DNA of 63,931 nt, the filler included, from Folioceros fuciformis (Eukaryota), in assembly GCA_049999805.1 (NCBI GenBank). It is 20 parts of 20 records of this genome, joined end to end, with 100 filler letters (N's around TTAATTAATTAA, not from the genome) between each part and the next. Parts side by side here need not be neighbours in the genome. Positions count along the whole stretch, not along the records: positions 56,791 to 58,474 come from JBNGIO010005047.1; 19 more parts are not named here. One strand, written 5' to 3'. Both the position numbers and the translations under genes were made by a program. The notes under the pieces were generated by a model. The model was not told where the DNA came from and did not search any database. It saw nothing but the letters and a program-made list of their open reading frames with translations. Of the stretch, positions 1 to 63,931 are shown in pieces. Every line of letters begins with the position of its first letter. Positions within the stretch are counted from its first letter, which is position 1.

Positions 1-1170
1 ACAAGATACTTGCAAAATAGTAGAAAATATGCCAAGTTTATACCAACGCAAGGATAAGTAAAAGGGCATGTGTCACTATTGATCAACTTCAATTGCTCCA
101 ACTTCGAGTGAATACGGAATGGAAATAAGAGTGGTCTTCTAAGTGCTAGTAATACCTAGGATAATGTTCAAGTCCTAAGTTCAATACACCATAATCATGT
201 TAAGTTGTATGTACACATATATGCAATTGTATGTACACATATATGCAGGAAGAGATTCTCGAAAAAAATGTTTATCTACATGCTCGTGTTGTCCAAACTT
301 TAAACTCAAACAAACCCCCTTTCTTAATCTTTGGTCCCCATGTCAAAGAGTAAGTATTTATGCAGCATAGTGCATGTCCTTTTTCCATCTTGTTTTTCTA
401 AAATAAATAAAAATCTTCCTTAAATTGAAAACTTTCTAAATAGAATTATTTTCTTTTTTTGTGATCTTTCTTCTTTTGATGTTTCTTTTAAAAAATATAT
501 TCCTTATCTCCTTATCTCCATTTGGCCTATGCCATTATAGAAATAGGAATAGATGGGACCTCCTCTAGAGAGAGGGTGTGATGCACAACATTAGGTTACT
601 TGGAATATAAAATAGATGATGTGTACCATTGAGTTCGCTTGGAAGCCTATGAGCTGGTCCGTTTTCAACAGTCTATAATTAGACCACTTCTTCTTCTATT
701 GCCCACCCGTTTGCACCTTGGGAGATTGTACCTATTAATTAAAAAAAATATGACTTTAGAGCATGCAAATTGGCAGGCATGAACTTCCATTTGATGCTCC
801 TTCGAAATGTGAACTGAAGTGGATCACCTCATATTCCTCGTCACCCGATCTGGTCTACACCTAAAGATGGGTTCGTCCGATAGTTTTCATCGGGGGGTTC
901 GTCTGGCCGTAGATGGTTATAGCTGTAGCCCGGTCTCGTCATCTCCGTACTATTACTGTGACCGTCGTGGTCGTATGGGCTTCGTGGCATTAGTTGCGCA
1001 GTCACAGTGAACGCAGCTATCGGTCACGGCACACCGTTTTCCTCATCCGTACAAGGGGGGTATTCTGTTGCTGGCGTGATGCAAGCCACTAACTTTGAGA
1101 GGTGTGAAGGGGGGTTGTCAGCACGGGAACTGCGCTGCTAGATTGGTATGAAGAAAGGGTTCTCCATTCG

Positions 1171-2598
1171 ATGGCTGCGGGGAACACTGCTCCAGCGCAT
1201 GCTGCATCACTGGAAAATGGTGTCAAGCAGCTGGCGATCGGAATGCAAAGCGGCCAGGGCGAAGCGAGTTTCAGTAAGAATGCCGGGCAAGCACTTCACA
1301 TGCTCAACTGCGTGGAATCTGCGCTCTGGGACTCCTTTCAGACGCTGCCTCGACTCCCTGATGTGTCGCGTTCCACTGCTCTCCGAATTGCCGACCTAGG
1401 CTGCGCTATTGGCCAAAACACCCTCATCGCAGTGGACAGGACGATCTCCAACTTGACCGCGCTGTTCCAGGCCCGGTCGGAGCCTCTGCCGCAGCAGGTC
1501 CAGGCTTTCTTCAACGACTTGCCTTCAAATGACTTCAACACTTTGTTCCGCAGCTTTGCTCCGTACAATGACAGCGGAGATGCGAACGGAAGACGATATT
1601 TCGCAGCAGGCGCGCCTGGATCCTTCTATGGCCGCCTCTTCCCGTCCAAGAGCATCCACGCCTTCACCTGCTTCACGTCCTTGCACTGGATGTCCCGGGT
1701 ATTTGTACGTCTGTTGCATTCATGGCCAGCCCTGTGGGTAGAGTGAGTTGGCCCTTCAGCTGAGCACAGTTTTTGTCAACATTGTTTCCCTCCAGATTCC
1801 ACCAGAGATTGAAGATGAATGGTCTCCGGCTTACAATAGGGGACATATCTGGTATGAACCGTCCCTCAACACAGCTGTTCGGGAAGCGTATTCAAGGGAG
1901 CATGTGGGAGAACTGATATCATTCTTTAAAGCCCGGGCTGAAGAGCTTGTTTCGGGTTAGCTCCTTAGCTTGCAGAGTACCTCACCACGTTCTGCAAGAC
2001 TGCGCTTGCATTGGCATCGATGTGTGACAGCCGGTGGACGCAGGCGGCCTGCTGATCGCCACAATCATGGCATCACCCGACAAGTATGAAGATGGCCGAA
2101 CTCCTGCACATATTGTACTCTCGATGCATCAAGCCGTACGCGACCTTGTTGCGGAGGTATGGGAATTCTGAAACCTGGTCTGCAAATGTTTGAAATTATG
2201 GTGATCTGACTAGACAATTTTGTGGATAGGGGGTTGTGGACGAGCAATTGGCAGACAGGTTCAATCTGCCAGTTCTCATGCCACGTTTGGCAGAAGTAAG
2301 GACTGCTGTGGATTCCTGCCCCGGCTCGTTTGCTGTTCATGTGCTGCAGCTATCGGATGCTGTGAGTCGGTATCCGGATGATGTAATGGCGCAGGCACGT
2401 GACGATGGCAAGGTTTGCGCAAAGCTATGCAATAATCTCTGCAAGGCCGTGTGGTTTTCGTTGGTGGAAGCACATTTTGGGCTGGAGACAGCGGAGCTTC
2501 TGTTTGAACGCAACGCCGAGCTTCTGGCACGTGATCCCGTAAAGGTCATGGACTCACTCAGAGTGAACATCGTTCTGCTTGTCCTCGTGGCCAGATAA
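1171..2598 (+). CDS. SABATH family SAM-dependent carboxyl methyltransferase (Methyltransf_7), 4 exons
   Basis: Motifs IADLGC..G.NT, QAFFNDLPSNDFNTLF, GAPGSFYGRLFP, SLHWMS, YNRGHI, FFKARAEELVSGGLL, DRFNLP and LVEAHFG. GT-AG introns give exons 1171-1698, 1796-1955, 2044-2156 and 2230-2598 in one continuous frame. Confidence 0.95.
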
Positions 2599-2697
2599 AG
2601 TACTGTTGAAGGAAGACTTACCGGGATGCTATCATGGTACGTAAACAACTGATGAGCTTCGCGTTCTGAAATCCTGTTGACAAGCTGCTGTTGCGGG

Positions 2698-3439
2698 CTA
2701 GAAGGGATTCGGTAGTGCAGGAATCTCGAAGTGCCTTTTCCGCACCTGACTGCTCTGGCTGTTCATGTTTCCAGTTGTGCAGTATAGGGCAAAAGTTTCG
2801 CAATTGCGCTCTACAAGGTCGTACACCCCGAATGCGTTCCTCTCCAACATGTCCAGGGCCCTTGCAACGACTGTGGCTGGCTCATCCGCTGTGTCTGGAG
2901 TGCAAGTTCCTGCTACACCGCTTTTATGAAATGTTTGCTTGCAAGCGGCAGCGCTCTCCATGCTTGTCAGGCCACATACTGTAAGGTAGAAGAGACGGAG
3001 TTTTTTGACTTGGCGGTCACCTACCTCCTCTCTTGAAGAGGTACTCCTCTCTTGACGCGCCATACTTGTAGCGGTGAAGCGCAGAACCATTGAGGAAGCA
3101 GGAAAGGCAGTTGATTGTTACTCCGGCCCGCCTGTATTGAGGATTTGCCCGGCAATCTTCAGGGAGTGGGCAATTTACATGCGGCGTGTCGCTTTTAATC
3201 CCCCCAAGGAAATGAACTACCCAGTGTGCTCCATCGCGCATGCCCACGTATATGCCTGCCAGCACGTGATGTTTTAGAAGCCTGATTTGATTACGCAGAA
3301 TTGATCGTAACCATGTGCATCATCGACAAGTTTACGCAAGACCTTGGTGGGAGTAGATCATCAGGCTGCGGAAGGCGTATATATGATCCCCTGCGCGCAA
3401 ATCCCTTGACTCAATCTTGTGTGCAAAGAAGTCGAACAT
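2698..3439 (-). CDS. LRAT/NC-domain (H-box/NC, permuted NlpC/P60) protein, 3 exons
   Basis: Spliced exons 3439-3343, 3255-3025 and 2909-2698 read MFDFFAHKIESRDLRAGDHIYAFRSLMIYSHQGIYVG...VVHF...CLSCFL...RGGTCT...YDLVERNCETFALYCTTG. The His, His and NC-Cys residues are intact. Confidence 0.93.
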
Positions 3440-3743
3440 GGCCTTCATTGCTGCAGCGAATACCAAAAACTGCGCCATTCAACATTCTAAGTAGGGATGC
3501 CAGCGTCGCGATTTCTGAATGTAGAAAGAGTTCAATTTTCGAGGATCAGTTGCCGAGGAGCAGGAGTTTGACAGCAGACGGAAATCTGCAGACAGACCCA
3601 GTATGCAGGAAGGGTGTTGCCCCGAGTATATTATCTGCTGGCAAATGTCAAGCAACTTCCCATAATGCGACGACCTAAAATTTTGTTTCAGCTAATGGTT
3701 GTGGCTGGAGCGAAGGGCTCCAAGTTCTAATTGAAATTTGGAG

Positions 3744-5964
3744 ATGGAGCTCGAGGAGGAGCCCGCTGTGGAGGGTGACGTGAGACCAGCTGTTGTGACT
3801 GCCTCCAGTGCCGTTTTCCTGGCGATGCTCACCACCCTATTGAAGGATGTGCTCCAGACCAACCCTGCTTCGTCGGGATTGCCTCCCGCATTCTGTGCCT
3901 CCCTCTTGCAGGACGACGCTCCCCAGGTTTCCTGTGGCTTGCTAGAGGAGTCCTGTGGGTTCGGGGACGGCGTTAGTTATTGGGCTGACGGTGGGTGTCC
4001 AGACGTTGTGTTTGCCTCGGCTACGGATGCGGTGTTTGTCCAGAGGTCTGGCTTGATCTTGAATGTCTGCTCCTCGGAGTCGGCGACAGATGCTATTCAA
4101 GCTCATCTGGAGCTTGGTTAGCTGGCTTGCGCAGGTGATTCCGACGGACATGTGAAAGAAGGGGTGCCGATTTCCCCGTTTTACAGGCATCTGGCAGCGT
4201 CCTTGCAAGACTGGATATCGACTGGCTGTTTTCCTCGAAACATACCAGGCTTTAAGGGGCTGGCTGAAGATGTCTCTTGGAAGTTGAAGATAGATGGATG
4301 GAGTGAGACGGTTGAGGAGCTGGGGTCGACGTTGCTTGAGGTGTGGGCGTGGTGCAATTGGGCATATTCAGGACTTAAAAGAATCAGCGTTGTGTACGAG
4401 GTTGACAAGGAGGTGCGTGTGCGTGACAGAGTGTGCTCTTGACAGTTACTGCAGAAAGCAAAATATGAAGTGCATGTCCAAGAACCGTACTATTCTTTCC
4501 TCAAAGGTTTGTTTCTGGGCGACACACATTTCAATTGGAGCGCCACCGACGTTTGTCTGACGTTTTTGTGTGTGAGAAGATGGGAGGAAGACTGTGGAAG
4601 GGAGATGCGCTTCAGGGTTCTACACACGGTATGCTCTGTTGGTGATTCTTGGCCAGAATGACTTGTGTCATGAGGGTCCGGGGTGAGTCACTCTCTCTCT
4701 GGTGGTGATGTGATTGTCAGTATTCAAGCTGGGGACTACTTGTTGATGAACCAGTCTCTCCTGCTTGAAGTGAAAGCTGTGAGATCGTTTTCCACATTCC
4801 GTGACATGCTAACAAAGGAGAGTCTCGACCAAGTCCTTCCTGAAGTGTCATCTGTGGACGACGGTACTGTACGCCGCTGCTGATATTTTTCTCGTCATTT
4901 CCAGTTCTGCTTTACCCTTCCCATGGTTTTATTTACCAGGAGTCCAGGTATACCGAAGATTTTATTCTGAACAGCATGAGCTGAAGCATGGTGTTTTGGC
5001 TCTTCATGTGAAGAGGGCATGTGTGTCCAAACAGCCTAGCGAAGTCATGCAACTGCTATTATCGGTGAGGTTTCAACCTGCTGAGGCCAACTGCACTTGA
5101 GGATGGGGGCGTAGGGCAGGGCACCCTGGGTTCTGCTCCAGCTGACTATTGTCTGCTGCAGGAACTTCACGTTGAAGGCATCAGAGCACTGCTTGGACTG
5201 AGAGAGACTTCGGGAAGTCTCGTTGATTGTTTACCACCAGCAAGGTCTACACTAGTGTCATCGTTCCTATCTTTGTACCATGATAATGTAAGTTCAGCTC
5301 TTCTTTGAGGAGTCGACAATGAGGCCCTCCTGTCCCAAGTGTAGTCCGCCGTTTGCCTGACTGGGAAACCCCGTTTGCCACATCCACATACCGACCCAAG
5401 TTTAGGGCATCGTGTTCTTTTTGTCTTGAACTCGAAGTGATGGCATGTCACAGACAGCTTCCTTGCCCAAGGGTTGCAAAGCTGCGACGAATAGGCTGAC
5501 AGTGGGAGCCAGGGCTTTGGCAAAACATGCGCATCGGAGCAGCATCGGTTGGTGGGGTGTCTGCTCTGGAAAAGGTAACACAGGAACATGCAGGCAAGTG
5601 GAGTGGTCCGCCTCTGCTGAGTACCTTTTTTTGGTCGAGCTGAGATGCATCTTCGCACCGCAGAGACCACGAAGAACGAGCTCGCTCTCAAGGTTGTCTG
5701 CCAAATAATCAATCGTGCCACTTGGATCAACATTCATCATCTTCCTCCTGCTTTCCCTGCTTTTGAGATTCGAGTGGCAGAGGGATACGGTTCCCGCTGG
5801 TCCGCAGATGGGAAACAGGTTACCCATTGCAAGTCACAAAGCCGTATGCTTGCCGGGCAAGTGGTAAGTCTCTATTGACACGTTCTATTTTCGGTGGGTT
5901 CCAGTTTAGAGGATTCTTGGAGCCGCCAATGGATGAAGGTCACCAGAAGAAATGGAGAGGTTGA
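3744..5964 (+). CDS. RNA-binding ASCH-domain protein, multi-exon (plant conserved family)
   Basis: Exon segments PFYRHLAASL, HVQEPYYSFLK/DGRKTVEGRC (ASCH GxKxxExR motif), IQAGDYLLMN, VYRRFYSE..E...GVLALHV and a C-terminal GARALAKH..RSS.GWWG...EIRVAEGYGSRWSADG..FRGFLEP, stop TGA 5962-5964. The first exon boundary is uncertain. Confidence 0.85.
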
Positions 5965-6101
5965 TTGTCGACATCCATAGGTAGTCTATTATCCCTGTTC
6001 CCAGAAGCTCCCCCAGTACATTCACAGCACTGGATTGTCCATTCTAAGCAATTTTCCCTTGATACACATGTACAAATCTACAACTTCGGAGTACCCACAA
6101 C

Positions 6102-7010
6102 TCAGCTCCTCGCCTCCTCAAGCTGGAACTGCAGCTCAATGCACTTGTAGGCAGTGACCAATACAGCCCCTGGTGGCAAGGGCATGGTTTGCATCAAAGT
6201 TCCTCCTAGCCACAAGGCAATCGCGACAACAGCGAACGCAGTACCATGAGTTTTCTCACATAGCAGAGTTGCCAACGCCGCAGAAACAGCAACCAGCAGC
6301 CCCATCTCTCCGCCTATCAGCAAGCCCACACCGGAGGCTATCCGGTATCCAACTGCCACCTGCTTGCGGAGCGCCATCCCCGCCACAAGCAAAATGGAAG
6401 CCGCCTGTGCCCCGAAAGCATACCAAGCCACAACGACTGCCCATACCCCCGCCACCAGCACATGGCCTGAGTCAAAATTTTGCTTTCCGTCGCTGCTCCC
6501 GGAACTCCGGCGCCCGCTCCAAGTCTCCTGATGATGAAACTCTCCAGCCTCCTCCTCCCTGCCCTGTCCTCCTGCATCCGCATCATGGCTCCAAGCCGGA
6601 GCCTGGTACACCACCCTCCTGTATTGGCCGCGGTAGCCCCTCCTCACCCGTCCCTTCCGCGCCCGTTGCCTCCTATTTCCTTCCACCAGCTGATCGTCAT
6701 ACTCGCTCCTCTTAGCCTCGTCGCTGAGAATCTCGTATGCCAGCTTGATATGCTTGAACTTGTCCCCAGCTCCCACTTCCTTGCTCACGTCGGGATGGCA
6801 CTGGAGCGCCCGCTGCCTGAACGCGGTTTTGATGTCCTGGGGTGAAGCGGACGGCAACAGTCCCAGCACCCGGTAGTGATCCCCAGGCCTCCCGGAGAGA
6901 TCACAGCCTTCCTGCACTTCCCCTTGTGCTCTCGCCGGCCATCTCCCTCGTGCCATAATCCTATGGAATCCTGCACGGCCCAAGGCGGCCGCCATCAGCA
7001 GCCCCAGCAT
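6102..7010 (-). CDS. DnaJ (J-domain) protein with C-terminal hydrophobic/transmembrane helices, intronless
   Basis: 302-aa ORF with DHYRVLGL...IKTAFRQRALQCHPD...FKHIKLAYEILSD (HPD motif). The C-terminal third is hydrophobic and the N-terminus is Arg/Ala-rich and transit-like. Confidence 0.92.
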   Translation of the reverse strand: MLGLLMAAALGRAGFHRIMARGRWPARAQGEVQEGCDLSGRPGDHYRVLGLLPSASPQDIKTAFRQRALQCHPDVSKEVGAGDKFKHIKLAYEILSDEAKRSEYDDQLVEGNRRQRARKGRVRRGYRGQYRRVVYQAPAWSHDADAGGQGREEEAGEFHHQETWSGRRSSGSSDGKQNFDSGHVLVAGVWAVVVAWYAFGAQAASILLVAGMALRKQVAVGYRIASGVGLLIGGEMGLLVAVSAALATLLCEKTHGTAFAVVAIALWLGGTLMQTMPLPPGAVLVTAYKCIELQFQLEEARS

Positions 7011-7470
7011 TCAGCGCTCGGCACATCACTCACGGTTCCATCGTTCACGCTGCGAACAATTCATTGTTTACAACCAGAATCCTCCCTGTCCCCAACGTTT
7101 TACCTACCCAGTTAGATTTCGGAATGCTGCACTGCCGTGATACTTAAAGGTAGGCCATGGACTACGCATGAGCAAATTCAACCATTCCCTCACGTTTATA
7201 CAACTTTGCAATGTCTGTAATCTGTTTACAGCTCTACAGAAGTCTACATTCCAATGGATCTCCTGGACGGAGAGCGTCAGCGAACAATGAGGCTGACAAG
7301 AATCACGCATAGCCCGTAGCTATGGGCTAGTGAGGGGGAAGAGGAAGGAAGGAGGGGAAGAAGGGACAAGGCGACTGATCTGTCTGAGCCAGGGCCACAG
7401 CCAGGGCCAATGCTGACAATTATTCGCTGAGACGGTAAACCCGAGGGATGTGCGCCTAACTCTAAAATCC

Positions 7471-8588
7471 TTATATTCCTGGCGGCTGTAAATTCTTCAC
7501 TGCTTGTTCCAAGACCTGCTGGCTTGGCCCCAGTATCTCATGCACCTTCAGGCCGTTCCGGTAGAGTTTGAAGGTCGGGACAAAAGTGATGCTCTCTGAG
7601 ACTGCAATGGACATGTGATCGTCCACATCAACCTGCGCGTGCCAAACATGTTCCGCTGTCAGTGCCCTTGCCCGCAAGCGATCTCCTACAGCCTGGCCTG
7701 CTGCGTCTGAACTTACCTTGACGAAGTTGACTGCAGGATATGTTTTGCTGAGCTGGTCGAGAGTCATGGACAGTTGCCTGCAACGCTCATTCCGACGCTT
7801 GTTGAAATGCACCACTGCCAGCCCTGTTGGGCAGGACACGGCAGGTAGCACGTGTTAGGGAGCAAGCCACCACCAAGTGAGGAAGGGAGACAATAATGTT
7901 AACAACAAACCGGCACACTTCTCGAATTAGCACATGGGAGGCGTGGCACACCTGGAGAGGCGACAGCATCTCGCAACTGCTCACTGGTCAAAATTTCCAC
8001 CACTTGCCCTCCGAACTTCATCTTGTAAGTGTCTTCACCCCTGGATTTTTTCAGGGCAACCTGAACTTCGGACATTTGCCTGGCAACGTCCTCGTCAGCA
8101 GGCCATTTCTTGCAAAGGACTTCGAAATCCCTGCAAGAATCTTCCCAGCGCTCCAGCTGCAACCATGGCGTGGAAAACCATCATCAAATGAGACTCCTTG
8201 CACCCGAAAGCAAAACAGAGAACAAGGCATGCCCTGGTCTGCCAAAAGACGCACCTTCGCATAACAGTCCGCTCTTCTGAGGAGTGCCTTAGTATACTGC
8301 GGCTGAGCATCCAGAGCTGCATTGCAGTCCTCAACCGCTTTCTCCCAATGCCCTAGCTTCGATCTGCAAGCTGCACGGTTGCACAACAGCACAGCGTTTG
8401 CAGGATCTATACGCAGTCCTTCGGCATACGCCGACGAGGCCTCCGCGTATTTCCCAACTTTGAAGAGATCATTCCCATTAGTTCGAGCCCTTCCCACAGC
8501 CCGTGCTCTTTTCAAGAGCGCAAGAATCTCCAGATTGTATGGATCAAAGTGCGCTGCGTCTTCGGCAGCTTTTGTTGCATCCTCAAAC
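7471..8588 (-). CDS. TTL: TPR repeat-containing thioredoxin-like protein (TTL family), 3' part; 5' end lost at contig edge
   Basis: Exons 8588-8255, 8156-7952, 7823-7717 and 7632-7471. TPRs (GNDLFKVGKYAEA..AY.EGL..DP.NAVLLCNRAAC..KLG.WE.AVEDC), the linker VALKKSRGE...MKFGG and a C-terminal thioredoxin-like domain (VNFVKVDVD...VPTFKLY.NG). Confidence 0.93.
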
Positions 8589-8636
8589 CTGAAATTACGC
8601 AGCGGCATCAGATATGATGTCACCACAGATTCTCTT

Positions 8637-8736
8637 NNNNNNNNNNNNNNNNNNNNNNNNNNNNNNNNNNNNNNNNNNNNTTAATTAATTAANNNNNNNN
8701 NNNNNNNNNNNNNNNNNNNNNNNNNNNNNNNNNNNN
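8637..8736. other. Artificial contig linker N44-TTAATTAATTAA-N44 (first of 19)
   Basis: Identical 100-bp spacers with stops in all six frames start at 8637, 14828, 16783, 20401, 21652, 22852, 25783, 32033, 33626, 35358, 38422, 43012, 44186, 47537, 52716, 54825, 56691, 58475 and 62770. Confidence 0.99.
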
Positions 8737-8948
8737 CCATGGCCGAGGAACCATTTCAGTTGGAAGCTAATTCCGCTGAATAAGCGACTGTTTTCAGGCC
8801 AGGTTTCGGTTGCTGATCCCATTGCTTCTTACCTCCTCTCCATCTTTCCCACTACTCATACTCCTCCCCTGGAGGCTGGCTCAGCCACCAAGGGTGAATA
8901 GTTGCAGGGGGAGACTTAGCAGGCGGCCATCCAGCAAGGAAGAGGCGG

Positions 8949-9979
8949 TGTCCGCAGATCTTTAAAGATCAGACATCTTCCGAAGTCTCAGGATAGTCTA
9001 AGAGGTGGTAGATCCTTGTGGTGGTAGGGCCAGCTCATTGGTGGTAGGATGTGCTAGAAGTCTAAATAACTGGTTGGTGACAGTCAGCTAGGCTAGTGGT
9101 CTTATTAAAATAATATTTGTCAAGTTAGAGAGGTGAAGTCAGAGAGAGAAAGGCTCCTATAAGATCAGGTGAGCCTGTAGGAGGAGGTAGTCATTCACTT
9201 TGGGATTCAGTCTGTCACTTCGTGAGCTCTTGGAGGTACTCTCTTCATGAGCTCTTGTGGTCTGTCCCTGCTTGGTTTAGGACCTACAGTGTGTTGCCGG
9301 CTGTGCAACATCTGGTAGGATCGCAAGCCGCGTGTTGCCGATTGTACAATGTCTAGTAGGATCACAAGGTGTAATGACCAGGGTGAAGGGGCTTGTCCCT
9401 AGCTCTTGATTGTAAAGGATGTGTCTTTCTCTCGACTTGTCTACTCTTTTTCCCTGTTTGGACAAGTGCTATAGGCCGGCCATGTTTCATGGCGTCTGCT
9501 AAGGTTGTGGGGAGGAGATATCCGAGAGGGGAGTGTGTTCCCTTCTTTCTTTTCTTTGGGGTTGGTCTAGTGACTCTTGCCGGGTAGGAGGAGTCAGTAG
9601 GGAAGTGTAGAAGGTAGTGGTGTCGTTGTTAGTTGCTGGTGCTGGTGCTGGTGCTGGAGTGAGAGAGTGAGTGAAGTGAGTGAGGGAAGTCGCAGATTTG
9701 AGAGGTTAGGGTCGTTGTAGTGACTGGAGTGAGTTTGTGGGCACCGAGAGGTGCAGCTGACCGATTAATAGTGAGGCCTGTCCTACGCCTGATCGGAGCT
9801 GGAGGGGAGCCCTCGATTCCATCATCAAGTCGATTGAGTCCGACCCTCCTTCCACAACAGCAAGGAACCCCATCACTCCTTCGTGGGAACGGAACCCAAT
9901 GTCTCAACGACAGTGGGATGAGTGTGGCCACTAAAGGTGGAACTCGTCGGCAATTAGTGCCCGGGGTTTTGCCTCCACA
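8949..9979 (+). mobile_element. LTR of the Ty3/gypsy family seen at the window end (3' or solo LTR); 5' boundary tentative
   Basis: 9837-9979 aligns without gaps to 62871-63013 and both end ...TTTTGCCTCCACA. No PBS follows here. A purine-rich tract followed by TG at 8949 is the candidate start. Confidence 0.65.
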
Positions 9980-10023
9980 GCAGACAATTTGGGGAATACA
10001 TGTACCCCAAGAGACTCCTTAAG

Positions 10024-13000
10024 CTAATAGTGTTTAACGTTTGGAAGTGCCTTTGTTAATATGTCTGCTGTGTTCATATCAGTCGGTATATACTCCAGTT
10101 TGATTTGCCCAGTAGTTATTGCATTCTTGATGAAGTGATGATGCACCTCAATGTGCTTGGTGCAGGCATGAAATACTGGATTCCAAGCAAGTGTTAAATG
10201 GTGAGTGATTGTCACAATATATCATTGTTGGTTCCTCTTGTTGTTGGCCTAGATCTGCAAGCAATCTCCTCAGCCATATTTCTTCCTTGGCAGCTAAAGT
10301 GAGAGTAGTATACTCTGCTTTTGTTGATGAGAGCGAGACTGTTGACTGTTTCTTGAACGACCATGTCACAACTCCTCTTGCCAGTAGGAATGTATATGCG
10401 GAGATTGATCGTTGAGTATCTGGGTCTGATGCCCAGTCGGCATCACAGTAACCAACCAAGATAAATTGTTCTTCATCTCGTTTCCTCTTCAAATAATGTA
10501 GTCCATGATTGCATGTGCCTTTCAGATACCTCAATATCCTTTTAGCTGCTGACCAATGGATTGTATAGAGTCAGCTAACTGAGCAGATGCCTTGTGTGGG
10601 ATAGACACAAAATCAAGCAAATACAAGTCGTATAGAGGGGTTCCCCTAGCTAGCACCACTGAAGGAGATGAAAGGGGAGAGATCACACACTCTAACCCTT
10701 CAAAGGTAATCCTATACTTACCTATTTTGCCTAGAGCCATAGTGCTCACTAAGTTCTTGGTCAGGGTTGGGACATACAAGGTGTTTTCCAATTGAAACAT
10801 CTCTCCTCTCTGGAGCATTACATGTACTGTACCAGATCCTCTAATAGGCAATTCTGAACTATCTCCTAACACTACTGCTGCTGTATGACAGGTTGGTACT
10901 GACTCAAAGGAAACAAATGCTGTACGACGTGAACACATGATTCGAGGCTCCACTATCTAGGAACCAACTTTGTGAGTCTAACCTTGTGGAAGACAAACAA
11001 GTTAGTAGCAACCCTGGTGTGGAGGCTATGGTTGAATGTGCTTCTGGCTGCTTTCCTTTTATTACAATAGTAGCTGCTTCGTCTAACTTCTTCTTGCGGC
11101 ATTCTTTGATACAGTGTCCTGGCTTGTGGTAGTAATTGCAGACTCCTGGTTTCTTGCTGCTTGATGCATTAGGGTTGGAAGCTGACTGGAACGTTTGTCC
11201 CCTGCCACGACCAAAGGCCACCACGACCTCTGCTTCTGCCTCGCCCTCGCCCACTGAAGAGAGCTATATCACTGTGCCGGTGAGGATGCCCACTTGAACC
11301 TACTCCTTTCATCAGCTTCCTGTTTAACTCAACATGAAGTAGTGCTCCCACTAACTTCTGCACAGTGAGGCTTGATGTTGCAGGTGTACCCTTTGAGGCT
11401 GTGGTGGAGGTTGTTGCCGCCTACTGACTTGCGCTCCACTACTCGTAGCTGGGAGGTAAGAGGCAGAGCAATTGCATAGCTGCTCGTCCTTCATCCAGCA
11501 CTACACCACAAGCAGCCAGTCTTGCTCTTGCTGCTCTGAACTTTGCTACATGACTTTCAACAGTGTCTGACTCCCGCATTTTCAAACCCTGGAAGTGCTG
11601 AGTAGCTGCCATCTTTGTCATGATATCTTTTGATTCGTAAGTATCTGACAGGAGAGTCCAAATGCAGATTGAGATAATTTCGAGTGTGGTATCATCTCTT
11701 GAGATACACTAGCCACAAGTATGTTCTTTGCTTTTCTATTCTTATGTTCCCATTCTAACTCATCCTTCGTGTTCCACATTTTTGTTGTTCCTCCAGGAGT
11801 TGTTGTGCTGCAGGGCTGCCCAGCAACCTGTTTGGGTTGCGATCCATCAACCACTCCCATCAGCAACTTCTCCTCCAACGGGCAACTCATACGAAAACTC
11901 CAAGAATCATAGTTTGATGAGGTTAGCCTATCCCTTTCTTGGAGACACTCCAACCCAGCATCAGTCGAAGTCGTTGCCATTGCTACTATCCAACTTCAAC
12001 AATTCAGAGAGTGGCTGACCCTGCAGCAGGTAACCGGCTTGTCAGGGTGTCTACTTCTACAATCAACTGCTTTTGAAAAACCTCCAGGTTCGCAACAATG
12101 ATCATGTCATCTTGTCGGATCTTTTCGTAACTTGCCATTCGTCTTTCCAGGCACTCAATCCTGTGTTGGGAGATCAGCAACTTGCTGTGTATATTCATCA
12201 TGGAATTTAACAGAATGTCTTCATTCGTAACCGTTTTACGAGCAAAATTTCTCCCGTGTGCGCAATTCCCTTTCGGCTCACCAGTGCATAGGCTGCTATA
12301 ATTTGTTAAAATCTTAGCAGTAGGATTGCATCTAATCTAGCATGATTAGGATTGCATATAGTCTAACATGATCAAGATGCAATGTTCAGAGAGATATTTC
12401 GTTTTAGTCTCTAAAAAGTGTATACAAAGTGTGTCTTAAATAGCGTCACTGGGTGTCTCTTTCGAAGAGGCACACCCGTTCGTAATTATTAAATACTATT
12501 AATTACGGTCAACGGTAACTACCTGGTCAGCAGGGTTATGGGCAGATTATCCATTTTGGAACATAATTCTTGGCCCGAGATGATTCGGGTGCTTCTTTAT
12601 CTGAAAAATGTTTTATCAAGAAAGATTGTAAAAACCTCCTCCTACCTGCTTCCTGTAGCGGAGTGATAGGTTCTTGGAAATACAACCGCTCAAATTCAGT
12701 GGAAAAACAATTCAGATCTGTCCCCTTGGACTTGAGGAATCTCTCTGACTCAAGAAGCCAAGGGCTCTTCTGAGGCATTTTTATTATGCCTCCTACGCAT
12801 TGTGCATTAGGCAAGAAAGTCACATACACATAAGATAATTCATTTCTCTTGAGAAAAATAAATGCACTCAGACTCTAGATGATGAATGGGAAGACCCAAG
12901 GATCAAAGCGTTGAGCTCTGATACCATGTTCACATTCTTCAATGCTTGCACACAAACATGATCCTCAAAAGCACACACATTCATTGCATAGTGATTGATA

Positions 13001-13124
13001 CAAAAAACGCTCATAAAGCAAGCAACTGCCATAACCGCTAAAACAACCAAATAAACTATGTAACCTAACTAAGTAATAATATTGGTAATGTATAGTATTT
13101 AAATGTCATAAAATACTTTCAACA
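10024..13124 (-). mobile_element. Internally deleted Ty1/copia LTR retrotransposon (5' LTR, PBS, leader, gag, protease, RT end/RNase H)
   Basis: LTR about 12927-13124 (TGTT...AACA), PBS TGGTATCAGAGC at 12926-12915, gag from 11980 with frameshifts and stops, zinc knuckle, WFLDSGASNH protease, then a direct jump to HWSAAKRILRYLKGT...GYCDADWA...ADILTKAL. Confidence 0.9.
12915..12926 (-). promoter_or_regulatory. Primer-binding site complementary to initiator tRNA-Met
   Basis: TGGTATCAGAGC on the minus strand, immediately after an LTR ending in CA. Confidence 0.9.
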
Positions 13125-14362
13125 AGAACTATGTCTCCTCTAGTAATGCTTGAAATGACCAGGATAGGTTGTTTGCCATGCAACATCTCTCTGAAGAGGA
13201 TGGGTAGAATGATGAGAGATGGTACATTGATTCAGGAGCATCAAACCACATGACTCTGCATGGCGAGTGGTTTAACAAGATGGATGCAGGTCCCCATGGT
13301 CATGTGTGTACAGGAGATGACACACAACATGACATAAAGCACAGAGGAATTGTTCCTCTTAGGATGCCGAATGGTCAGCAGAAGAGTCTGCAAGATGTGT
13401 TGCATGTTCCAACCATTACGAAGAACCTGTTGTCTGTTGGACGGATGGCTGAACAAAATCTGTAGGTTCGATTCAATAAAGATGGATGCTTATTGAAGAA
13501 TATGACAGAGGGCGCAAACTGATTGCTAAAGGTAGTAGGAATGGACGGATGTTCACTCTGGATGCATCTCTTCCAGAGCTAAATGCAGCAATGTTTACAA
13601 ATGATGCAGGTGCCATACGTGATGTTGAAATATGGCATAAGAGGATTGGGCATGTGAACATAGAGAAGTTGAAATCTATGCAATAGAAAAGTGTGGTGGA
13701 AGGATTGCCCAAGTTCAAGTATGCTGATCTTGGTCATGTGTGTTTTGCATGTCAATTTGGAAAACAGTCAAGGTTTCCATTTGTGCGACACGTGCAGAAC
13801 AGCTCGAGACCTTTGCAATTGATACACTCTGATGTATGGGGTCCTTCACAGAATGCATCGTTTGGAGGAGCCCACTACTATGTCTCTTTCATTGATGATT
13901 TCAGCAGGTACACGTGGCTGTACATATTGAAGCATAAGGATGAAGTGTTCGAGTCTTTCAAGGACTTCAAAAAGCATGCTGAAAATGAATTCAGCTGCTC
14001 CATCTCTTGTCTAAGATCAGATGGAGGGGGAGAATATGTCTCAAATGAGTTTGACAGGTATCTTGCAGATCATGGTATATGAAGGCAGCTGACTTGCAGA
14101 TACACAACACAGCAGAATGGTGTTGCAGAGACGAAGAACAGGGTAGTCATGGAAACAGCAAGGGTAATGCTGAATGAGAAGTGCTTACATATTGATTATT
14201 GGGCAGAAGTAGTGATGACAGCAGTGTATGTACTGAATCGAACTCCTACGGCAGGAATTCATGATGCTACACCAATTGAGAGACCATATGCGTATAAGCC
14301 GGATATTAGGCACTTGAAAGTATTTGCATGCATTGCATATGTGCATGTACTTGATGAGAAGC
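13125..14362 (+). mobile_element. Ty1/copia pol fragment (protease, GAG-pre-integrase, integrase), degenerate
   Basis: WYIDSGASNHM, WHKRIGH, CFAC, IHSDVWGP, FIDDFSRY, LRSDGGGEY and QNGVAE motifs, with several in-frame stops. Cut on both sides by other insertions. Confidence 0.92.
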
Positions 14363-14827
14363 TGTGGAGTGATTTCTTGCACACCCAAGAACCACCAAGG
14401 GGCCACACTTCCCCTTATTATCGTTGTAGTCTTATGATTCGCTCCCAAGGGAGTGAACTAATGTTAAGGTTACCTACATCCTTCTAATCTCACCCTATCT
14501 ATCAGCATATACCAAGTGCTACAACAATAGATCAGAATTCTCGGTCCTGTCTTCGGCTCATACCACAACACCAACTCCAGCCTCAACAAAATGAGAACTC
14601 TAGCATTGTCTTCAGCCCTCATTTCCAGCTCCAAGTATCAATCACTTCAGCGCTGAGAGGAGGCTCCAGCCCCAAGTCTGGCCTCCAACTCTCAGCACCT
14701 AGTGCTAACTACCTCCGCAGTTGAACGAGAACCTCAACTTCAGCTAGCTCCTCACTCCAGCTTCAACACTTCATTCCACCACTTCAGCACTTCACCCCAG
14801 CATTTCAGTCCTTCACTTCAGCACTTC
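14363..14827 (-). mobile_element. Probable LTR inserted into the copia integrase (inverted orientation)
   Basis: Integrase homology stops abruptly after ...HVLDEK. The new sequence starts TGTGGAG, the reverse complement of the CTCCACA LTR end at 9979/63013, and has CTTCAGCA-rich tracts. Confidence 0.5.
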
Positions 14828-14927
14828 NNNNNNNNNNNNNNNNNNNNNNNNNNNNNNNNNNNNNNNNNNNNTTAATTAATTAANNNNNNNNNNNNNNNNN
14901 NNNNNNNNNNNNNNNNNNNNNNNNNNN

Positions 14928-16782
14928 AAATACGTCTTTGAAGGAGCTCTGCTTTTGGTATTGCGACGGACTCGACGATGAGCTGTTCAGAGAATTGATG
15001 CAGGCCCTCCAAGTCAACACCACTTTACGGAAGATCGACATAAGCCGTACAAGATGGGGTGGTGAGGGAAAGCAGGCCATCATCAACGCGAAGTTGGCAC
15101 GCAATGTTTGTGACAGGGCCTACTGGCCTTTGCTTTTGGAGGGGCAAGTGCCTGTGAAGCCCAGGGTAGGCCGCCTTTTCCTGTGCGGTGCACCTTACGC
15201 AGGGAAGACCACTCTCCGAAACACCATGATCACCGCATGGCGCGCACCGCAACCACACACATCAGATTCTGCACCGCAACCACCCACATCAGATTCCACA
15301 GGAGCCGCATCAGCCATCCAACTCCCATGGTGGGAACAATTGAACTTGCTATTGTCTCTAGCTTTGAGACGTCCCCGGTTGGATCATGTTCCACGCACAG
15401 GAGCGGCATCACCCAGCCAGGTGGATACTGTCCCCAGAACGGAAGGCATAGAAATCGAGGTGCTGCGCAACGACCACGAGATGGAAGTTACCATTTGGGA
15501 TCTGGCTGGACAAGCTCACTACCGAGTTCTGCAAGACTACTTATTCCCCAGCTTCAACCAGACGTGTGTCTTCTTGTACACATTCAACCCGTTTGATGCC
15601 GGCAAGCTTAGTGGACCCCTCCCGTCTACTGAAATGCTGTTAGACAAGTTCACAAACAGCTTCAAGTTCTGGCTTAGATTCATCCACTCTAATTCTCGCA
15701 ACGTGGGTTCTTGTTTGCCTCGGGTATTTGTGGTTGTCACTCATAAGGATCAGATGCAGGCTCTGGAGGTTGAAACACTAGTCGAACTGCTGCAACCAGT
15801 CGTGGACGAGTTGGCCCAGGATTTTGAGGAGGTACTTCATGTTACGACAACCCATCTATTCTTCATGGATGCTCGATCTACGCACACCGTGCACCCCGTG
15901 CTGGAGGAACTATTCCAATCGTTTCGACAGCTATTTGGACTTCCTCTGTTTTGGGTTCCGGAGCCATGCAACCGACTCAGTGCTGTTTTGACACAGTGGG
16001 TATCTCGAAATCCAGCTGAGCCTATTATCACCAAGGAGCGATGCAAAGAGTTGTTTCAACAAGATGATGAGCAACGCCTTCAAGCAATTCTTGCCTATCT
16101 CCACGATGCAGGCAGAGTCATCTGCTTCCAAGATGTAGATGCTGTGGTGGTGAATCCACAATGGATGAGTCATTCGTTTCTGGGCCGCCTCATCCAGCGC
16201 CTAGCCAGACAGCCTTGCGTGGGAAGATTCAATGATGGATTTGTTGCTACAACTTTGCTGCATGGAACCTTGAACGACATCCTGGACCACACGCAAGTGC
16301 AGGGCATTCGTGCTGAATACCTGGTATTATTGATGAAGAGACTAAACTTGTGCTACGAAGATCATGCCAATCGAAGCCCAGGATTCTTCGTTCCCTTCAC
16401 CTTGGATGACGCTGAAGGTAAAGCTCTTCAAGGGAAACGACCGTTGGATTGGAATGGTGGTGCGGCGTCCAAGTACAGTTACGTAGGGAGACGGCTACAA
16501 TGCCGAGATGGTAGAAAAACGTTTCTCGGTCCAGGCTGCTTTCTAAGATTCCAGGTACGTTGCCTTCTGAGCTGTCTCTTTTGTTAGTCATTTAACCTCT
16601 CTTGTGTTTCATGACACGGCCAATGCTTGTGCATTGCAGGTCAAGTTACGACAGGTCTTGTTCGATGGGCTCTTCGGTATGCAGTCTCATCAGTATAGCA
16701 TTGCGCGTAACTTGATCAGATTTAACTACGATGGTATGGACGTGTTTTTGGAGAGCAGTGGGGATATTCGGGACGAGACCGG
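14928..16782 (+). CDS. TORNADO1-like Roco protein (LRR-Roc GTPase-COR), internal fragment
   Basis: RI-like LRR (LMQALQVNTTLRKIDIS), P-loop CGAPYAGKTTL, RTEGIEI, G3 IWDLAGQ, G4 VVTHKD and COR LAYLHDAGRVI...VVVNPQWM. GT-AG intron at 16555-16639; the frame is open at both contig ends. Confidence 0.9.
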
Positions 16783-17449
16783 NNNNNNNNNNNNNNNNNN
16801 NNNNNNNNNNNNNNNNNNNNNNNNNNTTAATTAATTAANNNNNNNNNNNNNNNNNNNNNNNNNNNNNNNNNNNNNNNNNNNNGGCGTGCGGTGTGTGCAC
16901 ATAGAGCTAGTAGTTGCTGCCGTGGGCCGGTGCTAACGTGCTCCTGCGGCGGAATCCAAAGGACGTCCCTCCCTGCGCGCACCTGGAATCGCTTCCGCGC
17001 GTGCCAGCGCTCCAACGAAAGGACGACGCCGTGCGGCACTTGGGATCGCTCGCGCGCGCGCATGCGTCATGTCGGGCCCGGCCGATGTGGACATGCATGA
17101 GCCGTGCGACGTGGCCCCCGCAGCCAAGACGAGTCGGACAAGGACCATGGCGCGATATGTGTATAAAGACACGCCCACGGGATTAGCATTGGTCGACGCT
17201 GAGGAGGACAGTTAGAGATGCATTTGCTCAAGCGTCTTGCCTCTAAGAGATTCTTTTTTAACTAATAATATGTTTGGTTCATAGGTGGGCTTATAAAGGA
17301 TGATTACGAGGGGGTGTGTTCGTTCACTAGCCTACTAGTTAACTAACTACCAACTAGCTGAGTCTACTTTGACTAATCCACATTGGGTCTGGTCTAGTCG
17401 ACTTTAACCAACGCTGTCTCCATTATTTCTAACTCTCCCTCTCAGACAC

Positions 17450-20400
17450 GTGGAGTTATCTGAGATCTCCGTAAAACAAAAGGAGAGGTTTGCCCGAGAT
17501 CGCATCTAACCCAAATAAGGCTGATTGTGACGTGATCTTGAGGTTAGCACCAGGAAAAATCAAGCAAAGCCATCTGCCTACCTCCCTCTAGATCTCTTGG
17601 GCAAAGTTGCAATGATAGAACATGTGTTGGCTCTTGTTCGGGGCCCTAGCGGTGCACAGCCAACACACATCCTCCCCCGTTGCAGCTGAAAGCCCATCCC
17701 AACGATCTGCATTAGGCAGACATGCTTGAAAGAAACACCAAACCGTAAACCTGACCTTGGTGGGGATTCATGCAGATTTCCATAGCAGCTTGATGGCTTC
17801 CCTTTGTCGTCGTCCAGCTAATTGCAATTGGGGAGCCATCGGTTGTCTTTGTTTGATTTTCTACGCTCGCAGCAACCGAAGGAACAAGTCCGCCATTGGG
17901 AAGTTGAAGAAAGATCGAGGGGGAGCCTTCTTACATCCTAGACGCCTAGGCCACCTGTAGAGATCTGGTCTGAAGGTCAGGGCCCAATTCTCTCCTAGTC
18001 GGAACCAACACTAGACCTTTGCTTTATCGGAGGTATGTGGCCCAATTGGACGTTCGCCAGGGAGGCACCATCGCCTTGCTCGAGCAGACTTAACGAGAAC
18101 AATGATAGCCCGCAATTCTCCTCCTTGGGCTTCCCCGTCGTCCCTACCTTGGTGTTCCAAAAATCCATCAGGCGACATGACCTTGAAAGACTTCAATGAC
18201 TAATTGCCCTCCGAACCTGCAAGCTAGACCGCCCTATCTAGCTCTAATGCCTCCACCTGATCATCCTCCTCCTCCGAGTCGACTCCCCTACTATCCATGG
18301 AGAAAGCATACCACCCTTCACCTCCTATGGTCGGTTGTTGCCTTAAGAGCTGTTGCACCTTATCTTCAAGCCCCTTGTGCAACCACACGAAAATGAGTCT
18401 GGCGTGTTGGGCCCCTAAGCAAAATTCCCCTTTAACCTCCTTTATCTCCTTCCAACGAGCCTCTGATCTATTCCATAGATGACCAAGTTGGATAACACCC
18501 CTCAGACAAGCCAACCCGAAAATTTGTGACCGGTATACCCTTGGCCTGAACTCCTGCACCCACAACCTCGAGAACCCCTGCAAAGGAATACCAAGAACAT
18601 CATCCGCATAAGAAAATTCACCCAAAATAAGATATTGTCTAACCTCCAAGTAATTGCTCCAGATGGATTTGAAGAGTGGGGAGCATTCTGCAGTATTGAG
18701 AATCGGTTTGTCAGCCAGAATGTTGTCAATAGACCTCCTACCTCTGGGGACAGCTTGGGTGCACTCTAGATGCTGTGTTAGAAGGCTCTTTCTAGGGATA
18801 GTACGTCGGATCAGCAACCCTGACAACCCACTGAGCATGCAACACTTTCATCTTGGCAACTGGGTCCACTACCCCAAGACCCCCCAAATCACGCGCCTGT
18901 ATAATATGCTGCCAAGCCACTTTAGAGCACCCAGCCTTCTTATCCCCCAAACGCTTCCATAGGAAAGAGGTTAGCACCTATTGTAAGTGTTTCACCTCTA
19001 ACTTGGAAGGGGCCCATAAAAACAGATCATACCATAAAGAGGCAGTAAGAAAATGATTAATCACCACCAGCCTTCCTGCCAAATTGAGCTCCAGCAACTA
19101 AAGACTAGCCGCCTTGCGAATGAACCTAAGGGAAACGTACTTCCCAATCTCCCCACTCTCATCCCCCTCTTGGAACGGAAGCCCCAAATACTTGTCGATA
19201 GAGCCCTACATCACTCGCTTGATGTGATTGATACATTGAGGAGGCCCTCCATTCAAGTGAAGACACATCATGCGCGTCTTACTCCAATTCACCTTGCAGC
19301 CAGATAGTTCACCAAAAACCTGGACCTGTTGGAGCAATGCTTTCAATGATGCCTCCTCCGCCAAAGAAAAAAGAAGAGTATCATCTGCGAATGCAAAGAC
19401 CCTTAGCTGCGTTCCGTCAGGGTTCCGAATACCCACCACTGCCGGGTCTTGCTTGACTGCTCTGAGAAAGAAGTCAGTGACGATGATAAATAAGAACGGA
19501 GCAAGGGGGCAACCTTGACGTACCGACCGAGAGATGCCAAAGCATTCCGTAAAAGACCCATTAACAGCCACTTTGGCTCCTAGGTCTTCAGTCAAAATGG
19601 CTATCCATCTGCAGAAATTATTCCCAAACCCGAAGCTACGCAGGCATCGCCACAGGAAATGCCATTCAACAGAATCATAAGCCTTATAAAAGTCAAGGGA
19701 AATGAAAACGGCGGCTTTCTTCTGTACCTGAGTGTTGTACTTCGCTTCCCTCAACAATAGTAAATTGTCGAGGGTGCACCTATTCTGAATGAACCCTCGC
19801 TGCTCCTTCTCAATCCAATCATCAAGGAAGGGTGTAATTCGGTTAGCCAGTACCTTAGCAGTCACCTTGTACGTGGTAGTGAGCAAGGTAATCGGGCGCC
19901 AATTGGAGATTGATACGCTGGCATCTTGCTTAGGGAGTAGGGAGATAACCCCCATGTTGAACCATCTCCCCATACTACCTTCTTCCCAAAACATACTGAC
20001 CGCTTCCATGAATAACGGCTGCATAAAATTCCACCCCCAAAGCAAGAACTCGGGAGGGATACCATCATGTCCCGGGGATTTGTCCCTCGGCATCCCCTTC
20101 AGGGCCTGGAGCACCTCGTCAGCAGTTATCGGCTTATCCAAAGCCCTGCGCTGATCATCCGACACTTTAGCTGAAAGTGCACCATAAGAAGAAGACCAAA
20201 GCCTTTCCCACCTTGCCACCTTCCCAACGTTGGAAAATATGCCAACAAAGAAGAGGGTAATAAGCATTTTTAAACCTTCGAGCGATTCTTGCACCGCGCC
20301 ACATGCGTTAAGGAGGGCAGGAATCCGCGTTCGATGTCGGTTGGAGGCCACCTTGTTGGAGAAAAATTTAGAGGGGCAGTCCCCCTCCCTCACCCACTTG
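17450..20400 (-). mobile_element. L1-type non-LTR retrotransposon (LINE) ORF2: reverse transcriptase and degenerate 3' part
   Basis: KSPGHDG, NWRPITLL, SLDFYKAYDSV, RQGCPLAP.LF, FADD, GC.VN.SK, KVAW....GGLG. Frameshifts and stops below about 19200; the 3' boundary is approximate. Confidence 0.9.
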
Positions 20401-20500
20401 NNNNNNNNNNNNNNNNNNNNNNNNNNNNNNNNNNNNNNNNNNNNTTAATTAATTAANNNNNNNNNNNNNNNNNNNNNNNNNNNNNNNNNNNNNNNNNNNN

Positions 20501-21651
20501 TTACCTTACTCCCTCCCTCAGCGAGGGCACCAGGAACACCACACCGGCCGACACTTCCACTGCGTCCACTGATGCTCATTCTTTAGATCCAGAAGGTGCG
20601 CCTGCAGCGTGTCCGAGAACTGCATGCGCTGCATGCTACTCCGAACCGCTGATGGTTGAAGGCGCCTCTCACCGCTGCATATGCCCCGATTCAGCACCCC
20701 TCCACAGCGCCATCAAAGTCCTTTGCCATCACCTGCCTCGGACCTGGCCGTCTGCCGAGCACCTGTGCTGCCTGGATCCACCTGCAACCGCTCCTGCTAA
20801 CCGATCAACCCAGCCCTTGCCTGGCTCCGACTGCAACAAGCTGCTTGTCCAGCCTCCAGCAGGCTAACTACTGCGGCCACGATTCAGCCAGGCCACTGTT
20901 CAGCCAGCGGGTCTGGCTGCTTGGATCCAACTGCCAGCCCCTTACCTGGCCTGCCACCCACCTCAATCCAACATGTTCGCCAGCTCGCTGCATTCCAGCC
21001 CGCCTGGTCAGCTGGTCAAGGCCCTGCTGCCTGCTGGGATGCGCGGCCTGGATCCTGACCGGACCCTACCTACTGCCAGGCCGGGATGGCTGCTGGCTAG
21101 GTTCTTCAGCAACCCACCACCAGCCAGCAGACCTTTCCCCCCAGTCATCAGCAGCTGCCAGTCTGCCTGCCGCCAGACCGAGCTGCCTGCATGCTGACGA
21201 CCTGGGCCACCTGCTCCTTGAGCCTGCGGTCAGCCAGACCCCGGCCCACCCCAGCCCGGATCGCCCTGCCGACAGCCCGCCTGGCCGGCACTAGGCTGCC
21301 TGTCTGCAGGCGTGACCAACCACAACCAGCCTAGGCGCCCAGCCGGGCCTCCTGCACTCCGGCTGGCCGATTTTCCCAGGCAGGTCGGCAGTCCGATCAG
21401 CCAACCTATCCCCCCTGATTCGACTGGCCGACAGCCTGCTTGGGGTCTTGTAGCCAGGCCGCTGCCCAGCTTCTTGACCTCGCCCCGGCCATCCAGAGCC
21501 CCTAGCCAGCTATCCTGATGGACGCGATCCAGGATAGCCAGCCATGACTGCCTGAACACTGCGTCGCTTGGTTGCTGCTATCAGGCTGCCCCTTGTGCCT
21601 GTGGCCAGCCGGTTCCGCGGCCTAGCAGAGATCCTAGCCGGGATCCAATCC
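20501..21651. repeat. GC-rich degenerate repetitive sequence of unknown origin
   Basis: Recurrent CCAGCC, CTGGC, GGATCC and CTGCC words. The ORFs here are low-complexity and show no recognisable domain. Confidence 0.35.
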
Positions 21652-21751
21652 NNNNNNNNNNNNNNNNNNNNNNNNNNNNNNNNNNNNNNNNNNNNTTAAT
21701 TAATTAANNNNNNNNNNNNNNNNNNNNNNNNNNNNNNNNNNNNNNNNNNNN

Positions 21752-22851
21752 AGTATATCAGCTGCGTTTGATTCTGTTGGCACATATTCCAGTTTAACCT
21801 GTCCTGTTTCAACTGCATGCCTAATGAAGTGGTGGTGAACTTCCACGTGCTTAGTCCTAGCATGGAAGACAGGGTTCTGTGCTAATGCCAACGCAGACTG
21901 ATTGTCACAATAAATGATAGTCGGGCCCTTCTGTGCTTGTCCAAGATCAGTTAGCAACCTTCTCAGACATATGGCTTCCTTAGAGGCTTGTGTTAGGGCA
22001 GAATACTCTGCCTCTGTCGAGGAGAGTGATAATGTGGTTTGTTTCTTCGACGACCAAGTAACTGCTCCACCTGCAAGTAAGAAGGTGTAAGCAGAAACTG
22101 ACCTCCTAGTATCAGGATCCGCCGCCCAGTCAGCATCACAATAGCCAACTAAGGTAAGCTCCTCTTCATCATAGCCTTGTCTTGTGTAATGTATGCCATG
22201 ATCACTTGTCCCTTTGAGATATCTTAGAATTCTTTTTGTTGCTGACCAATGCACTCTCCCTGGTTTCTTCAGGTGTTGAGAAATCATGCTAACAGGGAGT
22301 GCAACATCTGCTCTGCTGTTATTGGAATAGTAAATAAGAGAGCCAACAACTTGGGCATAAGGAACTGCCTCCATCTCAAGCTTGTCAGAATCTGAGGTAG
22401 GTGATTGCTCCTTTGTCAGTTTACACCCAGCTTTGAGTGGAGTGAGTGCTGGCTTTGCATCTGTGAGTTTATACTTGAACAACATGTCGTAGATATACTT
22501 CTGCTGATGTATTGTAAGAGTTCCAGTGGCAGGGTCACGTAGGAGTTGAGTCCCCAAGCAGTATGAGAGCTCTCCAACGTCAACCATGTCAAAACGCCCA
22601 GATAAGAGTTGCTTCACCTTCGTGATGTTATCGAGGTCTGTTCCTAGTAAAATACAGTCATCAACATAGAGTGCTAATATAACAAATCCTTTGTCCTCTT
22701 GCAGAAGATAAACGTTGGAATCTGCAGCACTCTTCACGAAGGTCAGTCCTAGCAAAAACTCGTCAATGCATTGATACCAGGCCCTTGGTCTTTGCTTCAG
22801 CCCGTAGATCGTTTTGAGTAGTCGACAAACCCAGTCCTCCTTGCCTTCTAC
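21752..22851 (-). mobile_element. Ty1/copia RT-RNase H fragment
   Basis: LLKTIYGLKQ, LALYVDD, HWSATKRILRYLKGT, GYCDADWA, SSTEAEY and HARTKHVEVHHHFIR. Closely similar to 54925-56690. Confidence 0.95.
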
Positions 22852-22951
22852 NNNNNNNNNNNNNNNNNNNNNNNNNNNNNNNNNNNNNNNNNNNNTTAAT
22901 TAATTAANNNNNNNNNNNNNNNNNNNNNNNNNNNNNNNNNNNNNNNNNNNN

Positions 22952-25782
22952 TCCAACAATTTGTACCCCTTGATCCCTTCCGTATAGCCAACAAACACAT
23001 ACTTGCGGGCCTTGTAGTCGAGCTTAACTCGCTGATCCTCCGCCAGGTGAGCATATGTTGTTGCACCGAAAATCCTGAGGTGATTGATTCTCGGCTTGTG
23101 ATTTGTCCAGCGCTCATATGGTGTTGCACCTGTGAATGCGCTGGTGGGAACCCTGTTCCTAATGTACACAGCTATACTTACCGCTTCAGCCCAGTATCCT
23201 CTTGAAAGGCGTGCTTGCTGAAGCATTGCTTTGGCTGATTCCTTGTGTGTCGGTTTGAGATTTCAGCTATAGGATTTTGTGCTGATGTATATGGAGTTGT
23301 CAGCTGCCTGGCTATGCCTTCTCCCTTGCATAAATTGGCGAAGGCATCTAAAATGTACTCGCCTCCGTTATCACTCCTCAAGGTTTTAAGCAACTGACCT
23401 GTTTGCCTTTGTGCAAACATAACAAACTCCATGAAGCAGTCAAGAGTCTGACTCTTTTGTTTGATGGGGTACACCACTGTGTATCGACTCCAGTCATCTA
23501 TAAATGACAGGAAATATCTGGCTCCACCGAGTGACACTGTGGACATAGGTCCACAGATATCCGTATGTATAAGCTCCAAAAGTTTGGTAGCACGAGTTGG
23601 GTTGTTGTCTTTGTATGGACCTCGGTGGTGTTTGCCAAACACGCATGCCTCACAGAAAGGCTTCTCAACGGACTTCAACTGAAATTTTTCCCGGTAAAGG
23701 GTGTCACTCTTGGCCATCATGTTTAATTTGTCAAAGTTTGTGTGTCCCAAACGAGCATGCCACAGCCTCGCATCCCGCTCATCCTTCTGTGCTTGTGTCA
23801 GATTTGCCATTGGTCTGCCATGTCCATACTCAAGGTCCAGCTTGTACAGGTTATGCTCTGGTGTACCAATTGCAAACACTTCTAATTTGTTTGCCTGGTC
23901 AACTATGTGGCATTGCCCATTTGCACATATGGTGCTTAATTTGTGCTGTACGTCTAACAAGTAGACTGAGACCAAGTTCTTGACCAGGGTTGGTACATGC
24001 AGAACTTCTAATAGGACTTCAACTCTTCCAGTTGTGGACTGAACATAGACCTTGCCTATTCCTTTGATGGGCAGACCCCTATCATCACCAAGTAGCACAA
24101 CCTGACCACTTGGCACCTTTCTATACTCTGAGAACGCTGATCTGGTATGACAAATATGTGACGACGCCCCTGAATCGAGGTACCACGCATCTCTGAATTG
24201 TGGTGTGGACATCATGTAAACTGCTAGAACTGTATTGGGCTTTCTAGATGCCATGTTGGCTTCAGGTGGGGCCGTCCTGCGAGGCTCTCCTGCCTTTTTT
24301 TTCCTGCAGTCTGCCTCCCAGTGGCCTGGGATGAGGCACCAATTGCAGGTGCCCTTCTTCTTGGTGGATGCTATTGGTGGTCGACGCTTGAAGCTCCCAC
24401 TACCTCCAGCATTTTGGTACTGTGAACCCTGACGCGATGGCTGTTTCTTTGAGCCTCTGTTAGTGTAGAGCACTTGATTTGAGGACTCTCCTCTGAAGGA
24501 GGTACCTCCCCTGCTTGCGATCCTTGTGGATTCTTCCTCCAGCAAGGCTCCAATTAAATCTGAGAGGGAGACTGTAGGAGTCTGTCCAGCTGGTGTGGCC
24601 TGGGCCACATTTCGCATATGTGTGCAGTGGTTGCTCACAAAGACACGATAGCTGTCAGGCAGGGACAGGAGAAGAGCCACAGCAGCCTGCATCTCAGTCG
24701 TTGCTGTCCCACTGGAGGTGAGCTTCGACCTCAGCATTCTGAATTTGATGACGTGTTGTTCCACTGATTCGTGCTCCTTCATCTTGCAGTTGTAGAAGGC
24801 ACGAGTTGCACTCACCATTGATGACCCATTCAACACTCTGTAAATCTGGTTCAGAGAGTCCCAAACATCTTTTGTTGTTGCAGCATCTTGAGTATGATGC
24901 ATCATTGACCCGTCGAGGGCTGACTGAATGATGCCCAAAGCTCGAAGATCTGATTTTGCCCATGCATCTACATCTACCTGGGCTGCTCCTTGCGGAGGTT
25001 TGGGCACTGTGCCCGTCACGATGCCCCAAATGTTGTGCTCTCTCAAGATGGTCTAAACTCTAAGTGCCCAAATGTCAAATTGAGTGCCATTGAATCTGTC
25101 TTTTTCTTTGAAATCTATCTTGACGTTTGTGACAGTGGTTGTATTGTTTGTGACAGTCTGCGGTGGCTGGTTTGCCATATTTCCAACCGCTTGATGTGCA
25201 AGGGCTTGACCCGCTTGTGCTAATGCATATTCCACGGCTAGCTGTGCAACCGATACAGTTTGCAGGCCTATGCTTGACTGGGAGGATGCAGCCTCCTGAT
25301 TCAGGCCAAGTGGGTCAACTAGGAAGGGATCTGAACTTGTGTTTCCTCCTCTTCCTATGCCGCGACCTCTATGCCTGCTTCATGGGTCTCTGGTACCCCT
25401 TCCACGGTTGCTATTGGACATGAGCCAGCTTAATCAGATGCCTGATCATGGGTTGACCGAGAAATGGCTTCTCGTTTCCATGACTCAAAGGACACTGGCT
25501 GGGATTGATCTATCTCCGGGTCTGCACTGGTCTTGTCAGGTTGCATGGCAGATTTATGGAAGACAGGGAGCCTGGCAAGCAGTTCTATCTGGTGTGTGAG
25601 AGTCACTATATGTCTTTGAGAGTTTATGACCCTTTCTGTCAGATCAGACACCTACTGCCTGTGCCTTTCGGATTCAGACCTGAAACTATAGTATAAGTCC
25701 AGGAGGGTTAGATCAGGCTTGGGAGGATATGTACTCGCACAAATTTTGCAGATGGGAGTCTCCCTTGCCCTTTGTGCACTGA
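22952..25782 (-). mobile_element. Ty1/copia 5' region: upstream ORF remnant, gag, protease, integrase
   Basis: DFKEKDRFNGTQFDIW gag start, CNWCLIPGHWEADC knuckle, WYLDSGASSH, WHARLGH, IHTDICGP and LRSDNGGEY. Stop at 25053 and a frameshift near 23240. Confidence 0.95.
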
Positions 25783-25882
25783 NNNNNNNNNNNNNNNNNN
25801 NNNNNNNNNNNNNNNNNNNNNNNNNNTTAATTAATTAANNNNNNNNNNNNNNNNNNNNNNNNNNNNNNNNNNNNNNNNNNNN

Positions 25883-27131
25883 GCGGGGTGGTGACCATCG
25901 CCGGGAGGAAGACCGCGAACGGAAGCACCAACGTGAAGAGTCTCGTAGGGAGGAGGAACATGGTGGAGAGTGCCACTTGGTGGCCATGGCCGACACCTCA
26001 ATGGCAGCAGTCAAGCCTGGGCGATGCAGCGTAAGAGAGGCACACGTTTCACAATTGGTTCCATGTCCATTAGTGCAATGCGGGGCGGACGAGTTCTAAT
26101 GGCGGATTCCGGAGTGTTGTGTGTGCAGGGATTCATGTTGATGGGAGGCAAGAGCGAACAGTGCGGCAGCGTGATGCAAGGCTTCAGCAAGGAAATGCTG
26201 GCGGCTGCTTGGAACGTGGACGAGCAGGTGGTGGACAGGCTGGTTAACAGTCAGCGGGAAATTGGCATCATCCGAGTGGACAGGGACCACCCCTTCCACG
26301 ATCTCATGTGCAATCGGTGTGGACGTGAAGGCAGCGAGTCGGAGTCGATGGGATCGATGTCCATGGTGCACTTCATGTACGACATGGAGCACGCCAACTG
26401 CGACCACTACAGCAGCCGGGGAGGGTGCATGACTATCCTGAACCGCTTCCGCCTGCCTGTGCTCGAGACCATGCGCCCGCAAACTGGGATGGGCGCTACC
26501 AGAATTCGCCTGGAACCTGGAAGTCCAGAATCGGCGATGGCATCACTGTCTTGTCCTGTCCTGTCGGACCGCTTCGGAAGACTAGACATTTCATCCATAC
26601 TGTATTTCTGGTTCTTCATGCTCTGTTCCTGATCGAATCATGTCTCCCTCTCAGGAGGCGATGGTGGCTCCTGGGTACATGGCCAATGGACACAACATGG
26701 TGTACTGCAGCAAGGGATCAGTCCGTGTGCAAGTGGTGAGGCCCAACGGTGAGCGCTTCTTGGACGAGGAAATGGAAGAGGGTGACATGCTGATGGTCCC
26801 CATGGGCCATCCGGTGATGAAGCGAGCTGGCCGCGAAGGTTGCGAGCTGATCGCCTTCACCACCACCGACATGTACGTCATACGATTTCATTTGTTTCGG
26901 CCAAGTTCGGGTAGCTGGGATGCGCCTTGTTGTGTGTGAGCTTACATGTGGGATGAACGCAGGCCCATGCCAATGCATATGGCGGGAGAAGACAGCGTGT
27001 TGAGGAACATGCCCGAGGAATTGCTGATGGCTGCATTCAACGTGGACGATAGGATGGTGACAGAGGTGATGAAGCGGCGCACCAGGCATGCTGCCATTCT
27101 GCCACCAGGGCGTGAAGAACGTGAGGACTAA
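25883..27131 (+). CDS. 11S globulin/legumin-like bicupin, Met-rich; 5' end missing, one non-canonical donor
   Basis: Predicted exons <25884-26030, 26129-26518, 26655-26872 and 26963-27131. Motifs GFSKEMLAAAWNVDE, GGCMTILN...LPVL, GSVRVQVV.PNGER, GD.L.VP and HMAGEDSV....PEELL.AAFNVD match 11S-like cupins. Confidence 0.88.
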
Positions 27132-27431
27132 GAGAGTTTATAAACATGGTGGTCACCCTCTTCACATGGACCTGGACATGTTGTACAAGAACTTAGGGTG
27201 TGAGAACTACTAGGTCGGGCAGGCCCTCTAAACGTGGACTTGGGTTTGTTGTACCAGGTTGACCTGAGAGGTCTGAAGTTTTGACGGACTGGGTGCGGCA
27301 TATGCAAATATGTACTAGCATATGTACGCGATTACCCTGGTTATGTTACGTGGTAGCTGTGTATAGGAAACTGGTGTGCTAGATTCAGCGTCTCGCTCAT
27401 TGGCGCACTTATGCCAGAATAAAGTCGTGTT

Positions 27432-27462
27432 TTGGAACTGGAACTGGAACTGGAATTGGAAG
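27432..27462 (+). repeat. (TGGAAC)n hexanucleotide microsatellite
   Basis: tggaac tggaac tggaac tggaat tggaag. Confidence 0.8.
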
Positions 27463-27644
27463 TGGAGTCACAGACAAAAGCTGTGCGGGGTTGGCAGACG
27501 CAGTGACAGGCCAACAATTACATTCGCCGTGGAAAGAATTGCCGGGGCCGTGTCGTTGGCAACAATCCTGGATAATGCAGCGTGGGCTACACGATTGATA
27601 TTTGCTACGCTAACAATTTGATCTAGCTAACTGGAGGACAAACT

Positions 27645-27779
27645 TGTTGATACCTAGGCTAGTAATGCTGATAGACATGTAGCAACAACCTGGTGATACC
27701 TAAGCTCATGGTACTGAGAGACATGTAGCAGCATCCTGTTGATACCTAGGCTAGTAATACTGATAGACATGTAGCAGCC
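27645..27779 (+). repeat. Three tandem copies of a 46-bp unit
   Basis: TG(T/G)TGATACCTA(G/A)GCT...GA(T/G)AGACATGTAGCA at 27645, 27691 and 27737. Confidence 0.9.
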
Positions 27780-28856
27780 GGTGGGCACGACGAATCCATG
27801 AAGGAGACGAGACTGTGATCGGAATTGTTCACTGGAATTCGACTCAGGCTCCACGTCCAAAGAGGGCCGGGCCGGGCTTGCCAGATGAAAGAGCGTCATC
27901 GACCTCTAGACCTCGCCTCTCCCACATCGAGTGAGTGAGTCAATACATTGCCTTTCGCCCACAGAAGAAACGGCGCACGAAACTTGGTGATCAACCAATT
28001 ACAGCTAACCATGAAGCTTGATTCCGACACTTAGTCCCTAATCGGCTCCGGCATTTCGTTTGTACACTGCTGAGCGTGCATGCGAAAATCTCACGAAAGG
28101 CAAACAATCGTCAGACACTTTGCACGAACCGACATGCGTGTAGACCATTTGGACGATCCAAGCTGTCGCGTCGGTGTAACAGTTTGATGCAAGCGAGCAC
28201 GCAAAGCTACAACGAACCAGGGGGACACCGAGAGGTTAAGAACATTAAACGATCAAATTTCATCAAAGATGAGGCACCAAGATAACAACAGCATCAAGTG
28301 CAAGAGTAGGAAATGTCCACAAGTTTGCTCAGGTCAAGTTGCAAGGCCTAGAGATACATCTACCAGGGAGCACCATGGCCTAACCAATCAAAAACCTCTG
28401 CCCGTGTACACACATCACAGGCAGGGCACAGGTGGTAAGGAACACCATATAAAACTTTCGCAAAGGACAGACGGCGAGGAACTCCACTCCTAAAGGCTCC
28501 ACATCACCTTCAAGCATTTAGAATATCCAGCCTGAACTGATTACTCGGCCACCTTACAGCCCAAAAATTCGGCTTGCCACCAGGAGACATAAAATACCAT
28601 GGCAGCAGTAGGTGGCAACCCTACCACGTTGTGAGACATAAGAATGAAGGCTGCATCAAGTCATCCCACAGTAACTATGGCTGAAATCAACTTCCACAAT
28701 TTTGGAAGCCTAAGAGACAAAATTGCTCAACCATTACAGCCCATGAATCCAGAAACTCTCCAGTCCAGAAATAGATAGATTAATACCCTCCTCCCAGAGA
28801 CCAGCTGCAACCACACTCCCGAACCCTCTTCCAGTTGCAGCACCCTTGGTGTCACC

Positions 28857-31896
<3,040 letters not shown>

Positions 31897-32848
31897 TCAC
31901 AAGTAAGAAAACCTGTGCCCTAGGCTCCCATATATAGATTTGCGATAAGGTATTGCAAAAACTCCACTCCCACAGGCGATGACGCTTCTATTTATCCCCC
32001 AAGACCACGCACGAAGAACAAAGATCAACAATNNNNNNNNNNNNNNNNNNNNNNNNNNNNNNNNNNNNNNNNNNNNTTAATTAATTAANNNNNNNNNNNN
32101 NNNNNNNNNNNNNNNNNNNNNNNNNNNNNNNNGGTTTGGTATGCCATAGTCTTGCCATTTATCGTATACGTCGTTTTATAAAATTTAACAGACAAAATCA
32201 ATTCAAATTTACAGCAATATTAAATGAGAAGGGATATGCACTTATATCTTTTGAGACTCATACCGATTACTTTTCTTAAAAAACCTCAGGTCCTCTGAGG
32301 TCGACGTCTCTGGTTTGTTCATTTGGGGTTGAAAACTCGCATATTGTAAAACCGTCGCAGGTATTACAGTGACAGATCCCGCCGTGAAAAAGAGGAGCAA
32401 TTCTCTTCGCGCCCCACGCAGAACGACTGTGTTGGATTATGAAACACCATCCAGTTCATAACGGATTCTGCACCCCATTCACAGCGAGATAATTTGGATC
32501 ACACAATTAGTCCTAGCCGCTTCGTAGCGATGGGCAATCCAGAGGGAATACGAGATCCAACCGAGTCCCAGCCATTTGCAATCCCACTGATAAAAAGACG
32601 CATAAAACGCCTGTGGCTAGGCGAAACGCTTGGCACCAAATTGTTGGCGCCACGATGAGACATAGATATCGAAAACCCACCATGGCCATACAACCTGCAA
32701 CATTTCACGGTACTTGTGCTCGGTGATGTGGATAGAAAATGCACAGGGAGGCACAACCCAGATCACCTGCAAAAAATGATTCCATCAATTTTCATCGATG
32801 GGACCAATGAGAGGTGCTCCACTCCCGTCTTAAGCACGCATGCGTGGA

Positions 32849-33625
32849 TCATGTGTAATCATACAGCGAAATGCTCTTATCCTCAGAAACACTGGCAAGC
32901 CTGCCAGCCCTCACACCCTCTGCTCCACGAGGCTTGAACGCCACCGACCATACTTGGACCGTGTGATCAGTCATGGTCTGCACAGAGGCTCTCATCCTCA
33001 AGTCCCAGAGCCTGACAGTCTTGTCGCTCGAGCCCGAGGCAAGGGCGGCCCCATCCGGACTCACATCAACACACAGCACGAAATTCGCATGCCCTCACAT
33101 AGCACCGATGATCTTCCGGTTCTCAGCATCATACATATGGATATGCTTGTCATCACACGCAAAATCATATTAACCACAGGCGAGAACGCCAGGGACCTCA
33201 CGGGCATGGTATGCCCGTCCAGCTCGTGCAGTAACTTCCCCACGAGCAACATCAAAAACCGCCACCGTGCCATCCATGGTGCTACAAGCAAGCCGTCTTC
33301 CATCCGCACTCCACGCCGTGGCCAACACAAACTTTCCCCCGCCTTTCTCAACCGCCTTCACGTCCGCCGTGTCCCCCCTCGGCACAGTCAGAGCCTTCTC
33401 CATCTTTCAAGAACTGGTGCCCCACAGCTTCACCGACGCACTCCCTCCTCCAGCAACAGCCAGATAATTCCCCTTGGGGTCGAACTGCATCAGCCATGCC
33501 TCCGACGGCGGTGACTCCAGCGTCGTCACCGTTTCATTGGTGTCCCCTTCGAAAATACGGACGAGGCTGTCTATGGACGTGGACGCCACAATCGTGCCAG
33601 ACGGATGAGCCGCCACTGCCACCAC
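32849..33625 (-). pseudogene. VIP3: Degenerate WD40 protein VIP3/SKI8 (WDR61) copy, 5' end missing
   Basis: VAAHPSG.I.AS.SIDS.VR, LESPPSE.W.MQFDPKG..LAVAGG.SASVKLW and C-terminus ...VRAGRLASVSEDKSISLYDYT. Premature TGA codons at 33407-33409 and 33095-33097, a frameshift near 33240 and a short deletion near 33170. Confidence 0.88.
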
Positions 33626-33725
33626 NNNNNNNNNNNNNNNNNNNNNNNNNNNNNNNNNNNNNNNNNNNNTTAATTAATTAANNNNNNNNNNNNNNNNNNN
33701 NNNNNNNNNNNNNNNNNNNNNNNNN

Positions 33726-35357
33726 GGGAGGGAGGGAGGGTGGGTGGTCTTCCAAAAAAAAAGTGTGCCTGGAAACTCTCTTAAACCCAGGAGGGGGGGG
33801 CCTGCCGAATCCCACAGAGAGTACTATGTGGGGGATGGTTCCTCGGGAGCCCTCCCACTTCAGAACCGACGAATTCTCACGAGGAGCGCGGCCGAACGGG
33901 AGCTGATCGTCGCCCACGGGCGGCGGCTGTTTCCCACTCCCGGCCAATGCGTTCAGTAGTGCTTTCAAGAATTCTTCTGAGCCGCGGCGGCGGGCCTCCG
34001 GGCGACGCGACCTGCTACCTAGCGAGAGATGAGGGCCAATTCCGGTTTGCAATCTCAGAGTCAGTTTCGTGTGGGTTGCCGATCCCGGCGTGTTCCGTAG
34101 ATCAAGGAGTTTTGGGAGTCCCTCGCCGTGCATTCGGTGGGGGACGCTGTCGGGTGCGTCTTGTGCAGATTCGCGGTGGAGCGAAGCGCGTGACCAGAGC
34201 CAGTGACCAGAGTGCGGGAGGCGACGCCCGCGGTGTTGTCGAGCCGCCCCCCTAGCTTCCCTCGGGGAGAGCGGGGCGGGGAGAAGTGTTCGCCGCGAGC
34301 GTCAAGCTCCGCCGGGTCGGCCCCTCCGAGACCGCTAGCGTGGCCCACTGTGTTGTTCGCAGTAGCGGGTATCATTTCGCGACGCGGGCGCGGTGCGGGC
34401 CGAGGGGTTACATTCGGAACGGAATACGAGGTAATCGGGTGGGGGTCGCGCCGTCGCCGTGAAACGCGGCGGCCGGTCCCCCCCGTGAATCTTCTTGCTC
34501 AATCGTTTTGCCATCCACGCCCCGCCCTTCCGAGGGCGGGGGAGGCAGGGGGCTCCGTGCCGCCGCTGCCGCTCGTGGCTCTGGTTGTGCCTGCTTTTCG
34601 TGTGTGCGTGCGCGTGCGTGCGTGTGTGTGCCTCCTCTCCCCGCGAGGGAGAGCAGGCTGTCCCTGCTGTGACCGTAAGATTCAGGGGTGGATACTCTGC
34701 CCAGGGAACCGGGAGGGAGGCTCCTCCCGAGCACGGAGGGGGACGCGATGCCCTCCTCCTCCGGGTCGTGTCGTGCCCGGATGTCCAGCCAGGCCGGGGG
34801 CCTGCTGGCGAGGAAGCTTCTGGGCCCTCGGGCACCATGAGACTAGCTGCGGGGACGCTGTCGGGACGCGCGGAAGGGTGACGATGTCTCTATCCGAGAG
34901 GGGATGGCTGTTCGAGGCGCGAAAGCGGAAGAAGCGTGGGATGCGTGCCGAAAGCCATCGGGCTCCGCGTCGCACCCGTCAGTTCGCCCCCTTCGTAAGT
35001 GAGTAGGTTGTGGTGTGCCTCTGACCATCCGAGTACTCAGTCGAATTAAGGAACCCGGGGGACCCGACAAATCAACGAAGCTCCGCCCCTGCATAAAATT
35101 GCACGTCGCAGTGCTGGCCTGCGCAAAGAGGCCAGCGGACCCCCCAGGCACCGTCGGCAGCGCTACCCAACACGCCGGGCCCCCATTGGGGACTGGGTGC
35201 AAAAAGGAACTTGGTCGCACGGTATGGGGTCTCGGGCGTGCAGGGGACGATGCGGGGCAACAACATAACGACGCCGCATAAGCGGCGAACCACGACTGGG
35301 GAAAGGGGAAGCTTAGGATGACTGAAACTTGGGCGTCCCCTTGATGACAAGAGGGGG
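33726..35357 (+). other. Probable 45S rDNA intergenic spacer / Pol I promoter / 5' ETS fragment
   Basis: Very GC- and CpG-rich non-coding contig. TATGTGGGGG at 33825-33834 resembles the plant Pol I initiation consensus TATA(T/G)(A/T)GGGGG. No 18S sequence is reached, so the call is unconfirmed. Confidence 0.5.
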
Positions 35358-35457
35358 NNNNNNNNNNNNNNNNNNNNNNNNNNNNNNNNNNNNNNNNNNN
35401 NTTAATTAATTAANNNNNNNNNNNNNNNNNNNNNNNNNNNNNNNNNNNNNNNNNNNN

Positions 35458-36898
35458 TTTCATTGGGTAAGTCCAAGAGTATCTGCTATAGTCGTCAGTA
35501 ATTGTCAAGTAGTAGAGAGAGCCACCCAGAGAGGCAACATGGATCTTCCCAGAAATGTCAGCATGGACAAGTTCTAAAATATTGGAAGTTCTATGTGCAG
35601 GCGTCGAAGGGAAAGGCAACTCCTTCTGCTTAGATACAATGTAGGCTGTACAACTAGGTAACTCTCGAAAGCACTTGGGAAGAGGTTCCCGATAACAATT
35701 AAGCTTAGACATCCGAACTAACTTGTCCTGGTTGGCATGACCTAGACGTGCATGCCAAAGTTGGGCAAGTGCTTCCTGCGACTTAGCAACAAGGTGAGCG
35801 CGTCGAGCAAGAACACACACCATATCTAGGCAATACAGGTCATGTTCTAAGAGACCTTGAGCAACTAGGGACTTGCTAGAATTTGTGTGAAAAATACGGC
35901 AGCCTATAGAAGTAAAAGTGATATTGTAGGCACTAGTACGTAACAGCTGACTGACGGACAGCAAGTGGTTTGCCATATCAGGGACGTAAAGGACATCATC
36001 AAGCTGGAAGTGCTGACCACAGGAATTTTGAAAATGGCAAGAACCTTTGCCAAGTATCTTCAAACCTGAACGGGTGAGTTCATCACCGAGCAGCACCCTC
36101 TCAGAGGTAAGAAGAGGAACGAAATTGTTGATCAAACTCCTGTCGTGGCATATGTGTGTCAATGCTCCTGAATCCAAGTACCAAGCATTATCTGTCTTGG
36201 AAGAAGTAGACAAACAAGTTGTTAAAACCACCGACTGCTTGGTGGCAGACTCGCTAGAGGAAGATTTGGCCTTGGAGATAGTGTGAGCAGCAGCCCCTTT
36301 TTGAGAAGACTCAGCTCGTTTGGGTTCCCCAGATTTCTTTTTACGACATTCCCTCTCCTAATGGCCAACTGCACCACACCAATGACAGGAGCCGGTGCGT
36401 TTGATCTGGCCCGGTATGGAGTCTTTGGAAGAACCAGCTGCAGGTGAGTATCCAGATCTCGTCTTGCTATAGTTGCCTAGCCTAGATTTAGAACTAAAAA
36501 GTACCTTATCCATCTTAGTGCGGCTAGAGTTGGAATGTGAGCCGGTTCATGTCTACTCTTCTTGAGGGTTTAGGGTTTAGGGTCCAAGGCTCCAACAACA
36601 TCTGTGAAACTGATCTGCGCTGGTTGACCAACAGCCATGGCTTTAGCAGCATTACGCAAGGATGCACCATAGCTGGAGACAAACGGCTGATAGCTCTGAT
36701 ACCATGTGAAGAATGCAAGTTGCTAGGCAAAGCAGCCATTGCATTGTACAAAACAACAATGAATAAAGAATCAATAATTACAAAGAAAAGGTTGTGTCTT
36801 ATATATCACTCTAAGTGACATTTGGATAATTAACCTAAACTATACTAACCATGACGCTGGTTACAAATACATAACCCTAACGGGGGTTATTTCTAACA
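35458..36898 (-). mobile_element. Ty1/copia 5' fragment (LTR about 36898-36705, Met PBS 36704-36693, truncated gag, protease, start of integrase)
   Basis: TGGTATCAGAGC next to an LTR bounded by TG...CA, CHWCGAVGH knuckle, WYLDSGA, LLGDELTRSGL, WHARLGH and VHADISGK. Same family as the 39796 and 59282 copies. Confidence 0.9.
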
Positions 36899-37598
36899 CC
36901 AGTCATTCTGTGATTCCAAGGGAATCAAGAGAGAATTGACTGCCCCGTATACTCCTCCATAGAATGGTGTGGTTGAACGGATGAATAAGACCATCTAGGA
37001 GAGGATGCGTAGTTTGTTGTCAAACTCTAGATTGCCTAACGGATTTTGGGCAGAAGCAGTGGTTACTAAGGTGCATCTTATTGATAGATCTCCTAATAAG
37101 GCTCTGGATGAGTAGGTTCAAGAGGAGATATGGTCTGGAAAGAAGCCATCATACAAGCATCTACGAGTGTTTGGCCGTGAGGCATACTACCATGTTCCGA
37201 AGGAGTTTCAGGACAAGTTGGCTCCCAAGTCAAGAAAATGTATTTTTCCTTGCTATGGTGAATCTGGTGAGATGGGATACTGTCTATGGGATCTAGAGGC
37301 CAAGAAGGTTGTTTGCAGCAATGATGTGTTCTTCAATGAGACCAAGATGCACAAGAAGCCTACTCCAACTGCGGAGGTGTGACGGGTGGTCTTCCAAGAA
37401 GATGGACTTGACCGTCCCGCACAGGTTGAACGTCATGACGTGCAGGAACCAGTTCCTCCACTTGTAGAAGAGGAGAGAGTGCAACCAGCTCTGGTCGAGG
37501 CGCTTGTGCTTCGTAGGTCAGGAAGGATTTCACGTCCTCTTGACAGGTATGTTGCATCTCTTGATTATGTCATGCTGACGAATTGTGGGGAGCTCTCT
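36899..37598 (+). mobile_element. Older Ty1/copia integrase fragment interrupted on both sides
   Basis: GIKRELTAPYTPP*NGVVERMN, FWAEAV, HLRVFG and KLAPKSRKCIF, with stops and frameshifts. Confidence 0.88.
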
Positions 37599-38421
37599 TG
37601 TAGTTAGAAGAGGTAGCAGTCCACTTGAGTTATGTAACTTTAGGTCAAGTTAGCTTAGCAAAGTAATTGTCAGGTTAGTTAGCTAGGCTAGTGAAAGGAC
37701 ACACCCTTTAGAATGATGTCTATAAAAGAACAATTAAGTGTACTTCTAAATTATTCTTAATTAAAACTTTTGTGTAGAAGACACACTTCCGCATGTAGTC
37801 TTCCAACTTGGTATCAGAGCCATGGCTCTCTTCCATGGTGTGTAGACACCATGGTTAGAGTATGCAGGTTTATTTATCATCAATACTTATTTGATAGAGT
37901 AATCAAACAAAAATAAAAAAATAAAGTTTCTTTTGTTTTTGTTTTTGTGTTTGAAACTAGTCCCTTTAGTTATCTTCTTAAGGATGGGATTGTAAAGGGT
38001 TTAGTTGATGTCTTATAAAGGAGGAAGTGGGGAAAGAGGAGTCACAAAAGCCTTTTTTCATTTCACTCTCTTTTATTGCTTTTCTTACATTGTTTCTTGT
38101 CCCATCGCTCAATCAAAATGGCAAGGAATAGACGTGCCTATGACATAGCCCGTCGCTATCGTGAGGAAAAGGAGCGTCAACGAGGACGTAGCCACAACTT
38201 CAACACTTCAAGAGGATCTGGATACAATTCTCTAAATGCACCTCCAAGACTCCTACGAGAGGAATGGTTGAATGAACTCCCGCTTACACTTGAAAATCAA
38301 GGATGGACACAACTGTTCGAAGTAATACGCAGTCACAGCTCTTCATTAAGAGGAGGGAACTCGGCACGGACCACAAGACAAAGATCTCCAAGGTCCCTGC
38401 CCCTTTCATCCGACCAAAATT
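37599..38421 (+). mobile_element. 5' end of an LTR retrotransposon (short LTR, Met PBS 37809-37820, leader with Arg-rich ORF)
   Basis: TG start about 37599, TATAAA box, TGGTATCAGAGC at 37809 and an ORF from ATG 38118 open to the contig end. Confidence 0.75.
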
Positions 38422-39081
38422 NNNNNNNNNNNNNNNNNNNNNNNNNNNNNNNNNNNNNNNNNNNNTTAATTAATTAANNNNNNNNNNNNNNNNNNNNNNN
38501 NNNNNNNNNNNNNNNNNNNNNTCTAAACACTCCGCAGCGCTTCACTTACAATTCACTCACTTCCTCACACACAACTCAGCACTAGGCTCCAAGTAGCCCA
38601 CCGTCCACTGACGACTCGCAGATCACCTCCTCTAGGTGCTGCTCTTTATTCCAGATACTTACAAAGAGTCTGGCGATCTACGCCCCCACTGGCTACTGCC
38701 CTCGACTCTATCTGACAAGCTTGCTCTTCAAGCCCTCCACAGCTATGCCTCAAGGCTAGACTTCTCACTGTCTGCCTCTTTGTGTATCAGTGTATCACAG
38801 TATATCCTTAAGACCCTAACACTGGCCTATTTATACTCCACAGCTAAGCCACTGCTAAAGCTGGGAATGATACACACCACTCATCTTAGAATACTAGTGG
38901 TCATTACAACTCCATCCTTCTTAGGAGGTTTTGCCTGGAACACACATTTTGTTTCCAAAGGCAGCAAGAAGCATACTTGCTTCTTCATCAAGACAGCTCT
39001 AGATTTAGCTTTCACCTTTCTACTTTTAACTTTCACCTTGTTTCACTTATGCCATTACTGAAGAGCATTTTAAAGGCAAAA

Positions 39082-42000
39082 ATGCCTCATCGTAATTCTC
39101 AAAGGCTTGCTGCTGTTCAAAGAAATTCTAGACATAGAACTGTAGAATAGTGGGTGCGCAGTCCCCGCACAAACTCGAACCCAAGACTCCAAAATCCTTG
39201 TCAGAATACAGCACATTTAGAGCCTAGGTTTGTTGGACGAACGGAGGGATTTCCTTCTCGTCGTGCAGGCACTTATTGTGGACGGGGTTGCAACGATTAC
39301 CATACTCGACGCGCAGAGTTTGGTTTGCCTAGAGGACGACCTATCAACAATTTCTCCTGCACATCAGATCGTGTGGGATTCAGGGTGGCAATCCGTTTTG
39401 CGCCCTTTCGACATCAGAAACTTGGTAGGACAGATCCAAGATTTTATTAATCAATATGAGAATTTATCCTCTCAATTTGAGAGCAAATACTCAATTCCCT
39501 GCTTCAGAGTGTGGAGTCGATGTGTGAGATGTTTCAGCGAGGTTGCTTAGTAATCCCTCACCGAAATTAGAGATCCGCCATTTTGTTGATTTGGCGCCAC
39601 CCCAGTGCACGCCTAGCCTGCAGGAGCAATTTTCTAGAGGTCAGATTCCAAGCGGTGCCAGTATTTTTGTGAAGAGGCACCAACTAAGCTTCATCTGAAA
39701 GACGTGAGCTACCCTCATGACTGTTCTAATCAAGGATGAATTGCAATCGATGTGTTCCCTGGAAGGACGCGAAACCTGCATGGAAGCCAAACACGATGAG
39801 TACCTCCGCTAGCATCCTCTTCGGCGTAGGCACCAGTGGCTCAGCAGCACGCTCTGCAAGCACCGGGAGCTCTACAGCAATCGCTATAGGCACCGGGGAC
39901 TTAGCGGCTAGCTCCCCTAGCACTGGTGCCCCTTCGGCGAGTGCAGTAAGCACTGGCGGTCTTACTACTTCCCTGCTAGGAGCGCCTTGGGGAGGTCTGC
40001 CACCTCCAGGACCCACTGGACATCCGCCTCCTCCTCCTCCAGGACCAGGACCTCCCTCATTGCTACCACCTTTGCTCACAAATCCCACTCACATGTATCA
40101 ACCTGCTTATACAATTGAATTCAAGGAACATGACAGATTATCAAGTACCGTGTGTATCAAGTACCGTGTGTGGAGCGTGCGCATGCGTGCTGCCCTTGAA
40201 GCTAGGCACGTTTGGAGCGTCGTGACTGGCCAATATCCGGAACCTGCATCAAATTCCAGACAAGATGACAAGGATAGGTGGGCCAACTTTAATAACGCTG
40301 CTCATGCCCTGCTCATAAGTGGATTGGATGAAGTCTTGGTTCCAGATGTCGCTTACCTACTCAAGGCAGAGGACATTTGGAAACAACTGTCACAAACTTA
40401 CGATGTCAAGAACATAATTAAACTCTGCGTTGTACAAAGTGAGCTATTCTCACTTAGGATGCGTGAGGGGGAGAAGGCAGCTGTTTTTGTGGCCAAGTTC
40501 AGACATTTAAGATCACAACTTATCTCACTTGGGTCACAAATGCCGGACCTTGATGTTGTTGCTCAATTGGTAACAAGCCTTCCTTCCAGTTACCAGCCTT
40601 TTGTATCAAGCTATGGTGCAGCCCTCCGTGCTGCTGAGCAGGCTGCAGCTGCAGGATAACCACCCAACATAACTTTCACTGAAGTAGTGGGTGCTTTATT
40701 CCAAGAAGAGCAGAGCAGGAGCTCTCACACATCAGTACGAACCAAAGCTGACAGAGTGCTGATAGCATCTAAGAATAAATTTCAAGGAAAAGCAAAGCAT
40801 TCACCTGGCGTTGGTATTGCCAAGCCAGGGCTAGGTAGAAGAACTGGAGCCTGCAATTGGTGTGGGGTTCTAGGGCATTGGGAATGCGAATGCAGGAAGA
40901 AGAAATCTGGAGAACTGAGAAAAGCCGAGAAGACCCACAGAGTGATTGAGGCACACTCAATTTCCAAGGACATGTCTTCACAGGCCTCATCTTTCAGCAA
41001 GCAGCCCGTGGTAATGACCGTCTGCCATTCCACCACAGTCTGTGAACCAGACTCTTGGTATTTGGATTCGGGTGCCACATCCCATATATGCCACAATCGA
41101 CACTTGCTCAGTGATTTCACTCCAACACACGCTAATGAAAAGGTGCTGTTGGGAGATGAGCTTACCCGAACGGGTTTAAGGATCCTCGGCATAAGATCTT
41201 GCACTTTTCGACTTGAAGATGGCTCTGCCCTTCGCCTGGATAACGTACTCTACTGCCCTTGCATGGCAAAGCATCTTCTCTCTGTTAGTCAGTTGATGAA
41301 ACTACAGCAGTATGATCTGTCATTCACTTCTGCTGGTTGTTTTCTTTCACACAAGGGTGCCCATGATTCCGTCGCTCGAGGTCTCTTTGTGCATGACCTG
41401 TATAGGCTCAACATATGTTGTCAACCCGCTAAGAGTGCTTTTGTGGTTGCGAGGACACAATCGACTTTAGCACAATTGTGGCACGCCCGTTTGGGACATG
41501 CCAATAAAGATAAGCTTATAAAGATGTCTAATCTGGAATGTTATAGAGAACGACTACCTAAGTGTTTCAAGGAACTTCCCTTATGTGATTCTTGTATCAT
41601 CGCCAAGCAGAAAGAGATTCCCTTACCGTCTACCGTTGCGCATCGTACCTCTCATGTTCTGGACCTTGTACACACAGACATATCAGGAAAAATTCATGTT
41701 CCTTCTTTGGGAGGCTCCCACTATTACCTCACACTTACGGACGACTAGAGTAAGTACTCTTGGACTTTTCCTCTAAAGCGGAAATCAGATACTTTCCCTG
41801 TATTTCAAGAGTGGCTCACCATGGTACAACGCCAGACAGGTCGACTCCTTCGTTGCTTGAGGTCTGATAACGGCACTAAGTTCGTGAATAACCTCTTTAA
41901 CCAGCATTTGTCTGACCAAGGCATCACTCGGCAACTTATCATTCCCTACACTCAGCAATAGAACGGTGTTGCTGAGAGACGAAATCAGACTCTATTAGGC

Positions 42001-43011
42001 ATGACCCGTACTATGGTCAGGATTGGATAAGGCTTACTGGGCTAAGGCGGTCGTGACTGCTACATATGTACTCAACCATCTTCTTACAAGTGCAGTTGAA
42101 GGCCAGATTCCTTTCGAAGTGATGTGGTAACGTCGTCCTAGCCTTCTCCACTTGTGTGTATTCGGCTCTCCAGCCTACACATATGTACCTTCAGAACTGC
42201 GAAAGAAGCTTCAGGACAGAGCAAAGCCTCTTATTTTTGTTGGTTATGGAGAAGAAATGAAGGCTTACGAATTATATGATCCTTTTTCGAGATCCTCTAT
42301 TTTTGCACGCAGTGTTACCTTCAAGGAGCTCGTCAAGCCAGCTCAGTCTCACTTTGCGGACACTTCTACTGTCCTTGATGATTCGCTTGCTGATGATTTT
42401 GACACTACAGCTCTGAGTATCCTCAAGACCTCTATGCCGTTCCGTCTTCAGGGGGTGCTCCTCTTTTTGCAGCTAGTGGTTCAGGGGGTGGCACTTCGTC
42501 ATCTACACAGGCTGGACAGCCTGTACATCCTGCACACGTTCCAGCACCACATGTTCAGTTTCAGGCCCTTGTACAACCTGCTCAACCTTTGGATGATGAT
42601 ATAGAACCCCTTGCTGCTACTGAAGACGTCTGGTGATGATAAGGATGTCTCTATTGTTGAAAATCTGTCTGAGATCTCCGCTCCTGCTCTTGAGGAGCGT
42701 AGATAACCCAGCAGGACTCCCAACCCTAAAGACCAGTGGCATGAGAAGCCGTATGAATCCATAGACTTTAGGCTTCCTAAGTCAGTTAGGATGTCAACCT
42801 ACTCACCTGTAATCCTGTCCTCTGCTATTGAACATCCTGCAGAGCCCAGAACTTATCAAGAGGCCATAAATGGTAAAAACAAACAACACTGGGTTCCTTC
42901 TATCCAAGACGAGTATAACTCACTCATGAAGAATGAGACTTGGGAGTTATGCCCGCTACCTGCGGGCCGTAAGGCTGTGAGCTGCAAATGGGTTTTCAAA
43001 CATAAACTTAA
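39082..43011 (+). mobile_element. Ty1/copia element: upstream ORF remnant, gag with Gly/Ser/Pro-rich N-terminus, protease, integrase, start of RT (degenerate)
   Basis: YTIEFKEHDR gag, CNWCGVLGHWECEC, WYLDSGATSH, WHARLGH, LRSDNG, EPRTYQEA and NETWEL...CKWVFK. Multiple stops and frameshifts. Confidence 0.95.
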
Positions 43012-43111
43012 NNNNNNNNNNNNNNNNNNNNNNNNNNNNNNNNNNNNNNNNNNNNTTAATTAATTAANNNNNNNNNNNNNNNNNNNNNNNNNNNNNNNNN
43101 NNNNNNNNNNN

Positions 43112-43327
43112 GCCAGACCTAGGTCGGGTTAGGTCTAGGCCAGACCTAGGTCGGGTTAAGTCTAGGTTAGACCTAGGTCAGGTTAGGTCTAGGTCAGACC
43201 TAGGTCGGGTTAGTTCTAGGTTAGACCTAGGTCGGGTTAGGTCTTGGTCAGACCTAGGTCGGGTTAGGTGTAGGTGAGACCTAGGTCAGGTTAAGTCTAG
43301 GTCAGACCTAGGTGAAGTTTAGGTCAG
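43112..43327 (+). repeat. 27-bp tandem repeat, about 8 units, each containing the palindrome GACCTAGGTC
   Basis: Consensus GTCAGACCTAGGTCGGGTTAGGTCTAG with a period of 27 from the contig start; the array decays rightwards. Confidence 0.95.
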
Positions 43328-44333
43328 AATTGGGTGTAGGATGGTTTAGGTCATAGAGAGAGATGGTTAGGTAGTTGACTCAGGTTAACCCTAAAAGATA
43401 GAGGTGGAGGGCTGGGTAGTATAAGAGGGGTGTGGGGGAAAGTATTGCACCCGGGGATGCTGTGAGGTCCACATAAACCCTCTTTGTCGTTACAGCTCTG
43501 GGATTCGATTCCAAGGGAATGATTTGTGTCCAACTATACAGGTTTCCTCTCAAAATCAAATATTACCTTAAGCGTACCTATCTCCTCAGGACCCCCCAAC
43601 TACCCAAGTCACACCCGGGCGCTCCCACTCTTCTTGTCTTCCTGATGACCCCAGCTGTGGCCACTTCTTCAACCGCCTCAACCACTCCATTGCTACACCA
43701 GTGGGTCCCACTTTCTCTCTCTCTCTCTCTAAGCCTCCTCCTCTCTCCACTAACCTGGGTTACCCTCTAATACCTACTTACCAATCCTTTGCCTCCTAAA
43801 ACCGCCAGCAACTTACTCCTAGTCGCGCTCACCTGCGAACTCAAGACCTCCGCCCGTACCCGCCAGTTCTCCAGTACCTCGACTGAAACACAAGAGCGTT
43901 CGTCGTGCACATATTGGCACTCAGGAAGTTTCGAAGGGGCCTTGGACAGTACAGTCCTCAATCTATCCACGCAACCTCAGCCCAAACCCAGGCCGGTTTA
44001 CACACAATCGTCTTTCAGCTACACACGCGCCAGGTTTTGTCGCCACTTAATCACTCCAACTCGACAGCTCCACTTTCATGGTTCCTCTTTTCCTCACACT
44101 CTGAGCACTCGTCCTCGGTTCGCAGCGCCCCATCCGCGACGCCTCCAAAGGTCCCTTTTCGATTATAGTCTCCAGTCCACTCCTCNNNNNNNNNNNNNNN
44201 NNNNNNNNNNNNNNNNNNNNNNNNNNNNNTTAATTAATTAANNNNNNNNNNNNNNNNNNNNNNNNNNNNNNNNNNNNNNNNNNNNAATGAATAGTGCCCT
44301 AAGCTAGCCCTATTCTAGCTCTATTTTATCACA

Positions 44334-47300
44334 ATCAGCATCTGTGAAGCCCTTTAACATAAGTTTCTGCTGTCCACTACTCCTGTATGCAAGCCCATAG
44401 GATTGTGTTCCCTTAAGGTAGCAGATAACACGCTTAGCTGCTGTCCAATGCACACATCCTGGATTTTCTAGAAATTGAGATAGAGTGCTAACAAAATACT
44501 GTATATCCGGTCTTGTCCAATTGGCAATAAAAATTAAACTGCCAATTGCATGCCTGTAGGGGACCTGGGCCATCTCCCTCATCTCGTCTGCACCTTGTGG
44601 GCATTGTTGGCTAGTCAGCTTAGTCCCTAAAGCATAAGGGGTGGTAGAAGGTCTAGCATCTTCAAGCTTGAACTTTTGCAGAAGCTCTTGAACGTACTGA
44701 TACTGGTGAATAATGATGAGTTTTTCAGGTCTGACCCGTAACAGCTGTATACCCAGGCAGAACTTTAACTCGCCTATATCCTTCATCTCAAACCTACTAC
44801 TCAACATTTCCTTTACTTGTGCTAGAAGAGGCTGACTGTTTGTAGCAAGTATGACATCATCAACATACAATGCCATGATAACATATTCATCTCTTTTTGT
44901 GAGCTTGTATACAGAACCGTCTGCAGAGCTTTTTATAAAAGAGTTGCTGATGAGGTACTCATGTATTGTAAGATACCAAACTCTGCCACTTTGCTTCAGG
45001 CCATAGATGGTCTTTAGCAGCTTTAGGACCTGTTTAGGATGTTTCGGGTCTACATACCCTTCAAGTTGCACCATGTACAAATCCTCATCAAGTGCTCCAT
45101 ATAAGAAAGCTGTACATACGTCCATTTGATGTAGGTCCAAGTCAAATTCTGCTGCTAGAGCTAATATCATCCTGATGGATTGTGCTCTCACAACTAGTGA
45201 GAACGTTTCCTGATAATCTAACCCTTCAATCTGCGTGAATCCTCTTGCGACCAACCTTGCCTTATACCTTGCAATTTTGCCCTTAGCATTCAACTTTAGA
45301 TTAAATACCCACTTGCAGGAGATAGGTTTTCTGCCAGGTGGGAGATCAACCAACTTCCATGTTTTGTTCTTAACTAAAGAATTGTATTCATCATCAACTG
45401 CAAACTTCCACTTATCACGTTCAGGTCCTGAATATGCCTCTATTAAGGATTTAGGCTCCAGGTGTATGGTGCTTGAAGCTGAATTGCAGATGTCTGCATA
45501 TGCTGTCCTAAAATCGATTGATTCATAACGTGGCTCTTTCCACTGTTCTGGAGGAGGACGATGTCTGGTGGAACGTCGTAAAGGAGGATCATGTTCTTGG
45601 TCTTGAATAGCAAGTGGCTGTTCATGTTCCTCATGTATATTGTCCATGAGCATTTGTGCATCATTGTCTCCCTCTGCTTGGTCAGCATCTGGATTAGGTA
45701 CATGAATGTCCTCATAATAATCTGGAGCAAGAGCTGGTTGTGGATCAGGATTGGCAGCATGTGCTGGCTGTTGCTGTACAGGTGGGGGATGTAGCAGGAC
45801 AGGTTGAAAAGGAGGAGGTGCTGGACCAGCAGGTTGGACTGTTTGAACATCTCCCTCATCGTGTGTATCATCATCAGGGAAATCAACAGTGTCATCTGTT
45901 GATTGTGGTATGTCCACTCCCTCTGCTGCTGTTTGTCCAGTAGCGAGGGGTCTATCAATTTCAAGAAAAGTGACAGATCGGGCTAACACAACTTGCTGAT
46001 GTGCAGGGTCATAGAGTTTATATGCTTTGGATTGTTCACTGTAGCCGACGAAAACAAGTGCTTGGGCTCTCGGATCCAGCTTCTTTCGCTTCTCCTTTGG
46101 GATGAGAGCAAAAGCACGTGAACCAAACACACGCAAGTGCAGCAAACTAGGTTTCCGTTTCCAAAAAGCCTCATAGGGGGTCTGAGATGGAAGGGAACTT
46201 GTAAAAAGCCTGTTCAAGATATATGTAGTTGCGACAATGGCTTCAGCCCAATAGGCTTGAGGCAATTTAGCCCACAATAACATACTCCGTGTCATGGCCA
46301 GCAATGTCTGATTTTTCCTTTCAGCCACGCCATTTTGCTGTGGAGTGTTATGGATAGTATGCTGACGTTGAATCCCCCTCTCATGCAAGAAGTTGTCAAA
46401 AGTGTCATTGACAAATTCTGTTCCATTGTCAGTCCGAAGAGACTTAACAGACTGACCTGTCTGTTTTTCAGCAGTCCACAACCAATCACGGAAGAGTTCA
46501 AAGGTATCACTCTTCAAGTGCATCGGGAAAGTCCATGTGTAGCGAGAATAATCGTCAGTTATGCAGAGGTAATAAATGGAGCCACCCAGAGAGAGGACAT
46601 GTATTTTACCGGAAATGTCTGCATGCACTAACTCGAGGACAACAGATGCCCTGTAGGTGGCTAAAATTGGGAAGGGATGAGCTTTCTGTTTGGCAACAAT
46701 GCAAGCTTCACAAGAAGGTAAGTCTTTGAAAACCTGAGGCAATGGTTCAAGGTGACATGCTTGTAACGACATATCTAGTAGCTTTCTCTTATTAACATGA
46801 CCAAGCCGTGCATGCCAAAGAACAGCAAGACGTTGGGACTTTGCAGAGATAAGACCAGCTTGATGACGAAGTGTGCAAATATCGAGTCTATACAGATCAT
46901 GATCTAAGGTACCTTTAAATGCCAGCATGGATGGTTCTGACCTCTTGTAGAAGAGACAAGTGTCCTCACTGGCTTTCATGTCATACACTCGAAGTTGCAT
47001 CAGTTTGCTAAGAGAAACCAAATTCTTTGCCATGGACGGCACATAGAGTACGTCATCCAGGGTAAGAATTGATCCATCGTTGAGTGTGAACTTGCATGTG
47101 CCACTGCCATTGATTTGGAGACTGGACTGATTGCGTTCATCTCCCAAAAGCACTCTTTCAGCTAATCTGTTTGTCTGAAGCAAGTAAAATTGCTCTTTTA
47201 TTTCTGCAGATGTGGGAGGTTGCGCCAGAATCCAAGTACCAACCATCTTCATCACATATGGAACGGGTAAGGCAGACTGTAAGTATCTTCACCACTGGTT

Positions 47301-47536
47301 TGGTGTCACCTGATGTCTTCTCCTTAATCGCAACAGTTGCAGAACTGTTGGAATTTTTAGGAGCCCCCTTAGGTTCTCCTGCCTTCTTCTTCTTACATTC
47401 CCTGGCCCAGTGTCCAACTATACCACACCAGTTGAAGTTGCCTGGACACTTAGGTGGGCCAGCTGAATTTGAAAATTGGCTAGGTTTACCTGCAGCTTTG
47501 CCTTTTCCCTTGAATGGCCTTTGAGCTGTTACTAAT
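44334..47536 (-). mobile_element. Ty1/copia gag end and pol (protease, integrase, RT, start of RNase H), long intact frame
   Basis: WCGIVGHWAREC, WYLDSGATSH, one frameshift near 47170-47200, then about 940 open codons including LRTDNGTEF, YKARLVARG, MALYVDD and GFTDAD. There the frame is cut by a TG-starting insertion (44333 to the contig edge). Confidence 0.96.
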
Positions 47537-47636
47537 NNNNNNNNNNNNNNNNNNNNNNNNNNNNNNNNNNNNNNNNNNNNTTAATTAATTAANNNNNNNN
47601 NNNNNNNNNNNNNNNNNNNNNNNNNNNNNNNNNNNN

Positions 47637-50600
47637 CAAGTCAACTCGACATCCCAAGCCATGTTGGCAAAACGCCTTACACACAGTGATCCACTTGTGG
47701 CATTCAAGGCTTGCACATCCGAACTTCACGAGGATGAAACGGATGACAGAGCAGGAGTTGTACCGTGAGAAACTTGACTGGAAGGTTACTGACACACATG
47801 TATTATGTGGTGCTTGCATCCATAGTAAGATGGTCAAAAAGAAGCCTAAGAAGAGTGAACATGACCGTGCATCTGACTTATTGGAAATGGTCCATACGGA
47901 TCTTTGTGGACCGAAGTCAACACCATCTCCCTTTACTTCATGACTGCTATTGATGATTACAGTAGATACATTGTCACATATTTCTTGCGGCAGAAGAATG
48001 AGGCCTTAGAGAAGTTTCAATAGTATGTTGATTTCTCTCAACGACAAATTGGGAAAACTCTCAAGGTGCTCAGGACTGATAATGGGGGCGAATTTATTAG
48101 TGGTGATTTTCAGTCATACTGTCATTCTCTTGGCATTGCCTGTCAGCTGACCTCCCCACACACATCCAGCCTAAACCCATTGGCAGAGGCAAAGAACAGA
48201 TACCTCCAAGAAGCAGCCAAGGCCATACTTTATCAGTCCGGTTTATCCAAGCCATTTTGGGCTGATGCAGTACAAACTGCCACATATGTGCAAAACCGTT
48301 TGCCCACTTCTTCCTTCATAGGTGCTACCCCATATGAGCGGTGGATTGGTCGTAAACCATCCATTTCACATCTGAAATTTTTTGGCAGCCATGTGTACAT
48401 GCACATCCCAAAGACCCAACGGAGGAAGCTGGATTACCAAGCTCGTACTATGACCTTTATTGGATACACTGAGGGTATCAAAGGGTATAAGGTTTATGAC
48501 CCTAGCTCCGGCCATGTCACTCATACCCGTGTTGGCATTTTTTATGAGAACAACTTGTTGGTTGCGGCTTGTGCTAGAGAGGGGGGCCAACAGGATGTGA
48601 TGTCTGACTTTCAAGTTACTGAACTCCAAAGCGATAATGATTCTGAACTTGAGCAAATAATTCCACGTGCAAATCAGCCACAAATACCTCCACCACAAGC
48701 CCCAAGCCATACCTCAGCTCCTGGCCTAAATCCACCACCATAAGTTGACACTGATGCTGGTGACACATTTGAGGCCAATGCAAGTGAGGGTGAAGCTCAA
48801 ACCAATGTGCCAACACAACCTGAACTTGGTCAGCCTGCTATGCTTAGGAGGTCAGCAAGACACCATACAAGCTCTCCCGTGGAATGGAGTCAAGTGCCGC
48901 TTGCCATGGAAGGGCACATACGGCCTAATGCAAATATGAATGCCATGCTGGCTCAAATACTCATAGAAGCCCAAGACCTAGGTGAACCAGCATCCTACAA
49001 AGAAGCCATAAACTCACTGGAGAAGGAGCAGTGGCAAGCAGCGATCAAATCAGAGTTTGACTCCCTCATTGAGAACGAGACTTGGGAATTGGTTGATCTA
49101 CCCCAAGGAAGGAGGCCGATTTCAAACAAATGGGTGTTCAAGAGAAAACTCAACCCTGATGGCAGCACAGCTAGGTTCAAAGCTAGACTAGTGGTGCGTG
49201 TATTCTCCCAAAGAGAAGGGATAGACTACAATGAGACCTTCTCTCCTGTTGTGCGTGCGTCATCATTAAGGACACTGATGGCTATCGCAGCTCAAGAAGG
49301 TTATCACATCCACCAGATGGATGTACAGACGGCATTCCTTAATGGCCTCCTTGAAGAAGAGGTATACATGATGCAGCCTGAAGGCTATATTGATGCCAAG
49401 CAACCAAGCAAGGTTTGTAGGCTGAAGAAAACCTAGTATGGCCTCAAACAATCGAATCGTGGGTGGAACTTGAGGTTGCACACATATCTTTCTAGGAGAG
49501 GGTTTAAGCAATCATATGCTGATGGCAGTGTCTATGTATATAAGAAGAAAGGGCAGACTGCCTACCTAGCGGTGTACGTCGATGACACAATCATATTTGG
49601 GTCCGATGATGGCATGATAAAAGAGGTAAAAGGCATCCTGTCATCAGAATTCAAAATGACAGATTTGGGCCCTTGCAAATTCTTCTTAGGTGTCCAAGCA
49701 CTCATGAACCTAGTGACGGGAAGCATATTTCTCCACCAACAACATTATGTGAACAGATTACTTGAGAAGTTCAACATGCAAAATGCAAAGCCAGCAGCAA
49801 CTCCAGCTGCAGTGGGGGCTACCCTGACACAAGATCAATGTCCCAAGACACTTGCTAAGCAGAAGGAGATGGAGAATACACCATACAGAGTTCTTGTAGG
49901 GTGTTTGCTATGGCTGAGTGGCTGGACTAGACCAGATATTGCCCATGCGACATCAACACAATTCTTAGCCAATCCAAGACAGCAGCATTGGATAGCTGCT
50001 AAGCGTGTCCTCAAGTACTCGAAAGGCACATCTGACCTAGGACTTTTGTACAGCAAGAAAGGGGCTGATGGAAGGACTTGGATGGAATGCAAGATGGACT
50101 TCGATTGGGCTGGTGATAAGGACTCATGTAGGTCCATATCTGCATATTGTATTAAGGTGTGTGGCGACCTCGTTAACTAGTCCTCAAAGAAGCAAACAGT
50201 GGTTGCACTATCATCTACGGAGGCCGAATATGCGGCAACCACAACTGCAGCTCAAGAAGTTATGCACTTACGGAATTTCTTGGAAACTCTAGGTCACCAG
50301 CAGCAGGAGCCGACGCCAATGTACTGCGATAATCAGTCTGCCATTGCTATAGCCAGGAATCCTACTCACATGTTCGTACGAGACATGTGGAGGTGAAGCA
50401 ACATTTCATAAGAAATGCGTTTGCCAACAAGACAATCAGTCTCAGCTACATCCCCAAAGATGATAATACAACTAATTGACTGACCAAGGCTCTAGCAAAA
50501 GAAAAACATAACTTGCATGTTGTTGGACTTGGCTTAAGACACATGTCTGACATTGAAGCCGAGAAAGAAAGAAAATGAAGTGATCAAGAAAATTGGTGGC

Positions 50601-50863
50601 GACTGACGGCTGCGGCTAAGTGGGGGTGCAAAGTGAAGCCTAGGAATAGTCTAGCGTCAGCTAGTCAACGACTAGGTTAAGTTAAATAAGTTTTAGCTAG
50701 GGCTAGATAGCCTAATATGAAAAGACACATAATCACAAAATACATAACCGCCATAGTGTATGGCATAAGACACAAGACATTGCTTTTGTTATTCACTACT
50801 ACACATGATAATTCTCAATGTAAGGCGCTTCTCTTGTTTTTGTAAGCATCCGCTAACCGCACA
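47637..50863 (+). mobile_element. Ty1/copia pol (integrase, RT, RNase H), polypurine tract and 3' LTR
   Basis: LWHSRLAH, VHTDLCGP, LRTDNGGEF, FKARLVVR, LAVYVDD and SSTEAEY. PPT AAGTGGGGG at 50618-50626 followed by a TG...CA LTR at about 50627-50863. Confidence 0.93.
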
Positions 50864-51852
50864 GGTAGAAGCTAGGGACATGAGCATCTGAAGTCATCCC
50901 CATGCCGCAGCACAGTATGCCCTTCTGCTAAAGAGGTCCTTACCCTCTTTTCTCCTGTTGACAATCTTGGGATGGCTGCTTCCTAACTTCCAAGGGGGGT
51001 GGCACCCCCCTCTGCCATGCTCCCGCCGGTGGTCGATTCCACCACTTTGGTTCCTTCTTCCATGGCGGTGGCCAACTCCACTATTGTGGTGGATGGTTCC
51101 ACGATGGTGGCTATTTCAACCACCTTGGTAGCTGACTCCCTACCCCTCTTCGGTTTGTTTCAAATTCTCTCTTGACTCTGGCCCTAGCCTCATCCCCTCT
51201 CCTGCTCATACCTATCCTCCACCTTCATGAACTTCTTCAGCACAACAGTGCACGCTACTCCTCCCAACCTCCACAATGGCCACACCTAGATGTCGAATCT
51301 CCACTCGACTTTGAATTACACAAGATCATGATGCCAGATGGTGGTCTTCCTCCAGTTGCGCTCCGCCTCTGTTAGTGGTCCTTTGCTCGCTGTCCGACCA
51401 GACTCCACAAATGGGGTTGCTATTTCCACTTGGGCTATGCTTGTACCTTCCATCTTTAGCCACCGTTGTGGAATGAGCCACCTCCCCACTACTCTACACA
51501 ACTATACAGACAATTTTTATTCTAAAAAACCCCAAGGTCCAAGGACCTTCTAGCCTGCCTTGACATTCACACTTCAAGGTCCAAGGACTAGTTATTTGTA
51601 AAACAAAAAAACAAAAAAATCCAAGAAGTGATACTACAATAGGCCAAGGACAACGTTTGGTTCAAAAGCCCTTCCCTTGGGCAGTTCCTGAATACTCCAT
51701 CATGCAAAACGTAAGAAAAACAAAAAAAATCATTCAAACCATCAGTCTAGGGAAGGGATATTGCACATGTAGTCTTCCACATTAGTCTACCTCTATTTTA
51801 AAATTCACTATTAAATTAGTCTATTTCTATTTTAAAATGGACTATCAACTTA

Positions 51853-52715
51853 ATGAATCCCCAGGATCTATCACATGCGGACTTGAAGGGTAAAATTAAT
51901 GGGGCTCTCCTGGCAGTAGATGTTGGGCCAGTTAAAATTCAAGCAGTTCAAAAGTTTCGCACGTCGCTTGGTATCATTGTGGAGTCGGAGGCCGTGTGTG
52001 ATACAGTTATTGCGACAGCTCCTGTTTGGGGCCCAATGGCTTTTTCATCCTTCTCCGACGTCTCAACTCCACGTATTCGTCACCAGATTCTGGTTCATGA
52101 TGTCCCTGTCAGCTTATCAATGGAGGAATTCAAGGAAGAAGTTCTCAAAGACAATTACATCACCTTCGAGGGTGAGCCTCGGTGGCTCCTCCAGGATCTT
52201 TCTACCAAGCGGTATTCTTCAGTTTTGGTATCCCTTCCTGACGTTGATTCTGCATCTGCAATTCTTCGACGCGGCCTTGCTTTGCAGGGGCGCATGCTGC
52301 GGGTGACACCTTTTGTACCCAATGCCCGCCCTACTCAATGCTTCCGGTGTCAACGTTTTGGACACACTCAGACATTCTGCAAGAGCGCGGAGCGATGCTT
52401 GAACTGTGGTGGGCCTCATCCAGCTTCGGACTGTAAGGTGGCAACCTCTCTATGCTGCAACTGCCATGGATCTCATCGGGCCATTGACCCTTCATGCCAT
52501 ACTCGCCTCGAAGCTAACTCCAAGTTTTTCTCTCGACCAGGCCCCTCATGAGTCCCCTCAAGATCTTTCAACTTAACTGTCACCGATCCTGTGTGGTCAT
52601 CTCTACTCTTCTGAATCTGCTTCTATCGTCTCTTGACATTCTTTTCCTTCAGGAGCCTTATGTCATTAACCCTTCCACTGCACTCTCTCACCCGCAATGG
52701 ACTCCTATCCTCCCC
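51853..52715 (+). mobile_element. LINE of I/Tad1/R1-like architecture: ORF1 with three CCHC knuckles and start of ORF2 AP-endonuclease
   Basis: ORF1 51853-52551 has QCFRCQRFGHTQTFC, CLNCGGPHPASDC and CCNCHGSHRAIDPSC. ORF2 overlaps it by ATGA at 52548: LKIFQLNCHRS...DILFLQEP. Confidence 0.88.
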
Positions 52716-52815
52716 NNNNNNNNNNNNNNNNNNNNNNNNNNNNNNNNNNNNNNNNNNNNTTAATTAATTAANNNNNNNNNNNNNNNNNNNNNNNNNNNNN
52801 NNNNNNNNNNNNNNN

Positions 52816-54002
52816 TGCATCCTGTATGTGCCCAATCATGGTGTCATGAATGCTGATTGACAGCCAATACATGACCTTCCGAGATCCTTGACTCCAATCC
52901 TTCAGCGCCTTAATCTGCTCTGCTGTTGCATTCCGTTCAAGTACTACAGGGGGTTTTTCATGCTCCCCCTCAATGTAGTCCCAATAACCCTTTCCCATAA
53001 GAAAGTTTGTAAAACAAAACTTCCAGGCATGGAAGTTGTTTTTGTCCAGCTTCTCATGCACGATCTGGTTAATACTGTCACTGGCCATTCTTGCCACCAC
53101 TCAAGGTTGACACTCAATTCTTCTTGAGTACTCACACCTGATAAACGTCTGCAAGAAAGAGACTGCTTCTGACTGGAGTTTCACAAGACCTTAAGTCTCT
53201 TCTTCCTTAGAGCAATCTGGTGCGGAATCACGCTGCCTTGCATGAACCAGATTGTCTCATGCTCTGTGTCCTTACAGACTCTTGATGATCTGCCCACAAA
53301 GCTCCCGTGAGATTTCGTGTCCATTCCTTCCTTGCTGCCAAGCTAGGGTTAGCACACTTTCTTGCAGCTGCTGAGGCCACTGCAGCTGTTGCCTCCACCT
53401 ATCAGCCCTTCCACAGAGCTCCGGGGATCAACAGCCCGTCCAGTAAGCTGACAAGGCCTTGTCGCCCTTCTCCTCACTTCCTACACACATCGATATGAGA
53501 GTTAGCTGCCGGCCGAGACGCTTGTTGAGATTTGTTGCCGATCTCCCTCCAAGCTGCTCCAACTCCTCGTAGCTGCTCCAGCTCCTTGTGTGCACTCTTG
53601 CTGCCTCTTGCAGCACCTCCTACACCGATCTTGCACCGCCCTCAGGTGTACCCGCCTGGCTCTCCAGCTTTGGGCTACGCTTGGCAATCTGGCTCTCAAG
53701 CTCTGATACCATGTTAATAGGATTGCCTCCGATCTATGTGCAAGTGTAGGAGAGGAGAGGAGAGAAGAGAGAGTGGTATTGGTGGTCATAACCAAAAACA
53801 ATACACATCACCATTGTCTTACTATGGAGGTATGAGGTCTCCATTTAAGTAGTACATTTAGGGCTACACAACTTCCAAGCTCAATATGGGATAATCTACA
53901 CTATCCTAAGTTCATTAATAACTAGAACTAGTTTAGTATGAACCCAACCGGGATAACTAACACCACATGAGTTTAGCTTATATAGAGCTCGATAACTCAA
54001 CA
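52816..54002 (-). mobile_element. Ty1/copia 5' end (LTR about 54002-53712, Met PBS 53711-53700, leader, gag start)
   Basis: TGGTATCAGAGC after an LTR bounded by TGTT...AACA. Gag from ATG 53088: EKLDKNNFHAWKF...LMGKGYWDYIEG. Confidence 0.88.
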
Positions 54003-54824
54003 TCTTCTAGGGTCACACTCACAAATGTTCTTTATGTCCCTTCAATGACCAAAAACTTGATGACTGTTCTAAAGTTGTCACAGGAACATTATTGCCGAGT
54101 GTGTTTTGATCAGCAAGGGTGTTATGTCTCAAGTACTAGGTCTGGACATGATCTTTTCTTAGGCTCGCCTTTTCATGACTTGTATCTCCTGAATGTCAAA
54201 ACTGATCTCAATGCCATTCAGTCAGTTCACTCTACAGATGTCCCCTCCACACAATTGTGGCACTGTCGTCTGGGACATGTCAACTTCCAACGTCTTAGTT
54301 CCCTTGTCAAAGGAGAGAGTTATAGCGAGCCTTTGGATTTCTCTTTTGATAAGAATACTTTTTGTGAAGCTTGTCATTTGAGTAAGGCTCATTCGCTGCC
54401 TTTTAAGGATTTAGCCCTTAGCAGAGCCGATGGTTTACTTCACACTATACAAAGCGACATATGTGTTCCCATGTCCACAAGCTCCTTTGGAGGAGCAGAC
54501 TATTTCCTGACCTTCATTGATGAATGGAGCTGATACTGTGTGGTTTACTTACTTCGACAAAAGAGTGAGACTTTTGACTGCTTCAAGTCTTATGTTCGGT
54601 ATGCTCAACGGCAGACTACAAGTAAGATCCGAATTTTGCGAACGGACGATGGTGGTGAGTACACCAGCCATGCCTTCATTTCATTCTACACACAGGAAGG
54701 GATTCTTCACCAGTTGGCAGTTCCTTACACCCCAGAACAAAATGCCTTCTCAAAACGCAAAAAACAAAACTTTGCAAGAAGCTACTTTGGCTTCACTGTC
54801 CTTTGCTGGATTAACCCGTGGATA
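54003..54824 (+). mobile_element. Ty1/copia GAG-pre-integrase/integrase fragment
   Basis: NVLYVPSMTKNL, LWHCRLGH, CEAC, FIDEWS and LRTDDGGEY, with a stop and a frameshift. Confidence 0.92.
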
Positions 54825-54924
54825 NNNNNNNNNNNNNNNNNNNNNNNNNNNNNNNNNNNNNNNNNNNNTTAATTAATTAANNNNNNNNNNNNNNNNNNNN
54901 NNNNNNNNNNNNNNNNNNNNNNNN

Positions 54925-56690
54925 ATAAACTCTTTGACCCTGTGTCCCACAAAGTGATTCATGCCCGCACGGTGGTCTTTGATGAACGGCCTGTCCTGTT
55001 GCCACAGTCATCAGCAGATTCTGATCCACAGTCTGCATCCACAGATCAGCTAGATCCTTCCTCTGAGGTTTCTGAGGTAGGAGATGCAGATCAGTTAGAG
55101 TCATCTACCTTCCCTATTTTTGATGCCTCTTTTCCAGCTGATGATGTTGGTGCTGATCTCCTTCCTGTTCTAGATCCACAGCCTGATTATCTTCCTTCCT
55201 CTACATCTGGTTCAGATAATGAGAATGGTTCTGTCACGGAAGACTCATCTTCAAATGATGATGATTCCTCTGTCCAGCAACATGTCCCTCAGTTTCCACC
55301 TGCTGATTCTCCACCTGCTGAATTTCTAGCTCCTGTCCCGCAGGCACCTCCTCTTCGTCGCTCCACTCGTCCTCATCGTCCTCTCTCTGACTGGAGGGAA
55401 CCCCCTTATAGTAGTGATGATTTCCGTCGGGTCCCCCCTCCACCTTCTGACACTGCCCATCTTGTTGTCAACCCTGGATATGAGCCACAGTCATACAAGG
55501 AGGCTATTAGTGGACCTGAATCTAGCCAGTGGGAGGCTGCCATCAGATCTGAATATGATAGTCTTATACAAAATCAGACTTGGGAGCTGTGCCTTCCGCC
55601 TCAGGGGAGGAAAAGTGTCAGCTCTAAATGGGTTTTTAAACTGAAATATAAGGCGGATGGCACAATAGCTCGCTACAAGGCTAGATTGGTAGCGCGAGGT
55701 TTCTCACAGGTTCCCGGACTTGATTATCATGACACATTCTCTCCTGTGGTCAAGTCTCAATCTCTCCGGGTTTTGTTTTCTATGTCTGCCTTTTTCAAGC
55801 TGTTCATCCATCAGATGGATGTTAAGACTGCGTTCTTACATGGTAAACTTGAGGAGGAGATATTTATGCAGCAGCCCGAAGGCTTTGAGATCAAGGGGAA
55901 GGAGACACATGTCTGTAAGCTTCTGAAGACGATCTACAGGCTGAAACAGAGCCCTAGGGCTTGGTATTCTTGCATTGACGAGTTTCTGACAGGGCTGAGT
56001 TTCACGAAGAGTTCAGCAGACACTAATGTGTATTTTCTGCAGCATGGAACTAGCTATATTATTTTAGCTCTATATGTTGATGATTGTATCATCATGGGCA
56101 CTGATCTTGAAGGAATTGACAAGGTTAAAGCTCTCTTATCTGGGCGCTTTGATATGGTTGACATTGGCGAGCTCACTTATAGTCTGGGCACACAGCTTCT
56201 GCGCAATCCAGATACAGGAGCCTTAGCCATTCATCAAGAGAAGTACATATATGATATGCTGCACAAGTATAAGCTTACAGAAGCCAAGCCAGCACTTACT
56301 CCGTTAGAAGCAGGGTGCAAACTTACAAAGTCTCAGTCGCCCTCAACTGAACGAAAGAAGGAGGAAATGTCTCTGGTGCCTTATGCTCAAGCTGTAGGGT
56401 CCTTGATTTTCTGCTCTAATCACACACGACCAGATGTCTCCTTTGCAGTCAGTTCTGTGTCACAATATTTGAAGGAGCCTGGAAGACCACATTGGTCTGC
56501 AGCTAAGCGCATCTTGAGGTACCTGAAGGCCACCAGCAGTCATGGCATACATTATTCCCGTCAGTCACATGATGAGGACAGCTTCACTTTAGTTGGATAC
56601 TGTGATGCTGATTGGGCAGCTGACTCTGACACGAGAAAGTCAGTCTCAGCTTATACATTTCTCTTGGCTGGTGGGGCCGTTACCTGGTCC
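54925..56690 (+). mobile_element. Ty1/copia integrase C-terminus, RT and RNase H start; uninterrupted frame
   Basis: EPQSYKEA, YKARLVARG, HQMDVKTAFLHG, LALYVDD and GYCDADWA. Confidence 0.96.
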
Positions 56691-56790
56691 NNNNNNNNNN
56701 NNNNNNNNNNNNNNNNNNNNNNNNNNNNNNNNNNTTAATTAATTAANNNNNNNNNNNNNNNNNNNNNNNNNNNNNNNNNNNNNNNNNNNN

Positions 56791-56856
56791 GTGAGGGATG
56801 GGTACCGTGTGCATCGATTCGCAAATGGTTGTTGCAGTTGTAAGGGACGACCATGA
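56791..56856 (+). CDS. C-terminal end of a PPR-DYW deaminase domain, GRP variant (DYW:KP-like); rest of gene beyond contig edge
   Basis: Frame 1 of the contig reads VRDGYRVHRFANGCCSCKGRP*. This matches the DYW terminal signature VRDxxRFHHFxxGxCSCxDYW, with GRP as the final tripeptide. Confidence 0.85.
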   Translation: MRDGYRVHRFANGCCSCKGRP

Positions 56857-57721
56857 GAAAAATGAAGAAGTGAGTGTAGCCAGTGCCAGGCGGATTCCTA
56901 GTGGTGTGCGGATTCGTCTTGGTGGCAAGTACCATGTTCCTCTACGGGCATTTGAGGGCATTTCGCTCTGTGGGACTAGGTACTTCACAACTTTGTAGCA
57001 AGCCTAGCATGTTTTCCTTGCACCCCTGCACACTCTTCATGATGAGCACGTTGTACACGTGCTTTGCAGGGTCTCCACAACTCTTCTCCTTACCAATACT
57101 GCCGTATGTGTATGATGCTGTACAGTGCAGGTGAAAGCACATTGGTAGCCAGTATGCCGAGGAGTATCAAGGCACAAGAGCTTGGCAGTTCACAGGAAAC
57201 AGGTGAAACGAGCAACCCCAATCACAATCCAGGCAGTGCGAGGCACATATCTAGACTTTTACTTAAGGGCAATTCTTCGTCTAGTCACATCCAGGACCGC
57301 GTTGCCGTTTCGGCCTTCAAGATACCAACTGACCCAACTGCCTGATCAGAAACAGAGACTGTGATACCATGGCTCGGTTAAAATATCTTGGGCTATGTAG
57401 GCTGTTATGCACTTAGCGTTGACAAGCCTTAAATGAAATTCTCGTTTTTCTTATGGCGGCTGACAAGCTATTAACTGTTTTGTATATCTAAACTGAAACA
57501 TAAAGTTACTACCTAATATCCGTTACATGGTCAAGTGGTCTGAAGCACCAGTCCGACAGCTCGGCCACAGGTATTACAGGACGGGTCACCCCTTCAGGCA
57601 GGACTGCTCACGGTTCACCCCTTCAGCTGCTGTGGTCATACATTCGTACAGTGTACCCGGCCGGGGATCTGCCTAGACGAGACTTTTGTTAGAGTCATCT
57701 TCCGACAGCGGTCCCTGAACG

Positions 57722-58474
57722 ATGGCCACAGTATGGCAACCGGACCTGTTGCGGACCCATCAAATTGGAATTGGTGTGTGTGCAAGGACTCTACCAGGAA
57801 CCCCCGCTCACCTCAGCTTCGGGAGTGAACCCTTTGCAAACAAAGCCTCCAGGTGCAGCAGTGTCAGGAGCCCAGCACTTCCACCTCCGAGAACGAGAAG
57901 GTGTGTGGGCAGGGACGGGTTTTCCGACGATGCTGGTAGTTGCCAGGAGCAGCAGGAGCACTTGTGGCGACAACTTTTTCTGGATCCTACCATGTGGTGG
58001 GACAACAGACGAGACAAGAAGAGCTCCCGTTCCCCTCACTTCCGGCGTAAGGGGTCCGGCGAGGTGCTGCGGTTGGACAACAAATTTAAGCCAGCATGGG
58101 TTGATGAGCGGCTCGTCTCCTTGGATATGCAGATGGATCACGCTTCCGCTCCTTCCACCTCCAGCTCTCCAGATAATCCTGAACCTGGAAAGCGTAGAGG
58201 TGGTGAAATGGGCTCCAGGGGCAGCAGTGCAGGAAACCCAGCACTTCCACATGCAATGGGCCATGGAGTCTCTTCTTTCGAGTCCAGCTCTCTGTATAAG
58301 CATGGGTCTGGCAGGCGTGCAGAATTGGAAGCGGGCGTCGTGACTGCTGCAACCGTGAGCATGTTGTGTCATCAGGGGAAGCTTTCTGAGCCCTGGAATC
58401 TCTGGTGCAGTCAGACTCTGGCGCTTGTCAGTCTCTGTTTTACACAGTGTTAAAACTCTGTACAGCTAAGAAGG
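57722..58474 (+). CDS. 5' part of a probable organelle-targeted PPR protein carrying an OSB-type PDF motif; apparent 1-bp frameshift near 58390
   Basis: Ser/Arg-rich transit-like N-terminus and the motif LWRQLFLDPTMWWDNRRDKKSSRSPHFRRKGSGEVLRLD...PAWV. Then SMLCHQGKLSE, and after restoring one G, ALESLVQSDSGACQSLFYTVLKLCTAKK, typical of the start of a PLS-PPR tract. Confidence 0.7.
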
Positions 58475-58574
58475 NNNNNNNNNNNNNNNNNNNNNNNNNN
58501 NNNNNNNNNNNNNNNNNNTTAATTAATTAANNNNNNNNNNNNNNNNNNNNNNNNNNNNNNNNNNNNNNNNNNNN

Positions 58575-61500
58575 AGGCGACCTCAGACTTCTGCAAACTC
58601 AAATGCGAGCCCTTATAAATCGGCATAGGAGATTCATCACCTTGCTGGAGCGATTGTTGTCGGGACGCAATTCCTCTTGAACAGGCCATCTTTCCCTATA
58701 CTTATGCGATTTGTAATCAGCGACACCAACTCTGGCTCGTTTGCACAAAGACAGACTCAGCAAACGCGAGATTTCAATCGGCACAACTGAGTTCATGACT
58801 CTGGATCAGCTTACGTGCGCGGGCGAACGTAAGCTGATTTCGAGGACGCGCGCGTGACGCTGAACCGGTGCTGGCCGAAGAGCGATAGGGGCGCGACTGT
58901 TTGCAACTGCCGCGGCCAGGCGATGCAAGATCTTGAGGACGCGCCTCTGCCCTATGATCAGCAATCCAGGTCAACATCGTCAGATTAATCCGGATGTGTG
59001 TGGTCGCAAAGGGTGCATGCTCAAATGGCGAAACAGACGCGACTGGTGAAGCAACTTTTTAGAGGCAAGGGATTTCTCTGTAACTGCTACAGCTGGTTCG
59101 CGGCTTTGCCAGCTTGCTACCTTGCACACCACCTTGCAACCGTTCGCCCCCGTCTTGCGCTTGATTTTTTTTCTTCCCGAAACTCAGCATGCTCCGTGTT
59201 GGTCTACACAATCGATCAGCGCGAATCAGTTTTTCAGCATCCACCTTTGAGAATCGAGCCTGTTAATTGCTTGCGTGCGCGATGAACACCACGCAGAGTT
59301 CTGCAGGGCTCCTCTTTGGCGTGGGGACTGGAAACGTCTCCCCCGCCGTGAGTTCTGCAGCTCCAGGCAGCACTGCTGTGCCATCGCCGCCATCTTCCTC
59401 TACGTCAGGTCCAGCGCAGGGTGCAGGTGGAGCTTCCGCCTCTACCTCTGGTGCTGCCACTACCTCTGGCGTTTTTCCAAACCCCTACACAAGCCTTTAT
59501 GCAGGACTTGGTGGCCTTGGTAACTGGTATTCTGGTCTTGGCGGTGCCAGTGGTGGATCAAGTGGCAGTGGCGGACCACCCAATCCTCCACCACCTCCGC
59601 CCGTACCACCACCTAATCCGCCTGCACAAGGAACCTCAGGCTCGCTTGCTGCTCAAGCTCACATTTATCAGCCGGCGTACACCATTGAATTCAAAGAACG
59701 TGACCGATTCAATGGTACAAAATACCAGGTGTGGAGTGTTCGGATGCAAGCTGCCCTTGATGCCAGGCATGTCTAGGGAGTTGTGAGTGGCCAGATTCCA
59801 CAACCCTCACCTAACGCCACACAAGATGACAAGGACCGATGGATGAATGCAAATAACGTCGCTCGTGCCCTGCTCATCAGTGGGTTAGATGAGGTACTTG
59901 TTCCCGATGTAGCTTACCTTTTTAAGGCCGAGGACATCTGGAATCAGCAGTCACAGACTTATGATGTGAGGAATATCATTACACTGTGCACAGTACGTGG
60001 GGAACTCTTCTCATTACGGATGAAGGAGGGAGAGAAAGTAGCCACCTTCGTGGCTAAGTTCAGACACTTGAGATCACAGCTGATCTCACTTGGTTCTCAG
60101 CTGGGCGAGGTTGACTCTGTGGCTCAACTTCCCATAGTTATCAGTCCTTCGTTTCAAGCTATGGGGCAGCTCTTCGTGTTGCCCAACAAGCTGCTGCTGC
60201 TGGACAAGTACCCAACATAACCTTCACAGATATTGTTGGTGCCCTTCTACAGGAAGAGCAAAGTCGCAGCATGCATACACCAGGAAAGACAAAAGCTGAT
60301 AAGGTCCTGTATTCTAACAAGAACAAACCACAAGGGAAAATTAAGAATATACCTGGTGTTGGTGTATCCAAGCCAGGGCAAGGAAAACGATCTGGATCCT
60401 GCAACTGGTGTGGGTTTCCAGGGCATTGGGAGCGCGAATGCAAGAAGAGGAAAAATGGGAGAACCGAGGAAGGCCGAGAAACCCTAGAAAACGGTTGAGG
60501 CCCACTCAGTTTCCAAGGACAGGTCTTCACCGACCTCTTCTTCTCGCAAGCAGCCAGTTGTGATGACCGTCTGCCATTCCAACACAATCTGTGAGCCAGA
60601 TTCTTGGTATTTGGATTCGGGTGCCACAACCCATATCTGCCATAATCGTCACTTGCTTAGTAACTTTTCTCCAACACATACTAATGAGAAGGTGTTGTTG
60701 GGAGATGAACTTACCCAAACAGGTTTGAGAATTCTTGGTACAGGATCATGTGCTTTCCGACTTAAGGATGGCTCTGCACTGCAGTTGGACAACGTTCTCT
60801 ACGTTCCTACCATGGCAAAGCATCTTCTTTCGGTTAGCCAGTTGATGAAACTTGGGCAGTTTGACCTGCTATTTACAGCTGATGGTTGCATGCTCACCCA
60901 TAAAGGTGCTGATGATCCAGTGGCTTGTGGGCTTCTGGTTGATGACTTATATCGCCTAGATATATGTTGCCAATCTGCTCACAGCATTTTTGCAGCTGCT
61001 TACACACAGTCAGAATTAGCACAATTGTGGCATGCCCGTTTGGGCCATGCAAATAAGAACAAACTTATTAAGATGTCCAACACTGACTGTTATCGTGAGC
61101 CGCTGCCAACTTGTTTTAAGGAACTTGCCTTGTGTGACTCCTGCGTCCTTTCTAAGCAAAAGGAACTCCCCTTTCCAGCTACGGTTGCTCACCGTACTTC
61201 CAACGTCCAGGATCTGGTGCACACAGATATCTCAGGCAAAATTCAAGTGCCTTCTTTAGGCGGTTCCCACTATTACCTGACACTTACCGATGACTACAGT
61301 CGCTATTCATGGACTTTCCCTCTTCAGCGTAAATCTGACACATTTCCTGTATTCCAAGAATGGCTTCTCATGGTGCAACATCAGACCGGCCGTCTCCTTC
61401 GTTGTTTGCGATCGGACAATGGTACTGAATTTGTTAATCAAGAATTTAACCAGTATCTCTTGAAGCGTGGAATTATTCGTCAGTTGATTGTCCCCTACAC

Positions 61501-62769
61501 ACAGCAGCAAAACGGCGTGGCTGAAAGGAGGAATCAGACATTACTTGGAATGACACGCAGCATGCTTCAGTGGTCAGGTTTGGATAAATCCTACTGGGCT
61601 GAAGCTGTTGTCACGGCTACATACATTCTAAATCGACTTCTTACCAGTTCTGTGGAGACTCGAACTCCTTTTGAGGTCATTTGGCACCGCCGCCGCAGCC
61701 TCCTCCACTTGCGTGTCTTCGGCTCACCGGCTTATGCTTATATCCCTAAGAAACAACGCAAGAAACTTGACGACCGGGCAAAGCCTCTCATTTTTGTGGG
61801 TTATGGTGAGGGGACCAAGGCCTACAAATTATATGATCCTCTGTCTCGTACTTGCACCTTTGCTCACAGTGTTACTTTCAAGGAGCTTACCCGCCCGGCC
61901 GTTCCTCATTTTGCTGACCCTTCGGCTATTTCTTCTCCTGCTGATGACTTTGACCTTGAAGTTTCGAAGTATCCTCAGGATGTTTACATGGTTCCCCTTT
62001 CAGGGGGTGCTCCTCCTGCTGCTGCTGCTGGTGGTTCAGGGGGTGGTTCTCAGTCCCCTGCACCGTCATCTTCCTCCACACCACTTGACTTGCCTGTTTT
62101 AGGTCATTCTCCTGTCCAGCCAGATGATCCCACTGAATTAAATGACACACACGGGCTGCCAAGTGATGCAAGTGCTGAAGACTATGCTGAAGACAATGAA
62201 CCCCCTGCAGCACAGATTGATGACTTAGGCGAATTTCCTTTAGTTGAAGACTCACCTGATCTTCTTCATTCCTCTGCGTCTTCTGATGATGATGTTGATG
62301 AAGCCCCAGGCACCTCAGTTCCTGATGTTCCTGAGTCCCCTGTCTTACATGCTCCCGTCCCAGTGACTGAAGAACGCAGATACCCAAGCAGAATCCGAAA
62401 CCCTAGGGATCAGTGGCACGAGAAACCATATGAGTCAGTGGATTTTAGAATCCCTAAATCGTCCAGGCTGACACAAAACCCATCTCTAGTGTTCTCTTCC
62501 TCTACAGATCATCCTGCCGAACTCCGCAGTTATCAGGAAGCTATCACTGGTAAGGATAAGGATCATTGGATCCCGTCCATACAAGATGAGTATAATTCTC
62601 TTATACAAAATGAAACATGGGAGCTATGCCCCCTACCTGCTGGAAGGAAGGCCGTGAGTTGTAAATGGATTTTTAAACACAAGCTAAATGCTCAAGGCCA
62701 GATAGCTAGGTATAAATCCAGATTGGTCGCTCGAGGTTTTTCGCAGGTAGCTGGTGTAGATTATGTTGA
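58575..62769 (+). mobile_element. Ty1/copia element: upstream ORF end, leader, gag (ATG 59282), protease, integrase, start of RT
   Basis: YTIEFKERDRFNG, CNWCGFPGHWEREC, WYLDSGATTH, LRSDNGTEF, QQNGVAERRN and YKSRLVARG. Sister of the 39796 copy. Confidence 0.96.
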
Positions 62770-62869
62770 NNNNNNNNNNNNNNNNNNNNNNNNNNNNNNN
62801 NNNNNNNNNNNNNTTAATTAATTAANNNNNNNNNNNNNNNNNNNNNNNNNNNNNNNNNNNNNNNNNNNN

Positions 62870-63931
62870 AAGTCCGACCCTCCATCCACAGCAGCAAGGA
62901 ACCCCATCGCTCCTTCATGGGAACGAAACCCAATGTCTCAACGACAGTGGGATAAGTGTGGCCACTAAAGGTGGGACCCGTCGGCAATCAGTGCCCTGGG
63001 TTTTGCCTCCACATTTTTGGCGCCGCTGCCGGGGAGCGGCTTGGGAGTTTCTTTTGCTGACCGGATGGAGAGTCTAAGTTGTCCTGTAGATGTCTGGTGG
63101 AAGAGGTGATCGCAGAACTGGTAGAGGAAGAGCAGTTGTAACGCCTTCACCAAGGGATCTGCGTGCAACAAGGAGGAATTTGCTGAGAGGAGAGAGTAAC
63201 TTGACCCCTAAGGCTAGCACCCTTGTGCAGGAGGAGCTGCCTTGGTCAAGTGGAGAGCACGAATCTGAAGGGTTGATTGCTGGAGAGCGTGACATCCAGG
63301 AGGTTGGTATTACATCTGGTTGCAGGAAGGAGTCTTACAGCCAACAAGTGGGTCATGTTGAGAGGGAGTCCGTGTTACAGTCGAGTGTTGTGCAGTCAAC
63401 TCTAGGTGATACTTCAGTTGTGGTATCATTGCTGGATAGCTTGCAGTCACTTGTTGGTGGTCAGTCAGTCCCCTTGCCGGCCATTGTTCCATTGTCAGCC
63501 CCCGTAGTGGTTTCGATAGGGGCTGTACTTCCTACGTCAAGTATCAGCCAAGTGGGTGGAGGAGTTGCTGCAAGGATGGCTGCTCCTATTCACAGTCGTC
63601 AGCAATACGTGAAGTTTGGAGACAAGAGAAGAGGGGAGGATGCTGAATCCTTCCTAAGGACGTTCGAGCATGTGTCTCGTGCCAACATGGAGGACACTAC
63701 AGCTGATCGTTTGAGGATCTTTCCAGGTTTGCTGAGAGGACAAGCTCAGCAGTGGTACAGCCGGACGTATGGAGTGACACCACCAGTGGATTGGGACAGC
63801 CTGAAGGACGATTTCTTGACCAGGTTCCGAGGTCTCAGCCATGGCCATCACACCTACGCGAGGTTGAGGACTTTGAAGCGAGGAAGGAAGGAGGATCTCT
63901 ATGACTACATTGAGAGGTTCTACAGCTATGT
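62870..63931 (+). mobile_element. Ty3/gypsy LTR retrotransposon 5' end: LTR end, tRNA-Asp-type PBS, gag
   Basis: The LTR ends ...CCTCCACA at 63013, with PBS TGGCGCCGCTGCCGGGGA at 63018-63035. An ORF from ATG 63090 is open to the window end and has the retrotransposon gag pattern DAESFLRTFE...LLRGQAQQWY...WDSLKDDFLTRF...EDLYDYIERF. Confidence 0.9.

Follow-up and report, generated by a model that had tools for sequence, protein, structure and literature searches.

The window, by which we mean the whole 63,931-nucleotide stretch of DNA analysed here, is made up of 20 contigs of 1.1–8.6 kb with N..TTAATTAATTAA..N spacers between them, so features that lie on opposite sides of a spacer are not genomic neighbours. 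The feature of interest opens the 18th of these contigs (56791-58474; 1684 bp, with a G+C content of 51.8%). On direct translation of the + strand, the first 66 nt of this contig (56791-56856) encode VRDGYRVHRFANGCCSCKGRP and then a TGA stop, and we obtain here the same reading of these 66 nt as was given in the original prediction. No stop interrupts the frame up to the contig edge, which means that the gene has been cut by the assembly and that what remains visible is its 3' extremity. The contig as a whole contains two short direct repeats only, gave no Rfam match, and resembles none of the 19 others in the window.

The peptide is the C-terminus of a DYW domain. The 21-residue peptide matched a single Pfam-A family at E-values up to 10, the DYW-type deaminase domain (DYW_deaminase, PF14432), with an E-value of 6.6e-4 and a score of 19.9 bits, and the alignment places peptide residues 1–19 on profile positions 73–91 of 93. 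This register puts Gly-Arg-Pro on the last three profile positions, where Asp-Tyr-Trp normally stands, with the stop codon in register. The score falls below the curated cut-off of 24 bits for this family, since just one fifth of the domain is present. A phmmer search of the PDB (E up to 10) returned three matches, namely 7o4e (OTP86), 9kfx (a synthetic PPR-DYW protein) and 7w86 (DYW1), with E-values of 1–2 that are not significant alone, and all three matches fall at the extreme C-termini of DYW domains. The nine letters common to the tail and these three PDB tails, RDxxRxHxFxxGxCSC, have a chance expectation of 2.2e-7 in the six frames of the window, were observed once, and appeared in 0 of 300 shuffles. 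Translation, Pfam, PDB and chance count thus agree that the coding sequence of a DYW-type deaminase domain ends with the 21 codons at 56791..56853 (+), as had been proposed, with the TGA (56854..56856, +) immediately 3' of the final domain position. No second DYW tail, deaminase core or PPR signal was found elsewhere in the window. A looser pattern, GxC[ST]Cxxxx-stop, has a second match at 51756-51785, which is without DYW context and which we put down to chance.

The residue anatomy of the tail can be read against solved structures. According to excerpts of Takenaka et al. (2021; PMC7611903), the DYW domain ends in nine residues that form a strand and a loop holding a second, structural zinc, and the ligands of this Zn2 in OTP86 are H924, H947, C954 and C956. 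In our alignment to the PDB sequence, H947 corresponds to peptide His8 (56812-56814; RVHRF aligned with RFHHF), and C954 and C956 correspond to peptide Cys15 (56833-56835) and Cys17 (56839-56841), the outer residues of a Cys-Ser-Cys (56833..56841, +) aligned with C954-S955-C956. All three of the visible structural-zinc ligands (3/3) are kept in the tail, and the fourth, H924, falls outside the contig. Relative to the DYW:PG domains of OTP86 (7o4e) and DYW1 (7w86), which belong to proteins that carry out C-to-U deamination, the tail is identical at the nine letters given above and has the same domain-end register, but it reads V-H-R-F where they read F-H-H-F, such that the second His of the H-H pair has become Arg, it has an additional Cys ahead of C-S-C, and it ends in G-R-P (56845..56853, +; profile positions 91–93) where they end in D-Y/S-W. 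A terminal triplet that differs from the conserved D-Y-W, as established here by translation and profile register, is a feature of DYW:KP proteins, and the last three residues, Gly-Arg-Pro, are the defining feature of the GRP subgroup of that class, which takes its name from them (excerpts of PMC9478123).

Sequences related to this contig occur in public runs. Each of the four runs considered (X1–X4) holds at most 34% of the sampled words of the contig, so none of them is the source sample; three coded organisms carry parts of it. Contigs that extend 5' past the contig start were found in X2 (3 records), X3 (6) and X4 (28), and these are related copies at a likeness of at least 90%, not demonstrably this locus. 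Their 5' consensus has a synonymous Val codon at 56791-56793 and, read by eye in the same frame, gives [S/D]-R-[I/L]-E-Q-R-D-I-V-V followed by R-D-G-Y; it comprises at most 30 letters and ends a few residues before the K103 position (by a residue count made by hand). DYW domains carry [basic]-hydrophobic-x-x-R-[E/D]-I-V-V before R-D, and the residues predicted upstream in the related copies fit a DYW-like continuation in frame.

The summed contig depth in the tail bin (56791-56847) relative to that two bins further on is 5846/480 in X1, 3324/353 in X2, 17446/4250 in X3 and 796605/16454 in X4; these sums are not copy numbers, and the peak on the tail fits the expectation for a tail common to many paralogues. 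Depth is raised again from about 57646 to the contig end in all four runs, with the peak bin at 57988-58044 reaching 1.45 million in X4. Under this second peak lies a frame of 244 codons (57719-58450, +), and no long frame occurs between the stop of the tail and its start at 57719. The downstream frame contains W-W-D-N-R at 57995-58009, within a WWDNR...P-x-F stretch that may resemble the PDF motif of plant OSB proteins. It matched no Pfam family and gave no usable Atlas match, and its residues 60–140 found no homologue among proteins of 134–427 aa. The 3' flank also includes a possible GT..AG intron of 146 nt (56980..57125, +), weakly suggested by one X3 contig that skips it, the shorter side of the joint being 26 letters. 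No RNA run is listed as carrying the contig; that X3 is one is a guess on our part, and the cover of the tail and the GT..AG joint in X3 carry no firm bearing on expression. In three X4 contigs the tail (56844-56867) is followed directly by 57683-57719, some 840–870 nt being left out, with sides of 21–38 and one contig per joint, and the tail and the downstream element may recur together.

Searches with the tail itself were limited by its length. A HMMER scan of 1.84 billion protein representatives, with a query of 35 residues (14 X from the N spacer and the 21-residue peptide), returned five matches, none of them a DYW protein (0/5); with 21 informative residues, such a scan is blind to diverged tails. 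The five matches are repeat-like proteins with 3–15 matched stretches each. The entries P0003–P0006 of the protein library are long predicted proteins in which a unit of about 70 residues (REGYRLHPFSSSCF...) is repeated in tandem, and they resemble translated satellite DNA; with a short query peptide rich in Cys and His, proteins of this kind score above true relatives. Degenerate back-translated DNA patterns of the tail gave 0 loci in metagenome, prokaryote-genome and viral contigs, and the strings CSCKGRP and VRDGYR had no match in a literature string search.

The rest of the window provides genomic context. Pfam matches on ten of its larger frames show a land-plant nuclear picture, with a SABATH-type methyltransferase fragment, gag, integrase and RT, DnaJ, TPR, Roc-COR and a PABP with three RRMs. 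The methyltransferase fragment (1108-1743, +; Methyltransf_7, E of 1.3e-39) is of the SAM-dependent carboxyl type, and SABATH methyltransferases are a plant family. An open frame of 552 codons at 14929-16584 (+) has Roc (E of 1.4e-4) and COR-A (E of 4.1e-10) matches and so the build of a ROCO-type GTPase; plants have proteins of this build, of the TORNADO1-like kind. Retrotransposon gag, integrase or RT accounts for many of the frames, and several of these are copia-like (e.g., 19209-20399, 35458-36357 and 63090-63929). Two contigs (20501-21651 and 33726-35357) have a G+C content of 64–65%, compared with 44–53% in the other 18, and may derive from another compartment, from a class of repeats or from a contaminant.

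The PABP fragment (30347-31075, − strand) is informative about the organism. A total of 7995 proteins matched it at an E-value of 1e-20 or better among 8000 scored candidates. Within the best 120 of these 7995, the top match is a JGI protein at 90% identity, the top named matches are liverworts and mosses at 86–88% (Calypogeia, Riccia, Marchantia, Sphagnum, Ceratodon and Physcomitrium), vascular plants stand at about 69–84% (lycophytes 77–83%, ferns 76–77%, seed plants 69–78%), and no hornwort name appears. In a quick tree of 25 of the 120 listed matches and the window sequence (218 columns), the window sequence sits in the bryophyte group (SH-aLRT of 92, with one stray Selaginella inside) and outside the liverworts (83), the Sphagnum pair (99) and the other mosses (91). 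For a bryophyte outside both mosses and liverworts that has a KP-type tail, the simplest identity would be a hornwort, a placement by exclusion from one short conserved protein. The taxonomic hint that had been drawn from the tail agrees with an independent PABP fragment, which points to a bryophyte outside the sampled mosses and liverworts.

DYW:KP domains are distinguished by a Lys-Pro that replaces Pro-Gly at their N-terminus, an HAE active site, a length of 132/133 residues and Lys88, and the GRP subgroup is further marked by Glu in place of the conserved K103. The DRH and GRP subgroups reportedly originate with Gerke et al. in 2020, as related by Ichinose et al. in 2022. In excerpts of the latter paper (PMC9478123), hornwort DYW:KP proteins comprise these two subgroups, named by their last three residues, the KP clades of tracheophytes are separate from those of hornworts, and the third-last Asp is conserved in every PG and KP protein but those of the GRP subgroup. 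The same excerpts describe KP2 and KP3 as designer consensus proteins based on GRP sequences (those of the Anthoceros angustus genome in the case of KP3), with U-to-C editing in E. coli of about 26% for KP2 and about 22% for KP3 and with C-to-U editing not detected; natural GRP-type sequences are there said to be under-represented in transcriptomes, the working proteins being consensus designs. Portions of a second study (PMC11845758) report that the terminal triplet varies among KP proteins and is strongly conserved among PG proteins, and that Lys88 is essential for U-to-C editing in KP2, KP3 and KP6. Portions of a third (PMC11332814) report that KP proteins crosslink to the edited RNA, with a lysine proposed to attack uridine C4, and that KP designs remain crosslinked to RNA in bacteria, apparently stalling as RNA-protein crosslinks. 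[quoted passage not shown]

The tail resembles the hornwort GRP subgroup (the templates of KP2 and KP3) in ending in G-R-P, in being without the third-last Asp and in keeping the H...CxC ligands, a comparison made by description and over the last 21 residues alone; it also occurs in an organism that the PABP fragment places among the bryophytes. With the other DYW:KP subgroups (hornwort DRH, the fern and lycophyte clades, and designer KP1 and KP4–KP7) it shares a non-DYW triplet and an occurrence in U-to-C lineages, but those subgroups keep the third-last Asp (PMC9478123, in excerpt), whereas the tail has Gly at this position.

Taken with the DYW match and with the G-R-P at the D-Y-W position, these excerpts of PMC9478123 support the end of a GRP-type editing-factor gene that was put forward in the original prediction, and we consider it probable that the tail is the 3' end (21 codons and stop) of a nuclear PLS-class PPR gene with a GRP-variant DYW:KP deaminase-like domain. 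Membership in the GRP subgroup described from hornworts, as read from the last 21 residues, also seems likely; the KP dipeptide, HAE, the catalytic HxE(x)nCxxC, Lys88, the 132/133-residue length, the PLS repeats and E1/E2 all fall 5' of the contig start. The original prediction had further tied GRP to DYW:KP and thereby to U-to-C editing, in ferns and lycophytes as well as in hornworts. The excerpts of PMC9478123 uphold this link, but GRP is a hornwort subgroup and not general to the KP proteins of ferns and lycophytes, so the claim stands in the narrower form.

By extension from the work on consensus proteins, the complete protein would act in plastids or mitochondria after import, its PPR tract binding one RNA site and its DYW:KP domain changing a uridine to cytidine. 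The chemistry proposed for this step would involve a catalytic zinc, a glutamate and the conserved Lys88 attacking C4 of the base. U-to-C activity is on record for consensus designs alone and for no natural GRP protein.

A different reading of the same sequence is that the tail belongs to a GRP-type gene copy that has been truncated or has decayed, possibly within a repeated unit, and is not the end of an intact factor. The contig is just 1684 bp long, the contigs around it in the window are small and repeat-rich, with gag, integrase and RT ORFs of copia type, no upstream sequence is visible, the tail and 57646-58474 are both at very high summed depth in X4, and the three joining contigs of X4 hint, weakly, at joint recurrence. 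Against such decay, the frame runs unbroken through all 21 codons, the tail retains its three visible zinc ligands and has its stop exactly where the domain ends, and the related copies run on upstream in frame; large PPR families are likewise expected to yield a high summed depth. We therefore regard a dead fragment as unlikely, if still deserving some weight.

It is also conceivable that the gene codes for an ordinary C-to-U editing factor of the DYW:PG class in which the last residues have drifted. The tail does align with PG-type DYW domains and the KP box is outside the visible sequence, and a few substitutions suffice to switch the direction of the reaction (PMC11845758, in part), so the chemistry does not follow from the tail by itself. 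However, none of the three terminal residues is that of D-Y-W, and together they spell the triplet after which the GRP subgroup is named; Arg stands in for the second His of the H-H pair, and the third-last Asp is kept across PG and KP proteins except for the GRP subgroup, with mutation of D134 or W136 in PG proteins causing editing to be drastically decreased or abolished (excerpts of PMC9478123). Drift in a PG-type factor is, on these grounds, very unlikely. A chance open frame at the contig edge has a negligible probability: the peptide has 21 codons only, was picked by eye and scores under the Pfam gathering cut-off, but its chance expectation and the shuffles effectively refute this reading, and the sole Pfam match and each of the three PDB matches is to a DYW tail, in an end-to-end alignment that leaves the stop in register.

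That the GRP tail and the 57646-58474 stretch about 0.85 kb downstream form one unit, copied many times in the genus, is a conjecture that we hold to be rather improbable. If the two were one unit, candidate U-to-C factors would multiply with the repeat, by way of a mobile or segmental vehicle, and not as isolated genes.

U-to-C editing is the least understood base conversion of plant organelles, and its enzymes are under development as programmable RNA editors. Since the existing designs apparently stall as crosslinks in bacteria and natural GRP-type sequences are under-represented in transcriptomes, natural full-length GRP genes would be useful. A fragment of 21 codons by itself adds almost nothing to this end, being a probable truncated member of a family that is already known from hornworts. 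The value of the tail lies instead in its use as a taxonomic marker, as a flag for a lineage with GRP genes, and as a pointer towards the full gene.

Follow-up and report, generated by a model that had tools for sequence, protein, structure and literature searches.

An OSB-type PDF motif in the probable 5' end of a PLS-class PPR gene of Folioceros fuciformis

The stretch of DNA analysed here, referred to as the window, runs from position 1 to 63931 (63,931 nucleotides) and comprises 20 contigs of 1.1-8.6 kb each, chained by N44-TTAATTAATTAA-N44 spacers (38 N-runs of 44 N around 19 copies of a 12-letter all-frame stop). Because the window consists of joined short contigs, features are not read across the joints. 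The eighteenth piece carries the open reading frame (ORF) that is the subject of this study, and its features are collected in Table 1. Since this contig stops at 58474, anything downstream of that position is absent from the window; the next piece is an unrelated Copia-type element.

The 243-codon ORF matches no Pfam family at E<=10. Its first 70 residues include 9 basic and 5 acidic residues, 12 S+T and 8 P, a composition consistent with the transit-like N-terminus proposed in an earlier note on this DNA, for which composition is the sole basis. Downstream, the ORF encodes the motif string that the note had quoted from 57962-58114, the landmarks being LWRQLF (residues 81-86), WWDNR (92-96), PHF (105-107), LRL (116-118) and KPAWVD (123-128). 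Two copies of a 38-nt direct repeat are in frame at a spacing of 366 nt, equal to 122 codons, and this arrangement looks like the trace of a duplicated PDF unit.

Table 1. Features of contig piece 18 and of the ORF that it carries (positions of the window)
Feature	Position	Strand	Remarks
Contig piece 18, 1684 bp, GC 0.518	56791..58474		Spacer-bounded; right end cuts gene
ORF, 243 codons + stop	57722..58453	+	First ATG directly after in-frame stop 57716-57718
N-terminus, residues 1-70	57722..57931	+	Putatively transit-peptide-like, from composition
PDF motif, residues 76-135	57947..58126	+	Probably PPR-linked subtype; profile and database matches, model
His106 instead of Asp of 'PDF'	58037..58039	+	Motif alignment
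Arg117 instead of Trp of 'LWL'	58070..58072	+	Motif alignment
Ser/Gly/Ala/Pro-rich linker, residues 136-214	58127..58363	+	Exceeds P0120 linker in length
38-nt direct repeat, copy 1	57847..57884	+
38-nt direct repeat, copy 2	58213..58250	+	84% identical to copy 1
PPR lead-in part 1, LCHQGKLSE	58364..58390	+	ORF frame
1-nt deficit relative to paralogues	58390..58391	+	GAGCC here, GAGGCC in paralogues
PPR lead-in part 2	58393..58473	+	Next frame, to contig end
Stop codon met by ORF frame past the shift	58451..58453	+

The surroundings of the ORF within the window are mixed. Retroelement fragments occupy 44313-47288 (-), 60488-62769 (+), 63090-63929 (+) and 19209-20399 (-), and include two Copia-type pol ORFs with gag_pre-integrs, rve and RVT_2, one Retrotrans_gag ORF and one RVT_1 (LINE-like) reverse transcriptase; several further Copia-like ORFs lie elsewhere in the window. 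Ordinary host gene fragments at 30347-31075 (-), 6105-7010 (-) and 14929-16584 (+) encode a multi-RRM protein (RRM_1, E 2.6e-52), a DnaJ-domain protein and a COR-A protein (Roc/COR-type GTPase). On piece 18 itself, the first ~60-80 nt (56791-56867) are highly repeated in all four sequencing runs compared. In one organism, here called organism B, single contigs fuse this contig start to 57683-57719, skipping ~840-870 nt, and given these joins the region upstream of the gene may contain an insertion or be lineage-specific. One contig of run X3, which is guessed to be RNA, skips 146 nt with GT..AG ends at 56978-57123; this could be an intron, on the + strand, that belongs to an upstream exon or to a 5' UTR.

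OSB proteins provide the reference for the conserved part of the ORF. The reviews PMC6963530 and PMC4166229 describe the PDF motif as a module of ~50 residues, present in one to three copies behind the OB-like domain of OSBs, and attribute the single-stranded DNA (ssDNA) binding of these proteins to it, the motif alone being enough in OSB1. An OSB-only profile was built from 86 PDF motifs of 43 proteins, each with a Pfam SSB match. Against this profile, which has 61 positions, the ORF scored 67.5 bits in a match to positions 2-60 (E 3.5e-23 for a single sequence), as compared to a best score of 4.3 bits among 1000 ORF shuffles; the proteins of the profile had themselves been retrieved with the window's motif, which favours look-alikes. 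The homology to the OSB PDF motif claimed at the outset is thus upheld, and the check set there, whether the motif fits a PDF profile or not, comes out in favour of a fit. When 1.84 billion representative proteins were scanned with the ORF, 351 matched at E<=0.001, of which 59 reached E<=1e-10 and 4 reached E<=1e-30, and the best 150 of these representatives all align via ORF residues ~70-140, often repeatedly per protein. A word-indexed search of the ORF against longer proteins gave 3528 candidates with none at E<=0.001, which set beside the full scan is an index miss.

The motif in the window is an unusual copy. The eponymous P-D-F and L-W-L signatures read P-H-F and L-R-L, and 12 other near-invariant sites are retained. 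In an alignment of 345 motifs, 97% of the SSB-linked, 100% of the PPR-linked and 95% of the remaining motifs have Asp in P-D-F, and none of the 345 has His there. For the Trp of L-W-L the corresponding shares are 99%, 94% and 95%, and two of the 345 have Arg; the suspicion that both replacements are odd was therefore well placed. In a set of 16 PPR-linked motifs, the residues W, W, D, R, K, P, D, F, L, W, P, W and V are each 94-100% conserved.

The relatives of the ORF divide into several builds. Pfam was run on the best 150 of the 351 representatives, 33 at E<=1e-3 and 117 at E<=1e-4. An SSB match, the OSB build, was found in 43 of these 150 (36 of the 43 above Pfam's own cut-off), and PPR families behind one to three PDF motifs in 13, two of which also carry a DYW deaminase; one has a kinesin domain, and the rest match no credible family. 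PDF motifs without any Pfam domain were counted in 94 of the 150, some of them short. The best match, P0001 (1371 aa), has three PDF motifs that are 48-52% identical to the window motif, followed by PPR repeats and then by an E motif. P0094 (564 aa) has a canonical DYW end, and P0120 (753 aa, from the assembly of a sequencing run), which we take to be of the 'DYW:KP' type, has a KPAxA-like string and a GRP end. Other arrangements were seen in passing: P0005 (Kingdonia uniflora, 1160 aa) has 13 PDF motifs; P0044 (Coptis chinensis, 1526 aa) has a kinesin motor with PDF motifs N-terminal to it, possibly in a merged gene model; and P0009 (521 aa, named Sanguina aurantia, a chlorophyte snow alga) has multiple PDF motifs and no Pfam domain.

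A profile search with the window motif plus 11 fragment proteins as query, and with targets of 393-2000 residues, returned 332 matches at E<=0.001, among them proteins named OSB1, OSB2 and OSB3 by NCBI. PPR families were present in 90 of the 120 matches listed (of 332), 43 of the 90 with DYW_deaminase; the other 30 were OSB-like or unclassified. The sources of the fusions among the matches listed are Diphasiastrum complanatum, at least six Sphagnum species, Calypogeia fissa and Adiantum capillus-veneris, and the signature residues of the PDF module are retained across these moss, liverwort, lycophyte and fern fusions; the seed-plant proteins among the matches listed are all OSB-like, with no PDF-PPR fusion. 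Across 100 fusions, 67 have one PDF motif, 25 have two and 8 have three. Complete relatives contain PLS-type PPR arrays, many with E, E+ or DYW_deaminase ends. One fusion, P0158, was assembled from a transcriptome, a point against the fusions being artefacts of gene models. Public names of the fusions are 'hypothetical protein', 'pentatricopeptide repeat-containing protein' and 'DYW domain-containing protein'. Hornwort-type proteins are nearly absent from the protein collection searched, and a search of it with P0120 residues 60-205 found P0120 itself only, so that the immediate subfamily is unrepresented there.

These relatives, and not the window itself, establish the PDF-PPR build. The PDF+PPR build proposed in the earlier note thus stands for the family, with its intact members in both searches, and the window supplies the motif but no PPR repeat; likewise, the note's further idea of a possible editing factor draws on the many relatives with E or DYW ends, and neither array nor end domain lies in the window.

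What the window does contain, at the very end of the contig, is a piece, ~37 residues long, of the lead-in that usually precedes a PPR array, split across two frames. A lead-in profile was made from 98 PDF-PPR proteins, using the 110 residues behind the last PDF motif of each (consensus ...LCKEGQLEKALELL......Y..LLKAC...). Applied to 120 six-frame translations of all 20 contig pieces, it gave E 0.005 at the contig end, the sole match below E 1, the next best being at 3.4. Read through with X at the break, the lead-in scored 12.5 bits over profile positions 13-59, as compared to 7.0 for the best shuffle (n=1000), and it also aligned with P0120 residues 154-197 at E 1.5e-4. It lies on the same strand as the PDF motif and within ~90 codons after it. 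The 'PPR-like start' named in the earlier note is therefore a genuine lead-in, but a short one that is broken across two frames. There is no single uninterrupted frame from motif to array, the deficit at 58390/58391 being followed by the stop at 58451-58453. The 'apparent PPR tract' did not materialize: Pfam finds no PPR repeats in the ORF, the contig runs out at 58474, just where an array would be expected to start, and eight full-length PDF-PPR proteins compared with the whole window matched the PDF motif only at E<=1e-3, and no repeats.

The motif itself offers a second line of evidence as to which build the gene belongs to. PPR-linked motifs often have K before P.WV and D after, and the window has both. 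Held-out profiles of the two subtypes were derived from 87 new fusions (125 motifs) and 22 SSB proteins (54 motifs). The window scored 72.4 bits with the PPR-linked and 66.8 bits with the SSB-linked profile, which puts PPR-linked ahead by +5.6; an initial, smaller pair of profiles had given +14.5 in the same direction. Of the 16 held-out PPR-linked motifs, 13 had a positive PPR-minus-SSB score and 3 fell below zero; the score was also positive in 3 of 33 held-out SSB-linked motifs and in 1 of 68 further non-PPR motifs. These scores assign the window motif to the PPR-linked subtype with moderate, not decisive, confidence. The assignment of the window gene to the fusion class depends on a weak match to the lead-in (8.8-12.5 bits) together with the motif subtype.

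The deaminase types of the fusions were also compared. The earlier note had proposed a test for enrichment of PDF+PPR fusions among GRP/KP-type DYW proteins. A specific association of this kind is not supported, and we reject it: of 44 DYW-bearing fusions only one, P0120, belongs to the GRP/KP type, and ..YW or ..SW ends occur in 34 of the 43 DYW-bearing fusions in the profile search listing. Because the DYW-fusion sample is mostly from Sphagnum and Diphasiastrum, this count says little about hornworts.

We consider it probable, at roughly 0.8, that 57722-58474 is the 5' end of a nuclear PLS-class PPR gene in which presequence, PDF motif, linker and array follow in that order. The gene would begin with an organelle presequence, continue with one OSB-type PDF motif and a low-complexity linker, and pass into a PPR array, behind which, as in complete relatives, an E or DYW end would be expected. 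The contig would break at the first PPR-like helix pair, hence the array would lie outside the window.

Whether this copy is still functional is a separate matter, on which the frame break and the two replaced residues bear. The stretch is represented many times in related genomes. The sequencing runs found are all contig sets, with at most 0.34 of the stretch's sampled words present, and on piece 18 at >=90% identity three runs of organism A contribute 480-613 contig pieces and the one run of organism B contributes 7208. The summed depth of these pieces is highest over the WWDNR core. Organism B is without cover at 57247-57645, which indicates that the repeated unit starts near the gene start. 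Single organism-B contigs lead from 58195 or 58198 back to 57847, and from 57889 forward to 58270, and the joints in run X4 are described as 'goes back 349/352' and 'skips 380'; the joined contigs, one contig each and with short sides, give a thin indication that some copies have an additional PDF unit and others lack the unit altogether. At the break, contigs covering 58261-58389 all end at 58389 in the four runs, and no aligned contig of these contig sets spans the window's letters over 58389-58430. Paralogue contigs in runs X1, X3 and X4 read ...TCTGAGGCCGT.. and keep the frame (loose ends at 58388), and contigs of related genomes have GAGGCC where the window has GAGCC.

On balance, we lean toward regarding the window copy as a decaying member of a multi-copy family, in which one nucleotide has been lost and two near-invariant residues have been replaced. 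The earlier note had left the choice between a decaying and a re-purposed motif open; the frameshift, His106 (0/345) and Arg117 (2/345) together favour decay over re-purposing. A possible, and to us the less probable, reading is that the gene is intact and functional, the deficit at 58390/58391 having arisen in sequencing or assembly, and the changes His106 and Arg117 being tolerated or adaptive (re-purposed). Three oddities in one copy (the frameshift, H in 0/345 and R in 2/345) speak against this, as does the size of the multi-copy family, in which dead copies are expected. An error of 1 nt at 58390/58391 is nonetheless plausible because the draft assembly consists of short contigs; the assembly is highly fragmented (20 contigs, 1.1-8.6 kb), and independent contigs that confirm the deficit number zero. 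The 243 open codons argue against long-standing decay, the 12 other near-invariant motif sites are kept, and LRL also occurs in the second motif of P0023, an intact-looking PDF-PPR protein.

Much less probable is that the ORF as written is a real small organelle protein, in which a presequence and one PDF motif are followed by a tail and no PPR array, and which would bind single strands as a minimal counterpart of OSBs. Such a protein would account for an ORF that has both a start and a stop, and it would have company among the 94 of the best 150 representatives in which PDF motifs occur without a Pfam domain. Many of the short proteins are, however, plainly fragments of PPR fusions, as exemplified by P0127 with its PPR-type ..MYGKCG end, and the sequence past the shift matches the PPR lead-in, in the other frame, to the contig end, which is unexpected if the short frame were selected. 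The motif moreover bears two damaging-looking changes, and paralogues that read through are already hinted at in runs X1, X3 and X4.

That the locus is an ordinary OSB gene or an OSB pseudogene is highly improbable. The strong match to the OSB-only profile is what one would expect of such a gene, but no SSB/OB match accompanies it, and only 75 residues precede the motif where an OB-like domain needs more (for scale, the OB-like domain of P0013 spans residues 137-234). Behind the motif lies a PPR lead-in and not a C-terminus, and the subtype leans toward PPR-linked. An ordinary OSB is thus largely refuted, by the absence of an SSB domain and by the lead-in behind the motif. A chance resemblance in non-coding or transposon DNA, as might be suspected from the position of the contig among Copia-type fragments in the window and from the repetition of the stretch in related genomes, can be set aside, since the database scan and the shuffle test rule out a chance motif (E 3.5e-23 vs <=4.3 bits in 1000 shuffles), protein-level conservation reaches mosses and lycophytes, and the ORF is without a transposon family.

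With the locus read as the 5' end of a PDF-PPR gene, the nature of the module can be considered. An AlphaFold model of the 71-residue motif, made from a 28-sequence alignment, is compact (mean pLDDT 89.5, pTM 0.75) and consists of a helix, two to three short strands and a helix. In the full-length model of P0094, residues 1-85, which include the counterpart of the window ORF's N-terminus, are disordered, residues 85-145 show the same motif-like order of elements, and PPR helices begin at 156. As modelled, the PDF module is conserved and folds autonomously. Solved structures compared by sequence gave a best E of 0.91, Foldseek with the motif model gave no matches at E<=0.001 (best 4.6), and the best Z that VIA-align reached among 48,161 chains was 4.4, short of the meaningful level; these empty fold searches are not evidence of a new fold.

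The PDF module would work as it does in OSBs, as a sequence-unspecific single-strand nucleic-acid clamp placed before the PPR array. Such a clamp would add affinity for the target RNA, or would keep the factor close to nucleoid DNA or to nascent RNA. The earlier note had likewise supposed a nucleoid or ssDNA tether, which could couple editing to transcription. We offer this role tentatively and for the family as a whole, by analogy with what reviews say of OSB1; the main alternative is that the PDF module serves in protein contacts. A bolder proposal, which we regard as unlikely, is that PDF-PPR proteins constitute an old, widespread and undescribed class of organelle editing factors in bryophytes, lycophytes and ferns, in which the PDF motif would anchor the factor on single-stranded nucleoid DNA or nascent RNA and so couple editing to transcription or replication, the number of PDF motifs (0-3) would tune this anchoring, and the lineage of the window would hold hundreds of copies.

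The window copy itself is of little value, being truncated by the assembly and probably broken. The significance of the finding lies in the family, since at least 100 proteins, drawn from four lineages of land plants, have in front of the PPR array a conserved module known from proteins of organelle DNA maintenance. The usual picture of PPR editing factors comprises a presequence, RNA-reading repeats and a deaminase end, and the PDF module is an addition to it. This raises the question of whether PDF-PPR factors contact DNA or nascent RNA, or whether the 'ssDNA' motif binds RNA. In practical terms, censuses of OSB genes by PDF profile will also collect PPR genes, and the design of PPR tools may gain a small affinity module that, as modelled, would fold autonomously. 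In the full-text literature searched, neither the PDF motif nor OSB is linked to PPR proteins; subscription papers on PPR evolution were outside this scope, and an earlier mention there is possible. The available portion of a 2026 study of OSB evolution in 59 species (PMC13393729) contains no mention of PPR or pentatricopeptide.

Several known systems share parts of this arrangement. The closest in motif are the OSB proteins themselves (Arabidopsis OSB1-4), which have the same ~60-residue motif, W..F..P..WWDNR..K....PDFKHK...E.LW.....P.WV. In OSBs the motif or motifs come after an OB-like domain and form the C-terminal end of the protein, whereas in the window there is no OB-like domain and the motif is N-terminal, before the PPR lead-in; PPR-linked motifs also form a subtype that is recognisable from OSB motifs. 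In textbook editing factors, the presequence is directly joined to the PPR array. The window keeps the lead-in of PLS-class editing factors of the E/DYW kind, LC..G.L.EA. ... Y..VLK.C, but PDF-PPR fusions differ from these factors in carrying one to three PDF motifs between presequence and array. Among individual proteins, P0120 has the closest lead-in and a similar motif start, LWRQ.FLD; unlike the window gene, it is complete and in frame, has D and W at the two replaced sites and has a linker ~55 residues shorter.

PPR proteins with accessory domains include PPR-SMR and PRORP (NYN), and MORF/RIP, ORRM and OZ1 are helpers of editing that act in trans. None of these was shown with a PDF motif in our searches. 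They share with PDF-PPR proteins the logic of joining a PPR array to a second nucleic-acid-binding or catalytic module, which in the PDF-PPR proteins is the PDF motif, placed N-terminally and in cis.
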